From Clostridia bacterium (lineage in GTDB: Bacteria; CBDUZB01; JAGLHV01): a DNA stretch of 48,712 nucleotides. Positions within the stretch are counted from its first letter, which is position 1; each line of letters starts with the position of its first letter. Under the pieces are notes generated by a model. It worked only from the letters and a program-made list of their open reading frames with translations. It ran no database searches and was not told the origin of the DNA. The stretch lies in NCBI GenBank assembly GCA_030637025.1, contig DAOVVV010000021.1, positions 1-48,712 on the forward strand. Direction: 5' to 3'. Shown in pieces: positions 1 through 48,712 of the stretch. The translations under genes and the position numbers were made by a program.

Positions 1-424
1 CTTTATTAAGAATTTCCTCAAGTTTATTCATAGAAAAATTTCTTTTCTTACTAAGCACATTGGAAAGATAACTTTGATCGATATGAAATTTTTTACAGAA
101 ATTGTATCGGGACTTAAATTGTTTATGGATAAGTTCTGCAAGTTGGTCTCTATAATCTTCAAGTCCTGTCTCTTTTTGAATTGTTCCAAGCCTTGCTTCT
201 AAATCCTGACAAATTATAAAGAGTGGGCTCTCACCCATAAAAGCTTTAGTTTTACCTTTGTATACAAAATCAATTTTCGTCAGCCAATATATAGCAAATT
301 TATTCTTATCAGGTTTTCTTTTGAAATAACTCAATGTTTTAATAAAAAGGTCATATTCCTTTGAAGAAAGGTTTTCCAAGTTAATTACTTGTCCTTTTAG
401 AGTCCGATATTTGTTTTTCCTCAT
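1..424 (-). CDS. Partial gene (runs off the window) encoding a protein with a C-terminal XRE/Cro-like helix-turn-helix
   Basis: Not in the ORF track; my translation from ATG at 424 (RBS AAGGGGTG) is open to position 1: MRKNKYRTLKGQVINLENL...FKSRYNFCKKFHIDQSYLSNVLSKKRNFSMNKLEEILNK. The last segment has an HTH-like pattern. Confidence 0.7.
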   Translation of the reverse strand, partial: MRKNKYRTLKGQVINLENLSSKEYDLFIKTLSYFKRKPDKNKFAIYWLTKIDFVYKGKTKAFMGESPLFIICQDLEARLGTIQKETGLEDYRDQLAELIHKQFKSRYNFCKKFHIDQSYLSNVLSKKRNFSMNKLEEILNK

Positions 425-588
425 TATTATCACCCCTTATAAATTTTACTTGACCAGCAACCGAAAAATATATTTCCTCTTTCCACAATTATTTGAATGA
501 ATTTTTCCGAAACCTAGATTTTTGTCTTCTTTTAAGAAGAAAAAGGAAATAATTCTCTATCAATACTTTCCCTGCCTTTCTACTCTTA

Positions 589-617
589 ATAATAGCCCTT
601 ACTTTGCTATTTGTCAA
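589..617 (-). promoter_or_regulatory. Sigma70-type promoter for the HTH gene
   Basis: Minus strand TTGACA-17 bp-TATTAT. Confidence 0.55.
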
Positions 618-693
618 GTATTGCTTTTTGCTAAATTACTCTCATCAAAATTTAATTCTCTCAGACGGCATATTTTCCTTTTTTAAGGTTTAT

Positions 694-961
694 AAGAGTT
701 CTGCAAAATAGCCTTTTTACCTTTATTGTCATTCCTGCGAACAGACTGTGTCATAACTCATATTTTCATGTGGTAACCGCAGGCTTTAGCCTGCGTTATC
801 GTCGGAGCTTTTCCGCAGGCTAAAGCCTGCGACTACCAAAAAAGGGATTGTGACACAGTCTGGAAAGCAGGAATCTATTGATATTTAAGAACATTATAGA
901 TTCCGCATCATCCGCCTGAGGCGGAGCGGAATGACAGAATGTGTTATTTTGCAGAAGTCTA
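694..961. mobile_element. MITE-like element (TIR AGASTTCTGCAAAATA) with 9-bp flanking duplication, carrying nested repeats
   Basis: Ends AGAGTTCTGCAAAATA (695-710) and TATTTTGCAGAAGTCT (945-960); AAGGTTTAT at 685-693 and 962-970; related copy at 33218-33315. Confidence 0.8.
742..862. mobile_element. 121-bp inner MITE (TIR CAGACTGTGTCA) with 3-bp GAA duplication, containing an inverted REP pair
   Basis: CAGACTGTGTCA 742-753 / TGACACAGTCTG 851-862; GAA at 739-741 and 863-865; removing it restores the hairpin GTCATTCCTGCGAAAGCAGGAATC; inverted REP pair at 771-795 and 814-838. Confidence 0.8.
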
Positions 962-1430
962 AAGGTTTATGATTAGCTTTCTGGCTAATCAATGATATGC
1001 TCTCTCGCCCAGGGACGCTCGCCTCTCGGCGAAGCCGAGGAAAGTCACTGATTTTCTGACTCTTGTCAATATCTCCTTTTTTGAAAGTCAGAAGAATATT
1101 TTACACTATTTTGAGCGATGTCATTTAAAGTTCAAAAGTGCACATATTAAAAACAAAAAGATTTTAAAGTTTATAAAAAACAGTAATCGTTATGTTATGC
1201 AACAGTATCCATAACATTTGAGTTAAAAGGAAAAATCATATAAAGATATATTTTGTTTAAAATTATAGAGAACCATCAATGCTTACAGAAGGGGCCCCAT
1301 CAATAAGATGGTGTTAAAAATCCACGACAACCCATATGGCAAGGTAGAACTCCGCATTTATCCTTTGAATAAACTAATCTCTGAAGTAATATTCTAGTGC
1401 AATCCGCCATTAAGTACAGGCGAATTAAGC

Positions 1431-3353
1431 TCAAAAAACAGCTTTAATTCCTCCGTAAAAAGACGCACCGGAAACAGCAAATCCAAAAACTTCCTGATAA
1501 TCTCTATCGAGAAGGTTATTGATTTTTACAAAGACCTCAAGACTTTCAGTTAAATCATAGGTGCTAAAAAGATTAACCAGGGCATAATTTCCCAGAGTGA
1601 TTCGCTCACCGGGATAAGTAGTAAAATCCATATCTTCATATTCGCCTATATAAGATATATTTAAATTAATGTTTCCTTTTTGTAAAAAGAACCAATTAAC
1701 ATTAAGATTACTCTGACTTATCGGACGTCTCAATAATTCTAATTCTGTCTCTTTATCTTCACTCTCTGTGTAAGTATAATTAAGCTTTACTTTTAAACCC
1801 TCCAGGGGTTTAATCCCCATCTTTACTTCTAAGCCCTCTGTCCATGCATTCCCGATATTTTTGTATTCCCATGTATAACTATCCCAATCAATCATATTTT
1901 CAAAGTCATTGTGAAAATAGGTCACCCCTAAAGAAACTTTTTCTTCCAACAACCCCTGTTCCACACCTAAATCATACCCCCTGCTTTCATCCGGTTTTAA
2001 TTCCGTGTTTCCATAATCTGAGTAGAGTTGAAAAAGGGAAGGAGCTTTAAAACCTGTGCCCCAATTTCCTTTGAGTCGGGTATTAACCTGAGAAATAAAA
2101 TAAACAGAGGAAATTTTATAATTTAGCTGTGTTCCGAAAAGTTCATGCTCATCTGCTCTTAAACCCAGGGTAGTAAATAATTTATTACCTATTCTACACT
2201 GATTTTGCAAATAACCGGCAGTATTTTTTATACTTTTTTCGTTAAAATCACTAATATAAGTCCCTGACCGGTAAGAAGAAGAACCCTTTTCTTCTTCCCA
2301 CTCAAAACCAGCGGTTAGTGTATTTATTTTGCTTAATAAAAAATTATTCTGCCATTCTATTTTTTTATTTTCTCCTTTATACCAGCTGGTTTCATCTTCC
2401 ATTATATCTATCATATCTTCCTTGTCGCGATAGTTTCTTTCCATATTTAAAAAGGAAAGGGATAATTTATAATCCCATCGGGAAGAAAGTAATTGCTTGA
2501 ATTCTAATTTAGAAGTTAAGACTTTCCGGTCAGATTTATTGTTAGGGTCATCATTATAGCCTCCATCATCAACATCAATTTTAGCTTCTGTATAACGTAA
2601 ACTTAAATCCAGCTCATTTTTAGCTGATAAATTAAATCCTAAACGCGAAGAAATAGTAGTATTTTCAAAACCATCTTTTTCTAAATCTAAAATCTCACCT
2701 GCTGTTTGGGCTGCTTTAGAAATACCTGCAGAATCCAGCCGTGATAGAGAAAAAGAATAATTCACTTTTTCTGTTCCTCCCCTCACCCCTACAGACTCGC
2801 TAAAAGTATCATCGGTTCCTACTGAACCTGAAACTTCTATCTTTGCTTTTCCCCTTCCTTTTTTAGTAATAATATTAACTATTCCTCCTATAGCATCTGA
2901 ACCATACAGGGTACTTTGAGGTCCCCGGATAACTTCAATTCGTTCAATATTATCTGCAGTCAAACACCCAAGATCAAAAGACCTATCAGTACCCATAGGA
3001 TCATTCACTTCTACCCCGTCAATCATTACTAGGGTATAACCCGGCCTTGAACCCCTCAAATAAATAGAAGCCGTTCCCCCAAATCCGGAACATTGTAAAA
3101 TGCTCAATCCCGGAACATCTCTTAATAATTCCAATACCGTTCCTTTTCCTTTTTGGACAATCTCTTTTTCGGTAATTACTGTCACCCATGCTCCTATTTC
3201 GTCTTTTGCAACGTTTGTTTTAGTTGCACTCAGCACAACATCATCAGCATTATATTCCCCTATTTCTTTTTCTTCCTGCGCCCAACTACCCTGCGATAAA
3301 GTTACAAACAAAATAATTACTGCCACTTCTCGTAAAAACCACTTCATTTTCAT
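1431..3353 (-). CDS. btuB: TonB-dependent receptor, probable vitamin B12 transporter
   Basis: Plug motifs (LLRDVPGL, IERIEVIRGPQSTLYGSDAIGGIVNIIT), terminal Phe; last gene of a cobalamin-riboswitch operon. Start moved to ATG 3353 (RBS AAGGAGG) because the track's first 31 aa are translated repeat DNA. Confidence 0.85.
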   Translation of the reverse strand: MKMKWFLREVAVIILFVTLSQGSWAQEEKEIGEYNADDVVLSATKTNVAKDEIGAWVTVITEKEIVQKGKGTVLELLRDVPGLSILQCSGFGGTASIYLRGSRPGYTLVMIDGVEVNDPMGTDRSFDLGCLTADNIERIEVIRGPQSTLYGSDAIGGIVNIITKKGRGKAKIEVSGSVGTDDTFSESVGVRGGTEKVNYSFSLSRLDSAGISKAAQTAGEILDLEKDGFENTTISSRLGFNLSAKNELDLSLRYTEAKIDVDDGGYNDDPNNKSDRKVLTSKLEFKQLLSSRWDYKLSLSFLNMERNYRDKEDMIDIMEDETSWYKGENKKIEWQNNFLLSKINTLTAGFEWEEEKGSSSYRSGTYISDFNEKSIKNTAGYLQNQCRIGNKLFTTLGLRADEHELFGTQLNYKISSVYFISQVNTRLKGNWGTGFKAPSLFQLYSDYGNTELKPDESRGYDLGVEQGLLEEKVSLGVTYFHNDFENMIDWDSYTWEYKNIGNAWTEGLEVKMGIKPLEGLKVKLNYTYTESEDKETELELLRRPISQSNLNVNWFFLQKGNINLNISYIGEYEDMDFTTYPGERITLGNYALVNLFSTYDLTESLEVFVKINNLLDRDYQEVFGFAVSGASFYGGIKAVF

Positions 3354-3363
3354 TTCCTCCTTA

Positions 3364-3535
3364 TATTTTTTAGTTTGTAGTTGCAAAGCTTGCTTTGCGT
3401 ATAAGTTTTTTTTGTCTTTTTTTTTAACTTTGCTGGAGCGGAGCAAAAGTCCGCCAATCTTTAAGGCGGAGGCATCTGTGCCTTGATGCCTTTGTGCCTG
3501 TCTTTGTCTGTTATCTATGGACTATCGACACGGAC
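3364..3535 (-). repeat. Modular repeat array, locus 1 (heptamer A - octamer C - REP D)
   Basis: Minus strand: GTCGATAGTCCATAG, ACAAAGAC, AGGCACAA/AGGCATCA/AGGCACAG, inserted TCCGCC..GGCGGA hairpin, then 69 bp identical to 4500-4568. Confidence 0.9.
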
Positions 3536-4327
3536 TGTATTTTTTTTCCTTTCTTCTTCAGATACTATTAATATATGCGGTTTTAAAGAAAAGGGATTTT
3601 CTTTAACCACCACTACTGTTTTATATACTTCTTCAATCAAGGAATAGGTCAATACTTCCTTCGGAGTTCCTGTTTTACGAATTATTCCCCGATTAATCAT
3701 TATTAACCGGTCCGAATATTCACTGGCTAAATTAAGATTATGTAAAACCACAATTACCGTACGGCCTAATTCCCGGGTCAATTTCCTTATCAAATCTAAA
3801 ATTGCCACTTGATGAGTAATGTCCAAATGGGCTGTAGGCTCATCCAGCAAAAGCAATTTCGGCTCCTGAGTTAAGGCCCGGGCAATAAATACTAATTGTT
3901 TTTCTCCCTGGCTTATTTGCGTTACCAATTGATTCTTCAACTTAAATGTATCGGTTAATCTCATATATTTTTCAGCAATTTTTTTATCTTTTTGGGTTTC
4001 CATAAACTGTAATTTTGAATAATAAGGAATTCTCCCTAAAAGCACAAATTCTTCCACGGTCATTATCCCTACGCGGCAATCTTGAGAAACAACAGCTACT
4101 TCTCTCGCCAATTCCTTAAAACCCATTTTGTCTATACTCTTATCTCCCAGAATAATTTCACCTTGCTTAAATTTAAGCACTCTGGTTATCGCTTTAAGCA
4201 AGGTAGTTTTTCCCGAACCGTTAGGACCTATTATTCCGATAAACTCTCCTTGTTTTATTTTAAAATTAATCTCTTTAAGAACAACTTTTTCCTTATATCC
4301 ACAAGTTAAATTTTTTATTTCCAGCAT
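3515..4327 (-). CDS. btuD: Cobalamin/iron-chelate ABC transporter ATP-binding protein
   Basis: Walker A GPNGSGKTT, ISQGEKQ signature, LLLLDEPT; operon context. Confidence 0.88.
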   Translation of the reverse strand: MLEIKNLTCGYKEKVVLKEINFKIKQGEFIGIIGPNGSGKTTLLKAITRVLKFKQGEIILGDKSIDKMGFKELAREVAVVSQDCRVGIMTVEEFVLLGRIPYYSKLQFMETQKDKKIAEKYMRLTDTFKLKNQLVTQISQGEKQLVFIARALTQEPKLLLLDEPTAHLDITHQVAILDLIRKLTRELGRTVIVVLHNLNLASEYSDRLIMINRGIIRKTGTPKEVLTYSLIEEVYKTVVVVKENPFSLKPHILIVSEEERKKNTVRVDSP

Positions 4328-4360
4328 TATCTCTCCTTAAAATTAATTAAAAACAAAAAA

Positions 4361-4650
4361 TAGTCCATAGTCCACAGTCGATAGTCCATAGACAACAGAC
4401 ACAGAATAAATACTAAATCCTAATATCTAAATCCTAAACAAATCCAAAATTCAAAACAAAGACTAAAGAGAGGCACAAAGGCATAAAGGCACAGAGGCAC
4501 AAAGTTAAAAAAAAAGACAAAAAAAACTTATACGCAAAGCAAGCTTTGCAACTACAAACTAAAAAATACGGGTAAAATTTCACGTCCGGAGAAAAATATA
4601 TTTTGACTTTATCCCTAGTTCGGGTGAACACAGGGGTTCACCCCTACAAC
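4361..4650 (+). repeat. Modular repeat array, locus 2 (A-B-C-D-E plus a second GTAG-type REP)
   Basis: TAGTCCA-type x4 4361-4388; AAATCCT-type heptamers 4408-4456; AGGCACAA-type x4 4471-4502; GCAAAGCAAGCTTTGCAACTAC 4534-4555; GGGTGAACACAGGGGTTCACCCCTAC 4622-4647. Confidence 0.9.
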
Positions 4651-4660
4651 AACCTTCCGC

Positions 4661-5716
4661 TCACGAATTCCCTAATACAATTTGTTTTTTATTTAACGCA
4701 TAAACAAAAAGAATACCCCCTAATATTCCGGTAATTACTCCTACGGGTAATTCCAGGGGAGAAATAACCGTTCTGGCTATAGTATCGCAAAAAATCAGGA
4801 ATCCGGCCCCGGAAAGAAAAGAACTAATTAAAAGAATTCGATGATCCCCCCCCACGAACATTCGCATAAAATGAGGAACAAGCAATCCAACAAAACCAAT
4901 AACACCGGCAACTGCAACGCTAAAACCCGTAAGCACTGAAGCCAAAACAAAAAGCAGCCGTTTATTTTTTTCCACATTTATACCTAAATGCAGGGCTTCT
5001 TCTTCTCCCAGGGCAAAGGCGTTAAGCACTAAACAAAAAAAATAACTAACTATTAATCCGAAAATAGAAATTACAAGTGATAATTTTACCAGCAAAAAAT
5101 TTGGTGTTTCCAGAGAACCCATTATCCAAAAAATAATTCCGTGCAAATTTTCCGTATGAGAAACAGCCATAATCAGCATAATTAAGGAAGAAGCAATAAA
5201 ACTAACCATCACCCCGGTAAGTAAAAGTGATTGAATTCTTAATCTGCCGTCTTTTATACTCAAACCGTAAACCAGTAAAATCATTCCTGCCGCCCCCAGA
5301 AATCCAAATAAGGGTAAAAAATAAACAGTAATCCGGTTTAATCTAAAAACAATATTCAAACATACCCCTAATGCCGCTCCACCCGAAATACCCAGGGTAT
5401 AAGGCTCAACTAAGGGATTACGAAACATCCCCTGCAGTAGGACACCAGCCAGACTCAACGCTCCCCCAACCGCAAACCCCAGCATAATACGCGGCAGGCG
5501 AATATCGAAAAGAATACTGTATTCAGTCGTTCCTCTTCCTTCAAAAATTAAAGCAATAATTTTTCTAAGAGAAATACCGGTCGAACCAACACAAAGAGAA
5601 AAAATACTTATACTCACAAGGCCTGCACATAAAACAAATATCCAACCAATCCATAGCCATATTTTTTTGTTTATATCATTAGAAAATTTGCTTTTAAAAT
5701 TTTTAATTAAATTCAT
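4661..5716 (-). CDS. btuC: FecCD/BtuC-family ABC permease
   Basis: IRLPR, FRNPLVEPYTLGISGGA, GVIGFVGLLVPH, ELPVGVIT motifs. Confidence 0.9.
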   Translation of the reverse strand: MNLIKNFKSKFSNDINKKIWLWIGWIFVLCAGLVSISIFSLCVGSTGISLRKIIALIFEGRGTTEYSILFDIRLPRIMLGFAVGGALSLAGVLLQGMFRNPLVEPYTLGISGGAALGVCLNIVFRLNRITVYFLPLFGFLGAAGMILLVYGLSIKDGRLRIQSLLLTGVMVSFIASSLIMLIMAVSHTENLHGIIFWIMGSLETPNFLLVKLSLVISIFGLIVSYFFCLVLNAFALGEEEALHLGINVEKNKRLLFVLASVLTGFSVAVAGVIGFVGLLVPHFMRMFVGGDHRILLISSFLSGAGFLIFCDTIARTVISPLELPVGVITGILGGILFVYALNKKQIVLGNS

Positions 5717-5768
5717 TCTGTCTCCCCTTTAACTCCGAGTAATCTCAAATCTGTGTCTCCTTTCCCTA

Positions 5769-5793
5769 CGCAGGCTAAAGCCTGCGGCTACCA
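5769..5793 (-). repeat. GTAG-type REP hairpin
   Basis: Minus strand TGGTAGCCGCAGGCTTTAGCCTGCG; near-identical to 771-795 and 814-838. Confidence 0.85.
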
Positions 5794-5800
5794 GATTCCC

Positions 5801-6664
5801 TCAATTACCATCATTCTGTACTCCCTTTAACTCCGGATGTAGAATTTGTACTATTTCTTTTAGGGCGTCTACAAAACTTAGCGGAGTAGGACTGCAAATA
5901 GCATACGAATCAATAATATAAATTCTATTATTCTTTACTGCGTTTATCGTTTTATATTTCTGCCAAATTCCTTTCTCCTCTTCTCCAATAATTCCCATAG
6001 TTGCAATAATAATTACTTCAGGATTGTCATTAAGCACTTTTTCCCGACTGTAAAACCCTGCTTTTACCCTGCCCGCGACATTTATTCCTCCGGCAAGTTT
6101 TATAAAATCATGCACAAAAGAATCCTTATTTACCGTAAATAAGGGATTTGCTCCTACCTGAATAAAAACTGTCGTTTTTTTTGGAATTTGTTCAACTGTT
6201 TTTTTTATTTTTTTCATTTCATTTCCGGCAACAGTTATAATCTTTTCCGCTTTTTGTTTTCTTCCAACAATTTCCCCTAATTGCAAAAATTGTATACTGA
6301 GCTGGTTAAAATCCTTAGCTAAAGGAAAACGAATTACCTTTATCCCAAGTTTTTCCAACTTTCTAATGTATCTAAGGTTTGTTAAAGGCGTTGCCAGAAC
6401 TAAATCAGGACTAAGGCTTACCACCTTTTCTAAATTAATCTCTATTATCGTTCCCACCTTTTCCTTATTCTTAGCTTCTTCAGGCCTTTTACAAAAAACC
6501 GTGCACCCCACTATCCTATCCTGCACCCCTAATAAATAAAGCTGTTCGGTTATAGACGGTCCCAGTGAAATAATCCTTTGATTTACCCTGCTTAAATCAT
6601 CACCTGCCCTTAAAGGCATACAAAAAACTAAAGTGATCAGATTAAATAATAATATTATTTTCAT
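5801..6664 (-). CDS. btuF: Cobalamin-binding periplasmic protein (helical-backbone receptor)
   Basis: RIISLGPSITEQLYLLG, NLEKVVSLSPDLVL, AVKNNRIY; signal peptide starts at ATG 6664 (start uncertain). Confidence 0.85.
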   Translation of the reverse strand: MKIILLFNLITLVFCMPLRAGDDLSRVNQRIISLGPSITEQLYLLGVQDRIVGCTVFCKRPEEAKNKEKVGTIIEINLEKVVSLSPDLVLATPLTNLRYIRKLEKLGIKVIRFPLAKDFNQLSIQFLQLGEIVGRKQKAEKIITVAGNEMKKIKKTVEQIPKKTTVFIQVGANPLFTVNKDSFVHDFIKLAGGINVAGRVKAGFYSREKVLNDNPEVIIIATMGIIGEEEKGIWQKYKTINAVKNNRIYIIDSYAICSPTPLSFVDALKEIVQILHPELKGVQNDGN

Positions 6665-6715
6665 TTTTTTAGTAAAATAAATAATTTTCTTCCTCCGAGA
6701 TAAAAGCAAAAAAAT

Positions 6716-6954
6716 AAATACTAAACCCTAATATCTAAATCCTTCTTACTGACTGGCGGACAGGCAAATTCAAAATCTGAAATACTAAATTCAAAACAAA
6801 GACTAAAGACATGCATCAAGGCACAGAGGCACAAAGTAAAAAAAAGACAAAGACAAAAAAAACTTATAAGCAAAGCAAGCTTTGCAACTATAAACTAAAA
6901 AATAAAGGTAAAATGTGTTTCGAACGATATAGCAAATTTTAGCAAAAATTAGCG
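6716..6954 (+). repeat. Modular repeat array, locus 3 (B-C-D-G) in the riboswitch leader
   Basis: AAATACT/AAACCCT/AATATCT/AAATCCT heptamers, AAAGACTAAAGAC linker, GGCACA octamers, REP D 6863-6895, module G 6905-6954 (44/50 identical to 38273-38322). Confidence 0.9.
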
Positions 6955-7028
6955 TAAAAAAAACGATAAAAATTCGGAGTCTTCTAAGAAAGGAATATAG
7001 AAAAGTAAAATCTACAACAGGCTAAAAT

Positions 7029-7059
7029 AAAAAACCCTCACTCTTAGATTAAGTGAGGG
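7029..7059 (-). terminator. Intrinsic terminator of the riboswitch expression platform
   Basis: Minus strand CCCTCACT-loop-AGTGAGGG followed by a T run; upstream GAGGGAA (7081-7087) can pair with the 5' arm as antiterminator. Confidence 0.75.
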
Positions 7060-7099
7060 AAATAAAAACCTATATTTTTCTTCCCTCGAAGATATTCCT

Positions 7100-7205
7100 T
7101 CTAATGAATGATCGACCGGGCTTGTTTCACCAAATAAATTGATGAAATATTACCGTTGCGGGGCAGCATCCCGAATCTCACGGGAATTTCCTCCATCCAT
7201 CAGAT
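7100..7205 (-). ncRNA. Cobalamin riboswitch (compact form)
   Basis: Minus strand GGAGGAAATTCCCGTGAGATTCGGGATGCTGCCCCGCAACGGTAA...AAGCCCGGTCGATC matches cobalamin aptamer core motifs; lies upstream of btuFCDB. Boundaries approximate. Confidence 0.85.
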
Positions 7206-7240
7206 AAATTTTTTCATTGGCCAATTATAAAATTTTAAGA

Positions 7241-7654
7241 TTATCTTGTCAACGATTTATTTTTTTTCGGTGGCCGAACAATAAAAACCACTAAAGTAAA
7301 AATAGCGATAGACAGTGTAGGAATCTGTATTATTAATGGATTAACATCGGGATAAACTAATTTTTCTATATAGTAAACTATTAAAAACGAATCGGGGTAA
7401 AGTGGATTTTGACTGTATCTCATACGAAGATGGTTTTCAAGAATAGTTAAAGGACAATATTGGTCAAGAATATTTAAAGAACTAACATAGAAAATACCGC
7501 AGAGATGCAAAGTTCTAAATACCCGCCAATCCATGAAATTTTTGTTTTTAGTCAAAAAAACAGCATAAAATGTAAACACAAATCCTATTAACATAAAGAC
7601 TATCCATAAGAGATGTAAAATTAAAATTATATCAGCAAATATCTTATACACCAT
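7241..7654 (-). CDS. DUF2784-like membrane protein
   Basis: ADIILILHLLWIVF, LHL, CPLTILENHLR, YIEKLVYP motifs. Confidence 0.75.
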   Translation of the reverse strand: MVYKIFADIILILHLLWIVFMLIGFVFTFYAVFLTKNKNFMDWRVFRTLHLCGIFYVSSLNILDQYCPLTILENHLRMRYSQNPLYPDSFLIVYYIEKLVYPDVNPLIIQIPTLSIAIFTLVVFIVRPPKKNKSLTR

Positions 7655-7655
7655 T

Positions 7656-9089
7656 TTAACCTTTCATACATAATTCAGGCTTTTTTTTCCAAACACCAAT
7701 CATAATAATTAAAACAATTATAATCTGGCTTAAATAAGACAACAAGTACCCACCCTTTACATAAAAAGTTTTTTCCTTCAACAAAGGAACTTCACAATCA
7801 ATCACTCCTTCTTTACCTGATTCAATTTGCTGCAAAACATCTCCCCGGGGACTTATAATCATAGAAATCCCCGGGGCAGCAGCTCTTACTAAAAAACGAC
7901 CGGTTTCCACCGCTCGAAACGGTATCATCATAGCATGCTGAATATGCTGGGCTTTACTCCAATTTGAGCCGTCTAAGGCCGGATTAATTAAAACTTGCGC
8001 ACCTTTTTTAGTTAAATTTCTGGCAACGTCTTCATAAGTAAAATCATAACATATTCCCAAACCCAATGTCCCTATTTCCGTTTTAAATACCGGATAGCCT
8101 GAGCCTGCCTGGCCGTCCTGAAAAAACTGTATCGGATGATGTTTTTGAAATTTTCCGATTATTTTTCCTGCAGGCGAAAAAATTAAAGCTATATTATTAA
8201 AAAAATTCTTTTTATCTTTGACTTTAAGAAATTCAATACATCCAAAAATAAGGTAGCATTCGGCATTTTCAATAAAATTTAATATTTTATTTTTTAGCTC
8301 ATGATTTTGCAGGGGTGAATCAATAATGGAGTATTCAGGAAACACAATTACAGATTTGTTTTTAATCGGGGACTTCAAGGCGAGATTCAAACATTTATCA
8401 AAATCATCTTCGACCTGCACCAGCCTAAAGAAAATTTTGTTATTATTTAAAACTATTACCTGCCTGTTTGAATATAAAGCAAAAGCGATAATAGTTGTTA
8501 AGATAAAAAATACTATTATCCTGTTTTTAAAATCTTTATATTTAAACAGTAACAATAAAAGAACACTTACAGATAGAATCACAGCCGAAACACCATAAAC
8601 CCCTATATATTTTGCCATCATCAAAAAATATTTATTACTATGTTGTGTATATCCTAATGATAGCCAGCCAAACTTAAGTTTCCACTGCTCACTTTTAAAA
8701 AACTCAACAGCCATCCAGATAACCGGTGAAACTATCAGTGCAAATCGATAATTATAATATTTTTGTATTAAACTAAATAATAAGGCAAAAATACCAATAA
8801 ACGCCGCTAAAATACAGTAAAGAGACAGGGAAAACAAATTAAATATACGAAACAGCCAAAATAAAGAAATAGTATAAGTGATGAAACCAAAAACAACCCC
8901 CAGGCGAAAAGAAACAAGGATAGATTTATCTTTTAAAACAATCAATAATGGAATTAAAGAAACAAAACCAAGCAGGAAATAACCGTATGGCGGCATAGAC
9001 AAAACAAAAAGGCCGCATCCAAGAAAAATAATGAGAAATTCTCTTAAAGTAATTCCCGGATTAAAAAAGTTTGCTATTAGTTTTTTCAT
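7656..9089 (-). CDS. lnt: Apolipoprotein N-acyltransferase-like protein (divergent second copy)
   Basis: N-terminal TM region, WLSLGYTQ, nitrilase triad FPEYS / KHHP / ICYD, RAVETGR. Confidence 0.75.
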   Translation of the reverse strand: MKKLIANFFNPGITLREFLIIFLGCGLFVLSMPPYGYFLLGFVSLIPLLIVLKDKSILVSFRLGVVFGFITYTISLFWLFRIFNLFSLSLYCILAAFIGIFALLFSLIQKYYNYRFALIVSPVIWMAVEFFKSEQWKLKFGWLSLGYTQHSNKYFLMMAKYIGVYGVSAVILSVSVLLLLLFKYKDFKNRIIVFFILTTIIAFALYSNRQVIVLNNNKIFFRLVQVEDDFDKCLNLALKSPIKNKSVIVFPEYSIIDSPLQNHELKNKILNFIENAECYLIFGCIEFLKVKDKKNFFNNIALIFSPAGKIIGKFQKHHPIQFFQDGQAGSGYPVFKTEIGTLGLGICYDFTYEDVARNLTKKGAQVLINPALDGSNWSKAQHIQHAMMIPFRAVETGRFLVRAAAPGISMIISPRGDVLQQIESGKEGVIDCEVPLLKEKTFYVKGGYLLSYLSQIIIVLIIMIGVWKKKPELCMKG

Positions 9090-9129
9090 TTAAATAAACC
9101 GGTAACACCACTAAAATTTTTGTCCAGAA

Positions 9130-9777
9130 TTAAGCATTGTTCCTTTTTATCTTCTGCTTTTTTGAACAAAGTCCGGTAAAAGTAAATAAAGCAAGAAACT
9201 CACCCGTAAAAAAAAGTTCCCAGCGATAACGAAAAGGTATTTGTTGAGCAATTACTCTAGGCCAATCCAGCATAAAAGAAACAAAAATAATTAAACCGGA
9301 GCAGAATATTAAAAACCAATCGGTTTTATTTAATTTAAGTATATATCCCTTACTATCTAAGTACACTATAATTAAGGCAAAGGTAATCATAGTTAAAGAA
9401 ACTATTACCGGAGCAAGTACAGGACCTACCCAGGGGCCGGGGATTAAAAAAAGAATATCTTTGGTAAATAATGAAGCAGGCCAATTTAAGGTTACTTTAA
9501 GCCAGACATAATAAAAAATATCCCAAATTCCAAAACTATAAAGAAAAAAAGCAATTCTCCGGTTAAAAGTTTTAGCAGCAAGAAGAGCTAAACTAACAAG
9601 CATAATGATTGTTGCTACTTCCCTGGCTATTTCGGTAAAAAGAAGATTTGTGGGAATATCTTTCAGGGGAAAACAAAAACCTTCAGGATAAATAATTTCC
9701 CGCAAATAAACAACCACCGCTGCTTCTGCAAATCCCATAGCGATGCCAAAAAATGTAAGGGGAATAAATTTTCGCAT
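9130..9777 (-). CDS. Conserved hypothetical membrane protein
   Basis: 215 aa, multiple hydrophobic segments; EAAVVVYLR, WDIFYYVWL, PWVGPVLAP. Confidence 0.7.
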   Translation of the reverse strand: MRKFIPLTFFGIAMGFAEAAVVVYLREIIYPEGFCFPLKDIPTNLLFTEIAREVATIIMLVSLALLAAKTFNRRIAFFLYSFGIWDIFYYVWLKVTLNWPASLFTKDILFLIPGPWVGPVLAPVIVSLTMITFALIIVYLDSKGYILKLNKTDWFLIFCSGLIIFVSFMLDWPRVIAQQIPFRYRWELFFTGEFLALFTFTGLCSKKQKIKRNNA

Positions 9778-9923
9778 AAATTAAAACCTCAATAATAAAG
9801 ATCCGCTCTTTTGTAAACGATATGAACCAATGTGAATCTAAATGCTAAAAAAATTATAAACACATAATCGGATTATCGCTCAGAGTAAACTCCGAGACAA
9901 AATAATTTCCACGATCCCCTTAA

Positions 9924-10346
9924 TCATTCACCGATAATTTTTACTAAAATACGCTTTCTTCTTTGCCCGTCAAACTCCCCGTAAAATATCCGTTCCCACG
10001 GCCCAAAATCAAATTTGCCGTCGGTTATAGCTACCACTACTTCCCTCCCCATAAAGGTTCTTTTTAGATGTGAATCAGCATTATCTTCCCCGGTTAAATT
10101 ATGCTGGTATCTATCCTTACCATAAGGAGCTAATCTTTCCAGTAACCCGAAAAAATCCCGGTGTAATCCTCTTTCATCATCATTAATAAAAACACTGGCC
10201 GTAATATGCATAGCATTAACCAGACAAAGCCCCTCTTTAACTTTGCTTTTTTTAAGAGCTGCTTCAATCTGGGGGGTGATATTAATAAATGCCTGTCTGG
10301 TACGGGTATTAAACCATAATTCTTCTTTGTAACTTTTCATCTGCAT
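9924..10346 (-). CDS. yjbQ: YjbQ/UPF0047 family protein
   Basis: [40 protein letters not shown]. Confidence 0.9.
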
Positions 10347-10450
10347 AGACTCCTTTTTCCTAGAAATTTACCAAAATTAAAACCTATAAAGAAAAAATAA
10401 AGGTAATATGCACTTAAAAAAACTTATTTTTGCACACCAAAAAGGTAAAA

Positions 10451-11461
10451 TTATATGTTGCTTGATTTTACTCTATACTTAGACAACCTTTCTTTGGTCA
10501 TTTTATCCTTAACTACAGCATCTTTTTCCTCACCGGGAAAAATGCTAAATTTAACTTTAAAATTATTTTCCTGTCCTTTACAATAATAAGCAATAATTTC
10601 CAGGGCAGTTCGGATATATTCATCTTCTAATTCTCCACGCCCTATAGCTATCGGTCCTTTTACTTCCGATTTTAAAATTAAATCCCCCTCACCGGCAAGG
10701 GCCATTAACTCTTCATTTTCCTGCTTATCCCTTCCCACCACTAATTTAAAAGAATTACTAACACTAAAATATCTTCCCTTTTTTATCAGGTGGATATTAT
10801 TCATATTAAACATATTAGACTTTATCAAGTCTTTTGTCTTTAAACTAAAATATGATTCGGTCAACAAACAACCCCCTGCAGGATTATCATAGTTTGTAAT
10901 CTTAAATCTTTTAGCTAAAGCAAACTGCCTTGTTCTGGAACGCCCACTAATATCGAAAAGTTTTTCTCTTTCTATCCATCCTTCTTTTTCCGGGATGCTG
11001 GGATCTAACAATTTTGCCGAAAGAGGTCGTACAATAAGACCCTCCAGGCCGCTTTCTTTTTCAATAATTTTTAAGGCATATCTCTTCTGGCTCATTGGCC
11101 TTTGCCCCAAAACCTCTCCGCTAACAATAAACCCGGCATCTAATTCTTTCATCAACTCTTTAGCTTTTTCCAACATCCAAATACGGCAAGCTATACAGGG
11201 ATTTAAATTTTTACCGTACCCATAACGAGGATTCTTTACTATTTGCAGATACTCCTTTTCAGCCTTATACAATTTTAATTTAATTTTTAATTCTTCTGCT
11301 CTTTGTATCGTTATATTTTTCTTTTTTTTATGCTTGTTTTCATGGCTAAAAGGCATAATAAAATTAATGGCAACAACCTCTACTCCTTGTTCTTGCATCA
11401 GTTTTACCGCTAAACTACTATCCAATCCTTCTGAAAACAACACCACTGCTTTTATGGTCAT
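10451..11461 (-). CDS. ThiI/MnmA-like PP-loop tRNA thiolation enzyme
   Basis: SEGLDS PP-loop variant, GYGKNLNPCIACR, GEVLGQRPMSQ, PAGGCLLT; likely start ATG 11461. Confidence 0.75.
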   Translation of the reverse strand: MTIKAVVLFSEGLDSSLAVKLMQEQGVEVVAINFIMPFSHENKHKKKKNITIQRAEELKIKLKLYKAEKEYLQIVKNPRYGYGKNLNPCIACRIWMLEKAKELMKELDAGFIVSGEVLGQRPMSQKRYALKIIEKESGLEGLIVRPLSAKLLDPSIPEKEGWIEREKLFDISGRSRTRQFALAKRFKITNYDNPAGGCLLTESYFSLKTKDLIKSNMFNMNNIHLIKKGRYFSVSNSFKLVVGRDKQENEELMALAGEGDLILKSEVKGPIAIGRGELEDEYIRTALEIIAYYCKGQENNFKVKFSIFPGEEKDAVVKDKMTKERLSKYRVKSSNI

Positions 11462-11463
11462 TA

Positions 11464-12225
11464 TTAATAACAATCCTTCATGCCCTTTTGTAATATTTTT
11501 TTTACCCATAAGTACATTACATAATAAAAAACACCCGGGAGGAACAAAAACAAAACCATCATTGAAACAAAATAAATTAAAATAATATCAACTAAATTAT
11601 TTAAAGAACCGGATACAACACCTAATATTGCTTTGGGTACATTTTTAACCTTCTTAAAAAACCCTTCTACCTCCAAAATTTTTTGAAAATTGCTTTTTAT
11701 ATTTTCTAACCTTTCTCCGATTTCATTTCCGGCAGAAGGAATAGTTTTATCATAAATAAATTTACTCGCATAAACATATAAAGACAAACCCGGATTAATT
11801 AATAATAAAATAAGTAACATTGAAAAGGCAATTTTTTTTACCGGCTTTACAAAAACAAATACAGCTGAAACAATTATCAATATTTTTACAATCAGAAATT
11901 TACTTATTTTAAGTAAAAAAATCTGTAAAACAATCAAACTGTTGGAAATTATAAAAAAATTAAAAGCCTTGTCTACAATATCACATAAACCTTTTAATAT
12001 TGCTCCGATATTCATTTCCACTCCTACTCCGATATCAACACTGGAAGCAACAGCTAAAATACCTTTCAGGACTCCTATCAGGGCCAGATTAGCAAAGCCG
12101 ATTTTAGAAACTTTCCCTAAAAAACTTAAGGCATAATTGCTCAATAAATCACTAAATACCAGACTAATTAATCCCATTAATAAAACAATAACCAAAACAT
12201 TTTTCTTTAAGTTTTCCTTTTCCAT
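11464..12225 (-). CDS. Hypothetical membrane protein
   Basis: 253-aa ORF with several TM segments, in operon orientation. Confidence 0.65.
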   Translation of the reverse strand: MEKENLKKNVLVIVLLMGLISLVFSDLLSNYALSFLGKVSKIGFANLALIGVLKGILAVASSVDIGVGVEMNIGAILKGLCDIVDKAFNFFIISNSLIVLQIFLLKISKFLIVKILIIVSAVFVFVKPVKKIAFSMLLILLLINPGLSLYVYASKFIYDKTIPSAGNEIGERLENIKSNFQKILEVEGFFKKVKNVPKAILGVVSGSLNNLVDIILIYFVSMMVLFLFLPGVFYYVMYLWVKKILQKGMKDCY

Positions 12226-12264
12226 TTAATTTACCCCGGTGTAAAATAAAATTATCATATTTAA

Positions 12265-12618
12265 TTAGTTTTGGATAATTTTATCTGATTCTTTTATCCA
12301 CTCTGCCAATTCTGTCATTTTTGCTTCCTGTGTACCTGCAAAATACGGCTCACCTTTATAAATACCGCAGCGGGCTTTACAAGTTCCGCATACCTTGACC
12401 GAAACACCTCTTGCAATCAAATCTTTTAACATTTTCCCTAAATCAAAATACCCTTCCGGGGGATTAGCTGCATCTCTGGCTAAATCGACAGCGTCATTCA
12501 TTAAGAATATTTTCACCTCTGCTTTTAAATCCAACAACTTCTCAATTAATCTTAAATTGTTCCAGGTCACATCTGTCCCGTCATAAGGATTACGGTTGAA
12601 TACAAAAAGAATTTTCAC
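12265..12618 (-). CDS. DsrE-family sulfur-relay-like protein
   Basis: NPYDGTD, IFLMNDAV, VCGTCKARCG; RBS AGGAGG. Confidence 0.85.
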   Translation of the reverse strand: MKILFVFNRNPYDGTDVTWNNLRLIEKLLDLKAEVKIFLMNDAVDLARDAANPPEGYFDLGKMLKDLIARGVSVKVCGTCKARCGIYKGEPYFAGTQEAKMTELAEWIKESDKIIQN

Positions 12619-12648
12619 TTTTATTCCTCCTTTTTAAAATCGGTACTG

Positions 12649-13560
12649 TCAAAAAAGAGTACCTACAAATAAAACAATCCCCAAAACCAAAATAAATAAT
12701 GAACCAAGTATTTGAGTACAGACTTGAAAAACATCTCTCACTTTACTTTTCCCGGAAATAAATTTTACTACCCCTTGTTTAGAAACAATCGTCAAAACCC
12801 CCACCAAAGAAATAGTAACCGCCATTCCCATAGCCATACTAAATATAGAAATCATCCCAACACTTAAAACATCCATAGAGATTGAAAACAACAAGATAAT
12901 AACCGCCCCCGGACAAGGAATTATCCCTACCGCAAAAACAAGGGGAATTATACTTTTATTATTACTTTTAATCCGGCAGGATATCTCTCTCTGCCCGTTT
13001 TTTATCCTGTATAACTCAATAATTGCCTTAATCAATAAAAACAATCCCAGCAAGGTAATCAAGGCATAGCTAATTATTTTAATTGCCCCACTTAAATTTT
13101 CAAATGAAGTTAAATAAGTTTTTTTCACTATTAAATACAATATTAGCACTATAATCAAAGACGACCCCGCATGAAAAAAGGCAATTAAATTTCCCACAAT
13201 AATCCCCTTTTTAACATTTGCCTCTCGGGATAAAAAATAAGAGAAGGCTATTATTTTCCCGTGTCCCGGTCCTAAAGCATGAATAAAACCATAAATAAAA
13301 GAAATGAAAATAACAACGAAAAGTGCCCGACCGGAACCGGTATTTTTTATTTCCCGGGTTAATTCAGTTAATTTAGCACTCAATTTTTGCTGCAGAGGGA
13401 CAATCTTAACCATAATCTTTTGTATAAAACCCGGATATCGAAGGATTTTTACTGCTTTTTTTTCCGGTTCTCTGGATAAAAACGGGTTATCCCCGGCAAA
13501 CAACAACGATTGAAAAATAAAACCAAAAATAAAAGTACTTAATATTAATTTTTTATTCAT
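12649..13560 (-). CDS. Nickel/cobalt transporter (NicO/RcnA-like)
   Basis: YGFIHALGPGHGK and GIIPCPGA motifs. Confidence 0.85.
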   Translation of the reverse strand: MNKKLILSTFIFGFIFQSLLFAGDNPFLSREPEKKAVKILRYPGFIQKIMVKIVPLQQKLSAKLTELTREIKNTGSGRALFVVIFISFIYGFIHALGPGHGKIIAFSYFLSREANVKKGIIVGNLIAFFHAGSSLIIVLILYLIVKKTYLTSFENLSGAIKIISYALITLLGLFLLIKAIIELYRIKNGQREISCRIKSNNKSIIPLVFAVGIIPCPGAVIILLFSISMDVLSVGMISIFSMAMGMAVTISLVGVLTIVSKQGVVKFISGKSKVRDVFQVCTQILGSLFILVLGIVLFVGTLF

Positions 13561-14185
13561 TTTTTTTCTTAAATTTTAAAATTATTTCCTGAGGAAAAAT
13601 CTGTCCAAAATAGTAAGGATTACCGGTGTTATCCTTCAACTGCCAAGTATAATCAACGTCCATTAAGCTCTTTCCTTCAAACCGGACACAATCTTTATCC
13701 AGTTTTAAAATATCCACATAATAAGAATCGTCGTATATAGCAATCCTTATTTCTTTACAGAAAATTTCTACGGGTACTTTACAGGGAATAAAAAAATCAT
13801 AAATAACACAATTGTTTTCCAAACAAACTGAAAAGTTTTCCGCCGTTTCTATTATAAAATCTTTTTCATCTATTTTTATTCTGGTAAAATAATTAAATTT
13901 TCTTAAATTGGAAAATGCCTCATTTTTAATTGTTTCTATTTCTGTTAAATCAAAAATACCGTCTTTATTTTGGTCATAGTCATGTGTTATCATACTACTA
14001 AACATTTCATCAAAAATCCATTTTATTTTTATTCCTGTTAATCCTTCTTGATTAAAAACAATAGTTACGTCATTATCAATAAAAACATGAGGGTGAGCAA
14101 TTAGATAATTAGTAATAAATAAACAATAAATTATAGTCACCCGGTAAAAATTATTTCTTATTTTCATTTTTTTATTTTTCAGCAT
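13553..14185 (-). CDS. DUF1007-family exported protein
   Basis: Signal peptide then AHPHVFI, WIFDEMFS, YDDSYYVD; overlaps the NicO-type gene. Confidence 0.85.
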   Translation of the reverse strand: MLKNKKMKIRNNFYRVTIIYCLFITNYLIAHPHVFIDNDVTIVFNQEGLTGIKIKWIFDEMFSSMITHDYDQNKDGIFDLTEIETIKNEAFSNLRKFNYFTRIKIDEKDFIIETAENFSVCLENNCVIYDFFIPCKVPVEIFCKEIRIAIYDDSYYVDILKLDKDCVRFEGKSLMDVDYTWQLKDNTGNPYYFGQIFPQEIILKFKKKNE

Positions 14186-14219
14186 AATTAACCAAATAGA
14201 CAGCGTATATTAATTAGAG

Positions 14220-14876
14220 TCAATTTTTTAGATTTGTATTTATTTGTTCCAATTCAATCAACTCAGCAACACTGGAAATAAGTTTAAACGGTTTTGCTTT
14301 TTTCAATTCGCTCTCTGAAGAAGACCCACTCATTACCGCTACAGTTCTCACCCCGGCATTTTTTCCGGCGTAAACATCTACCACCATGTCTCCCACATAA
14401 AATGCTTCATCGGGATTAATTTTTAATTCCTTCAAAATTCTCAATAATAAAACAGGCTCCGGTTTGAGTTCCTCTACCGCACCCGCACAAATAATCAAAT
14501 CGAAATACTTCTCTATCTCTAAATGATTTAATAAAATCAAACTGAATTTTTCCGGCCGGTTAGTAGCCACAGCCAGTTTACAATTATTTCTTTTAAGCAT
14601 GTTTAACATTTCCTTTGTTCGAGGCATAGTACGGGCATAAGCAGTTAGGGAAAACTTATGATGTTGACGATAAATATCCAGTGCTTTTTCTACATCTTCA
14701 TCTTTTACAAATGCTTTAATAAAATTCACATCTCCCCCTCCCACAGCCTTATGCACCAGGGAAGAACTAACCGGTTTATATTCCAGTCTTTTTAAAGTAT
14801 AATTCAGGCTTTCTTCTATTGCCTTATACGCATCAATTAAGGTTCCGTCCAAATCAAAAATAACCAGTTTTATCAT
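14220..14876 (-). CDS. HAD-family phosphatase (Gph-like)
   Basis: FDLDGTL, ATN, KPEP, VGDMVVDVYAGKNAG. Confidence 0.9.
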   Translation of the reverse strand: MIKLVIFDLDGTLIDAYKAIEESLNYTLKRLEYKPVSSSLVHKAVGGGDVNFIKAFVKDEDVEKALDIYRQHHKFSLTAYARTMPRTKEMLNMLKRNNCKLAVATNRPEKFSLILLNHLEIEKYFDLIICAGAVEELKPEPVLLLRILKELKINPDEAFYVGDMVVDVYAGKNAGVRTVAVMSGSSSESELKKAKPFKLISSVAELIELEQINTNLKN

Positions 14877-15034
14877 AATTTTCGTATCCTTTTAATCTTG
14901 TTTTTTACTTAATTAGTTATTGTAACATAAAATAATAAAAAATAAAAGGTAAGTGGTAAAATTACGTCTTTAGAGAAAAACATATTTTGCTTTTATTAAA
15001 CAATACTTTTAGAATCAATTACCCCTCATGCCTG

Positions 15035-15145
15035 CTGCGGGAATTAAACACTAGACCCTGAGACTCCCTACAAGAGAGTCTCAGGATCAATTCGACTACA
15101 GAGTTTTTTTTCAGCGTAGCTGACAAAAACTCTAAGTCTCATTGA
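15035..15145 (+). repeat. About 110-bp composite hairpin repeat, copy 1
   Basis: Shared with 28924-29030 (CTCAGGATCAATTCGACTACAGA...GCTGACAAAAACTCTAAGTCTCATTGA). Confidence 0.85.
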
Positions 15146-15147
15146 AC

Positions 15148-16365
15148 TTAAAAACTATATTTAAATTTTGCTTCAAAAAAATCATTATTTTTAAATTTGC
15201 TTAAGTTGTCTTCCCCCTCTCCTGTAAAAACGCCCACGGATAAATCGGCCCACAGATTTTCCCACCAAGTAATACTAAATGTTCCTTTTAAAAAACAGCT
15301 GTCATTTATTAAATTATACATAGAAAAAAGTTTTACTATTTTTTTTTCATAAGAAAATTTTCTTTCTATATTCGCCATCAGGGTTATTTCCTCTTTCCTT
15401 TCTCCTATCGACTCTTCAATTAATATTTTTTTATACAGCAAATTAAAATTCAGATAATTATCCCCCAATGTCCTATCCAGTCCCAGCCCTCCGGTAAAAG
15501 AATTTCCTTTATGGTAATTTAAGTAAACCTTATCCTGAAAACCAACCCCGGTAAATAAAACCCCTTCTCCTCTTATCCCCCACTTTCCCCAAACCAATTC
15601 AAAATCATACCCAAACATATCATTTCGGAAATAAACCGCGTTAATTTTATTTAAATCAATATCTAAACAATAAGAGGGAAAATCGCCAAACCCTCTAAAA
15701 TAATACAAAGACCAATCAATTTCCTTAAAAACACCGGAGAATCTACTGCCATATTCCATATTTTTTATGTTTTCCGAGGGTAAATATTTTTCCACCGGCA
15801 ATGGAAAGAAGACAGGATCAAACGGTGAATTTTTTTCCTTCACCTCATCATAAGTGCCCTTTTTAAAAAAAGGGACTAATATAAAATCAAGCCGACATTC
15901 TCTCCCCCAATGAGGAGAGAACATTAACAAAGGAACGGATAATTTTGCTTCTTTTCTTTCTCCTTCTAAAAAAAGCTTACTAACATCTAATGGATTTACC
16001 ATATCTACCGGGGATATATAATCCAATTTTCCCCAAAAAACTTTGGAATAACCTATTTTAACATCCATTGCCGGAAAATAAAAATTCAAACTAATATCAT
16101 TTAGCTTCGGGAAAACTTCATTGTTATCTTCTTTTTTATTTGAGAAAACCCCCTCTATGGAACAACTTTGGTAAGAAACAAACCATGGTTTAAAATCCAC
16201 TCTATTTTCTAATAAGAAACTGCTCCTTATTTCAAATAATTCCTCTCTATCCGGATAAAAAAGGCCTCTTGTTTGAAAATTTCCGTCAAAGGAAAAAGCA
16301 AAAGAATTAAAGAGTAATACAAACCACAAGAATAGTGTCGATAATTTAATTTCTTTTATCTTCAT
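15148..16365 (-). CDS. Putative outer-membrane beta-barrel protein
   Basis: Signal peptide, GYSKVFWGKLD..VDMVNP, amphipathic strands, terminal KFKYSF. Confidence 0.7.
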   Translation of the reverse strand: MKIKEIKLSTLFLWFVLLFNSFAFSFDGNFQTRGLFYPDREELFEIRSSFLLENRVDFKPWFVSYQSCSIEGVFSNKKEDNNEVFPKLNDISLNFYFPAMDVKIGYSKVFWGKLDYISPVDMVNPLDVSKLFLEGERKEAKLSVPLLMFSPHWGRECRLDFILVPFFKKGTYDEVKEKNSPFDPVFFPLPVEKYLPSENIKNMEYGSRFSGVFKEIDWSLYYFRGFGDFPSYCLDIDLNKINAVYFRNDMFGYDFELVWGKWGIRGEGVLFTGVGFQDKVYLNYHKGNSFTGGLGLDRTLGDNYLNFNLLYKKILIEESIGERKEEITLMANIERKFSYEKKIVKLFSMYNLINDSCFLKGTFSITWWENLWADLSVGVFTGEGEDNLSKFKNNDFFEAKFKYSF

Positions 16366-18644
16366 TATTTAGTCCTTTTATTTGAATCCGTAATTAAAAA
16401 TCTCCTCGTTGCCATTATACCGGCCGGAAGAATTAACATATCCCCAATAAGAGCAAAAAATAAAGTCAAAGCAATTAACAATCCAAATTCCCTGGTCGGC
16501 TGAAAACCGGATATTAAAAGAACTAAAAATCCGGCTATATTTATTATCGAAGTAGAAGTAACTGCACTTCCCACTGAGACAGTAGTTTCTCTTAAAGTAT
16601 CCGGAATTGAAATTTTGTTATTTTCAAGTTCCTTTCTAAAGCGGAAAATAAAATGAATAGTATCATCCACGGCAATACCCAGAGCAACCGAAGCTACCAT
16701 TACTGTTCCGGTATTCAGGGTAATCCCAAACCATCCCATAATCCCGATAATAGAAACTATGGGAAACAAATTAGCAATAATACTTAACCATCCGTATTTT
16801 ATTGACCGGAAAGCAATAAATAAAATTGCACAAACCAACAAAAAAGCTAAGGAGAAACCTTTTATTTGGCTTTTTAAGAGATATTCATTCATAAGATTAT
16901 ATAAATAGAGCGTCCCGGAGAAAAAAACATTTACTTTTGTTGTCGAAAAAGTATCCCTTGCCATTTTTTGTATTAAATCAGCTAAAAGTATACTTTCCCG
17001 GGAAGAAATAGATTCAATCTTTATTGATATTTTCCCCTGCTTATAATCAGGGGTAACTATATTTTTCAACTCTTCTCTGCCTTCGTCAGAAAAAGTAAAT
17101 AAAAATAATTCCTGTGCTATTAAAGATTTAGAATCGGGTATTTTATAATATTGGGAATTATCCTCTTTTAAAGCCTTATTTATTGTCTTGATATAATCTG
17201 CCAGCGAAATTACTTTTTTAACCCCGGAAATCTGTCTAATAGCACCGGATAATTTATCCATTTTTTTCAAAATTTCCGGGTCCTTTAATATATTTTCTTC
17301 TCCTTCAATAACTAAAGCCATATCCCCTATTCCGGAAAGATTTTTATTCACCATCATCGTAGATTTATAAAAATCATCTTCATGGGGAAACCATTCAATT
17401 TGATTTGTTTCTATCGTTATTTTAGTAATACCCCAGGCAAAAAAAACAAAAACCAACATTGCCGCTACTAAAATATATTTAAATCTCTTTTCATTAAATT
17501 CAGCAATTCCTTTTAACCACGATTGCCAATATTTATTCTCTTTTCCCCTTTGATTAACCGGTGATAAAATCAAACAGGAAGGGACAATGATAATAGAAAT
17601 AAAAAAGGCAGACATAATCCCAACGGCAGCACCTATGCCAAAATGCTTCACTGCATCAATAGGACTAATGACTAAGGATAATAATCCACAAGCAGTAGTT
17701 ATACTGGTAATAAAACACGGAAGTGTAATGTGTTCTAAAGTATTTATAAAAGTTTCTTTTTTACTGCCTTTTGCTTTTATTTCATCGAAATACTTTATTA
17801 TATGCACCCCGTCAGCTATGGATAAAATTACAATCAGCGGAATAAGCATCCCGGTTATAACATTGAAAGGATATCCTAAAAAAGAATAAAATCCCAGGGT
17901 GCATAATAAACTCATTCCTATGACCAAAAAGATAACAAAATTTTTATACCAGGAACGAAATAAAATAAAAATAAATAAGCAAATTACAGGAAGAACCAGC
18001 AACGGCAATATTCTCTGATTTTCTCTGGTAAAACGATTAAATTCAGTCAACATTTTCATATCACCGGAAAAAAATATTTCCAAATTTTCCGGCTTTCCCT
18101 GCTCAACAATCTCTTCCACCAAAGAGACTGCTTTATCTACTTTTTCCGAAGACATTTCCTCAAAAGCAATGACAATTGCTGTAAATTTACCATCGGAGGA
18201 AATCAGGTAATTTTTAAACAATTCATCTTCCATCGAATGTTTTTTTATTTTTACTAAATTATTTTCTTCCAGGCGGGAAAGAAGTGGACTAATTTCAATG
18301 CCATCTACAGTTCCGATTATTTTGTTGGCATTAGCCAGACTATGTACCGACTTTGCCTGAGATAGATTTTCAAGATAGGCTGTTTTTTCTTTGATATATC
18401 TTAAAATATCCAGGGAAAATATATTGTCAGAGCATAAAGCAATAATAAAATATCTTCCGCCTTCAAATACCTCACGATAATTTTCATACATAAGGTAATC
18501 AGGATTATCGCTAGAAAACCACACCTTAAGAGAATTATCCGTTTGGATATTAATCAAAAACCCAAAAACTACTGAAATAATAATAACAATAGTTAGATAC
18601 CAAAATCTAAATTTATATAAAATTTCAGCTAATTTTTTCATCAC
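16365..18644 (-). CDS. MMPL/RND-family transporter
   Basis: Two repeats with SIADGVHII and GIAVDDTIHF motifs. Confidence 0.9.
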   Translation of the reverse strand: MMKKLAEILYKFRFWYLTIVIIISVVFGFLINIQTDNSLKVWFSSDNPDYLMYENYREVFEGGRYFIIALCSDNIFSLDILRYIKEKTAYLENLSQAKSVHSLANANKIIGTVDGIEISPLLSRLEENNLVKIKKHSMEDELFKNYLISSDGKFTAIVIAFEEMSSEKVDKAVSLVEEIVEQGKPENLEIFFSGDMKMLTEFNRFTRENQRILPLLVLPVICLFIFILFRSWYKNFVIFLVIGMSLLCTLGFYSFLGYPFNVITGMLIPLIVILSIADGVHIIKYFDEIKAKGSKKETFINTLEHITLPCFITSITTACGLLSLVISPIDAVKHFGIGAAVGIMSAFFISIIIVPSCLILSPVNQRGKENKYWQSWLKGIAEFNEKRFKYILVAAMLVFVFFAWGITKITIETNQIEWFPHEDDFYKSTMMVNKNLSGIGDMALVIEGEENILKDPEILKKMDKLSGAIRQISGVKKVISLADYIKTINKALKEDNSQYYKIPDSKSLIAQELFLFTFSDEGREELKNIVTPDYKQGKISIKIESISSRESILLADLIQKMARDTFSTTKVNVFFSGTLYLYNLMNEYLLKSQIKGFSLAFLLVCAILFIAFRSIKYGWLSIIANLFPIVSIIGIMGWFGITLNTGTVMVASVALGIAVDDTIHFIFRFRKELENNKISIPDTLRETTVSVGSAVTSTSIINIAGFLVLLISGFQPTREFGLLIALTLFFALIGDMLILPAGIMATRRFLITDSNKRTK

Positions 18645-19417
18645 CTTTTTAATTCTTTTTTTTCAAAACGTTTCGCAGAAAGGCCTTGATTATATTTTAC
18701 TTTTTCTACTTTTATTAATGTCTTATGTCCGGTTTTATGATTCTCCATCAAAAGTTCCAATGCTGTCCAGATTTTATCAATCTGTTTTAATTTTAAGCAT
18801 TTATAAGTTTTTTCTATGTCTCCATTATTATTATAATAGTCTGCCTTCAGGGTAACAAAATTATCTTTCCTGACCCAGGAAAGTACTTTCGGATATTTAG
18901 AATCCGTATCTTTAGGATAGGAAATCAAAAGATAACACTCCTGCTCTTTATAAACTACCAATTCCTCCTTTAACCGGTAAGTGTAATCTTCTAATTTTCT
19001 ACCGGAAATATCCTCATAGGAAAAATCAGTGCCGGCAAAATTTTCATCTTTTTGATTAGTTGCAATTCTTCTTATCCTGCCTAAGGCAGGTAAATAAAGA
19101 AATCTTTCGTTATCTTCTCCCTTATGCTCCCAAACTAAAAAGGAGGTTCCGCTTATATCCTTAGGGTAAGTAAATTTCAGCAATAACTTATCTTCCCCGT
19201 TAAAATCCTTACGGATAACAAAAAGAGTTCTTTTTCTTTCCCTTCCTTTCTTGTCGGTTAAAATCATTTTCATTTTTAAATCTGAATCCTTACCCGCTTC
19301 TCTTTTATCTATCTTCCCGGCAACCCACAATCCTGTCTGTTGGGGAAAAACCTCTTTTATATTTATATTGACAAATATAAAAACCAAACTTAACACACAC
19401 AATAAATAATGTTTCAT
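18641..19417 (-). CDS. LolA-like outer-membrane lipoprotein-sorting protein
   Basis: FTYPKDISGTSFL, LYLPALGRIRRI, FAGTDFSYEDI. Confidence 0.85.
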   Translation of the reverse strand: MKHYLLCVLSLVFIFVNINIKEVFPQQTGLWVAGKIDKREAGKDSDLKMKMILTDKKGRERKRTLFVIRKDFNGEDKLLLKFTYPKDISGTSFLVWEHKGEDNERFLYLPALGRIRRIATNQKDENFAGTDFSYEDISGRKLEDYTYRLKEELVVYKEQECYLLISYPKDTDSKYPKVLSWVRKDNFVTLKADYYNNNGDIEKTYKCLKLKQIDKIWTALELLMENHKTGHKTLIKVEKVKYNQGLSAKRFEKKELKR

Positions 19418-19518
19418 CTTTTTATCTCCTCAATAATCCAGGTACGTTAAAATATTCTGTTAACAGTCCCATAAATTATGCAGTATTAATCCGGTTAATT
19501 ATTCTTTACCTAAATTTT

Positions 19519-19812
19519 TTACAAATAAACAACTTTATCAAGAATATACTTTCCAATTTGTGTTTTTAATACTTCTTTCGAAACTAAATCAATTTCTGTT
19601 TTTAATACATTTTTAAAATACTTTTCTAAATTCATAAATTCAAAAATACCGATAGGTTCTTCAAACTCAACTAAAATATCTATAGTACTTTTTTCTACCG
19701 GTTTACCTTTAACATAGTCTCCAAAAATACCTATCTCTCTTATTTTATATTTTTGTTTTAACTCTTCCTTATGCTCAGATAAAACATTTTTTATTTCCTT
19801 TATTGTTTTCAT
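19519..19812 (-). CDS. Minimal nucleotidyltransferase (MNT) family protein with degenerate motif
   Basis: IGIFGDYVKG...STIDILVEF...IDLVS; 97 aa. Confidence 0.8.
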   Translation of the reverse strand: MKTIKEIKNVLSEHKEELKQKYKIREIGIFGDYVKGKPVEKSTIDILVEFEEPIGIFEFMNLEKYFKNVLKTEIDLVSKEVLKTQIGKYILDKVVYL

Positions 19813-20142
19813 CTTTTTCCCCTCCCCTTTTTATTATCTAATTCATATTATCAAACTCTGCTTAAATTTTCAAGCCAAACCTTATCTTATTTATACTGTT
19901 TCCCTAAATCCGATATTGAAAAAAGTAAATAGACGGGAAAGAGCAAAAAAAAATTCACCGACTAAGTGAAAAAAAATAATCCGCCAATAAGTAATGACGG
20001 ACAATGGAAGTTGCAGAATGCAAAGAAGAAATAAAGGACCTCTGCCGGTAATGGGATTTATTCCTGAAACAAATAGGGAAGGAATGTACCTCCTCCGGAC
20101 AAAGCCTAAGACCAATATCAAAATTTGGATAATAAAAAATTA

Positions 20143-20171
20143 TTGACAAATATCATTGTTTTATATATAAT
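20143..20171 (+). promoter_or_regulatory. Consensus sigma70 promoter of ilvE
   Basis: TTGACA-17 bp-TATAAT. Confidence 0.85.
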
Positions 20172-20219
20172 TTTTTTGGTTTTTAATAAATCAACTACAA
20201 GACCGAAGAGGAGGGTTTT

Positions 20220-21137
20220 ATGACTTTTGGAAAAGGATTAATCTGGTATAACGGCAAATTTGTTAATTGGTCAGAAGCAACAACACATATTCTTTCCCAT
20301 GTGATTCATTATGGTTCTTCTATTTTTGAAAGTATGCGCTGTTATAAAAACGATAAGGGTCCTGTTATTTTTCGCTTAGAAGCTCACATAGACCGCCTTT
20401 ATGAATCAGCAAAGATATATCGGATAGAAATTCCCTTTTCTAAACAAACTTTTATTGACGCGGTAATTGAAACTGTCCGCAAAAATAATCTTAAGGAATG
20501 TTACATCCGTCCCTTTGTTTTCCGGGGATATGGAAATATGGGCCTGAATCCTTTGGAAAACCCTGTTTGCTGTGCCATTGCCGCCTGGGAATGGGGAGAA
20601 TATTTAGGTGAAGGAGTCCGGGAAAAAGGAGTATCCGTACGCGTTTCTTCCTGGAGAAGGCCGGCACCAAATACTTTCCCGGCTTTAGCTAAGGCCGGTG
20701 GCAACTACCTTAATTCACAATTAATTAAAATGGAAGCTGTTCAGGATGGATTTGATGAAGGTATTGCTTTAGATGCTTATGGTTATGTTTCTGAAGGTTC
20801 GGGTGAAAACATCTTTATGATCAAAAACGGTGTTATTTATACCCCCCCAACCAGTTCTTCTATTCTAGCTGGAATTACCCGTCATAGTATCTTTGTTATT
20901 GCCCGAAATTTAAAAATCAGAGTGGAACAACATCTTATCCCCCGGGAAGCCTTATATATAGCTGATGAAGTATTTTTTACCGGGACAGCTGTAGAAATAA
21001 CACCTGTCGTTAAAATAGATAATATTCCTATCAGTAACGGAAAAAGAGGAACTATTACCGCAAAACTTCAGGACGAATTTTTTGGTATTATTCAAGGTAA
21101 GACTCCCGACCCTCAGCAATGGTTAACCTATCTATAA
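20220..21137 (+). CDS. ilvE: Branched-chain amino acid aminotransferase
   Basis: [44 protein letters not shown]. Confidence 0.95.
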
Positions 21138-21197
21138 AAACGCAGAATAAATTCGTTGCGGTTATTTTTTCTTTAAGGTAAATGAGTTTCTCATTAT

Positions 21198-22691
21198 TTA
21201 TTTACCAACGACAAAACTTTCTGTTGTTTTTATTTTCTTTTGTTGTGCTTTTTTATACAATTTTGTGTAATCTCTAGCTGCTTTGTCCCATGAAAAAGTT
21301 GCTTCCATTGTGTTTCTTATCAGTTTATCCCATTTTTTCTTAACTTTATATGTTTTTATTGCTATCCTAATTGCTTCCAAAAGACTTTTTGCCTTGTATT
21401 CAGTAAAAAGAAATCCTTTTCCTTTGCCTGTTTTAGGATTAAAAAAATCTACTGTATCCGCTAATCCACCTGTTTTATGAACAATAGGAACAGAACCATA
21501 AGCAAAACTAATTAGTTGTCCTAAACCGCATGGTTCAAAATGTGAAGGAATAAGAAACATATCACTACCGGCATAAATTTTATGTGCTAATTTATTATCG
21601 AATTTTAAACTAACACTTATTCTACGAGGATATTTTTTACCTATTTTTTTAAACAACTCCATATACTCAGGGTCTCCTGTTCCTAAAATAACCAGTTGTA
21701 AATTCATTTTCATCATCCGGCCAATTGCTTCATGAAGAATGTCCAACCCTTTTTGAGCATCCAAACGAGCAATCAAACCAATTAAAGGAATATCCGAAAC
21801 AACAGGTAAATCACTTATCTTTTGCAAGTTTTTTTTGCAAATAATTTTTCCTTCTAAATTATCTAAACTATATTGAGCAATAATGTTTTGATCCTGTTGA
21901 GGATTCCATATAGTATAATCTATGCCGTTTATTATTCCATAAAGATCTTTTTTCCTATATACAAGCACTCCTTCCATCCCCCTACCAAATTCTTTTCCGG
22001 TTTGAATCTGACGACTGTAAGTCTTACTAACCGTATTTAATATTTCCGCATAAACCAAACCCGTTTTCATAAAATTAATTCGGCCGTGATATTCCAACCG
22101 TTGCGGAACAAAATCCCACAAATCAAACCCGGATAAATAAAAAACATCTTTGGGGAAAACACCCTGATAAGCAATATTATGTATGGTATAAAGAACAGCA
22201 GTACGGAGAAAAAAAGAATCTAATTTATAAAGGGTTTTAAGGTAAGCAGGAATAAGCCCGGTCTGCCAGTCATTACAATGAATTATGTCGGGCTTAAAAT
22301 CTATCGCTTTAGTTATTTCTAAAACGGCACGAGAGAAAAAAATAAACCTTTCCCCATTATCCGGATAATCCCCTAAAGGGGTCTGGTATAAATCATCACG
22401 ATTATAATATTTCTCATTATCTACAAAATAAACCCGAATAGGGTCTTTTGAATTAATTTTACCTTCCATTACTGTAGCTAATTCTACTTTTTTATTAAAA
22501 GAAACAGGGATATTTTGAGCAATAATTTTTAAATCAAATTCTTTAGCTTCTATTTTTTTATATCGGGGCATAATCACACGAACATCATGTTTGAGCTTTT
22601 TCAATGCCTTAGGTAATGCTCCGATCACATCGGCTAATCCTCCTGTTTTAGCAAAAGGAACGCATTCTGAAGCGGCTATTAAAATATTCAA
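21198..22691 (-). CDS. glgA: Glycogen synthase
   Basis: KTGGLADV, HCNDWQT, TIHNIAYQG, FEPCGLGQ. Confidence 0.95.
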   Translation of the reverse strand: MNILIAASECVPFAKTGGLADVIGALPKALKKLKHDVRVIMPRYKKIEAKEFDLKIIAQNIPVSFNKKVELATVMEGKINSKDPIRVYFVDNEKYYNRDDLYQTPLGDYPDNGERFIFFSRAVLEITKAIDFKPDIIHCNDWQTGLIPAYLKTLYKLDSFFLRTAVLYTIHNIAYQGVFPKDVFYLSGFDLWDFVPQRLEYHGRINFMKTGLVYAEILNTVSKTYSRQIQTGKEFGRGMEGVLVYRKKDLYGIINGIDYTIWNPQQDQNIIAQYSLDNLEGKIICKKNLQKISDLPVVSDIPLIGLIARLDAQKGLDILHEAIGRMMKMNLQLVILGTGDPEYMELFKKIGKKYPRRISVSLKFDNKLAHKIYAGSDMFLIPSHFEPCGLGQLISFAYGSVPIVHKTGGLADTVDFFNPKTGKGKGFLFTEYKAKSLLEAIRIAIKTYKVKKKWDKLIRNTMEATFSWDKAARDYTKLYKKAQQKKIKTTESFVVGK

Positions 22692-22711
22692 ATTTTTTCT
22701 CCTGCTACTCT

Positions 22712-23710
22712 TTACTCTTCTACTTCCCTTAAAAATTTTGCTGCTTCTTCCGGAGAAGTAGGATTAACATAAAAACCGGTTCCCCATTCAAACCCAGCTA
22801 CTTTAGTTAATTTAGGTATAATTTCTATGTGCCAGTGATAATAAGGAAGACCGGCATTATTAAGTGGGGCACTATGAATAATGTAATTAAAGGGGGGATT
22901 GTCCAAAACTTTATTTATTCTTTCTAAAATTTCCTTTAATACCCTGGCAAGACTAATTACTTCTCTTTTTTGAATGTCTTCAAAACGACAAGCATGCACT
23001 TTAGGTAAAATCCAGGTTTCAAAAGGAAAACGGGGAGCAAATGGTTCTACAACTACAAAATCTTCATTTTCAATTATCAAACGTTCCCGGGTGTTAATCT
23101 CCTGCCTTACTATATCACAAAATACACACCTTTCCTTATATTCATAATAAGATTTTGCCCCTCTTAACTCTTCTTTTACTCTTTTGGGAACAATAGGAGT
23201 AGCTATCAATTGAGAGTGGGGATGAGATAACAATGCCCCTGCTCCTGTTCCTCGATTTTTAAAAATAAGAATATATTGAAAACGAACATCCTTTTTTAAA
23301 TCTATAATTCTATTCCGGTAAACCCAAATAATATCTTCAATATTTTTATTTTCCAATTCAAAAATTTCTTTATGATGATCCGGTGTCTCAATAATTATTT
23401 CATGAGCTCCAACCCCGTTCATCCGGTCATACATGCCTTCCCCTGCTCGATTTAAATGTCCCTCTATTTGTAAAATGGGAAATTTATTAGGAACAACTCG
23501 CACCCACCACCCCGGAGAATCTTTTTCTGAAGTTTCTTCCCGGTAAGCAATAATTTCCGGAGGTGTTTTATCTTCCTGTCCGGCACAAAAAGGACAAAAA
23601 CCGACATTGGACACTTCCGGTTCTATGGAAAAATCAGAAGGCCTTTTTCCCCTTTCAGTAGAAATAATTACCCATCTTCCTATAATAGGATCCTTCCTCA
23701 ATTCCGGCAT
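22712..23710 (-). CDS. galT: Galactose-1-phosphate uridylyltransferase
   Basis: ELRKDPI, RGKRP, CPFC, HPHSQ, HWHIEI. Confidence 0.92.
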   Translation of the reverse strand: MPELRKDPIIGRWVIISTERGKRPSDFSIEPEVSNVGFCPFCAGQEDKTPPEIIAYREETSEKDSPGWWVRVVPNKFPILQIEGHLNRAGEGMYDRMNGVGAHEIIIETPDHHKEIFELENKNIEDIIWVYRNRIIDLKKDVRFQYILIFKNRGTGAGALLSHPHSQLIATPIVPKRVKEELRGAKSYYEYKERCVFCDIVRQEINTRERLIIENEDFVVVEPFAPRFPFETWILPKVHACRFEDIQKREVISLARVLKEILERINKVLDNPPFNYIIHSAPLNNAGLPYYHWHIEIIPKLTKVAGFEWGTGFYVNPTSPEEAAKFLREVEE

Positions 23711-23906
23711 TTAAATAGCACCCCCCGCTTTTTTTACCCTTCTTGAAAGCTCCACTAACCTCAATATTTAATAACCCTTCATTTTTTAGTCTATAAAATA
23801 ATTGTAAGATTTATAATTCATCCGTCGAAATAAACCTTAAAATTCTCTAAAAAGCATTCTTCTTTCCTCTCTACTGTTTAGATGTTACAAAATTAATTTT
23901 TAAAAG

Positions 23907-25967
23907 TCAAGGGGATTGCCCATCTTTATTTAAACCTATATCTTTTAATCTTTTCTGCAGAAAAAATAAGTTTTCTCCGGCAATAGAAAAATCAGGGTCT
24001 ATTTGCAAAGCTTTAAGATAACATTCTCTTGCTTTTTTCCAGTTTTTCATCTTAGTATAAATATATCCTAAATTATTATAAATATCTTTGTTATCAGAAT
24101 CTAATTTTAAAGCTCTATTATAAAGCATTAATCCTTCATTTAACATTTCTTTTTCCAGATAAATCTGCCCTAAATTAATATGAATAAATAGATTAAGGGG
24201 ATTAATTTTTAATGCCTGCTTATAATTTTCCACCGCCTTCTCCCATTGTTTTATCTTAGAATACTGCACCCCCAGATTAAAATATATCTCATCATACCCC
24301 GGATGAGCACGTATGGCATCCTGATAAGCCCTGAGAGAACCTTTTATATTCCCTCTTTTCGTCAACAGATTTCCTAATTGATAATTAGTACGTACACAAA
24401 AAGGGTTTAGCCGATATGCTTTCTTATATTCAATAATTGCTTTATCGTAAAAATTAGAATTTCCTGACAATTTATGCCCTTTAAAAAAATAGGCCACAGC
24501 AGCAAAATCTTTTATTTCCTTACAGATTATTATTACGATTAAACTTAAAAAAATTATACTCAAAAGGTAAAAATTTTTTAAAAACCCCTTGTTTTTAGTC
24601 TTCTTCAAATCAATTAAAATACTATTTTCTCTTCCTTCTACTTTTTCCCCCATATTTATCAAAAATCCCACATTCAACCATAAAAAAAATGCAGGCACAG
24701 GAAAATGAAGGGAAACATTAAACATACTATCTACAAAAACACCTGTTATAGCACCTATAAAACAAGGAATTAACACCTTCTCTTCCCTTTTTGTTTTTAT
24801 ACGGCTTAATCTCTTTACCAGATAATAACAGTATTTTCCTAAACAGAATAAGAGGTAGCAAAAGACAAGTAACCCAATAATACCTACCTGGGATAATATT
24901 TCCAATATTTCATTGTGTGCATTATTAGCATGAGTGCGAAAATGCCTAAAACGCTGTTCATTTAGAAATTGCCCCTGATAAAAAGGATAAAACAATTCAA
25001 AACAACCCCATCCGCACCCAAAAAAAAGATTGTCCCTTGATATTGCCAATGCCGTTTTCCAAATAAGCAAGCGTTGATACACCGACTGATTACTTTTTCT
25101 TACAGAAAAAGTTGAATATGCCCTTTCGACAACATTAGTTCCTTTCTCTACTGCCCGGCTACGAGGAAAAAACGAAACAATTAAAACAATCAAAACGAAG
25201 AAGCTTATCAGCCATTTTTTATTTCTTAAAATTATTCTTTTATCTATTACTGACCATAAACCAAACATACAAATAAACGCAGAAAGAAAGCCTAACCATG
25301 AACTGCGACAGAAAGTAAAAAGTAAAGTAATAAAAGCAAGAAAAAACAAAGTAAAAAAAAGGATTTTTTTCAAGAAAGAACATTCCTTAATAACAAAACC
25401 AAAAATTAAAGGTAAAACTAAAACCAGGAAAGTAGATAAAAAATTGGGATTGCCAAAAGTAGAAATACATCGTTCACTAAAAGGATTTAAATTATGTTTC
25501 CAGATTATTTCCAATCCTAAATATTGTAAAAGTCCATAACCACAAACAAGGAAAGTTAATAAAAAAATTAAATAGATGTTTTTTTTTAGATTTTTTTTAT
25601 CCGATAAAAAATAAACCGCACCATAAAAAACTAAAATAACATTATTAAGAAGAAAAAATAGTTTTTTAAATCCCCAGACATATACAGCCTCTTTCATTTG
25701 CCAATGGGCAAACAAAGAACAAATAAAAGAAAAAAGGCACACGAAAAAAAATAAACCAAAAGGGATATCCAGACAGGTTTTTATGAAAGTTACTTTTTTT
25801 TCTATTAAATTTTTTATTATCCATATTCCCCAGATTAATAAAATAATAATATTTAACAATACTCCTTGAATATAATAAGGATTCCGGGTAAAGTCTGTTA
25901 AAAAAATAAGGGGAGGAACTAATATCAGAAGATAAAAAAGATATCTGATCAACTTATAAGCAATCAC
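23907..25967 (-). CDS. O-antigen ligase (Wzy_C) family protein with C-terminal TPRs
   Basis: STFGNPNF, RSSWLG, GCGWGCF, AHNEILE, TPR repeats. Confidence 0.88.
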   Translation of the reverse strand: MIAYKLIRYLFYLLILVPPLIFLTDFTRNPYYIQGVLLNIIILLIWGIWIIKNLIEKKVTFIKTCLDIPFGLFFFVCLFSFICSLFAHWQMKEAVYVWGFKKLFFLLNNVILVFYGAVYFLSDKKNLKKNIYLIFLLTFLVCGYGLLQYLGLEIIWKHNLNPFSERCISTFGNPNFLSTFLVLVLPLIFGFVIKECSFLKKILFFTLFFLAFITLLFTFCRSSWLGFLSAFICMFGLWSVIDKRIILRNKKWLISFFVLIVLIVSFFPRSRAVEKGTNVVERAYSTFSVRKSNQSVYQRLLIWKTALAISRDNLFFGCGWGCFELFYPFYQGQFLNEQRFRHFRTHANNAHNEILEILSQVGIIGLLVFCYLLFCLGKYCYYLVKRLSRIKTKREEKVLIPCFIGAITGVFVDSMFNVSLHFPVPAFFLWLNVGFLINMGEKVEGRENSILIDLKKTKNKGFLKNFYLLSIIFLSLIVIIICKEIKDFAAVAYFFKGHKLSGNSNFYDKAIIEYKKAYRLNPFCVRTNYQLGNLLTKRGNIKGSLRAYQDAIRAHPGYDEIYFNLGVQYSKIKQWEKAVENYKQALKINPLNLFIHINLGQIYLEKEMLNEGLMLYNRALKLDSDNKDIYNNLGYIYTKMKNWKKARECYLKALQIDPDFSIAGENLFFLQKRLKDIGLNKDGQSP

Positions 25968-25968
25968 A

Positions 25969-28380
25969 TTATTTCACACTCGTTTTTAATTTGTTCAAAT
26001 TGTAAATCGCTGTTTTATCCTGGGGATTTAAATGCAAAATATTTTTCCAATAAACAATTGCTCTTTCATTTTCTTTAATTTGCATATAAAAAAAAGCTAA
26101 ATTTCTATGCGCTATTATATAATCCGGTTTTAATCTTATTGCTTTTTTATAATACTCCTCCGCCATTTTAAACTCCTTTTCCATAAAATATATATTGGCC
26201 AAATTCATATAACAATCCGCACGAAAATGATTGGTAAAATTTATGCCTTTTTCCTTCAGTGCTGTTCGTAAAATTTCTTTTGCTTCCTCATATTTACCTA
26301 ATTGATAATAACATCCGGCAATTTTAATATAAATAGGACTAAAAACAGGATCCAATGCTTGTGCCTTTTTAAAATCATCCAGGGCTTCTTTATAATATAA
26401 TTGTGCTTCTTCTTTTTTCCCCTCTTTATCAGCCCGGTTAGCCAAATAAAAATAAACTTTTCCTTCAAAAAGATGCACCTGAACATAATTAGGAGCAAAT
26501 TTTTTAACTTGCGCATATTTTTCCAATGCTTTATCCATGTCTCCGGGAAATTTTCTATCTCTATAAACATTTCCCATAAAGTAATGAGTCATAATATGAG
26601 AAGGATTAAATCTCCTTACTTTTTCGTATTCTTTTAATGCTTCATCCCAAATCTTTCTTTTAGAATAAGCAATGGCTCTGTTGTGGTATAAATCAGCAAG
26701 AAATAGACGAGAAAAAAACCCATACGGATAAAAAGGGAAAATCAAATACAACCCCACAAATACCACAGCTATTTGGCACAATCGTTTCCTGATTAGTATG
26801 CCTTTTGAAAAATGACATGTGTTTTCATCCAAAACAGCCGTTTCTTTTTTTGCTTTCAAAATTATATTAGCCGCTAATCCTAAAAACAGCCAGAAAAAAA
26901 ATCCGGAGGAAACAAAACGCATATTTACGCACATAAGATTATGGACCAACAACCCAAACAAACCCGATAATATTCCGATTAAATAATATTCATCCTTAGC
27001 TAAATCATCGGACAGTTTTTTATCAGTATTTTCCCGGCTTAAAGCCAATTGCTTAATTTTTCTTATCCCTGTCGAAAAAAAAGCAAACAACATCCAAAGA
27101 AAAATAATCAATCCTACAATTCCCTGGTCATACCATATTTCCAAAAATTCATTTTCCGGATGATCTGTTTCTGTATTATGTTTCCCTTCAATATGAAATA
27201 TTTCAGATCGCCGGTATGCCGGATATGTTATTTTAAACGTTCCCAATCCGGAACCCAAAACAGGATGCTGCTTAATCATTTGAATAGTGGATGCCCAGGT
27301 AAAAAGCCTAAACCGTAAAGAATCAATTCTCTTTCTACTATAATAGGTTACTCCGAATACTGCCAGAATATTAATAACAATTACTCCGGCTATTAAAACC
27401 TTCTTCAGCTTAATTTTCAATCGCAACCCTATAACCGATAAAATAACACAAGCCATACTGGCTGCAGCAAAACCTACCCAGGAAGCTTTTGTTACCGCTA
27501 ATATAATACTGAGCGTATTCATTAAAAAAATAATTAAATATTTATTTTTTTTAGTTCTTAAAAACTCCATAAAAATTAAAGGACTTACTAAAACCAAAAA
27601 AGCAGCAAAAAAATTAGGATTACCGAATGTTGAAAAAATACGATAACCAAAAGCATTTCTCCACACAAAAGGATCTAAATGTGGTTCCATTAAAAATTTA
27701 AGAACAATTTTCCTGACTGATACAATTAGAGAGAGGGTACTTTTATTAAAATATTGTAAAAACCCATATAATACAGCCAAAAAGGCAGCAAAAATAATCC
27801 AGCGTATTACTTTATCAATATTTGCTTCTTTTCTGTCTTTATAAAGTAAAGTACCTATACCTGTTATACATAAAAAAACTATCCCTGCTTTAATCATTGA
27901 TACATTTAAAGCCATTCCAACGGAAAAAATGGCCTTATTAAAAATAGTTAATACAAGAAAAATAGCTATCATTACAGGCCAAAAAAATAATTTTATTGAT
28001 TCCTTTCTATCAGCTTCATAAGCTATAACCAGAAAAATGCCTGTATATAATATTCTTTTGATTAATTCGTCCAAACTGGTAAATTTAAAATGGGAAAGAC
28101 TGTAAGATAAAAGAGCACTAAAAAGAAAACATATTACAGGAATAGTTAAATAATTTAAAAAAGGAAAGGAATAGGGGAAGTCATTTCCGGAAGAATGCAT
28201 CTCTATTATCTTTATCAGCCACAATGAAAAAAATATAATTCCCCCAAACTGCAGAAGAGTAATCTTTATCTGACAGGAATCATATGTTTTCAAATAAAAA
28301 GATAAAACTATTAGAAAAGCCAGCATCGGCAAACAAAAAGATATTAATTTATTGATTACTTTGATTAATTTAGTATTCAT
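25969..28380 (-). CDS. O-antigen ligase (Wzy_C) family protein with C-terminal TPRs
   Basis: STFGNPNF, KASWVG, GSGLGTF, HPENEFLE, TPR repeats. Confidence 0.85.
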   Translation of the reverse strand: MNTKLIKVINKLISFCLPMLAFLIVLSFYLKTYDSCQIKITLLQFGGIIFFSLWLIKIIEMHSSGNDFPYSFPFLNYLTIPVICFLFSALLSYSLSHFKFTSLDELIKRILYTGIFLVIAYEADRKESIKLFFWPVMIAIFLVLTIFNKAIFSVGMALNVSMIKAGIVFLCITGIGTLLYKDRKEANIDKVIRWIIFAAFLAVLYGFLQYFNKSTLSLIVSVRKIVLKFLMEPHLDPFVWRNAFGYRIFSTFGNPNFFAAFLVLVSPLIFMEFLRTKKNKYLIIFLMNTLSIILAVTKASWVGFAAASMACVILSVIGLRLKIKLKKVLIAGVIVINILAVFGVTYYSRKRIDSLRFRLFTWASTIQMIKQHPVLGSGLGTFKITYPAYRRSEIFHIEGKHNTETDHPENEFLEIWYDQGIVGLIIFLWMLFAFFSTGIRKIKQLALSRENTDKKLSDDLAKDEYYLIGILSGLFGLLVHNLMCVNMRFVSSGFFFWLFLGLAANIILKAKKETAVLDENTCHFSKGILIRKRLCQIAVVFVGLYLIFPFYPYGFFSRLFLADLYHNRAIAYSKRKIWDEALKEYEKVRRFNPSHIMTHYFMGNVYRDRKFPGDMDKALEKYAQVKKFAPNYVQVHLFEGKVYFYLANRADKEGKKEEAQLYYKEALDDFKKAQALDPVFSPIYIKIAGCYYQLGKYEEAKEILRTALKEKGINFTNHFRADCYMNLANIYFMEKEFKMAEEYYKKAIRLKPDYIIAHRNLAFFYMQIKENERAIVYWKNILHLNPQDKTAIYNLNKLKTSVK

Positions 28381-28534
28381 AACTAATTTATTACGATATT
28401 AAAAAACATTATTTTTTAAATTTACTTTTGCTCATCATAATCTTTTTCTATTTTTTATGCTAAAGAAAAATCAACGCGAACTATTATATCTTCCACAAAA
28501 GATATATATTCGCGTTCTAAAAGGACCTTAATAA

Positions 28535-28606
28535 AGCCGGGGGAGAGATTCGAACTCTTGACCTGAGCTTTACGAAAGCCCTGCTCTACCACTGAGCTAC
28601 CCCGGC
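28535..28606 (-). tRNA. tRNA-Thr(CGT)
   Basis: GCCGGGGTAGCTCAGTGGTAGAGCAGGGCTTTCGTAAAGCTCAGGTCAAGAGTTCGAATCTCTCCCCCGGCT; CCA not encoded. Confidence 0.95.
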
Positions 28607-28681
28607 ATAAAATATGATACCAAACAAATATCTGCCCCAGCTACATTGGTAAGTTTTTTTTGATTTTAACCATACACATCA

Positions 28682-28757
28682 TGGTGCCGCGGGACGGAAT
28701 CGAACCGCCGACGCAGGGATTTTCAGTCCCTCGCTCCACCGACTGAGCTACCGCGGC
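28682..28757 (-). tRNA. tRNA-Phe(GAA)
   Basis: GCCGCGGTAGCTCAGTCGGTGGAGCGAGGGACTGAAAATCCCTGCGTCGGCGGTTCGATTCCGTCCCGCGGCACCA. Confidence 0.96.
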
Positions 28758-28867
28758 ACCTTTGATTATACCGTTAACATTGCTTTTTATTAAACTTTAT
28801 GAGTAATATCCTAACAAAATTGTTTTATTTTGTCAATTTAAAATTCCCTTTTTTTTATTACATTAAT

Positions 28868-29030
28868 GAACTCCCCTGCAGCAAATATCAAAGGTTTATC
28901 CCCCCTAACTTTTGCGCAGCAATCTGCAGGGACTTAAACACTCGACCCTTCGCTCCCTACGGTCTCTCAGGATCAATTCGACTACAGAATTTTTTTCAGC
29001 TACGCTGACAAAAACTCTAAGTCTCATTGA
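28868..29030 (+). repeat. Composite hairpin repeat, copy 2
   Basis: Shared with 15035-15145; preceded by CCCTGCAGCAA...CAGCAATCTGCAGGG. Confidence 0.85.
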
Positions 29031-29053
29031 GATTAATTGTTCCTATCGTGAAT

Positions 29054-29965
29054 TTATTTATTCAGAAGATAAGAACAATAATCTTTTATCCCCTCTTCTA
29101 TGTTGTATTTAGCTTTAAATCCCAAACGATTCTCAGCCATAAAGGTATCTGCCTGAGTCTCATCCTGACAAAAATTATAAGGATTATCAAAATATTCACA
29201 TTTCCGATTTAGTCCCAAATTATTATTTAAAATTTTAACAACTTGGTTAAAAGAAGTTGCCGTACCTGTACCAACATTTACAATGCAACTTTCCTCCGAT
29301 TTTATCCCTTTTAAATTTGCTTCATTTAAATCTTTTACATAAATAAAATCCCTTTTCTGTTCCCCATGTTTAAAAATTCTCGGATTTTTCCCTGCTTTCA
29401 TTTGTTGAAAAAGCTGATAAATCATACTTGCTGATTTACCTTTATATTCTTCTCCCGGACCATAAACATTAAAATACCTTAGTCCTACAATTATTATATT
29501 TTTATTTTCTATTTCTTTTTTTGCTAAATCATCCATCATTTTTTTGGAAAGAGCATAGGCATTCAACGGTTCCGGGGTCTGATCTTCCTGCATCGGACTT
29601 TTTCCGCGACCATAAGTTCCGGCCGAAGAAGCATAAACTAATTTCGCCCCCTTCACTTTAGCAAAATTTAATACATTTTTAAATCCGTCAACGTTCATCC
29701 CAATCATTTCCCGGTCATCACTAAAAGTAGTATCGGTAATTGAAGCCAAGTGAACAATAACATCAAAGTGCTTATTAATAAATTTCCTGTTTAAATCCAA
29801 AGTAGAAATATCCTCCTTAATTATCTCTCCTTTGAAATGCCCTAAATTCTTAATATTCCCGGACAAGAAACTATCAATCACAGTTATTTCATACTCCGAA
29901 TTTTTCAAACTCAATACTAAATTAGAACCAATAAATCCACCACCACCGGTAACTAAAATTTTCAT
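29054..29965 (-). CDS. hldD: ADP-L-glycero-D-manno-heptose 6-epimerase-like NAD-dependent epimerase
   Basis: GGGGFIGSNL, YASSAGTYG, YALSK, LRYFNVYGPGEEYKGKSAS, RDFIYVKD. Confidence 0.8.
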   Translation of the reverse strand: MKILVTGGGGFIGSNLVLSLKNSEYEITVIDSFLSGNIKNLGHFKGEIIKEDISTLDLNRKFINKHFDVIVHLASITDTTFSDDREMIGMNVDGFKNVLNFAKVKGAKLVYASSAGTYGRGKSPMQEDQTPEPLNAYALSKKMMDDLAKKEIENKNIIIVGLRYFNVYGPGEEYKGKSASMIYQLFQQMKAGKNPRIFKHGEQKRDFIYVKDLNEANLKGIKSEESCIVNVGTGTATSFNQVVKILNNNLGLNRKCEYFDNPYNFCQDETQADTFMAENRLGFKAKYNIEEGIKDYCSYLLNK

Positions 29966-30045
29966 AACCTTAACGCCTCCCCATCTCTTTAAATAATATC
30001 GAAAGATTTACTCCCGACAAATAAAGTTCAACCCCCTGCTCCTCA

Positions 30046-30786
30046 CTATTTTAATTTTGGTCCAAGAGGATATTTTCCACAATTAAACTTTTCTCCTTCG
30101 GGACAATAACCTAAACTTTCACACTTTGCTCCTGCCCGTTCAAAAACACAGGGAACCTTTTCTTTCGTTATTTTCAACATTCTATTAGCCAGGTTGCGCA
30201 ATTCCCATTGTGTACGATTACAACATCTGACCTTAAAAAAATGTAATAATTCTCTGCAATTCATCGTAATCACAATTTTAGTTTCCACAGCCATAGGAAG
30301 TAAAAAACGGGCATCCTGATTTGCCTGTTCTTTTATAATTCCTTTCGCCTCAAACAACTCAATTAGCCGTTTATAATCTTCCTGACAAGTGTGAATTGAT
30401 TTTTCAAATATCTTTAAAAGTTCCGGATCATTTTTAATAGAAGAAGGAATGATATAATCAAAATCTGTCGCCCGAACATATCGTTGACTTTGCTGAGAAT
30501 AGGAAGCTAAACGATGCCTTACCAACTGATGGCTGCAGGCACGGGATATTCCTTCTACTGCAAAAGAAAAACTCACATGTTCCAGAGGACTTTCGTGCCC
30601 GGATTTAATTATCTTTTTTATAAAATCTTCTTTTTTTTTGTCTCCGCCAATATTTTTTTCATCCTTTTTACAAAAAACATCAGCAGCAAATTTATTTGAA
30701 TAACATTGCCTGCAGGACGAATAAATCAAATTAACCGCGTCATTGGTCATTGAAATAAATTTTACCTTTAAATTTTTTTGACCCAT
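30046..30786 (-). CDS. thyX: Flavin-dependent thymidylate synthase
   Basis: GHESPLEH, HQLVRHRLASYSQQSQRY, ARFLLP. Confidence 0.95.
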   Translation of the reverse strand: MGQKNLKVKFISMTNDAVNLIYSSCRQCYSNKFAADVFCKKDEKNIGGDKKKEDFIKKIIKSGHESPLEHVSFSFAVEGISRACSHQLVRHRLASYSQQSQRYVRATDFDYIIPSSIKNDPELLKIFEKSIHTCQEDYKRLIELFEAKGIIKEQANQDARFLLPMAVETKIVITMNCRELLHFFKVRCCNRTQWELRNLANRMLKITKEKVPCVFERAGAKCESLGYCPEGEKFNCGKYPLGPKLK

Positions 30787-30856
30787 TTTTCTATTTTTTC
30801 CTTAAAAATTATATGCCGTTATTCCGCCGAAAACAGTACTTCTCTCCGGAGAGGAA

Positions 30857-30885
30857 ATTATGCCATAATTAATAATAAATGTCAA
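30857..30885 (-). promoter_or_regulatory. Sigma70-type promoter of thyX
   Basis: Minus strand TTGACA-17 bp-CATAAT. Confidence 0.6.
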
Positions 30886-30920
30886 ACATTTTAAAAAATC
30901 AATCACTTTTGAGAAAACCC

Positions 30921-31187
30921 TTTATTTTTGATAAAAATCAATCTGATAAATTACAATAATGCTGCTTAAATAATCAGGATAAACTATTCCTGAAGAATAC
31001 CTTATTGTTTAAAAACAAATTAGCACCCAATATAAAAGGAGTTTTTCCTTTTTGGATAAAAAAGTAAAACTCCTTTTTATTGCTTTTGTTTAAACGTTAC
31101 CAAATATTATTCTATTTTTTTAACTTACTTAGGTAGGTTTAAATTCATCTTGTAGATACAAAGCCCGGATATCTTAACTTTTTTCAT
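30921..31187. pseudogene. Relic of a duplicated unit: promoter/start copy, terminator copy and 20-aa mini-ORF
   Basis: 30921-31015 resembles 32400-32495; 31034-31123 resembles 33655-33734; minus-strand ORF 31187-31125 with RBS sits where the TonB receptor sits in the other copy. Confidence 0.65.
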
Positions 31188-31230
31188 CTTTCTCCTTCCA
31201 AAATATAGTAATGTCAAAAATCATTGACCT

Positions 31231-32223
31231 TTAATTAAAAACTGTATGCGCTTTCTTTAAAATCTTATCGGAAATGTTTATTCCCAACAGTTCAGAAACC
31301 CTAATATTTATTGATAAAAGTGTTTTTCTGGGAAAAGTAACAGGTAAAGAACTCGCATTTTTCCCCTTTAATATTTCACAGGATAATTCTCCTGACTGCC
31401 GGCCAATATCTTCATAATCACAATCTAAGGCAAACAATGCACCATTCTTAACCAGATGCCGGGCATACCCCATAACAGGAATTCTATTTCTCAAAGTAAA
31501 AGATAATATATACAATAAAGATTGTTTATTAATTAATTTTGTATCAAGAACCATCCACAATATGTCAATATCATTAATTAATCCGTTAATAGCATCGGGT
31601 ACTTGCTTTGGATAAATGACCGTAACTTTTTTTAATTCTATTTCGTTTTCTTTAGCAAATAAAACAGCTTTTTTAATTATTTTTTCTGTATTAAACGGAT
31701 TATAAACTACTCCCACTTCCTTCACATCAGTAACAATTGATTTCATTAGGCTTAATTGAACATCGGGAATAATATCCATTGCACTACCGGTAAAATTACT
31801 TCCCGGATTTTTTATGTTTTGTACAAAACCCTTTCCTACCGGATCTAATACCATGGAAAACACTACCGGAATATTCTTTATTTCTGCATCCCATACTTTT
31901 TGCGTACTTCGAGTACCTATAGTTAATATCAAATCTGTTTTTTCTTCTCTAATCTTCTCAATGGTACCGTCTATTCTTTTGTCTAGTAAATAATAATTTA
32001 AAACTAAATTTTCCCCTTCTTTATAGCCCTCTTTTTCCAATGCTTCCAAAAATCCTTTCAAGGCATCATTATAGGGTCTAATATTTAAACTCTTAATAAT
32101 ACAAATATCTACTATCTCCTCGGCAATTGTCTCTTTTATTTGCCCCAAAAACATTATTATTGTTAAAAACAATATTAGTTTATATTTAAGAGATAGTCTT
32201 TTATTTTTTTTTTTATTTTTCAT
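31231..32223 (-). CDS. ABC_sub_bind-type periplasmic binding protein (paralog 1)
   Basis: DLILTIGT, PVVFSMVLDP, SNFTG, GVVYNP, GALFAL..DYEDIGRQSG. Confidence 0.85.
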   Translation of the reverse strand: MKNKKKNKRLSLKYKLILFLTIIMFLGQIKETIAEEIVDICIIKSLNIRPYNDALKGFLEALEKEGYKEGENLVLNYYLLDKRIDGTIEKIREEKTDLILTIGTRSTQKVWDAEIKNIPVVFSMVLDPVGKGFVQNIKNPGSNFTGSAMDIIPDVQLSLMKSIVTDVKEVGVVYNPFNTEKIIKKAVLFAKENEIELKKVTVIYPKQVPDAINGLINDIDILWMVLDTKLINKQSLLYILSFTLRNRIPVMGYARHLVKNGALFALDCDYEDIGRQSGELSCEILKGKNASSLPVTFPRKTLLSINIRVSELLGINISDKILKKAHTVFN

Positions 32224-32406
32224 CCTTAATTTCTTTCTTTCTTACTATTCATTAAAAACTCAGCCTTAATATATCTATTTCTTACCTGTTTAACTTATCA
32301 TAAAAAATACTTCCCTGTCAATGATATTATCTATCAGCTTTATATTTTTGATGATGTTAAATATTTCGCGTCCTTTTATCTATTTTAAATAGAGACTTTT
32401 TTATTC

Positions 32407-32436
32407 TTGACAAAAATTAGTCTGATAATTTACAAT
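32407..32436 (+). promoter_or_regulatory. Sigma70-type promoter of the DUF116 gene
   Basis: TTGACA-18 bp-TACAAT. Confidence 0.6.
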
Positions 32437-32484
32437 GAAACTGTTTAAATAATCAGGATAAAAAATTTCCAGAGGAATATCGCC

Positions 32485-33045
32485 TTGTTTAAAAAAATAA
32501 TCAGTTACTTTAAGAAAAAACGAAATCACCAGAAAAGAGCCGCTAAATTTACTGAATTAATCAATATTCTAAAGGGAACCGATCCCGAAAAAGATAATCT
32601 TAAGGAATTTTATAAAACTTCTATTCTTCAAAAAAACAAAGAAAATATTCCAAAATTTTCAGCAATTCCTTTTTCGGAAAGAATAATCCTGTTACCTCAG
32701 TGTCTTCGCAACATTGATCAATGCAAAGCTAAAGAAATCGGTATCCTGTATGAATGTCAGCATTGTGGTGCGTGCAAAATTGACTGGATTATCCAAAAAG
32801 CAAAAAATTTGGGTTACAAAGGAATTTACCTGCTCAAAGGCGGAAGTGTTATTTCAAAAATAATTGAAGAGGTTCACCCTAAAGCACTTATTGGGGTAGC
32901 CTGCTTTTATGAAGGATTAATCGGCATAACCGAATGTGAAAAACATGGCATTATCGTCCAATTCGTTCCTTTAACCAAAGATGGTTGTGTTAATACCGAC
33001 TTAAATTTAGATGTATTAAAAAACTCAATGAATTTAATTAAATAA
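32485..33045 (+). CDS. DUF116-family Cys-rich protein
   Basis: LLPQCLR, CQHCGACKI, GGS, IGVAC, DGCVNT. Confidence 0.85.
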   Translation: MFKKIISYFKKKRNHQKRAAKFTELINILKGTDPEKDNLKEFYKTSILQKNKENIPKFSAIPFSERIILLPQCLRNIDQCKAKEIGILYECQHCGACKIDWIIQKAKNLGYKGIYLLKGGSVISKIIEEVHPKALIGVACFYEGLIGITECEKHGIIVQFVPLTKDGCVNTDLNLDVLKNSMNLIK

Positions 33046-33217
33046 TTCACCATATATCAAACAAACTTTAAATTTCAAAATTAATGGATGAATATTACTT
33101 TCAATATTTTGTTTTCCGTACAATAAACAAAAGTAGTTCCAAAAAATAGATGAAATATATAAGGCACATCATTCATAATGATGTATGCCTTGATACAGTC
33201 AATGCACTCCAAATACT

Positions 33218-33315
33218 TAGACTTATGCAAAATAGCTTTTTTACCCTTTTTGCCTGCCCGGTACGCCTCAGGCGGAGCGGACAGGCAAGCAGAATATTGT
33301 ATTTTGCAGAAGTCT
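33218..33315. mobile_element. Short copy of the MITE with 9-bp flanking duplication
   Basis: AGACTTATGCAAAATA...TATTTTGCAGAAGTCT; CCAAATACT at 33209-33217 and 33316-33324; internal hairpin 33250-33288. Confidence 0.8.
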
Positions 33316-33343
33316 CCAAATACTAAATAAGGAGGATTGCCTT

Positions 33344-33604
33344 ATGGCAAAAAGTATTTTAATTATTTTATTAGGAAAGAGAAAAGAATCTGCCGTTAGT
33401 GTCCAAAAGATTCTTACTCAATGGGGATGTTTGATAAAAACAAGATTGGGAATACATGATGGTGTGCTGGAAAATTGTTCGGAAAGCGGATTAATTATCC
33501 TGGAATTAGTAGGGGCTAAATCCAAAAAAGAAGAATTTACCAGAAAATTAAATCTCTTATCCGGAGTAACGGCAAAACTTGTCGAACTTTCCATCGATAA
33601 ATGA
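33344..33604 (+). CDS. Small ACT-like protein (TM1266-like)
   Basis: VQKILTQWGCLIKTRLGIH..GLIILEL; RBS AAGGAGG. Confidence 0.75.
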   Translation: MAKSILIILLGKRKESAVSVQKILTQWGCLIKTRLGIHDGVLENCSESGLIILELVGAKSKKEEFTRKLNLLSGVTAKLVELSIDK

Positions 33605-33654
33605 AAAAAAACTCTTAAAACAAAACCCTGCCAATATTTTTTTGAAAAGAAATT

Positions 33655-33690
33655 AAGGGAGTTTCTACCTTTTTGGCAAAAACTCCCTTT
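33655..33690. terminator. Hairpin between convergent genes
   Basis: AAGGGAGTTT...AAACTCCCTT. Confidence 0.65.
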
Positions 33691-33739
33691 TATTCCTTCT
33701 TTTTATTTAACCGATATTATTCTGTTTTTTTTAATCCCT

Positions 33740-35716
33740 TTAAAACTTATAATTTACATTCCCGGTGATTTTTCTGCCTATTTCTTCACCAAAAACTAAA
33801 CCAGGAATATTTCCCGGGGTATATTGATAATGTTCATCCTTAAAAAGATTAAAGGCGGCCACAGCTATCTCTAAATTATCGTTTATCTGATAACCCAAAC
33901 GAACATTGACTAAAGTATAGGAATCAAGTTTAAGATTCCCCACCCACAATTCAACCTCATCTACATAATTGACACTTACATTTAAAGACAACCCATTTTT
34001 TAATTTAGCCCTTAACTCCGCATTAACTTTATTTAAAGGGGATTCTTTTCTGCGTTGATCTTTTTCGTCCTCATCAGAAATAGGATCATCTTCCAAATCA
34101 ATAATTTCCTGATAAGAATAATTAACCATTCCTGTTAACCCTTCAGCAATTAATACCTCTACGCTTATTTCCCCCCCTCTTCCCTCGGTTTCTCCGGTAT
34201 TCAAATAAGTATAGTATGGACCCACAGGTGAACCTGGATAAAGTTCATTAGGAACAGACGTTAATTTAGCCCGGGCATTAATAAAATCTTTATATTGGTT
34301 ATAAAATAAATCCACTCTTGCCTTTACTCTATCCACCAGTAAGGTTTGATAACCAATTTCATAAGTAGTAATTTTTTCCGGGGTTAAATCTTCATTTCCT
34401 ACTGTAGGTATCTCTACAATCATAGTGGGAGGAAAAGGAAGAGGAAGCCCGGTTTCAACCGTTACCTCTGTACTGGTTTCTGTATAGGATTCAAAAAAAG
34501 TAGGAGATCTAAACGCTGTAGCGGCAGATATCCTAAAAGTGTGATTTTTAACCGGAGAATAAATTACACTCGTTCTGGGAGTGGTATGATCTCCAAAAAG
34601 AGGATGATAATCATATCTCCCTCCTATAACTATGGACAGAGAATCTATTGGTTTAAACTCTTCCTGTAAATAAAAATCCCAGGTACCCTGTTCTTGTTTT
34701 CTATCTTTCAGTGTATCACTTTCTACATTGCACTGCCTGAAATTTCCTCCCAAAACAATAGAATGTTTTTCCAATAAATCTAATGCTTGCTGTATTTCTA
34801 TTTCATAAGTATCACTTTCCTGTTTATCTGTCAGAAGAGTAGTTAAGTCTAATATCTCTCCATCTACTCCCTCCCAATAAGCAAGCACTTTTAAATCTTT
34901 AAAATTATAATCCGCCTGAAAATAATCTGTTGTTCCCTTTTTTTCCATAGGAATATGACCCGCTGCCAGTTCTCCCTCCGTTTCTCCATGTCCGCCGGAA
35001 AAAGTTAATTTAGAATTATCATTAAATTTATAGCCTACGGCTACATTTCCCCGTGGTATTCCGTCTAAACTTTCTTTATCCTTTATCCACTGGTCTGTTT
35101 GATACCAACCTAAAGATACTTTATAGTCTAATTTATCTATTACTCCTGCCTGAATCACTGATCCTAAGGAAGTATTATATTCTCCTGCAGTAAAGGAAAT
35201 GGATGTTCCTTTTAATTTTTCAGGTGATTTAGTAATAATATGAATTACTCCGGAATAAGCATTAGCTCCGTACAAAGCCGAACCGGGGCCCCTGATTATT
35301 TCAATCCTTTCAATCTCTTCCAATGAAACAGTTAATGACTCCCAAAAAACATTTCCCAGGAGTTTCAAATAAATAGGCCGACCGTCAACCATTACTAACA
35401 TTTTGTTATAAAGCCGGTGATTAAGCCCACGCGCAGCAACATTAAAATCCGAAGCAGTAACCGCCATAACATCCATACCGGGTACCATTCTCAAAAGGTC
35501 AGGAACATTCGTTGCCCCCGATTGGTGAATATCTTCTGCAGTAATTACAGTGATAGCAGAAGGAGCTTCACTTATTTTCTGCTCATACCGGGAGGCAGTA
35601 ACAACCATCTCCTCCTCGCTAAATAAAATAAGCTCCGATGCAAAAACTAAACTACTGCTAACAGCCAGCATTACTACCAGAAAACCCACTCTTAATACGG
35701 AAAAAACATTTTTCAT
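33740..35716 (-). CDS. TonB-dependent receptor
   Basis: VVTASRYEQKISEAPSAITVI, IERIEIIRGPGSALYGANAYSGVIHIIT, terminal YKF. Confidence 0.92.
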   Translation of the reverse strand: MKNVFSVLRVGFLVVMLAVSSSLVFASELILFSEEEMVVTASRYEQKISEAPSAITVITAEDIHQSGATNVPDLLRMVPGMDVMAVTASDFNVAARGLNHRLYNKMLVMVDGRPIYLKLLGNVFWESLTVSLEEIERIEIIRGPGSALYGANAYSGVIHIITKSPEKLKGTSISFTAGEYNTSLGSVIQAGVIDKLDYKVSLGWYQTDQWIKDKESLDGIPRGNVAVGYKFNDNSKLTFSGGHGETEGELAAGHIPMEKKGTTDYFQADYNFKDLKVLAYWEGVDGEILDLTTLLTDKQESDTYEIEIQQALDLLEKHSIVLGGNFRQCNVESDTLKDRKQEQGTWDFYLQEEFKPIDSLSIVIGGRYDYHPLFGDHTTPRTSVIYSPVKNHTFRISAATAFRSPTFFESYTETSTEVTVETGLPLPFPPTMIVEIPTVGNEDLTPEKITTYEIGYQTLLVDRVKARVDLFYNQYKDFINARAKLTSVPNELYPGSPVGPYYTYLNTGETEGRGGEISVEVLIAEGLTGMVNYSYQEIIDLEDDPISDEDEKDQRRKESPLNKVNAELRAKLKNGLSLNVSVNYVDEVELWVGNLKLDSYTLVNVRLGYQINDNLEIAVAAFNLFKDEHYQYTPGNIPGLVFGEEIGRKITGNVNYKF

Positions 35717-35769
35717 TCTTTTTCCTCCTTTTTTAAAATATATAAAACTTTTGTTTTTTTAAATCCTAA

Positions 35770-36765
35770 CTAATTAAAAACCTTATAAGCTTCTTTTAAG
35801 ATCTGAACAGGAATCTCTATTCCTACATGTTTGGCAACCCTAACATTCACCGATAAAAGGGCTTTCCTGGGGAAAGTAACCGGTAACGTCCCGGGATTTT
35901 CCCCATTTATTATTTTCCAGGATAATTCCCCTCCCTGACGGCCAATATCTTCATAATCACAACTTAAAGCCAATAGAGCCCCCTTTTGTACAAGATGAGC
36001 TGCATACCCCATAACAGGAACTTTGTTCTTTAAAGTAAGCGATAATATATACTGCAAAGACTGCTCACTATCCACAGTACTATCCGGAATTAACCATAAC
36101 ATATTAATTTCGCTGATTAACCCGGTAAGAACATTCGGAACATCTTTGGAAGAAAGAACACTAACCGCTTTTAATTCCATTCTGTTTTTTTTGGCAAAAG
36201 AATCAGCATTTTTAATCATTTCGCTTGATTCAAGAGGATTATACATTACTCCGATATTTTCTATCCCGGGAATAACTGATTTCATTGCCTGCCAATGCAG
36301 ATAAACAGGAATTTTCATTGTCGTTCCGGTAAAATTATTTCCTGAATTTTGATTACTTTTCACAAAACCATTTTTCCGGGGATCTAACACCATCAGAAAT
36401 ATTACCGGAACATCCCTTATTTCCGCCTGGTGTATTTTCTTCGTTGCCTCAGTTCCAACAGTTAATATTAAATCCGGTTTTTCCTCTTCAATCTTCTTAA
36501 TGATTGCTTTTTCTTCTTTTCTTTTACCCTTTAACAAATAATAATTTAAAATTAAATTTTTACCTTCGGTATACCCTTTTTCTTCCAACGACTCAAAAAA
36601 CCCTTTTAATGCACTATTATATGGTTTAATATTCAAACTCTTAATAACATAAATATTAACTACTTTACCAGCGGATATTGCTCCTGTTTTTCCTATAAAT
36701 AGTATTCCAATACATAATAAAAATATTACTGTCTTTTTATATTTAAAACTATTTTTTCTCTCCAT
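35770..36765 (-). CDS. ABC_sub_bind-type periplasmic binding protein (paralog 2)
   Basis: Clear paralog of 31231-32223 (IKSLNIKPYN, CDYEDIGRQ, LPVTFPRK). Confidence 0.85.
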   Translation of the reverse strand: MERKNSFKYKKTVIFLLCIGILFIGKTGAISAGKVVNIYVIKSLNIKPYNSALKGFFESLEEKGYTEGKNLILNYYLLKGKRKEEKAIIKKIEEEKPDLILTVGTEATKKIHQAEIRDVPVIFLMVLDPRKNGFVKSNQNSGNNFTGTTMKIPVYLHWQAMKSVIPGIENIGVMYNPLESSEMIKNADSFAKKNRMELKAVSVLSSKDVPNVLTGLISEINMLWLIPDSTVDSEQSLQYILSLTLKNKVPVMGYAAHLVQKGALLALSCDYEDIGRQGGELSWKIINGENPGTLPVTFPRKALLSVNVRVAKHVGIEIPVQILKEAYKVFN

Positions 36766-37130
36766 TTATTTCCCGAATTTCTCTGAATATTATTTATATA
36801 AGATTCTAATATTAATATAGGTTTATACCATTTCAAAACCATTACCGTAATTATCCGCTATTTATTTTTTATTTTAAGTCAACTTTCACGATTAAATGTA
36901 CTACAAGTTTAGTACCCTTGTCAAGAAAATTAGGTCTAAAATTTAAATTAACTTCATAAAAACATTTATCCTCTTAAATATCTCAAAAATAAATACGCTG
37001 ACTACAACCCTGTTTTAGTAAAAAAAGAAAAGCCCCCGTTCCAAAATGTATTTTCTCTCTGATAAGTTTTAACACAAAAACAAAAATTATGAACCCGATA
37101 AAATATAATAAAATTTCACTCATAGTTTAC

Positions 37131-37159
37131 TTGACAAAAAAATGTAATTTTAGTATAAA
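37131..37159 (+). promoter_or_regulatory. Sigma70-type promoter
   Basis: TTGACA-17 bp-TATAAA upstream of 37211. Confidence 0.65.
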
Positions 37160-37210
37160 AAGAAAAAACTTAAAGCTCGTTTTTTACATACAGGAGAAAA
37201 CAAAAAAACA

Positions 37211-38185
37211 ATGAAAAAGAGTTTCTGGATAGGATTGGTTTTTAGTTTTATTTTTCTTTACCTTACTTTTAGAAAAGTAGACTTTCAAGAAATTAAACAG
37301 GCCTTAACCATGGTTACCTTTTTATGGATTTTTCCGGCAGTTATTACTTACCTGTTTGTTTTTTTATTAAGAGCTGTTCGTTGGAAATATATTTTTTCTC
37401 CTTTAAAAAAAACTCATTATCCTTATTTATTTTCTTCCTTAATTATTGGTTATATGGCTAACAACCTTCTTCCTGTACGCATGGGCGAATTCATCCGCGC
37501 TTATCTCATAGGGAAAAAGGAACAGGTTAGTAAAAGTACCGCTCTTGCTACTCTGGTTGTAGAAAGGGTTTTTGACGGATTAACTATTTTATTTCTTCTA
37601 AGTGTAATTTCTTCTTTTTTTCCTTTTCCCTCTTGGGTTAAAAAAATAGGAATAACCTCTTTTATCTCGCTTTCTTTATTAATTGTTTTTCTATACAGTT
37701 TATTACATTGGGAACAAGCTACTATAAAAATTTTTCGCAAAATTATTTTCTTTTTCCCCCTTTCTTTAAAAGAAAAAATAACTACTCTGCTCCGTTCCTT
37801 TGTTTGCGGATTAAAAGTACTCCGCCATAAAAAAGAACTCTTTATGGTTTGTTTTCTATCTTTTATGATCTGGTTTGCTGAAGCAACTACTTTTTACCTG
37901 GTCGCTTGTGCCTTTCATTTATCTATCTCCTTTTTTGGAGCTATATTTATAATGGGTTTAATTTGTCTGGGATTAATTATCCCTTCTTCTCCCGGTTTTA
38001 TCGGAGTATATGAATATTTCAGTATTACTGCTTTACAACTATTATCCGTATCTAAAAGCCAGGCTATTCCTTATACTATAGTTATCCATAGTTTGCAATT
38101 CTCATTAATAATATGTCTTGGTTTTTTCTTCTTATGGAAGGAAAATCTTTCCTGGAAACAATTACAATCAAACCAACAATCTTGA
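37211..38185 (+). CDS. Lysylphosphatidylglycerol-synthase TM-domain (flippase-like) protein
   Basis: RAVRW, GYMANNLLPVRMGEFIR, ERVFD, PSSPGFIGVYE. Confidence 0.88.
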   Translation: MKKSFWIGLVFSFIFLYLTFRKVDFQEIKQALTMVTFLWIFPAVITYLFVFLLRAVRWKYIFSPLKKTHYPYLFSSLIIGYMANNLLPVRMGEFIRAYLIGKKEQVSKSTALATLVVERVFDGLTILFLLSVISSFFPFPSWVKKIGITSFISLSLLIVFLYSLLHWEQATIKIFRKIIFFFPLSLKEKITTLLRSFVCGLKVLRHKKELFMVCFLSFMIWFAEATTFYLVACAFHLSISFFGAIFIMGLICLGLIIPSSPGFIGVYEYFSITALQLLSVSKSQAIPYTIVIHSLQFSLIICLGFFFLWKENLSWKQLQSNQQS

Positions 38186-38196
38186 ATAAAAAAAAT

Positions 38197-38322
38197 AAAG
38201 ACAGTTAAAAGACAGTTGAATTGGTTTAGATTAGTTTAGATTGGTTAAAGACAAAGACAAAAACAAATAATGAAGGTGAAATGTGTTTTGAACGACTTAG
38301 CAAATTTTAGCAATAATAAGCG
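38197..38322 (+). repeat. Modular repeat array, locus 4 (decamer H - module G)
   Basis: AAAGAC linkers at 38197, 38208, 38247, 38253; TTGGTTTAGA/TTAGTTTAGA/TTGGTT; module G shared with 6905-6954. Confidence 0.75.
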
Positions 38323-38327
38323 TTAAA

Positions 38328-38370
38328 AAAAGAAAGATTTTTGATATAAATATTCAAAAATCTTTCTTTT
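38328..38370. terminator. Bidirectional hairpin between convergent genes
   Basis: AAAAGAAAGATTTTTGA / TCAAAAATCTTTCTTTT. Confidence 0.65.
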
Positions 38371-38402
38371 AATCTGCAACTATTTCTTTACTTTATCAAA
38401 TT

Positions 38403-39431
38403 TTATTTAAAAAACACCTGAATTAAATTCCACCATTCGTCAGTGACCGTCTTCAACTTAGAGACTGCTTCTTCCAAAGGAACACCTACTATCCGATCAC
38501 CCTGCAACGCAACCATTTGTCCGAATTTTTCCTCTGCTACCAAATCCGCTGCTTTTACCCCTACCCGTGTCCCTAATATTCTATCAAATAAAGTCGGAGA
38601 ACCTCCTCTTTGAATATGTCCAATTACCGCAACTCTGGTTTCTACTTTTATTTTTTCTTCAATTATGTTAGCAATGTCCTCCCCTACCCCTCTCTTTTTC
38701 AAAATCATATGTCCAAACGGGTCTAATTCTTCTTTAGCCCCATTTATATTAGGAATTTTTACTCCTTCTGAAACTATTACTAAAGCTGTTTTCTTTCGAC
38801 TATAATCTTTTTTTAATTGCTCACACATTTTATCTATTTCCACTTCTCTTTCCGGAATTAATACCCAATCCGCTGCTGCACCAAGCCCTACAAATAAAGC
38901 TACCCAACCTGCATGTCTGCCCATTACCTCTAAAACCATAATCCGGCGATGGGAAGCACCTGTATCCTTTAATCTCTCTGCTGCATCTACTGCTACAGTA
39001 ACAGAAGTATCAAACCCAAAAGTATAATCAGTAGCAGAAAGATCGTTATCCATAGTTTTAGGGACACCTATACAATTAATTCCTTTTTTGCCCAGTTTAT
39101 TAGCAACACCCAGGGTATCTTCTCCTCCCATAGCTACAATTGCATCCAGACCTAATTTTTTTATATTTTCCTGGCATTTTTTTACATCGCCTTCTTTTCT
39201 AAAAGGATTAGTACGTGAAGTTCCTAAAATAGTTCCACCTTTATTTACAATATCTTCCACATCCCCTATTTCCAGTAGCTCTGCCTCGCCCTCAATCAAT
39301 CCTTTCCACCCTTCCCTTATTCCCATAACCTCAAAGTTATAATCCTTCGCCCTCATCACACAACCTCGAATAGCCGGATTTAACCCAGGACAATCTCCTC
39401 CACCGGTAAGAACCCCAATCCGTTTAACCAT
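38403..39431 (-). CDS. 6-phosphofructokinase family protein, PPi-type signature
   Basis: TGGGDCPGLN, GGEDT, PKTMDND, MGRHAGW. Confidence 0.9.
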   Translation of the reverse strand: MVKRIGVLTGGGDCPGLNPAIRGCVMRAKDYNFEVMGIREGWKGLIEGEAELLEIGDVEDIVNKGGTILGTSRTNPFRKEGDVKKCQENIKKLGLDAIVAMGGEDTLGVANKLGKKGINCIGVPKTMDNDLSATDYTFGFDTSVTVAVDAAERLKDTGASHRRIMVLEVMGRHAGWVALFVGLGAAADWVLIPEREVEIDKMCEQLKKDYSRKKTALVIVSEGVKIPNINGAKEELDPFGHMILKKRGVGEDIANIIEEKIKVETRVAVIGHIQRGGSPTLFDRILGTRVGVKAADLVAEEKFGQMVALQGDRIVGVPLEEAVSKLKTVTDEWWNLIQVFFK

Positions 39432-39461
39432 CTTTTTTACTCCTCCTATATTTTTTGTTTT

Positions 39462-40424
39462 TTATATAGCTAATATCTTAGCTAATTTATACATCTTTTT
39501 ATCTATTTCTCTTTTATTTCTCCAGGCACGACCTAAATCAGAAAAAATTATCCGGCCACTTTTTACTCCTACCACCTTACATTTCATACCTTTAAGTAAT
39601 CCCCCTACAGCAGCGTTACCCAATCGGCTGGCTAAAACACGACTCTGGGCAGTGGGTCTTCCACCCCGTTGAATATAACCTAAAATACTCACCCGAACTT
39701 CCATTCCGGTTTGGTCCTTAATCTGATCCCCAATAGCTATCGGATTTCCCGCGCCTTCGGCCATCACAATAATACTGGAAGTTTTACCCCTCCGGGACCC
39801 TTCTTGTAATTGTTTACTAATTTTAGTTAAATCATATTTTATCTCCGGAACTAAAATTACCTCAGCTCCTGAGGCAAGTCCAACTTCCTGAGCAATAAGC
39901 CCGCTTTTATTCCCCATTACTTCAATAATAAAAAGCCTTTCGTGTGAAGTTGCCGTATCTCTAATTTTATCAATAGCAGCTAAAGCGGTATTTACTGCTG
40001 TATCGAAACCAATAGTTGTATCTGTCCCAAAGACATCGTTATCAATCGTAGCCGGAATACCCACTACCGCAATTTTACTCATCCTATGTAAATAACAAGC
40101 TGCCTGAAAAGAACCATCCCCGCCAATTACTACTAATCCCTGAATTTTATTTTTCTTTAAATTTTTTACAGCTTTTTTCATCCCCAATGCCGTTTTCATC
40201 TCCGGACATCTTACCGTTTTAAGAATTGTTCCCCCTGAATTAATAATGCCACTAACCGAACGCAAATTCAAGGGCTTCCCCTGCCCGGCAATTAAACCGG
40301 CATATCCTCGCTCAAACCCGATAATTTCCAGTCCTTGATATATTGCCGTCCGAACCACCGCCCGAATCGCCGCATTCATTCCCGGTGCATCTCCCCCGGA
40401 AGTTAAAACTCCTATTTTTTTCAT
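39462..40424 (-). CDS. pfkA: ATP-type 6-phosphofructokinase
   Basis: TSGGDAPGMN, GGDGS, PATIDND. Confidence 0.9.
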   Translation of the reverse strand: MKKIGVLTSGGDAPGMNAAIRAVVRTAIYQGLEIIGFERGYAGLIAGQGKPLNLRSVSGIINSGGTILKTVRCPEMKTALGMKKAVKNLKKNKIQGLVVIGGDGSFQAACYLHRMSKIAVVGIPATIDNDVFGTDTTIGFDTAVNTALAAIDKIRDTATSHERLFIIEVMGNKSGLIAQEVGLASGAEVILVPEIKYDLTKISKQLQEGSRRGKTSSIIVMAEGAGNPIAIGDQIKDQTGMEVRVSILGYIQRGGRPTAQSRVLASRLGNAAVGGLLKGMKCKVVGVKSGRIIFSDLGRAWRNKREIDKKMYKLAKILAI

Positions 40425-41431
40425 TGTTTTTTTCCCTTCTTTTTCCGCTGCTCCAATAAATTTATCGGTTTCTTTCCTGTGCCTGTTTTTATCTGTCCTA
40501 TTTTTCTAAATTTATTATATCGTTGTTCTATTAATTCTTCTGCGGTAAATTTTTTAAATTTTGAGATATTTCTGATTAGACTCTTTTTAACTTCAGCAAT
40601 TACCGCATTATAATCACAATGTGCCCCTCCTAAAGGTTCAGGAATAATTTCATCTATTATTCCATTCTTTAATAAATCAGGAGCAGTAAGTGCTAATTTT
40701 TCCGCCGCTTTTTTTGCTTCCGACGAATCCCGCCATAAAATAGAAGCACATCCCTCAGGAGAAATTACAGAATATATAGCATTTTCCAACATTAATACTT
40801 TATTTCCCACTCCTACAGCCAAAGCTCCTCCACTACCTCCTTCTCCTATTACCACACAAATAATAGGCACCCCAAAACCAGCCATCTCTTTCAAATTTGT
40901 TGCTATAGATTCTGCCTGACCCCTTTCTTCCGCGGCAATACCGGGATAAGCTCCCGGTGTATCAATAAAAATAATCACGGTCCTTCCAAATTTATCCGCT
41001 AACTGCATTAATTTTAAAGCTTTCCCATAACCTTCCGGATGAGGCATAGCAAAATTTCTCTCTTTATTCTCCTGAAGAGTTCTACCTTTTTGATGTCCTA
41101 TAACCACCACCGGATTTTTTTCAAAAAAAGCTATTCCCCCGACAATAGCTTTATCATCAGCAAAATTTCTATCCCCATGCAGCTCTATAAAATCAGACAT
41201 CAATCCTTTTATATAATCTAAGGTATAGGGACGATTAGGATGCCGTGACAATTTAACTTTTTGCCAGGGACTAAGATTAATAAAAATTTCTTTCTTTATT
41301 TTTAAACATTTTTTTTCTAATTTAATAATTTCCGAAGAAAAATCAATACCCTGATCTTTCTCCATGTTTTTAAGCTCTGCTATCTTTTTTTTTATATCCT
41401 CTATTGGTTTTTCAAATTCTAAAAAAGCCAT
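40421..41431 (-). CDS. accA: Acetyl-CoA carboxylase carboxyltransferase alpha subunit
   Basis: FLEFEKPI, RHPNRP, ELHGDR, IDTPGAYPG, GEGGSGGA; likely start ATG 41431. Confidence 0.95.
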   Translation of the reverse strand: MAFLEFEKPIEDIKKKIAELKNMEKDQGIDFSSEIIKLEKKCLKIKKEIFINLSPWQKVKLSRHPNRPYTLDYIKGLMSDFIELHGDRNFADDKAIVGGIAFFEKNPVVVIGHQKGRTLQENKERNFAMPHPEGYGKALKLMQLADKFGRTVIIFIDTPGAYPGIAAEERGQAESIATNLKEMAGFGVPIICVVIGEGGSGGALAVGVGNKVLMLENAIYSVISPEGCASILWRDSSEAKKAAEKLALTAPDLLKNGIIDEIIPEPLGGAHCDYNAVIAEVKKSLIRNISKFKKFTAEELIEQRYNKFRKIGQIKTGTGKKPINLLEQRKKKGKKQ

Positions 41432-41467
41432 TTTATCACCTTTTCCTATATTTAATGCAGACAAAAT

Positions 41468-42193
41468 TTAAAAAGAATCTATAAAATCAATTCTTACAAT
41501 CCTTTCTGTTGTTTCACTTTCTTCTCCAATTCTTTTTCCGGAAATTTCCACACTAAAATCAGGAGTCATAAACAAGCGTAACCCCATATTAAACCTATTC
41601 TGAGGAGTTGTTTTTATATTATCGTATTCCGCTAAAAAAATAATTTTATTTCTCATATTATAAGACACCCCGGTAAATAAATACAAATCATCGTCAATTG
41701 TAGCATTTTCAAATTCATAAATATTACAGCCTACACTAAATTCTAATCCGGGAACAAATACTTCCTTACTAAAAACCAAATAAATTCCATCCTCTCTTTC
41801 TGAATATTCATTTGTTTCACTATTATAAGTTCCATATCCCTGTCCATCAAATCCAAGAGCACAAGCAGGAAAAAAACCCATTCCATTAAACAATCTAAAT
41901 TTGACAAATAATTGCGGAGGTCTTCCTCTTGCTGATTCTCTTCCGATTACTTGTTCTACATCATAATAAAATCCAAAATTAAATCTATCCACGACCCCAA
42001 AAATAGCACGGGTTAAGATACTCCCTTGTGAATACATTCTAAAATTTAAATTATATTCTCCATACCCTAAAATTCCTGCTGTAGGGATATCAACCAAATT
42101 TAAACATTCTTCCCCTCCAAAAGCAGGAGAATAAATTAGATTCATCAAGAAGATTAAACTTATACCTAAAAGTCCGATATTTTTTCTCATCAT
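41468..42193 (-). CDS. Exported protein, probable beta-barrel (YjbH-like)
   Basis: Signal peptide, LVDIPTAGIL, terminal Phe. Confidence 0.6.
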   Translation of the reverse strand: MMRKNIGLLGISLIFLMNLIYSPAFGGEECLNLVDIPTAGILGYGEYNLNFRMYSQGSILTRAIFGVVDRFNFGFYYDVEQVIGRESARGRPPQLFVKFRLFNGMGFFPACALGFDGQGYGTYNSETNEYSEREDGIYLVFSKEVFVPGLEFSVGCNIYEFENATIDDDLYLFTGVSYNMRNKIIFLAEYDNIKTTPQNRFNMGLRLFMTPDFSVEISGKRIGEESETTERIVRIDFIDSF

Positions 42194-42256
42194 TTATCTT
42201 CCCTCCTTAAATCTATCATGCTAATCCTTGTTTTAAGCACAAAAAAACACAAACAA

Positions 42257-42285
42257 AGTATATCAAAATCCTATTTGTTTGTCAA
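42257..42285 (-). promoter_or_regulatory. Sigma70-type promoter for the 42193-accA-pfk run
   Basis: Minus strand TTGACA-17 bp-TATACT. Confidence 0.65.
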
Positions 42286-42307
42286 ACAACTTAAACCCGT
42301 AGTACTG

Positions 42308-42823
42308 TCAATTATTATTCTGACTCTCATTTTTTAAAGCTTCATTCTTTTTATAGACTATTTCTGCTATTTCCTCTTTATAATCCTTAATTTTTTTTCT
42401 TATCAAGGGCAGCTTAACCCCTAATATCTGCGCCGCTAAAATACCCGCATTCTTTGCTCCGGCCTTACCAATCGCTACAGTAGCGACCGGTACACCTGAA
42501 GGCATTTGCACTGTAGAAAGAAGAGAATCCATTCCCCCCAGACTCTGCGTTTGCATAGGAACCCCAATCACCGGCAAAGGCGTCCAGGAGGCAATCACCC
42601 CGGCCAAATGCGCTGCTCCTCCTGCCCCGGCAATAATTACCTGCAAGCCGCGATCTTCGGAAGTGACAGCATACTCATGAGCTATCTGTGGTGTTCGGTG
42701 AGCAGAAATAATACTTGTTTCATAACCTATATCCATCTTATCCAGTACATAGGTTACTTCTTTCATTACAGCTAAATCAGAATCACTTCCCATAACAATC
42801 CCCACTAAAATCTCTTTTTTCAT
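42308..42823 (-). CDS. purE: N5-CAIR mutase
   Basis: MGSDSD, SAHRTP, AGAGGAAHL, PVIGVP. Confidence 0.96.
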   Translation of the reverse strand: MKKEILVGIVMGSDSDLAVMKEVTYVLDKMDIGYETSIISAHRTPQIAHEYAVTSEDRGLQVIIAGAGGAAHLAGVIASWTPLPVIGVPMQTQSLGGMDSLLSTVQMPSGVPVATVAIGKAGAKNAGILAAQILGVKLPLIRKKIKDYKEEIAEIVYKKNEALKNESQNNN

Positions 42824-42857
42824 ATATGCAATCCCTCTTTATAATTTTATTATTACT

Positions 42858-43331
42858 TCATTTTGATATTTTTAATACTTTATATTTAAAAATTCCTGCC
42901 GGGGCTTTAAACTCTACAATGTCCCCAATCTTTTTTCCCAGTAATGCATCCGCTATAGGTGAATTAATAGAGATTTTACCTTGAGCAAAATCCACCTCAT
43001 CTGTCCCAACTAAAGTATATTCCAATTCTTCTTTCGTTTCTACGTCTTTAATTAATACCGTCAAACCAATACATACTTTATCATTGGAAATTTTATCTTT
43101 ATCAATAATTTTAGCCGTACTCAATTTTGATTCTAACTGAATAATTTTACCCATTACATGACCTAAAGTCTCTTTTGCTGCAATATATTCTGCATTTTCT
43201 TTTAAATCACCCATTTCTCTGGCAATACCTATTTCTTTAGACAGTTGTGGTTTTTTTATTTTTTTTAAATATTCCAATTCTTTTTTTAATTTATCAAAAC
43301 CATTTTTAGTTAAATATGTTTTATCTTCCAT
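42858..43331 (-). CDS. greA: Transcription elongation factor
   Basis: AREMGDLKENAEY, ISINSPIADALLG. Confidence 0.95.
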   Translation of the reverse strand: MEDKTYLTKNGFDKLKKELEYLKKIKKPQLSKEIGIAREMGDLKENAEYIAAKETLGHVMGKIIQLESKLSTAKIIDKDKISNDKVCIGLTVLIKDVETKEELEYTLVGTDEVDFAQGKISINSPIADALLGKKIGDIVEFKAPAGIFKYKVLKISK

Positions 43332-43541
43332 CTCTTCTCACCTTCCTTCTTTTTTGCCCTTTATTAAATCTATGTTAAAAGCTTAATACCCTATAAAAAT
43401 AAAAAACCAACACCTTCTTAAACAAATCATTACACTGAAAGTATTGGTTTTTCCCCTTTTTAACCCCACATTTATTTAACATCAACATGTAAAATTCTAT
43501 TTATTTTATACACAGAATTTTACTAAAAAGAAAACTAATTG

Positions 43542-45137
43542 TCAATATTTTTTTACCAGATTTTTAAAAAAATACTTAGTACCCTTTTTCTTTTGTGCTT
43601 CTCTTTTTGCCATTGCCATTAATATTACCACCATAATTGAACATCCATAAGCAAAAACATTACCGTATTTAGTATAAAAGGTTTTTTTTGTTGATAAAAA
43701 AACGTCATAATGAAGATAACCTTTTACAAATAAAGGAAAAGTTTTTTTAATTCTTCCAAAAGGATCAATAAACCCGGAAATACCGGTATTAGCCGCTCTA
43801 ACAACATATATTCTATTTTCTACAGCACGAAAAACACAAGTAGAAAAATGTTGATAGGGAGCGGAAGTTTTTCCAAACCAGGCATCATTGGTAATATTTA
43901 TTATTATTTTTGCTCCTTTATTTACAAAACGCCTTATTAGGTTAGGAAAAATAATTTCAAAACAAATAAACACCCCTGCATCTATTTCCGGTAATTTTAG
44001 AATCCTTATTTCTTTACCTTTATCAAAATCTCCTATTTCATTTAAAACATTTATTACTTTAGAAAATAACCACCTTAAAGGCACCATTTCTCCAAAAGGC
44101 ACCAAGTGTATTTTATCATGCTGGTTTAATATTTTTCCCTCGGACGAAAACAAAAAAGCCGAATTATAATATCTTTCTTTTTCAAAAGATTTTTTACTAT
44201 ATTTTATATCCGGCCCTCCTATAATATGATTACACCCACTTTGTTTTATTAGTTCCTCCAGCCAACGACTCAAATCGTGTTCATAATTTACATATCCGGG
44301 AATAGCTGCTTCCGGCCATACAATTAATTGTGGATTCAAAGACTTTGTTTTCTTTACTAATTCAGTATAAACTCTCATAATTTGCGGTTTATAAGCACTA
44401 TCCCACTTCATTTTCTGAGGAATATTCCCTTGCAAAACAACCACTTTAACCGAAGATTTATCTTCCTTTTCTGCTTGACGAATCACAACATACCCATAAC
44501 TATAACATACACTTAAACCCATTCCTACAATAATAATAATCTGTATCTTTTTACGTAGTTTTTCTCCCCGCCATTGGGTATCTAATATTTTTAGCAAAGC
44601 AATATTAAATATTACAATCAAAAAAGAAACCCCGTAACTACCGGTAATTCCTGCAATTTGAATTAAAAATGTATTTTTCCACTGTGAATATCCTAAAAGT
44701 GCCCAGGGAAAACCGGAAAAAAAACAAGAACGACATAATTCTAAAAAAACCCACAAAAAACCTCCAAAAAGAATATGTAATAGCCGGGAAGAAACATGTA
44801 AAACAAAAAATTTATATAAGAGACAAAAAACACCTACATATACAGCTAAATAAAAAACTAAAGCCAACAAAATTAAATAACTAAGTATTGCCGGCATTTG
44901 GCCATACTTAATCATGGTTTCTCCCAACCAATACAAAATCCCCGTATAAGCAATGACTCCGGATAGAAAACCCAAATAAAAAACACTACTAAAGTTTTCT
45001 TTTTCTACGGCTATAAGTAACGGAATCAAACTTATCCAGGCAAAAGAAGAATAATTAAAATTAGGAAAAATTAAGATAAGTAAACACCCAGAAAGAATTG
45101 TAAAAAAAAATTTTCCAAGCTTAACTGTTTTGAACAT
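43542..45137 (-). CDS. lnt: Apolipoprotein N-acyltransferase
   Basis: GFPWALLGYSQ, QGNI, WPEAA, KIHLVPFGE, ICFE, TNDAWF, RAVEN. Confidence 0.95.
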   Translation of the reverse strand: MFKTVKLGKFFFTILSGCLLILIFPNFNYSSFAWISLIPLLIAVEKENFSSVFYLGFLSGVIAYTGILYWLGETMIKYGQMPAILSYLILLALVFYLAVYVGVFCLLYKFFVLHVSSRLLHILFGGFLWVFLELCRSCFFSGFPWALLGYSQWKNTFLIQIAGITGSYGVSFLIVIFNIALLKILDTQWRGEKLRKKIQIIIIVGMGLSVCYSYGYVVIRQAEKEDKSSVKVVVLQGNIPQKMKWDSAYKPQIMRVYTELVKKTKSLNPQLIVWPEAAIPGYVNYEHDLSRWLEELIKQSGCNHIIGGPDIKYSKKSFEKERYYNSAFLFSSEGKILNQHDKIHLVPFGEMVPLRWLFSKVINVLNEIGDFDKGKEIRILKLPEIDAGVFICFEIIFPNLIRRFVNKGAKIIINITNDAWFGKTSAPYQHFSTCVFRAVENRIYVVRAANTGISGFIDPFGRIKKTFPLFVKGYLHYDVFLSTKKTFYTKYGNVFAYGCSIMVVILMAMAKREAQKKKGTKYFFKNLVKKY

Positions 45138-47822
45138 TTATTTCCCACAACATTTTTTATATTTCTTTCCACTCCCACAAGGGCAAGGATCATTACGACC
45201 GATTTTAGAAGAACTTTTCAGGGGAGAAGAAGAAGAAGAAGAAGAAGAAGAAGATGATGATGATGATGGTGAAGAAGAAGAAGAGGGAGATGCTATTGAA
45301 GGAGAAGGGGCGGAAGAAGAAAATGGTGATGAAAAAATAATTGATTCCTCTGAATTAGTAAAACGGGAAGCAGTCCCTGCTCCTTCTTTCACTAATTGCA
45401 TATTAAAAAGATATTCTACCGTCTCTTCGCTAATACGGTTCATCATATTCACAAACATATTATAAGATTCACGCTGGTATTCTATTAAAGGATCTTTGTG
45501 TCCGTAAGCACGTAAAGATATACCCTTTCTTACCTGATCCAGGTTATAAAGATGTTCTTTCCAACAAGTATCAATCATTTGTAACATTATCATCCGTTCC
45601 AAATTTCTCATCATATTTAAACCTAAATTTTTCTCTCTTTCATTATAAACATTGTTAATTGACTCTTTTAAAATTTCTTTTAATTGACTTATTTTTTTTA
45701 TTTTTTCAATATCTTCTCCTAAAGAAAAATTTATATTAAATGTTCGTTTTAACCAACTATTTATCCCCTGCCAATTCCATTCTTCAGGATATCTTTTTGA
45801 CGAAGTATACAATTCTAATTTTTCATCTATTAAATCATCTATCATTTTCCAGATTTCTTCTCTTAAATCTTCTCCTTCTATTATTATATCTCTTTGATTA
45901 TAAACAACCTCCCGTTGTTTATTCATTACATTATCAAATTCTAACAAACGTTTTCTTACATCAAAATTTGCCGCCTCCACCCTGCTTTGAGCCATTTGAA
46001 TTATTTTAGAAAGAAACGTACTTTCTAAATTCTGGCCTTTTTCCCACGGTAATTTATCCATTAAATGTAATTTATCCTGGGCAAATAAACGCATTAACTC
46101 ATCTTCTAATGACAAATAAAAACGAGATGACCCCGGATCACCCTGTCTACCTGAGCGTCCTCTCAACTGATTATCAATACGCCTTGATTCATGCCGTTCT
46201 GTCCCTAAAATATGTAATCCTTCCAACTCAACAACCTCTTTATATTCTTCAGGATTCGACGGATTTCCACCTAAAACAATATCTGTTCCTCTGCCAGCCA
46301 TATTAGTAGCAATAGTCACAGCCCCTTTTCTACCCGCCTGCGAAATAATTTCCGCTTCGCGTTGATGATATTTTGCGTTTAAAACATTATGCACAATCCC
46401 TTTTCTTTTAAGAATCATCCCCAGTCGTTCACTCTTTTCTATCGAACGGGTACCGACTAGAACAGGCCTTCCTTTTTTATATAGTTCCTCAATTTCAGAA
46501 ATTATAGCCTCATCTTTTTCTTTTTCCGTTTTATAAATTACATCAGCATAACCAATTCGAATTAAAGGTTTATTAGTAGGGATTTCCACAACATCTAATT
46601 TATAAATCTCCCAGAATTCCGCTGCTTCAGTAACTGCGGTTCCGGTCATTCCTGCTAATTTTTTATAAAGGCGAAAAAAATTCTGAAAGGTAACTGTAGC
46701 CAGAGTCTGATTTTCTTCGGCAATTTTCAAATTTTCTTTGGCCTCTATTGCCTGATGCAGTCCTTCACTCCACCTCCGGCCAGGCATTAACCTTCCCGTA
46801 AATTCATCAACAATAATTACCTCTCCATCTTTAATTACATAATCTACATCCCTCTTAAATAAATTATGCGCCCTTAAAGCCTGACTTATATGATGTGTCC
46901 ATTCCGACTGAATATCATCATAAAGATTCTCTACATTTAATAAACTTTCCACCTTAGTAATCCCTTCCTCGGTCAAAACAGCCGTTTGAGCCTTTTGGTC
47001 TATTAAAAAATCAAAACCTTTACCTAAATCCACATCTTCATGTTTTGCTTCTATTTCTTCTGTTTCTGTAATAAATTTTCCTTTTAAACGGGGAATTAGG
47101 CGATTGACAATATAATATTTATCCGTAGATTCTTCAGCTGGGCCTGAAATAATTAAAGGGGTTCTGGCTTCATCAACAAGAATACTGTCCACCTCATCTA
47201 TAATTGCATAATGGTGCTCCGTTAATATGCGGTCTTCCTTTGTTACCATCATATTATTACGTAAATAATCAAATCCTGCTTCATTATTAGTCACATAAAC
47301 AACATCACATTTATAAGCTTCTCTCCGTTGACGATTATTCATATTGTGTTGAATTACCCCCACCGTCAATCCTAAAAACTTATAGACGGGACCCATCCAC
47401 TCACTATCACGTTTAACCAGATAATCATTTACTGTGACTAAATGAACCCCTTTACCGGTTAAACTATTTAAAAAGAAAGGTAAAGTGGCTACCAATGTCT
47501 TTCCTTCCCCTGTTTTCATCTCAGCAATCTTCCCCTGGTGTAAAACAATACCACCCACTAACTGAACATCAAAATGCCTCATATTTAAAGTTCTTTTAGC
47601 CACTTCCCGCACACAGGCATAAGCTTCCGGGAGAAGCTCATCCAATGTTTCCCCTTGTTGATAACGGGTTTTAAATTCTTCTGTTTTTTTTGCTAATTTA
47701 TCATCGGTCAAAGAAATAAAATACGGTTCTAATTTATTAATTGAATCAACTATTAGTTGCAACTTTTTAATATCCCGGTTTTTTTTACTTCCAATAATTT
47801 TATATAAAAGCCATTTAATCAT
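45138..47822 (-). CDS. secA: Preprotein translocase SecA
   Basis: MKTGEGKT, DEVDSILVDEARTPLIISG, IATNMAGRGTDI, C-terminal SEC-C GRNDPCPCGSGKKYKKCCG. Confidence 0.98.
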   Translation of the reverse strand: MIKWLLYKIIGSKKNRDIKKLQLIVDSINKLEPYFISLTDDKLAKKTEEFKTRYQQGETLDELLPEAYACVREVAKRTLNMRHFDVQLVGGIVLHQGKIAEMKTGEGKTLVATLPFFLNSLTGKGVHLVTVNDYLVKRDSEWMGPVYKFLGLTVGVIQHNMNNRQRREAYKCDVVYVTNNEAGFDYLRNNMMVTKEDRILTEHHYAIIDEVDSILVDEARTPLIISGPAEESTDKYYIVNRLIPRLKGKFITETEEIEAKHEDVDLGKGFDFLIDQKAQTAVLTEEGITKVESLLNVENLYDDIQSEWTHHISQALRAHNLFKRDVDYVIKDGEVIIVDEFTGRLMPGRRWSEGLHQAIEAKENLKIAEENQTLATVTFQNFFRLYKKLAGMTGTAVTEAAEFWEIYKLDVVEIPTNKPLIRIGYADVIYKTEKEKDEAIISEIEELYKKGRPVLVGTRSIEKSERLGMILKRKGIVHNVLNAKYHQREAEIISQAGRKGAVTIATNMAGRGTDIVLGGNPSNPEEYKEVVELEGLHILGTERHESRRIDNQLRGRSGRQGDPGSSRFYLSLEDELMRLFAQDKLHLMDKLPWEKGQNLESTFLSKIIQMAQSRVEAANFDVRKRLLEFDNVMNKQREVVYNQRDIIIEGEDLREEIWKMIDDLIDEKLELYTSSKRYPEEWNWQGINSWLKRTFNINFSLGEDIEKIKKISQLKEILKESINNVYNEREKNLGLNMMRNLERMIMLQMIDTCWKEHLYNLDQVRKGISLRAYGHKDPLIEYQRESYNMFVNMMNRISEETVEYLFNMQLVKEGAGTASRFTNSEESIIFSSPFSSSAPSPSIASPSSSSSPSSSSSSSSSSSSSSPLKSSSKIGRNDPCPCGSGKKYKKCCGK

Positions 47823-48005
47823 TTTTCTCTCCGTATTTTATAGTAAACTCTTTTTTTGTTTTTAATAAGTCATTAAATTTTTTCTATTATACAATATGAA
47901 TTTACGTATTTAATAAGATTTATTTTAGCACATTTCCTCTAAAAAGTAAACCCAAACTATCTTCCGGTAAATTTAAGAAAAAATAAAACTTCACACCTTT
48001 GCAAT

Positions 48006-48047
48006 AAAAAAGCCCTCCTAAATAAAAAATTTAGGAAGGCTTTTTTT
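48006..48047 (-). terminator. Terminator downstream of the csp array
   Basis: AAAAAAGCCCTCCTAAAT...ATTTAGGAAGGCTTTTTTT. Confidence 0.75.
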
Positions 48048-48068
48048 GGACTAGTAGTATATATTTAT

Positions 48069-48269
48069 CTATATCTTAACTACATTAGAAGCTTTAGGTC
48101 CCCGGTCAGAATCTTCTACATCAAATTCTACCGCATCACCCTCAACAAGCGTCTTAAAACCATTGCCCCCAATAGAAGAATAATGTACAAATACATCTCC
48201 TGAACCATCATCCCGCTCAATAAATCCGAATCCTTTGGATTCATTAAACCATTTTACTTTTCCTTTCAT
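48069..48269 (-). CDS. Cold-shock protein
   Basis: [21 protein letters not shown]. Confidence 0.96.
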
Positions 48270-48366
48270 CTTTTTGAATCTCCTTTCTTTAAAAATTCCA
48301 GAGAAATAATTCTAAAAATAAAACCACCCTCTTTTTCTAACTTAATAAAAATATTGTACTTTGAAT

Positions 48367-48567
48367 TTATATTTTCACTATATTCAAAGCTTTAGGTCCC
48401 CGGTCGGAATTTTCTACGTCAAATTCTACCGCATCACCTTCAGCAAGGGTCTTAAATCCATCCCCACCAATAGAAGAATAATGTGCAAATACATCTCCTG
48501 AACCATCATCCTGTTCAATAAACCCGAATCCTTTGGATTCATTAAACCATTTTACTTTTCCTTTCAT
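48367..48567 (-). CDS. Cold-shock protein
   Basis: Near-identical tandem copy. Confidence 0.96.
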
Positions 48568-48667
48568 CTTTTCTAATCTCCTTTCTTTAAAAATTTCAGA
48601 GAACCGGTTTTATAACACAAAACCCCTTCTCTTTTTCTAACCTTAATAAAAATATTGTACTTTGAAT

Positions 48668-48712
48668 TTATATTTTCACTATATTCAAAGCTTTAGGTCC
48701 CCGGTCAGAATC
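48668..48712 (-). CDS. Cold-shock protein, third copy (3' end only)
   Basis: Encodes ...[14 protein letters not shown]; same spacer as between copies 1 and 2. Confidence 0.85.
   Translation of the reverse strand, partial: DSDRGPKALNIVKI

Follow-up and report, generated by a model that had tools for sequence, protein, structure and literature searches.

The BIMEs of E. coli are a familiar example of composite repeats that lie between genes and combine optional modules in a constant order. According to the papers cited here and below, 23S rRNA intervening sequences (IVSs) encoding S23p in Coxiella burnetii and Leptospira have complementary termini that form a stem round the ORF, and are regarded as selfish; in Coxiella the S23p ORF is preceded by tandem heptameric repeats that differ in number among strains, and the IVS stem is cleaved by RNase III (PMC4990558). 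Intergenic 7-base units, as a rule in 2-6 copies, were described as STRR in heterocystous cyanobacteria (PMC2670836) and as TAACTGA repeats in Beggiatoaceae, Cyanobacteria and Bacteroidetes (PMC4679880). Several unit families occur per genome, sometimes mixed in one spacer, the corresponding spacers of relatives are shorter and repeat-free, and the origin of the repeats is given as unknown, "no mechanism is evident" (PMC2670836, PMC4679880). A regulatory role was proposed for the Beggiatoaceae TAACTGA and the Nostoc heptamer repeats (PMC4679880, bioRxiv 10.1101/2022.06.06.494920). The available text of PMC4679880 has no occurrence of S23, four helix or intervening sequence, and the excerpts of the STRR and TAACTGA papers hold no link to four-helix-bundle genes. 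BOX, boxA-(boxB)n-boxC, has terminal inverted repeats, target duplications and a tight fold (PMC3049150).

Exploring a 48,712-nucleotide stretch of an uncultured cold-seep bacterium assigned to the Clostridia (the window), we found that the intergenic spacers of an uptake operon hold short conserved repeat words in constant order.

Repeat loci of a transport operon

The structure of the loci was established by sequence reading and Tandem Repeats Finder, which agree with the first-pass annotation that four loci, all falling between ORFs in the ORF list, are built of named modules in a stated order. Loci 1-3 sit in spacers of a minus-strand TonB-receptor, ABC ATPase, permease and binding-protein operon. 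Its first gene, encoding a periplasmic binding protein (5801..6664, minus; Pfam Peripla_BP_2), is separated by a REP-type hairpin (5745..5800, unstranded; from sequence reading, with the same hairpin type in sister species G001) from a permease-like ORF (4661..5716, minus; ORF list) that has 480 relatives in other genomes by tblastn. The ABC transporter ATPase gene (3515..4327, minus; Pfam ABC_tran) lies between loci 1 and 2, whose arrays are inverted relative to each other, and the TonB-dependent receptor gene (1431..3350, minus; Pfam Plug and TonB_dep_Rec_b-barrel, ORF list) is the operon's last.

Locus 1 (3364-3535, minus), immediately upstream of the receptor start in the ORF list, reads A-C-D. 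Its module D (3364..3432, minus), a REP-type hairpin with A-rich flanks, matches the inverted D of locus 2 at 100% identity across 69 nt; an R hairpin element (approximate limits 3427..3478, minus; sequence reading) is nested in the last C unit, a C-unit/R junction found again at C31, C8 and C4; and modules C and A with their linkers occupy 3472..3535 (minus), the locus being called genome-wide as cluster C42:3366-3529, minus, ACD. Locus 2 (4361-4612, plus) comprises, all on the plus strand, module A, a heptamer word in its canonical 4-unit form (4361..4394), module B, an AT-rich heptamer word (4407..4460), module C, an octamer word (4471..4505), module D, an A-rich linker and REP-type hairpin with its stem at ~4534-4549 (4506..4566), and module E (4568..4612), a mini-hairpin that each of the four species has at this orthologous position. 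An extra REP-like hairpin adjoins the permease stop codon (4613..4655, plus) and is present whole in G001 and by half in G003. Locus 3 (6713-6960, plus) is composed of B-C-linker-D-G, with B split by an R-like hairpin at ~6743-6770; its cluster reads BCLDG, and its positions 6780-6914 match locus 2 at 85%. Locus 4 (38197-38325, plus), called WLG in the genome-wide module search, carries X (11-mer), W (10-mer), the hexamer linker and G. A lone E-like block (14955..14994, plus) opens a ~200-bp run of hairpin elements that is absent from the same site in G001 and G003.

E and G, which had been taken for alternatives, belong together as the ends of a single 168-bp hairpin element, E the right one and G the left one; locus 2 holds the right end solo and locus 3 the left end solo. 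The element has 44 near-full copies among 107 matches (median identity 90.5%) and a fold z of -6.5, with 0/200 shuffles as stable; with <300 bp, inverted ends, a long hairpin and many copies it resembles a MITE. Six pairs of its ends lie far apart (450-4000 bp), and the ORFs scanned between four of these pairs encode a lipoate ligase, an aconitase fragment, an ACT-domain protein, a deformylase and one protein with no family match, with no transposase among them. The genome carries three Y1_Tnp genes and, at contig ends, an IS4-like transposase. Relatives of the module D hairpin, with its flanks conserved but other stems, occur at C53, at C74 and in G001. Elements are nested in one another, R within both A and C words, REP within G and an inverted A within the G-E element. 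"Stacked ends of nested non-autonomous elements", one suggestion of the first-pass annotation, comes close to our best reading.

Predicted RNA folding, by both the MFE and the centroid structure, pairs the arrays of loci 1 and 2 across the ATPase gene. Locus 2 alone is unstructured (z -0.46; 67/200 shuffles fold as well), the D hairpin being the sole stable hairpin within its array. An inverted partner is lacking for loci 3 and 4 and for most clusters genome-wide: among 92 neighbouring cluster pairs at <=4 kb, 34 are in inverted orientation, of which only 8 have a module in common.

Word order and turnover among related genomes

The shared grammar claimed for the window holds genome-wide. We counted 330 copies of the modules, grouped into 194 clusters, and they extend well beyond the window loci. 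Of the clusters, 180 are intergenic, while crude ORF calls put the coding share of the genome at ~88%. Neighbouring modules lie on the same strand in 128/136 pairs, and their order is collinear and non-random, with 107 concordant and 13 discordant ordered pairs, a value reached by 0/2000 within-cluster shuffles; the order derived from the window is upheld outside it (46 vs 4 pairs), and the same grammar is present in all three sister species. Intergenic arrays with a period of 6-11 number 121, 72 of them with period 7, as against 1, 2 and 0 in three mononucleotide shuffles of the intergenic regions, which preserve base composition only. The pattern is far beyond what chance gives.

The modules had been read as plain tandem repeats; they are fixed words of ~31-34 nt with a constant succession of unit variants and exact copies in sister species. 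Exact copies number 19 for the C 33-mer and 29 for the A 31-mer; at <=2 substitutions there are 28 and 47, respectively. The A word is identical at 34/34 positions in G001 and G002 and at 31/31 in G003, and the C word at 38/38 in G002, while identity between the flanking genes is no higher than 82-93%. Words are copied rather than generated in place. There are several word families (A, B, C, V, W and X), and the linker L is an A-rich hexamer. The reading of the arrays as cassette arms, set out below, can account for the constant order solely through descent from composite arms, but the genome-wide module clusters include no full-length master arm with all modules, and neither an enzyme to copy the words nor a reverse transcriptase was identified.

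In the same operon spacers, module content differs in all four species. As the first-pass annotation had proposed, whole modules are gained or lost at the linkers: differences at orthologous sites are whole module blocks with breakpoints in A-rich linkers, and they include inversions as well as changes in the array interior and at each of its ends. G001 carries, at site 38197, ~310 further bp of modules running from the linker to G, and the G003 array lies in the opposite orientation. Empty sites were also found on comparing orthologous operons; the permease and ATPase genes abut in the more distant lineages L044 and L047, and in one cold-seep metagenome contig 3350 is followed directly by 3540, the locus-1 array being absent. 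Array turnover is fast.

Orientation was counted from the calls of a crude ORF caller. Orphan copies of X (17:0) and W (10:1) run sense to the genes that flank them, the same as in the upstream arm of a cassette, and orphan B is antisense (14:1), the same as in the downstream arm; module G is antisense as well (36:1). Most clusters with two flanking ORFs (136/151) lie between co-directional genes. Adjacent ORFs of this genome are co-directional in 91% of pairs, and the strand of a gene agrees with the sign of GC skew for 1611/1741 ORFs, so the orientation bias could reflect replication instead of transcription.

PF05635 genes and the origin of the arrays

According to the first-pass annotation, heptamer and octamer tracts flank four-helix-bundle genes, and this holds. 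Counting an array of period 6-11 within 150 bp of the PF05635 domain, we found that 13/13 PF05635 (S23p/Avd-like) genes of this genus and one Nitrospirota genome have adjoining arrays, as do 17/21 in a diverse sample from 14 other genomes, the remaining 4/21 having no array within that distance. Array density beside these genes was 5.98 per kb in the 13-gene set and 3.81 in the 21-gene set, as compared with 0.40 and 0.39, respectively, >500 bp away in the same loci; the background in this genome (G000) is an array nearby for 316/1932 ORFs. PF05635 genes with arrays on both sides often have inverted arms. In high-GC genomes, in which chance arrays are rare, the genes still have arrays, and when these occur on both sides, their units are often in inverted orientation and particular to that gene copy.

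Modules of the window themselves flank 3/8 PF05635 genes of the genus (A, B, W, X and L, by BLAST): the gene at C7:20595-20912 in G000 has A, linker and B downstream, that at G001:C179 has W, linker and X upstream, and that at G003:C330 has B on either side. C and V words stand beside none of the eight, and the remaining 5/8 have other units. Module B further matches Nitrospirota arrays at 84-92% identity, and the single such array whose surroundings were examined (G044:C20) adjoins a PF05635 gene; the G003 and Nitrospirota PF05635 proteins whose genes have B-like arms share 59% identity as reciprocal best hits. The similarity of arm units tracks protein relatedness (0.592 vs 0.507, reached by 7/5000 shuffles, in a comparison whose kin are not independent). 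A Nitrospirota cassette with octamer arms occupies the equivalent slot, exactly between permease and ATPase genes, and its predicted fold pairs the arms (z -2.79). A PF05635 gene could also prefer to land in pre-existing arrays, in which case causation would be reversed.

As the first-pass annotation stated, the window holds no four-helix-bundle gene (no PF05635 match), and the genome has only two, both on contig C7; if the loci belong with such cassettes, it can only be as derivatives that lack the gene. Our best reading, to which we give about an even chance, is that they are stacked gene-less arms of small, selfish IVS-like PF05635 cassettes, with other small hairpin repeats set among them. 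The complete form of a cassette is a PF05635 gene (S23p / 23S-rRNA-IVS protein, Avd-like), co-directional in its operon, between two short-unit arrays that, when both are present, are often mutually complementary, a build like that of ORF-bearing 23S rRNA intervening sequences. The arms of this genus would be composites of words A, B, C, V, W and X joined by A-rich hexamer linkers, and they far outnumber the genes (~190 clusters vs 2). Words would be copied blockwise into new intergenic slots, and recombination or slippage between the repeated linkers would remove or exchange blocks while leaving the relative word order intact; the words may in turn have served as landing sites for the REP hairpin D, hairpins R and T, and G-E. 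The inverted stacks flanking the ATPase gene are predicted to give a long double-stranded transcript stem, of the type cut by RNase III in rRNA IVSs. Descent of the array stacks from such arms, if true, would tie long-unexplained bacterial 7-base repeats to a protein family of unknown function.

Orphan arrays exceed PF05635 genes by ~100 to 1, and this excess also suits composite non-autonomous repeats of the BOX or BIME kind, spread by a transposase or recombination and causally unrelated to the four-helix-bundle genes, which would merely insert or survive in repeat-rich spacers. The modular build with optional modules in constant order, as in pneumococcal BOX A-Bn-C (PMC3049150), points the same way, as do the REP-type hairpin D and MITE-like G-E hairpin in the same stacks and the Y1 and IS4-like transposase genes of the genome. 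We nevertheless consider this explanation unlikely, if a serious one: the words are unfolded and have no terminal inverted repeats, the ORFs scanned between separated element ends include no transposase, PF05635 genes of high-GC genomes keep arrays with often inverted, copy-specific units, arm units follow protein relatedness, and the B word adjoins related PF05635 genes in two phyla. We think it rather improbable that the words are host cis-elements in operons, that is, unstructured A- or U-rich RNA (or DNA) protein sites tuning how the polycistronic transcript is translated, processed or stabilised. Their exact conservation between species, the strong module-specific orientation of G, X and B, the preference for co-directional neighbours, and the regulatory effects reported or proposed for heptamer repeats (PMC4679880, bioRxiv 10.1101/2022.06.06.494920) would fit such sites, and A and C words are present in contigs of one RNA library, in which DNA carry-over is possible. 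Orthologous spacers, on the other hand, differ in all four species, one array is inverted and some sites are empty in sisters or strains; module content, orientation and occupancy thus vary at orthologous sites, which argues that no site-specific function is conserved, and the orientation bias could be replicative.

Ordinary microsatellites, arisen by replication slippage in place and having composition bias but not descent in common, are very improbable. Unit numbers do vary somewhat (1-unit and 6-unit C forms, 1- to 6-unit A forms) and one linker array reaches 14.5 copies, but the succession of unit variants is identical in dozens of copies and all four species, module order is collinear across loci, and shuffles yield only 0-2 arrays vs 121. 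The first-pass annotation had also offered a polarised array that adds modules at the hexamer linker; such an array would be a record of events in the way of CRISPR or an integron. The linker breakpoints of interspecies blocks would agree with it; we find it hardly credible, as differences are not confined to one growing end, a small module repertoire with no unique spacers is common to all loci, and the ORFs scanned beside the window arrays include no integrase or cas-like gene.

Comparison with described repeat systems

The loci were rightly held not to be CRISPR: a small common module repertoire takes the place of a constant repeat alternating with unique spacers. BOX resembles the stacks in its optional modules and constant order, in strain size variation by module gain and loss and in clustering with other small repeats; it differs from the A-B-C stack, which is unfolded and at which no target duplication was seen. 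Likeness to REP/REPIN-RAYT systems and MITEs (PMC3116915) lies in the REP-type hairpin D, the long G-E hairpin with inverted ends and the nesting of small elements; unlike for MITEs, a cognate transposase for G-E was not found among the ORFs scanned between its separated ends.

The window arrays are tandem 7-9-base units of the sort found beside PF05635 genes, and the cassettes described here share their protein family (PF05635 / TIGR02436) with the S23p IVSs. Those IVSs lie in rRNA, whereas the cassettes lie in protein-coding operons; the window has arms without a gene, these arms combine several words, one arm pair encloses a host gene, and RNase III cutting is here a prediction.

The first-pass term "undescribed system" was only partly right, since heptamer arrays are already in print as STRR, TAACTGA and S23p-IVS repeats (PMC2670836, PMC4679880 and PMC4990558). 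As with STRR and TAACTGA repeats, period 7 prevails among the intergenic arrays (72/121) and the genome holds several families. The units, however, differ from the title unit of PMC4679880, the host is a Clostridia bacterium and not a heterocystous cyanobacterium, and the arrays show no bias to positions directly upstream of start codons. The words of this genus are further set apart from both by a constant order of variants inside each word and a constant order among the words.

Composition, order and orientation of the modules

Exploring the spacers of contig C42 (the window; one of 77 contigs of a 2.36-Mb genome of 33.5% G+C, here G000), we located the three main loci between the genes of an operon on the minus strand encoding a periplasmic binding protein (5801-6664), a permease-like ORF (4661-5716), an ABC ATPase (3515-4327) and a TonB-dependent receptor (1431-3350). 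Sequence reading combined with Tandem Repeats Finder bore out the modules and the fixed order described in the first-pass annotation, i.e. A-C-D at 3364-3535 on the minus strand (locus 1), A-B-C-D-E at 4361-4612 (locus 2), B-C-linker-D-G at 6713-6960 and an 11-mer array (X), a 10-mer array (W), a linker and G at 38197-38325, with a lone E-like block at 14955-14994. Hairpin elements are nested within the modules at about 3427-3478 (in C) and 6743-6770 (in B). Searching the window with Rfam returned two tRNAs only, the arrays and the G-E element being unmatched, and the spacers of the sister species G001 gave no Rfam match up to E = 1.

Ten modules cut from G000 by coordinates and searched genome-wide with blastn-short yielded 330 copies in 194 clusters, 72 of which carried at least two modules. 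Adjacent modules were on the same strand in 128 of 136 pairs, and the order A<V<B<C<D<G<E (V being a further repeat word) was followed by 107 ordered pairs as against 13, a level reached by none of 2000 within-cluster shuffles. The order derived from the window (A<B<C<D<G) held outside C42 in 46 pairs against 4, while the position of X and W was less fixed (181 versus 34 pairs once both were counted in). Clusters were intergenic in 180 of 194 cases, in a genome about 88% covered by ORFs according to crude ORF calls. Arrays of period 6-11 in real intergenic DNA numbered 121, including 72 heptamers, compared with 1, 2 and 0 in three shuffles. For the canonical A 31-mer there were 29 exact copies, and 47 when up to two substitutions were allowed; for the canonical C 33-mer these counts were 19 and 28, and the order of unit variants was constant among A copies and among C copies. 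These modules are words rather than free microsatellites.

A single 168-bp element, with a terminator-like hairpin at its centre, has G as its left end and E as its right; BLAST gave 107 matches to it, 44 of them near full length, with a median identity of 90.5%. The element was predicted to fold into one long hairpin (-30.7 kcal/mol, z -6.5; none of 200 shuffles was as stable), and in variants the central hairpin was replaced by a REP or an inverted A word. The G end (6905-6960 and 38270-38325 in the window; genome-wide about 66 copies) opens with a Shine-Dalgarno-like motif and a mini-ORF of nine codons, of which codons six and eight differ among copies. The G-E element was also seen in head-to-tail arrays, repeating about every 180-187 bp, at C35:46800-47260, C64:1-340, C73:11890-12340 and C57:1-250, often at contig ends. 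Left and right ends lay 450-4000 bp apart in six pairs; scanning the ORFs of four of these pairs detected no transposase, the ORFs being housekeeping genes or without a family match. A DDE transposase that we take from its sequence motifs to be IS4-like is found at C60:1-574 and at the ends of C71, C40 and C75, its presence at four contig ends indicating a multi-copy element that breaks the assembly. An autonomous partner for G-E was rejected: the ORFs scanned between separated ends were not transposases, and the end of the IS4-like element does not match the G-E ends. The D module is a hairpin of REP type, conserved in its flanks and variable in its stem.

Overall, clusters were nearly balanced relative to co-directional flanking ORFs (72 sense, 64 antisense), a balance that masks strong module-specific biases. 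G (36 antisense, 1 sense), E (19 and 4) and B (14 and 1) were predominantly antisense, whereas X (0 antisense, 17 sense), W (1 and 10), A (16 and 38) and C (7 and 23) were predominantly sense. Clusters with G or E ran against the local GC skew, i.e. against gene direction, in 74 cases versus 9, and clusters of tandem-repeat modules only ran with it in 83 versus 27. Neighbouring ORFs of G000 run in the same direction in 1683 of 1855 pairs, the strand of an ORF agrees with the sign of the skew in 1611 of 1741 cases (contig GC skews being 0.2-0.3 in size), and only one cluster lies between genes running against the skew; with a strand bias this extreme, replication and transcription are not separable as the cause of orientation.

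Turnover among sister species and the enclosed ATPase gene

Comparison with three sister species of the genus (G001, G002 and G003) revealed identical words in species whose genes differ by 7-18%. The A word was identical at 34/34 in G001 and G002 and 31/31 in G003, and the C word at 38/38 in G002 and 31/31 in G001, while orthologous operon genes shared 82-93% DNA identity across the four species. Many module copies were present in all four genomes of the group at phylum rank; in a sample of 37 genomes from the rest of the domain, short matches occurred in only four, nearly all to the B part.

The spacers around the ATPase gene carry stacks in all four species, with different content. Those of G003 are without C-D and have a hairpin element, R, inside A; those of G001 contain a full G-E element and other hairpins; and those of G002 carry a large unrelated insert, as well as a G-E element holding an inverted A. 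At the site corresponding to 38197, linker and G are separated in G001 by about 310 additional bases of modules, the array of G003 is in the opposite orientation and G002 shows yet another arrangement. G001 and G003 lack the run of about 200 bp at 14948-15149, which consists of the E-like block plus three other small hairpins, and have 28-30 unrelated bases in its place; the permease and ATPase genes abut in more distant lineages (L044, L047). In the cold-seep metagenome X1, positions 3350 and 3540 are joined through 30 other letters on a contig of depth 9, which represents a strain or relative living alongside that lacks the locus 1 array between the receptor start and the ATPase stop. Word depth in this run was 700-1800 for the arrays versus about 23 for genes. 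Two other runs (X5 and X6) contained only short pieces of relatives, and an RNA library (X18), which carries no information on transcription, strand or RNA ends, gave 9 contigs, in two of which A or C words adjoin other flanks. In the region matching C7:18000-27000 the G001 assembly is too broken up at the repeats for a synteny comparison.

Loci 1 and 2 carry mutually inverted stacks, with mirrored module order around the ATPase gene, their D hairpins being 100% identical over 69 nt in inverted orientation. In the predicted fold of a 1216-nt transcript the two stacks pair in both the MFE and the centroid structure, B forming a side hairpin, and the ATPase-flanking stacks are inverted in all four species. 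Diverging pairs of stacks that share modules occur only twice in G000, around this gene and at C7:42728/43964, and arms around host genes were therefore rejected as a general rule. Two further gene-associated patterns were noted. An A- or C-led stack directly follows each member of a repeat-rich, secreted-looking protein family with a common C-terminal tail (C60:662-2239 and ORFs on C11, C12, C24 and C28). At L089:1650-1690, L052:1705-1745 and L109:1650-1690, in genomes labelled Omnitrophota or Nitrospirota, the same operon's binding-protein gene seems to start within a B-like heptamer array, and this array would encode a lysine-rich N-terminus.

Arrays beside PF05635 genes

The two G000 genes of the four-helix-bundle family PF05635 (S23p) are both carried by contig C7. 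Downstream of one lies A-linker-B; the other (C7:11600-12260) is flanked by a different repeat of 10-11-base units, also seen on C74 and C66 and in G002. Searching with the permease identified a Nitrospirota genome in which a TIGR02436/PF05635 gene, flanked on either side by octamer arrays, occupies precisely the slot between permease and ATPase genes. A second PF05635 gene of this genome, with B-like heptamers, lies between fabZ and fabF, and the genome has seven B-like matches at 84-92% identity.

Taking every PF05635 match returned and scoring arrays of period 6-11 up to 150 bp from the domain, we found arrays beside 13 of 13 genes in the genus and the Nitrospirota genome (on both sides in 9) and beside 17 of 21 genes in 14 other genomes of 34-64% G+C (both sides in 7). 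Array density near the domain was 5.98 and 3.81 per kb, and beyond 500 bp at the same loci it was 0.40 and 0.39 per kb; among all ORFs of G000, 316 of 1932 had such an array nearby. Units of two-sided arrays were often mutual reverse complements and specific to the gene copy, and in the fold predicted for the Nitrospirota cassette the arms were paired (z -2.79; none of 100 shuffles as stable). PF05635 genes were co-directional with both neighbours in 22 of 34 cases.

The window's own modules were detected by BLAST within about 110 bp of three of the eight PF05635 genes of the genus, as A, linker and B downstream in antisense, as W, linker and X upstream in sense, and as B on both sides; these orientations match the preferences of the gene-less copies. 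The proteins with B-like arms from the genus and from Nitrospirota are reciprocal best hits at 59% identity. Similarity of arm units was 0.592 for best protein hits compared with 0.507 for all pairs, a value reached by 7 of 5000 label shuffles, although this covariation is only indicative since the kin are not independent. One gene of G003 (C215:1413-1730) contains an in-frame TAA and is probably decaying; similar decay is reported for the S23p ORF of Coxiella (PMC4990558).

Origin of the stacks and comparison with known repeats

We read the loci as arms of IVS-like PF05635 cassettes, stacked and lacking the gene, with REP-type and other hairpin repeats mixed in. Collinearity would come from descent from composite arms. 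Real cassette arms in the genus are mosaics with the same linkers, and if whole blocks were lost or exchanged at these reiterated linkers, the module order would be kept. Slippage, which would make each array a local product, is contradicted by the collinear order, the constant order of unit variants, the identity of words across species and the shuffles. The polarised, module-acquiring array proposed in the first-pass annotation did not survive the cross-species comparison of stacks at the operon spacers and at site 38197. An origin by a reverse transcriptase or a telomerase-like enzyme was rejected as well, RVT_1 having no match in G000 (97.8% complete) and the copies being without a common 3' end. 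Two rivals of the cassette-arm reading are a BOX/BIME-like repeat family unrelated to PF05635 and host cis-elements.

A further reading, which we consider unlikely, is that each word is the address of one PF05635 protein lineage recognising its own unit in RNA or DNA, that the hundreds of orphan stacks across the genome are both protein-addressable sites and a layered record of one cassette invasion after another, and that some inverted stacks, such as those around the ATPase gene, were co-opted for excision of a host gene from its operon transcript by RNase III. If true, it would explain heptamer repeats (STRR, TAACTGA and the like) in many phyla.

Intergenic tandem 7-base repeats of bacteria go back decades in the literature, as STRR and later as the TAACTGA repeats, with no origin or function that we know of. 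The S23p/PF05635 family is widespread, again with no role that we know of outside diversity-generating retroelements. In this genus the two meet in extreme form, with about 190 gene-less stacks versus two genes, and one word adjoins related PF05635 genes in two phyla. For annotation, it is relevant that assemblies break at such arrays and that operon remodelling has its hot spots there. Literature searches, covering main texts from outside the subscription journals, found no link between PF05635 genes in general and heptamer arrays, and no paper that treats the four-helix bundle together with GxxExxY; among the papers listed for names of the protein family, none carried such a name in its title or abstract. 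PMC4679880 and PMC2670836 present heptamer arrays without a mechanism, and the former nowhere mentions S23, four helix or intervening sequence. Regulatory effects are described for heptamer repeats of Nostoc (bioRxiv 10.1101/2022.06.06.494920), BOX elements are modular (PMC3049150) and REPINs form a further known class (PMC3116915), while the IVS of Coxiella combines an S23p ORF with tandem heptameric repeats of variable number and is cut by RNase III in its stem (PMC4990558).
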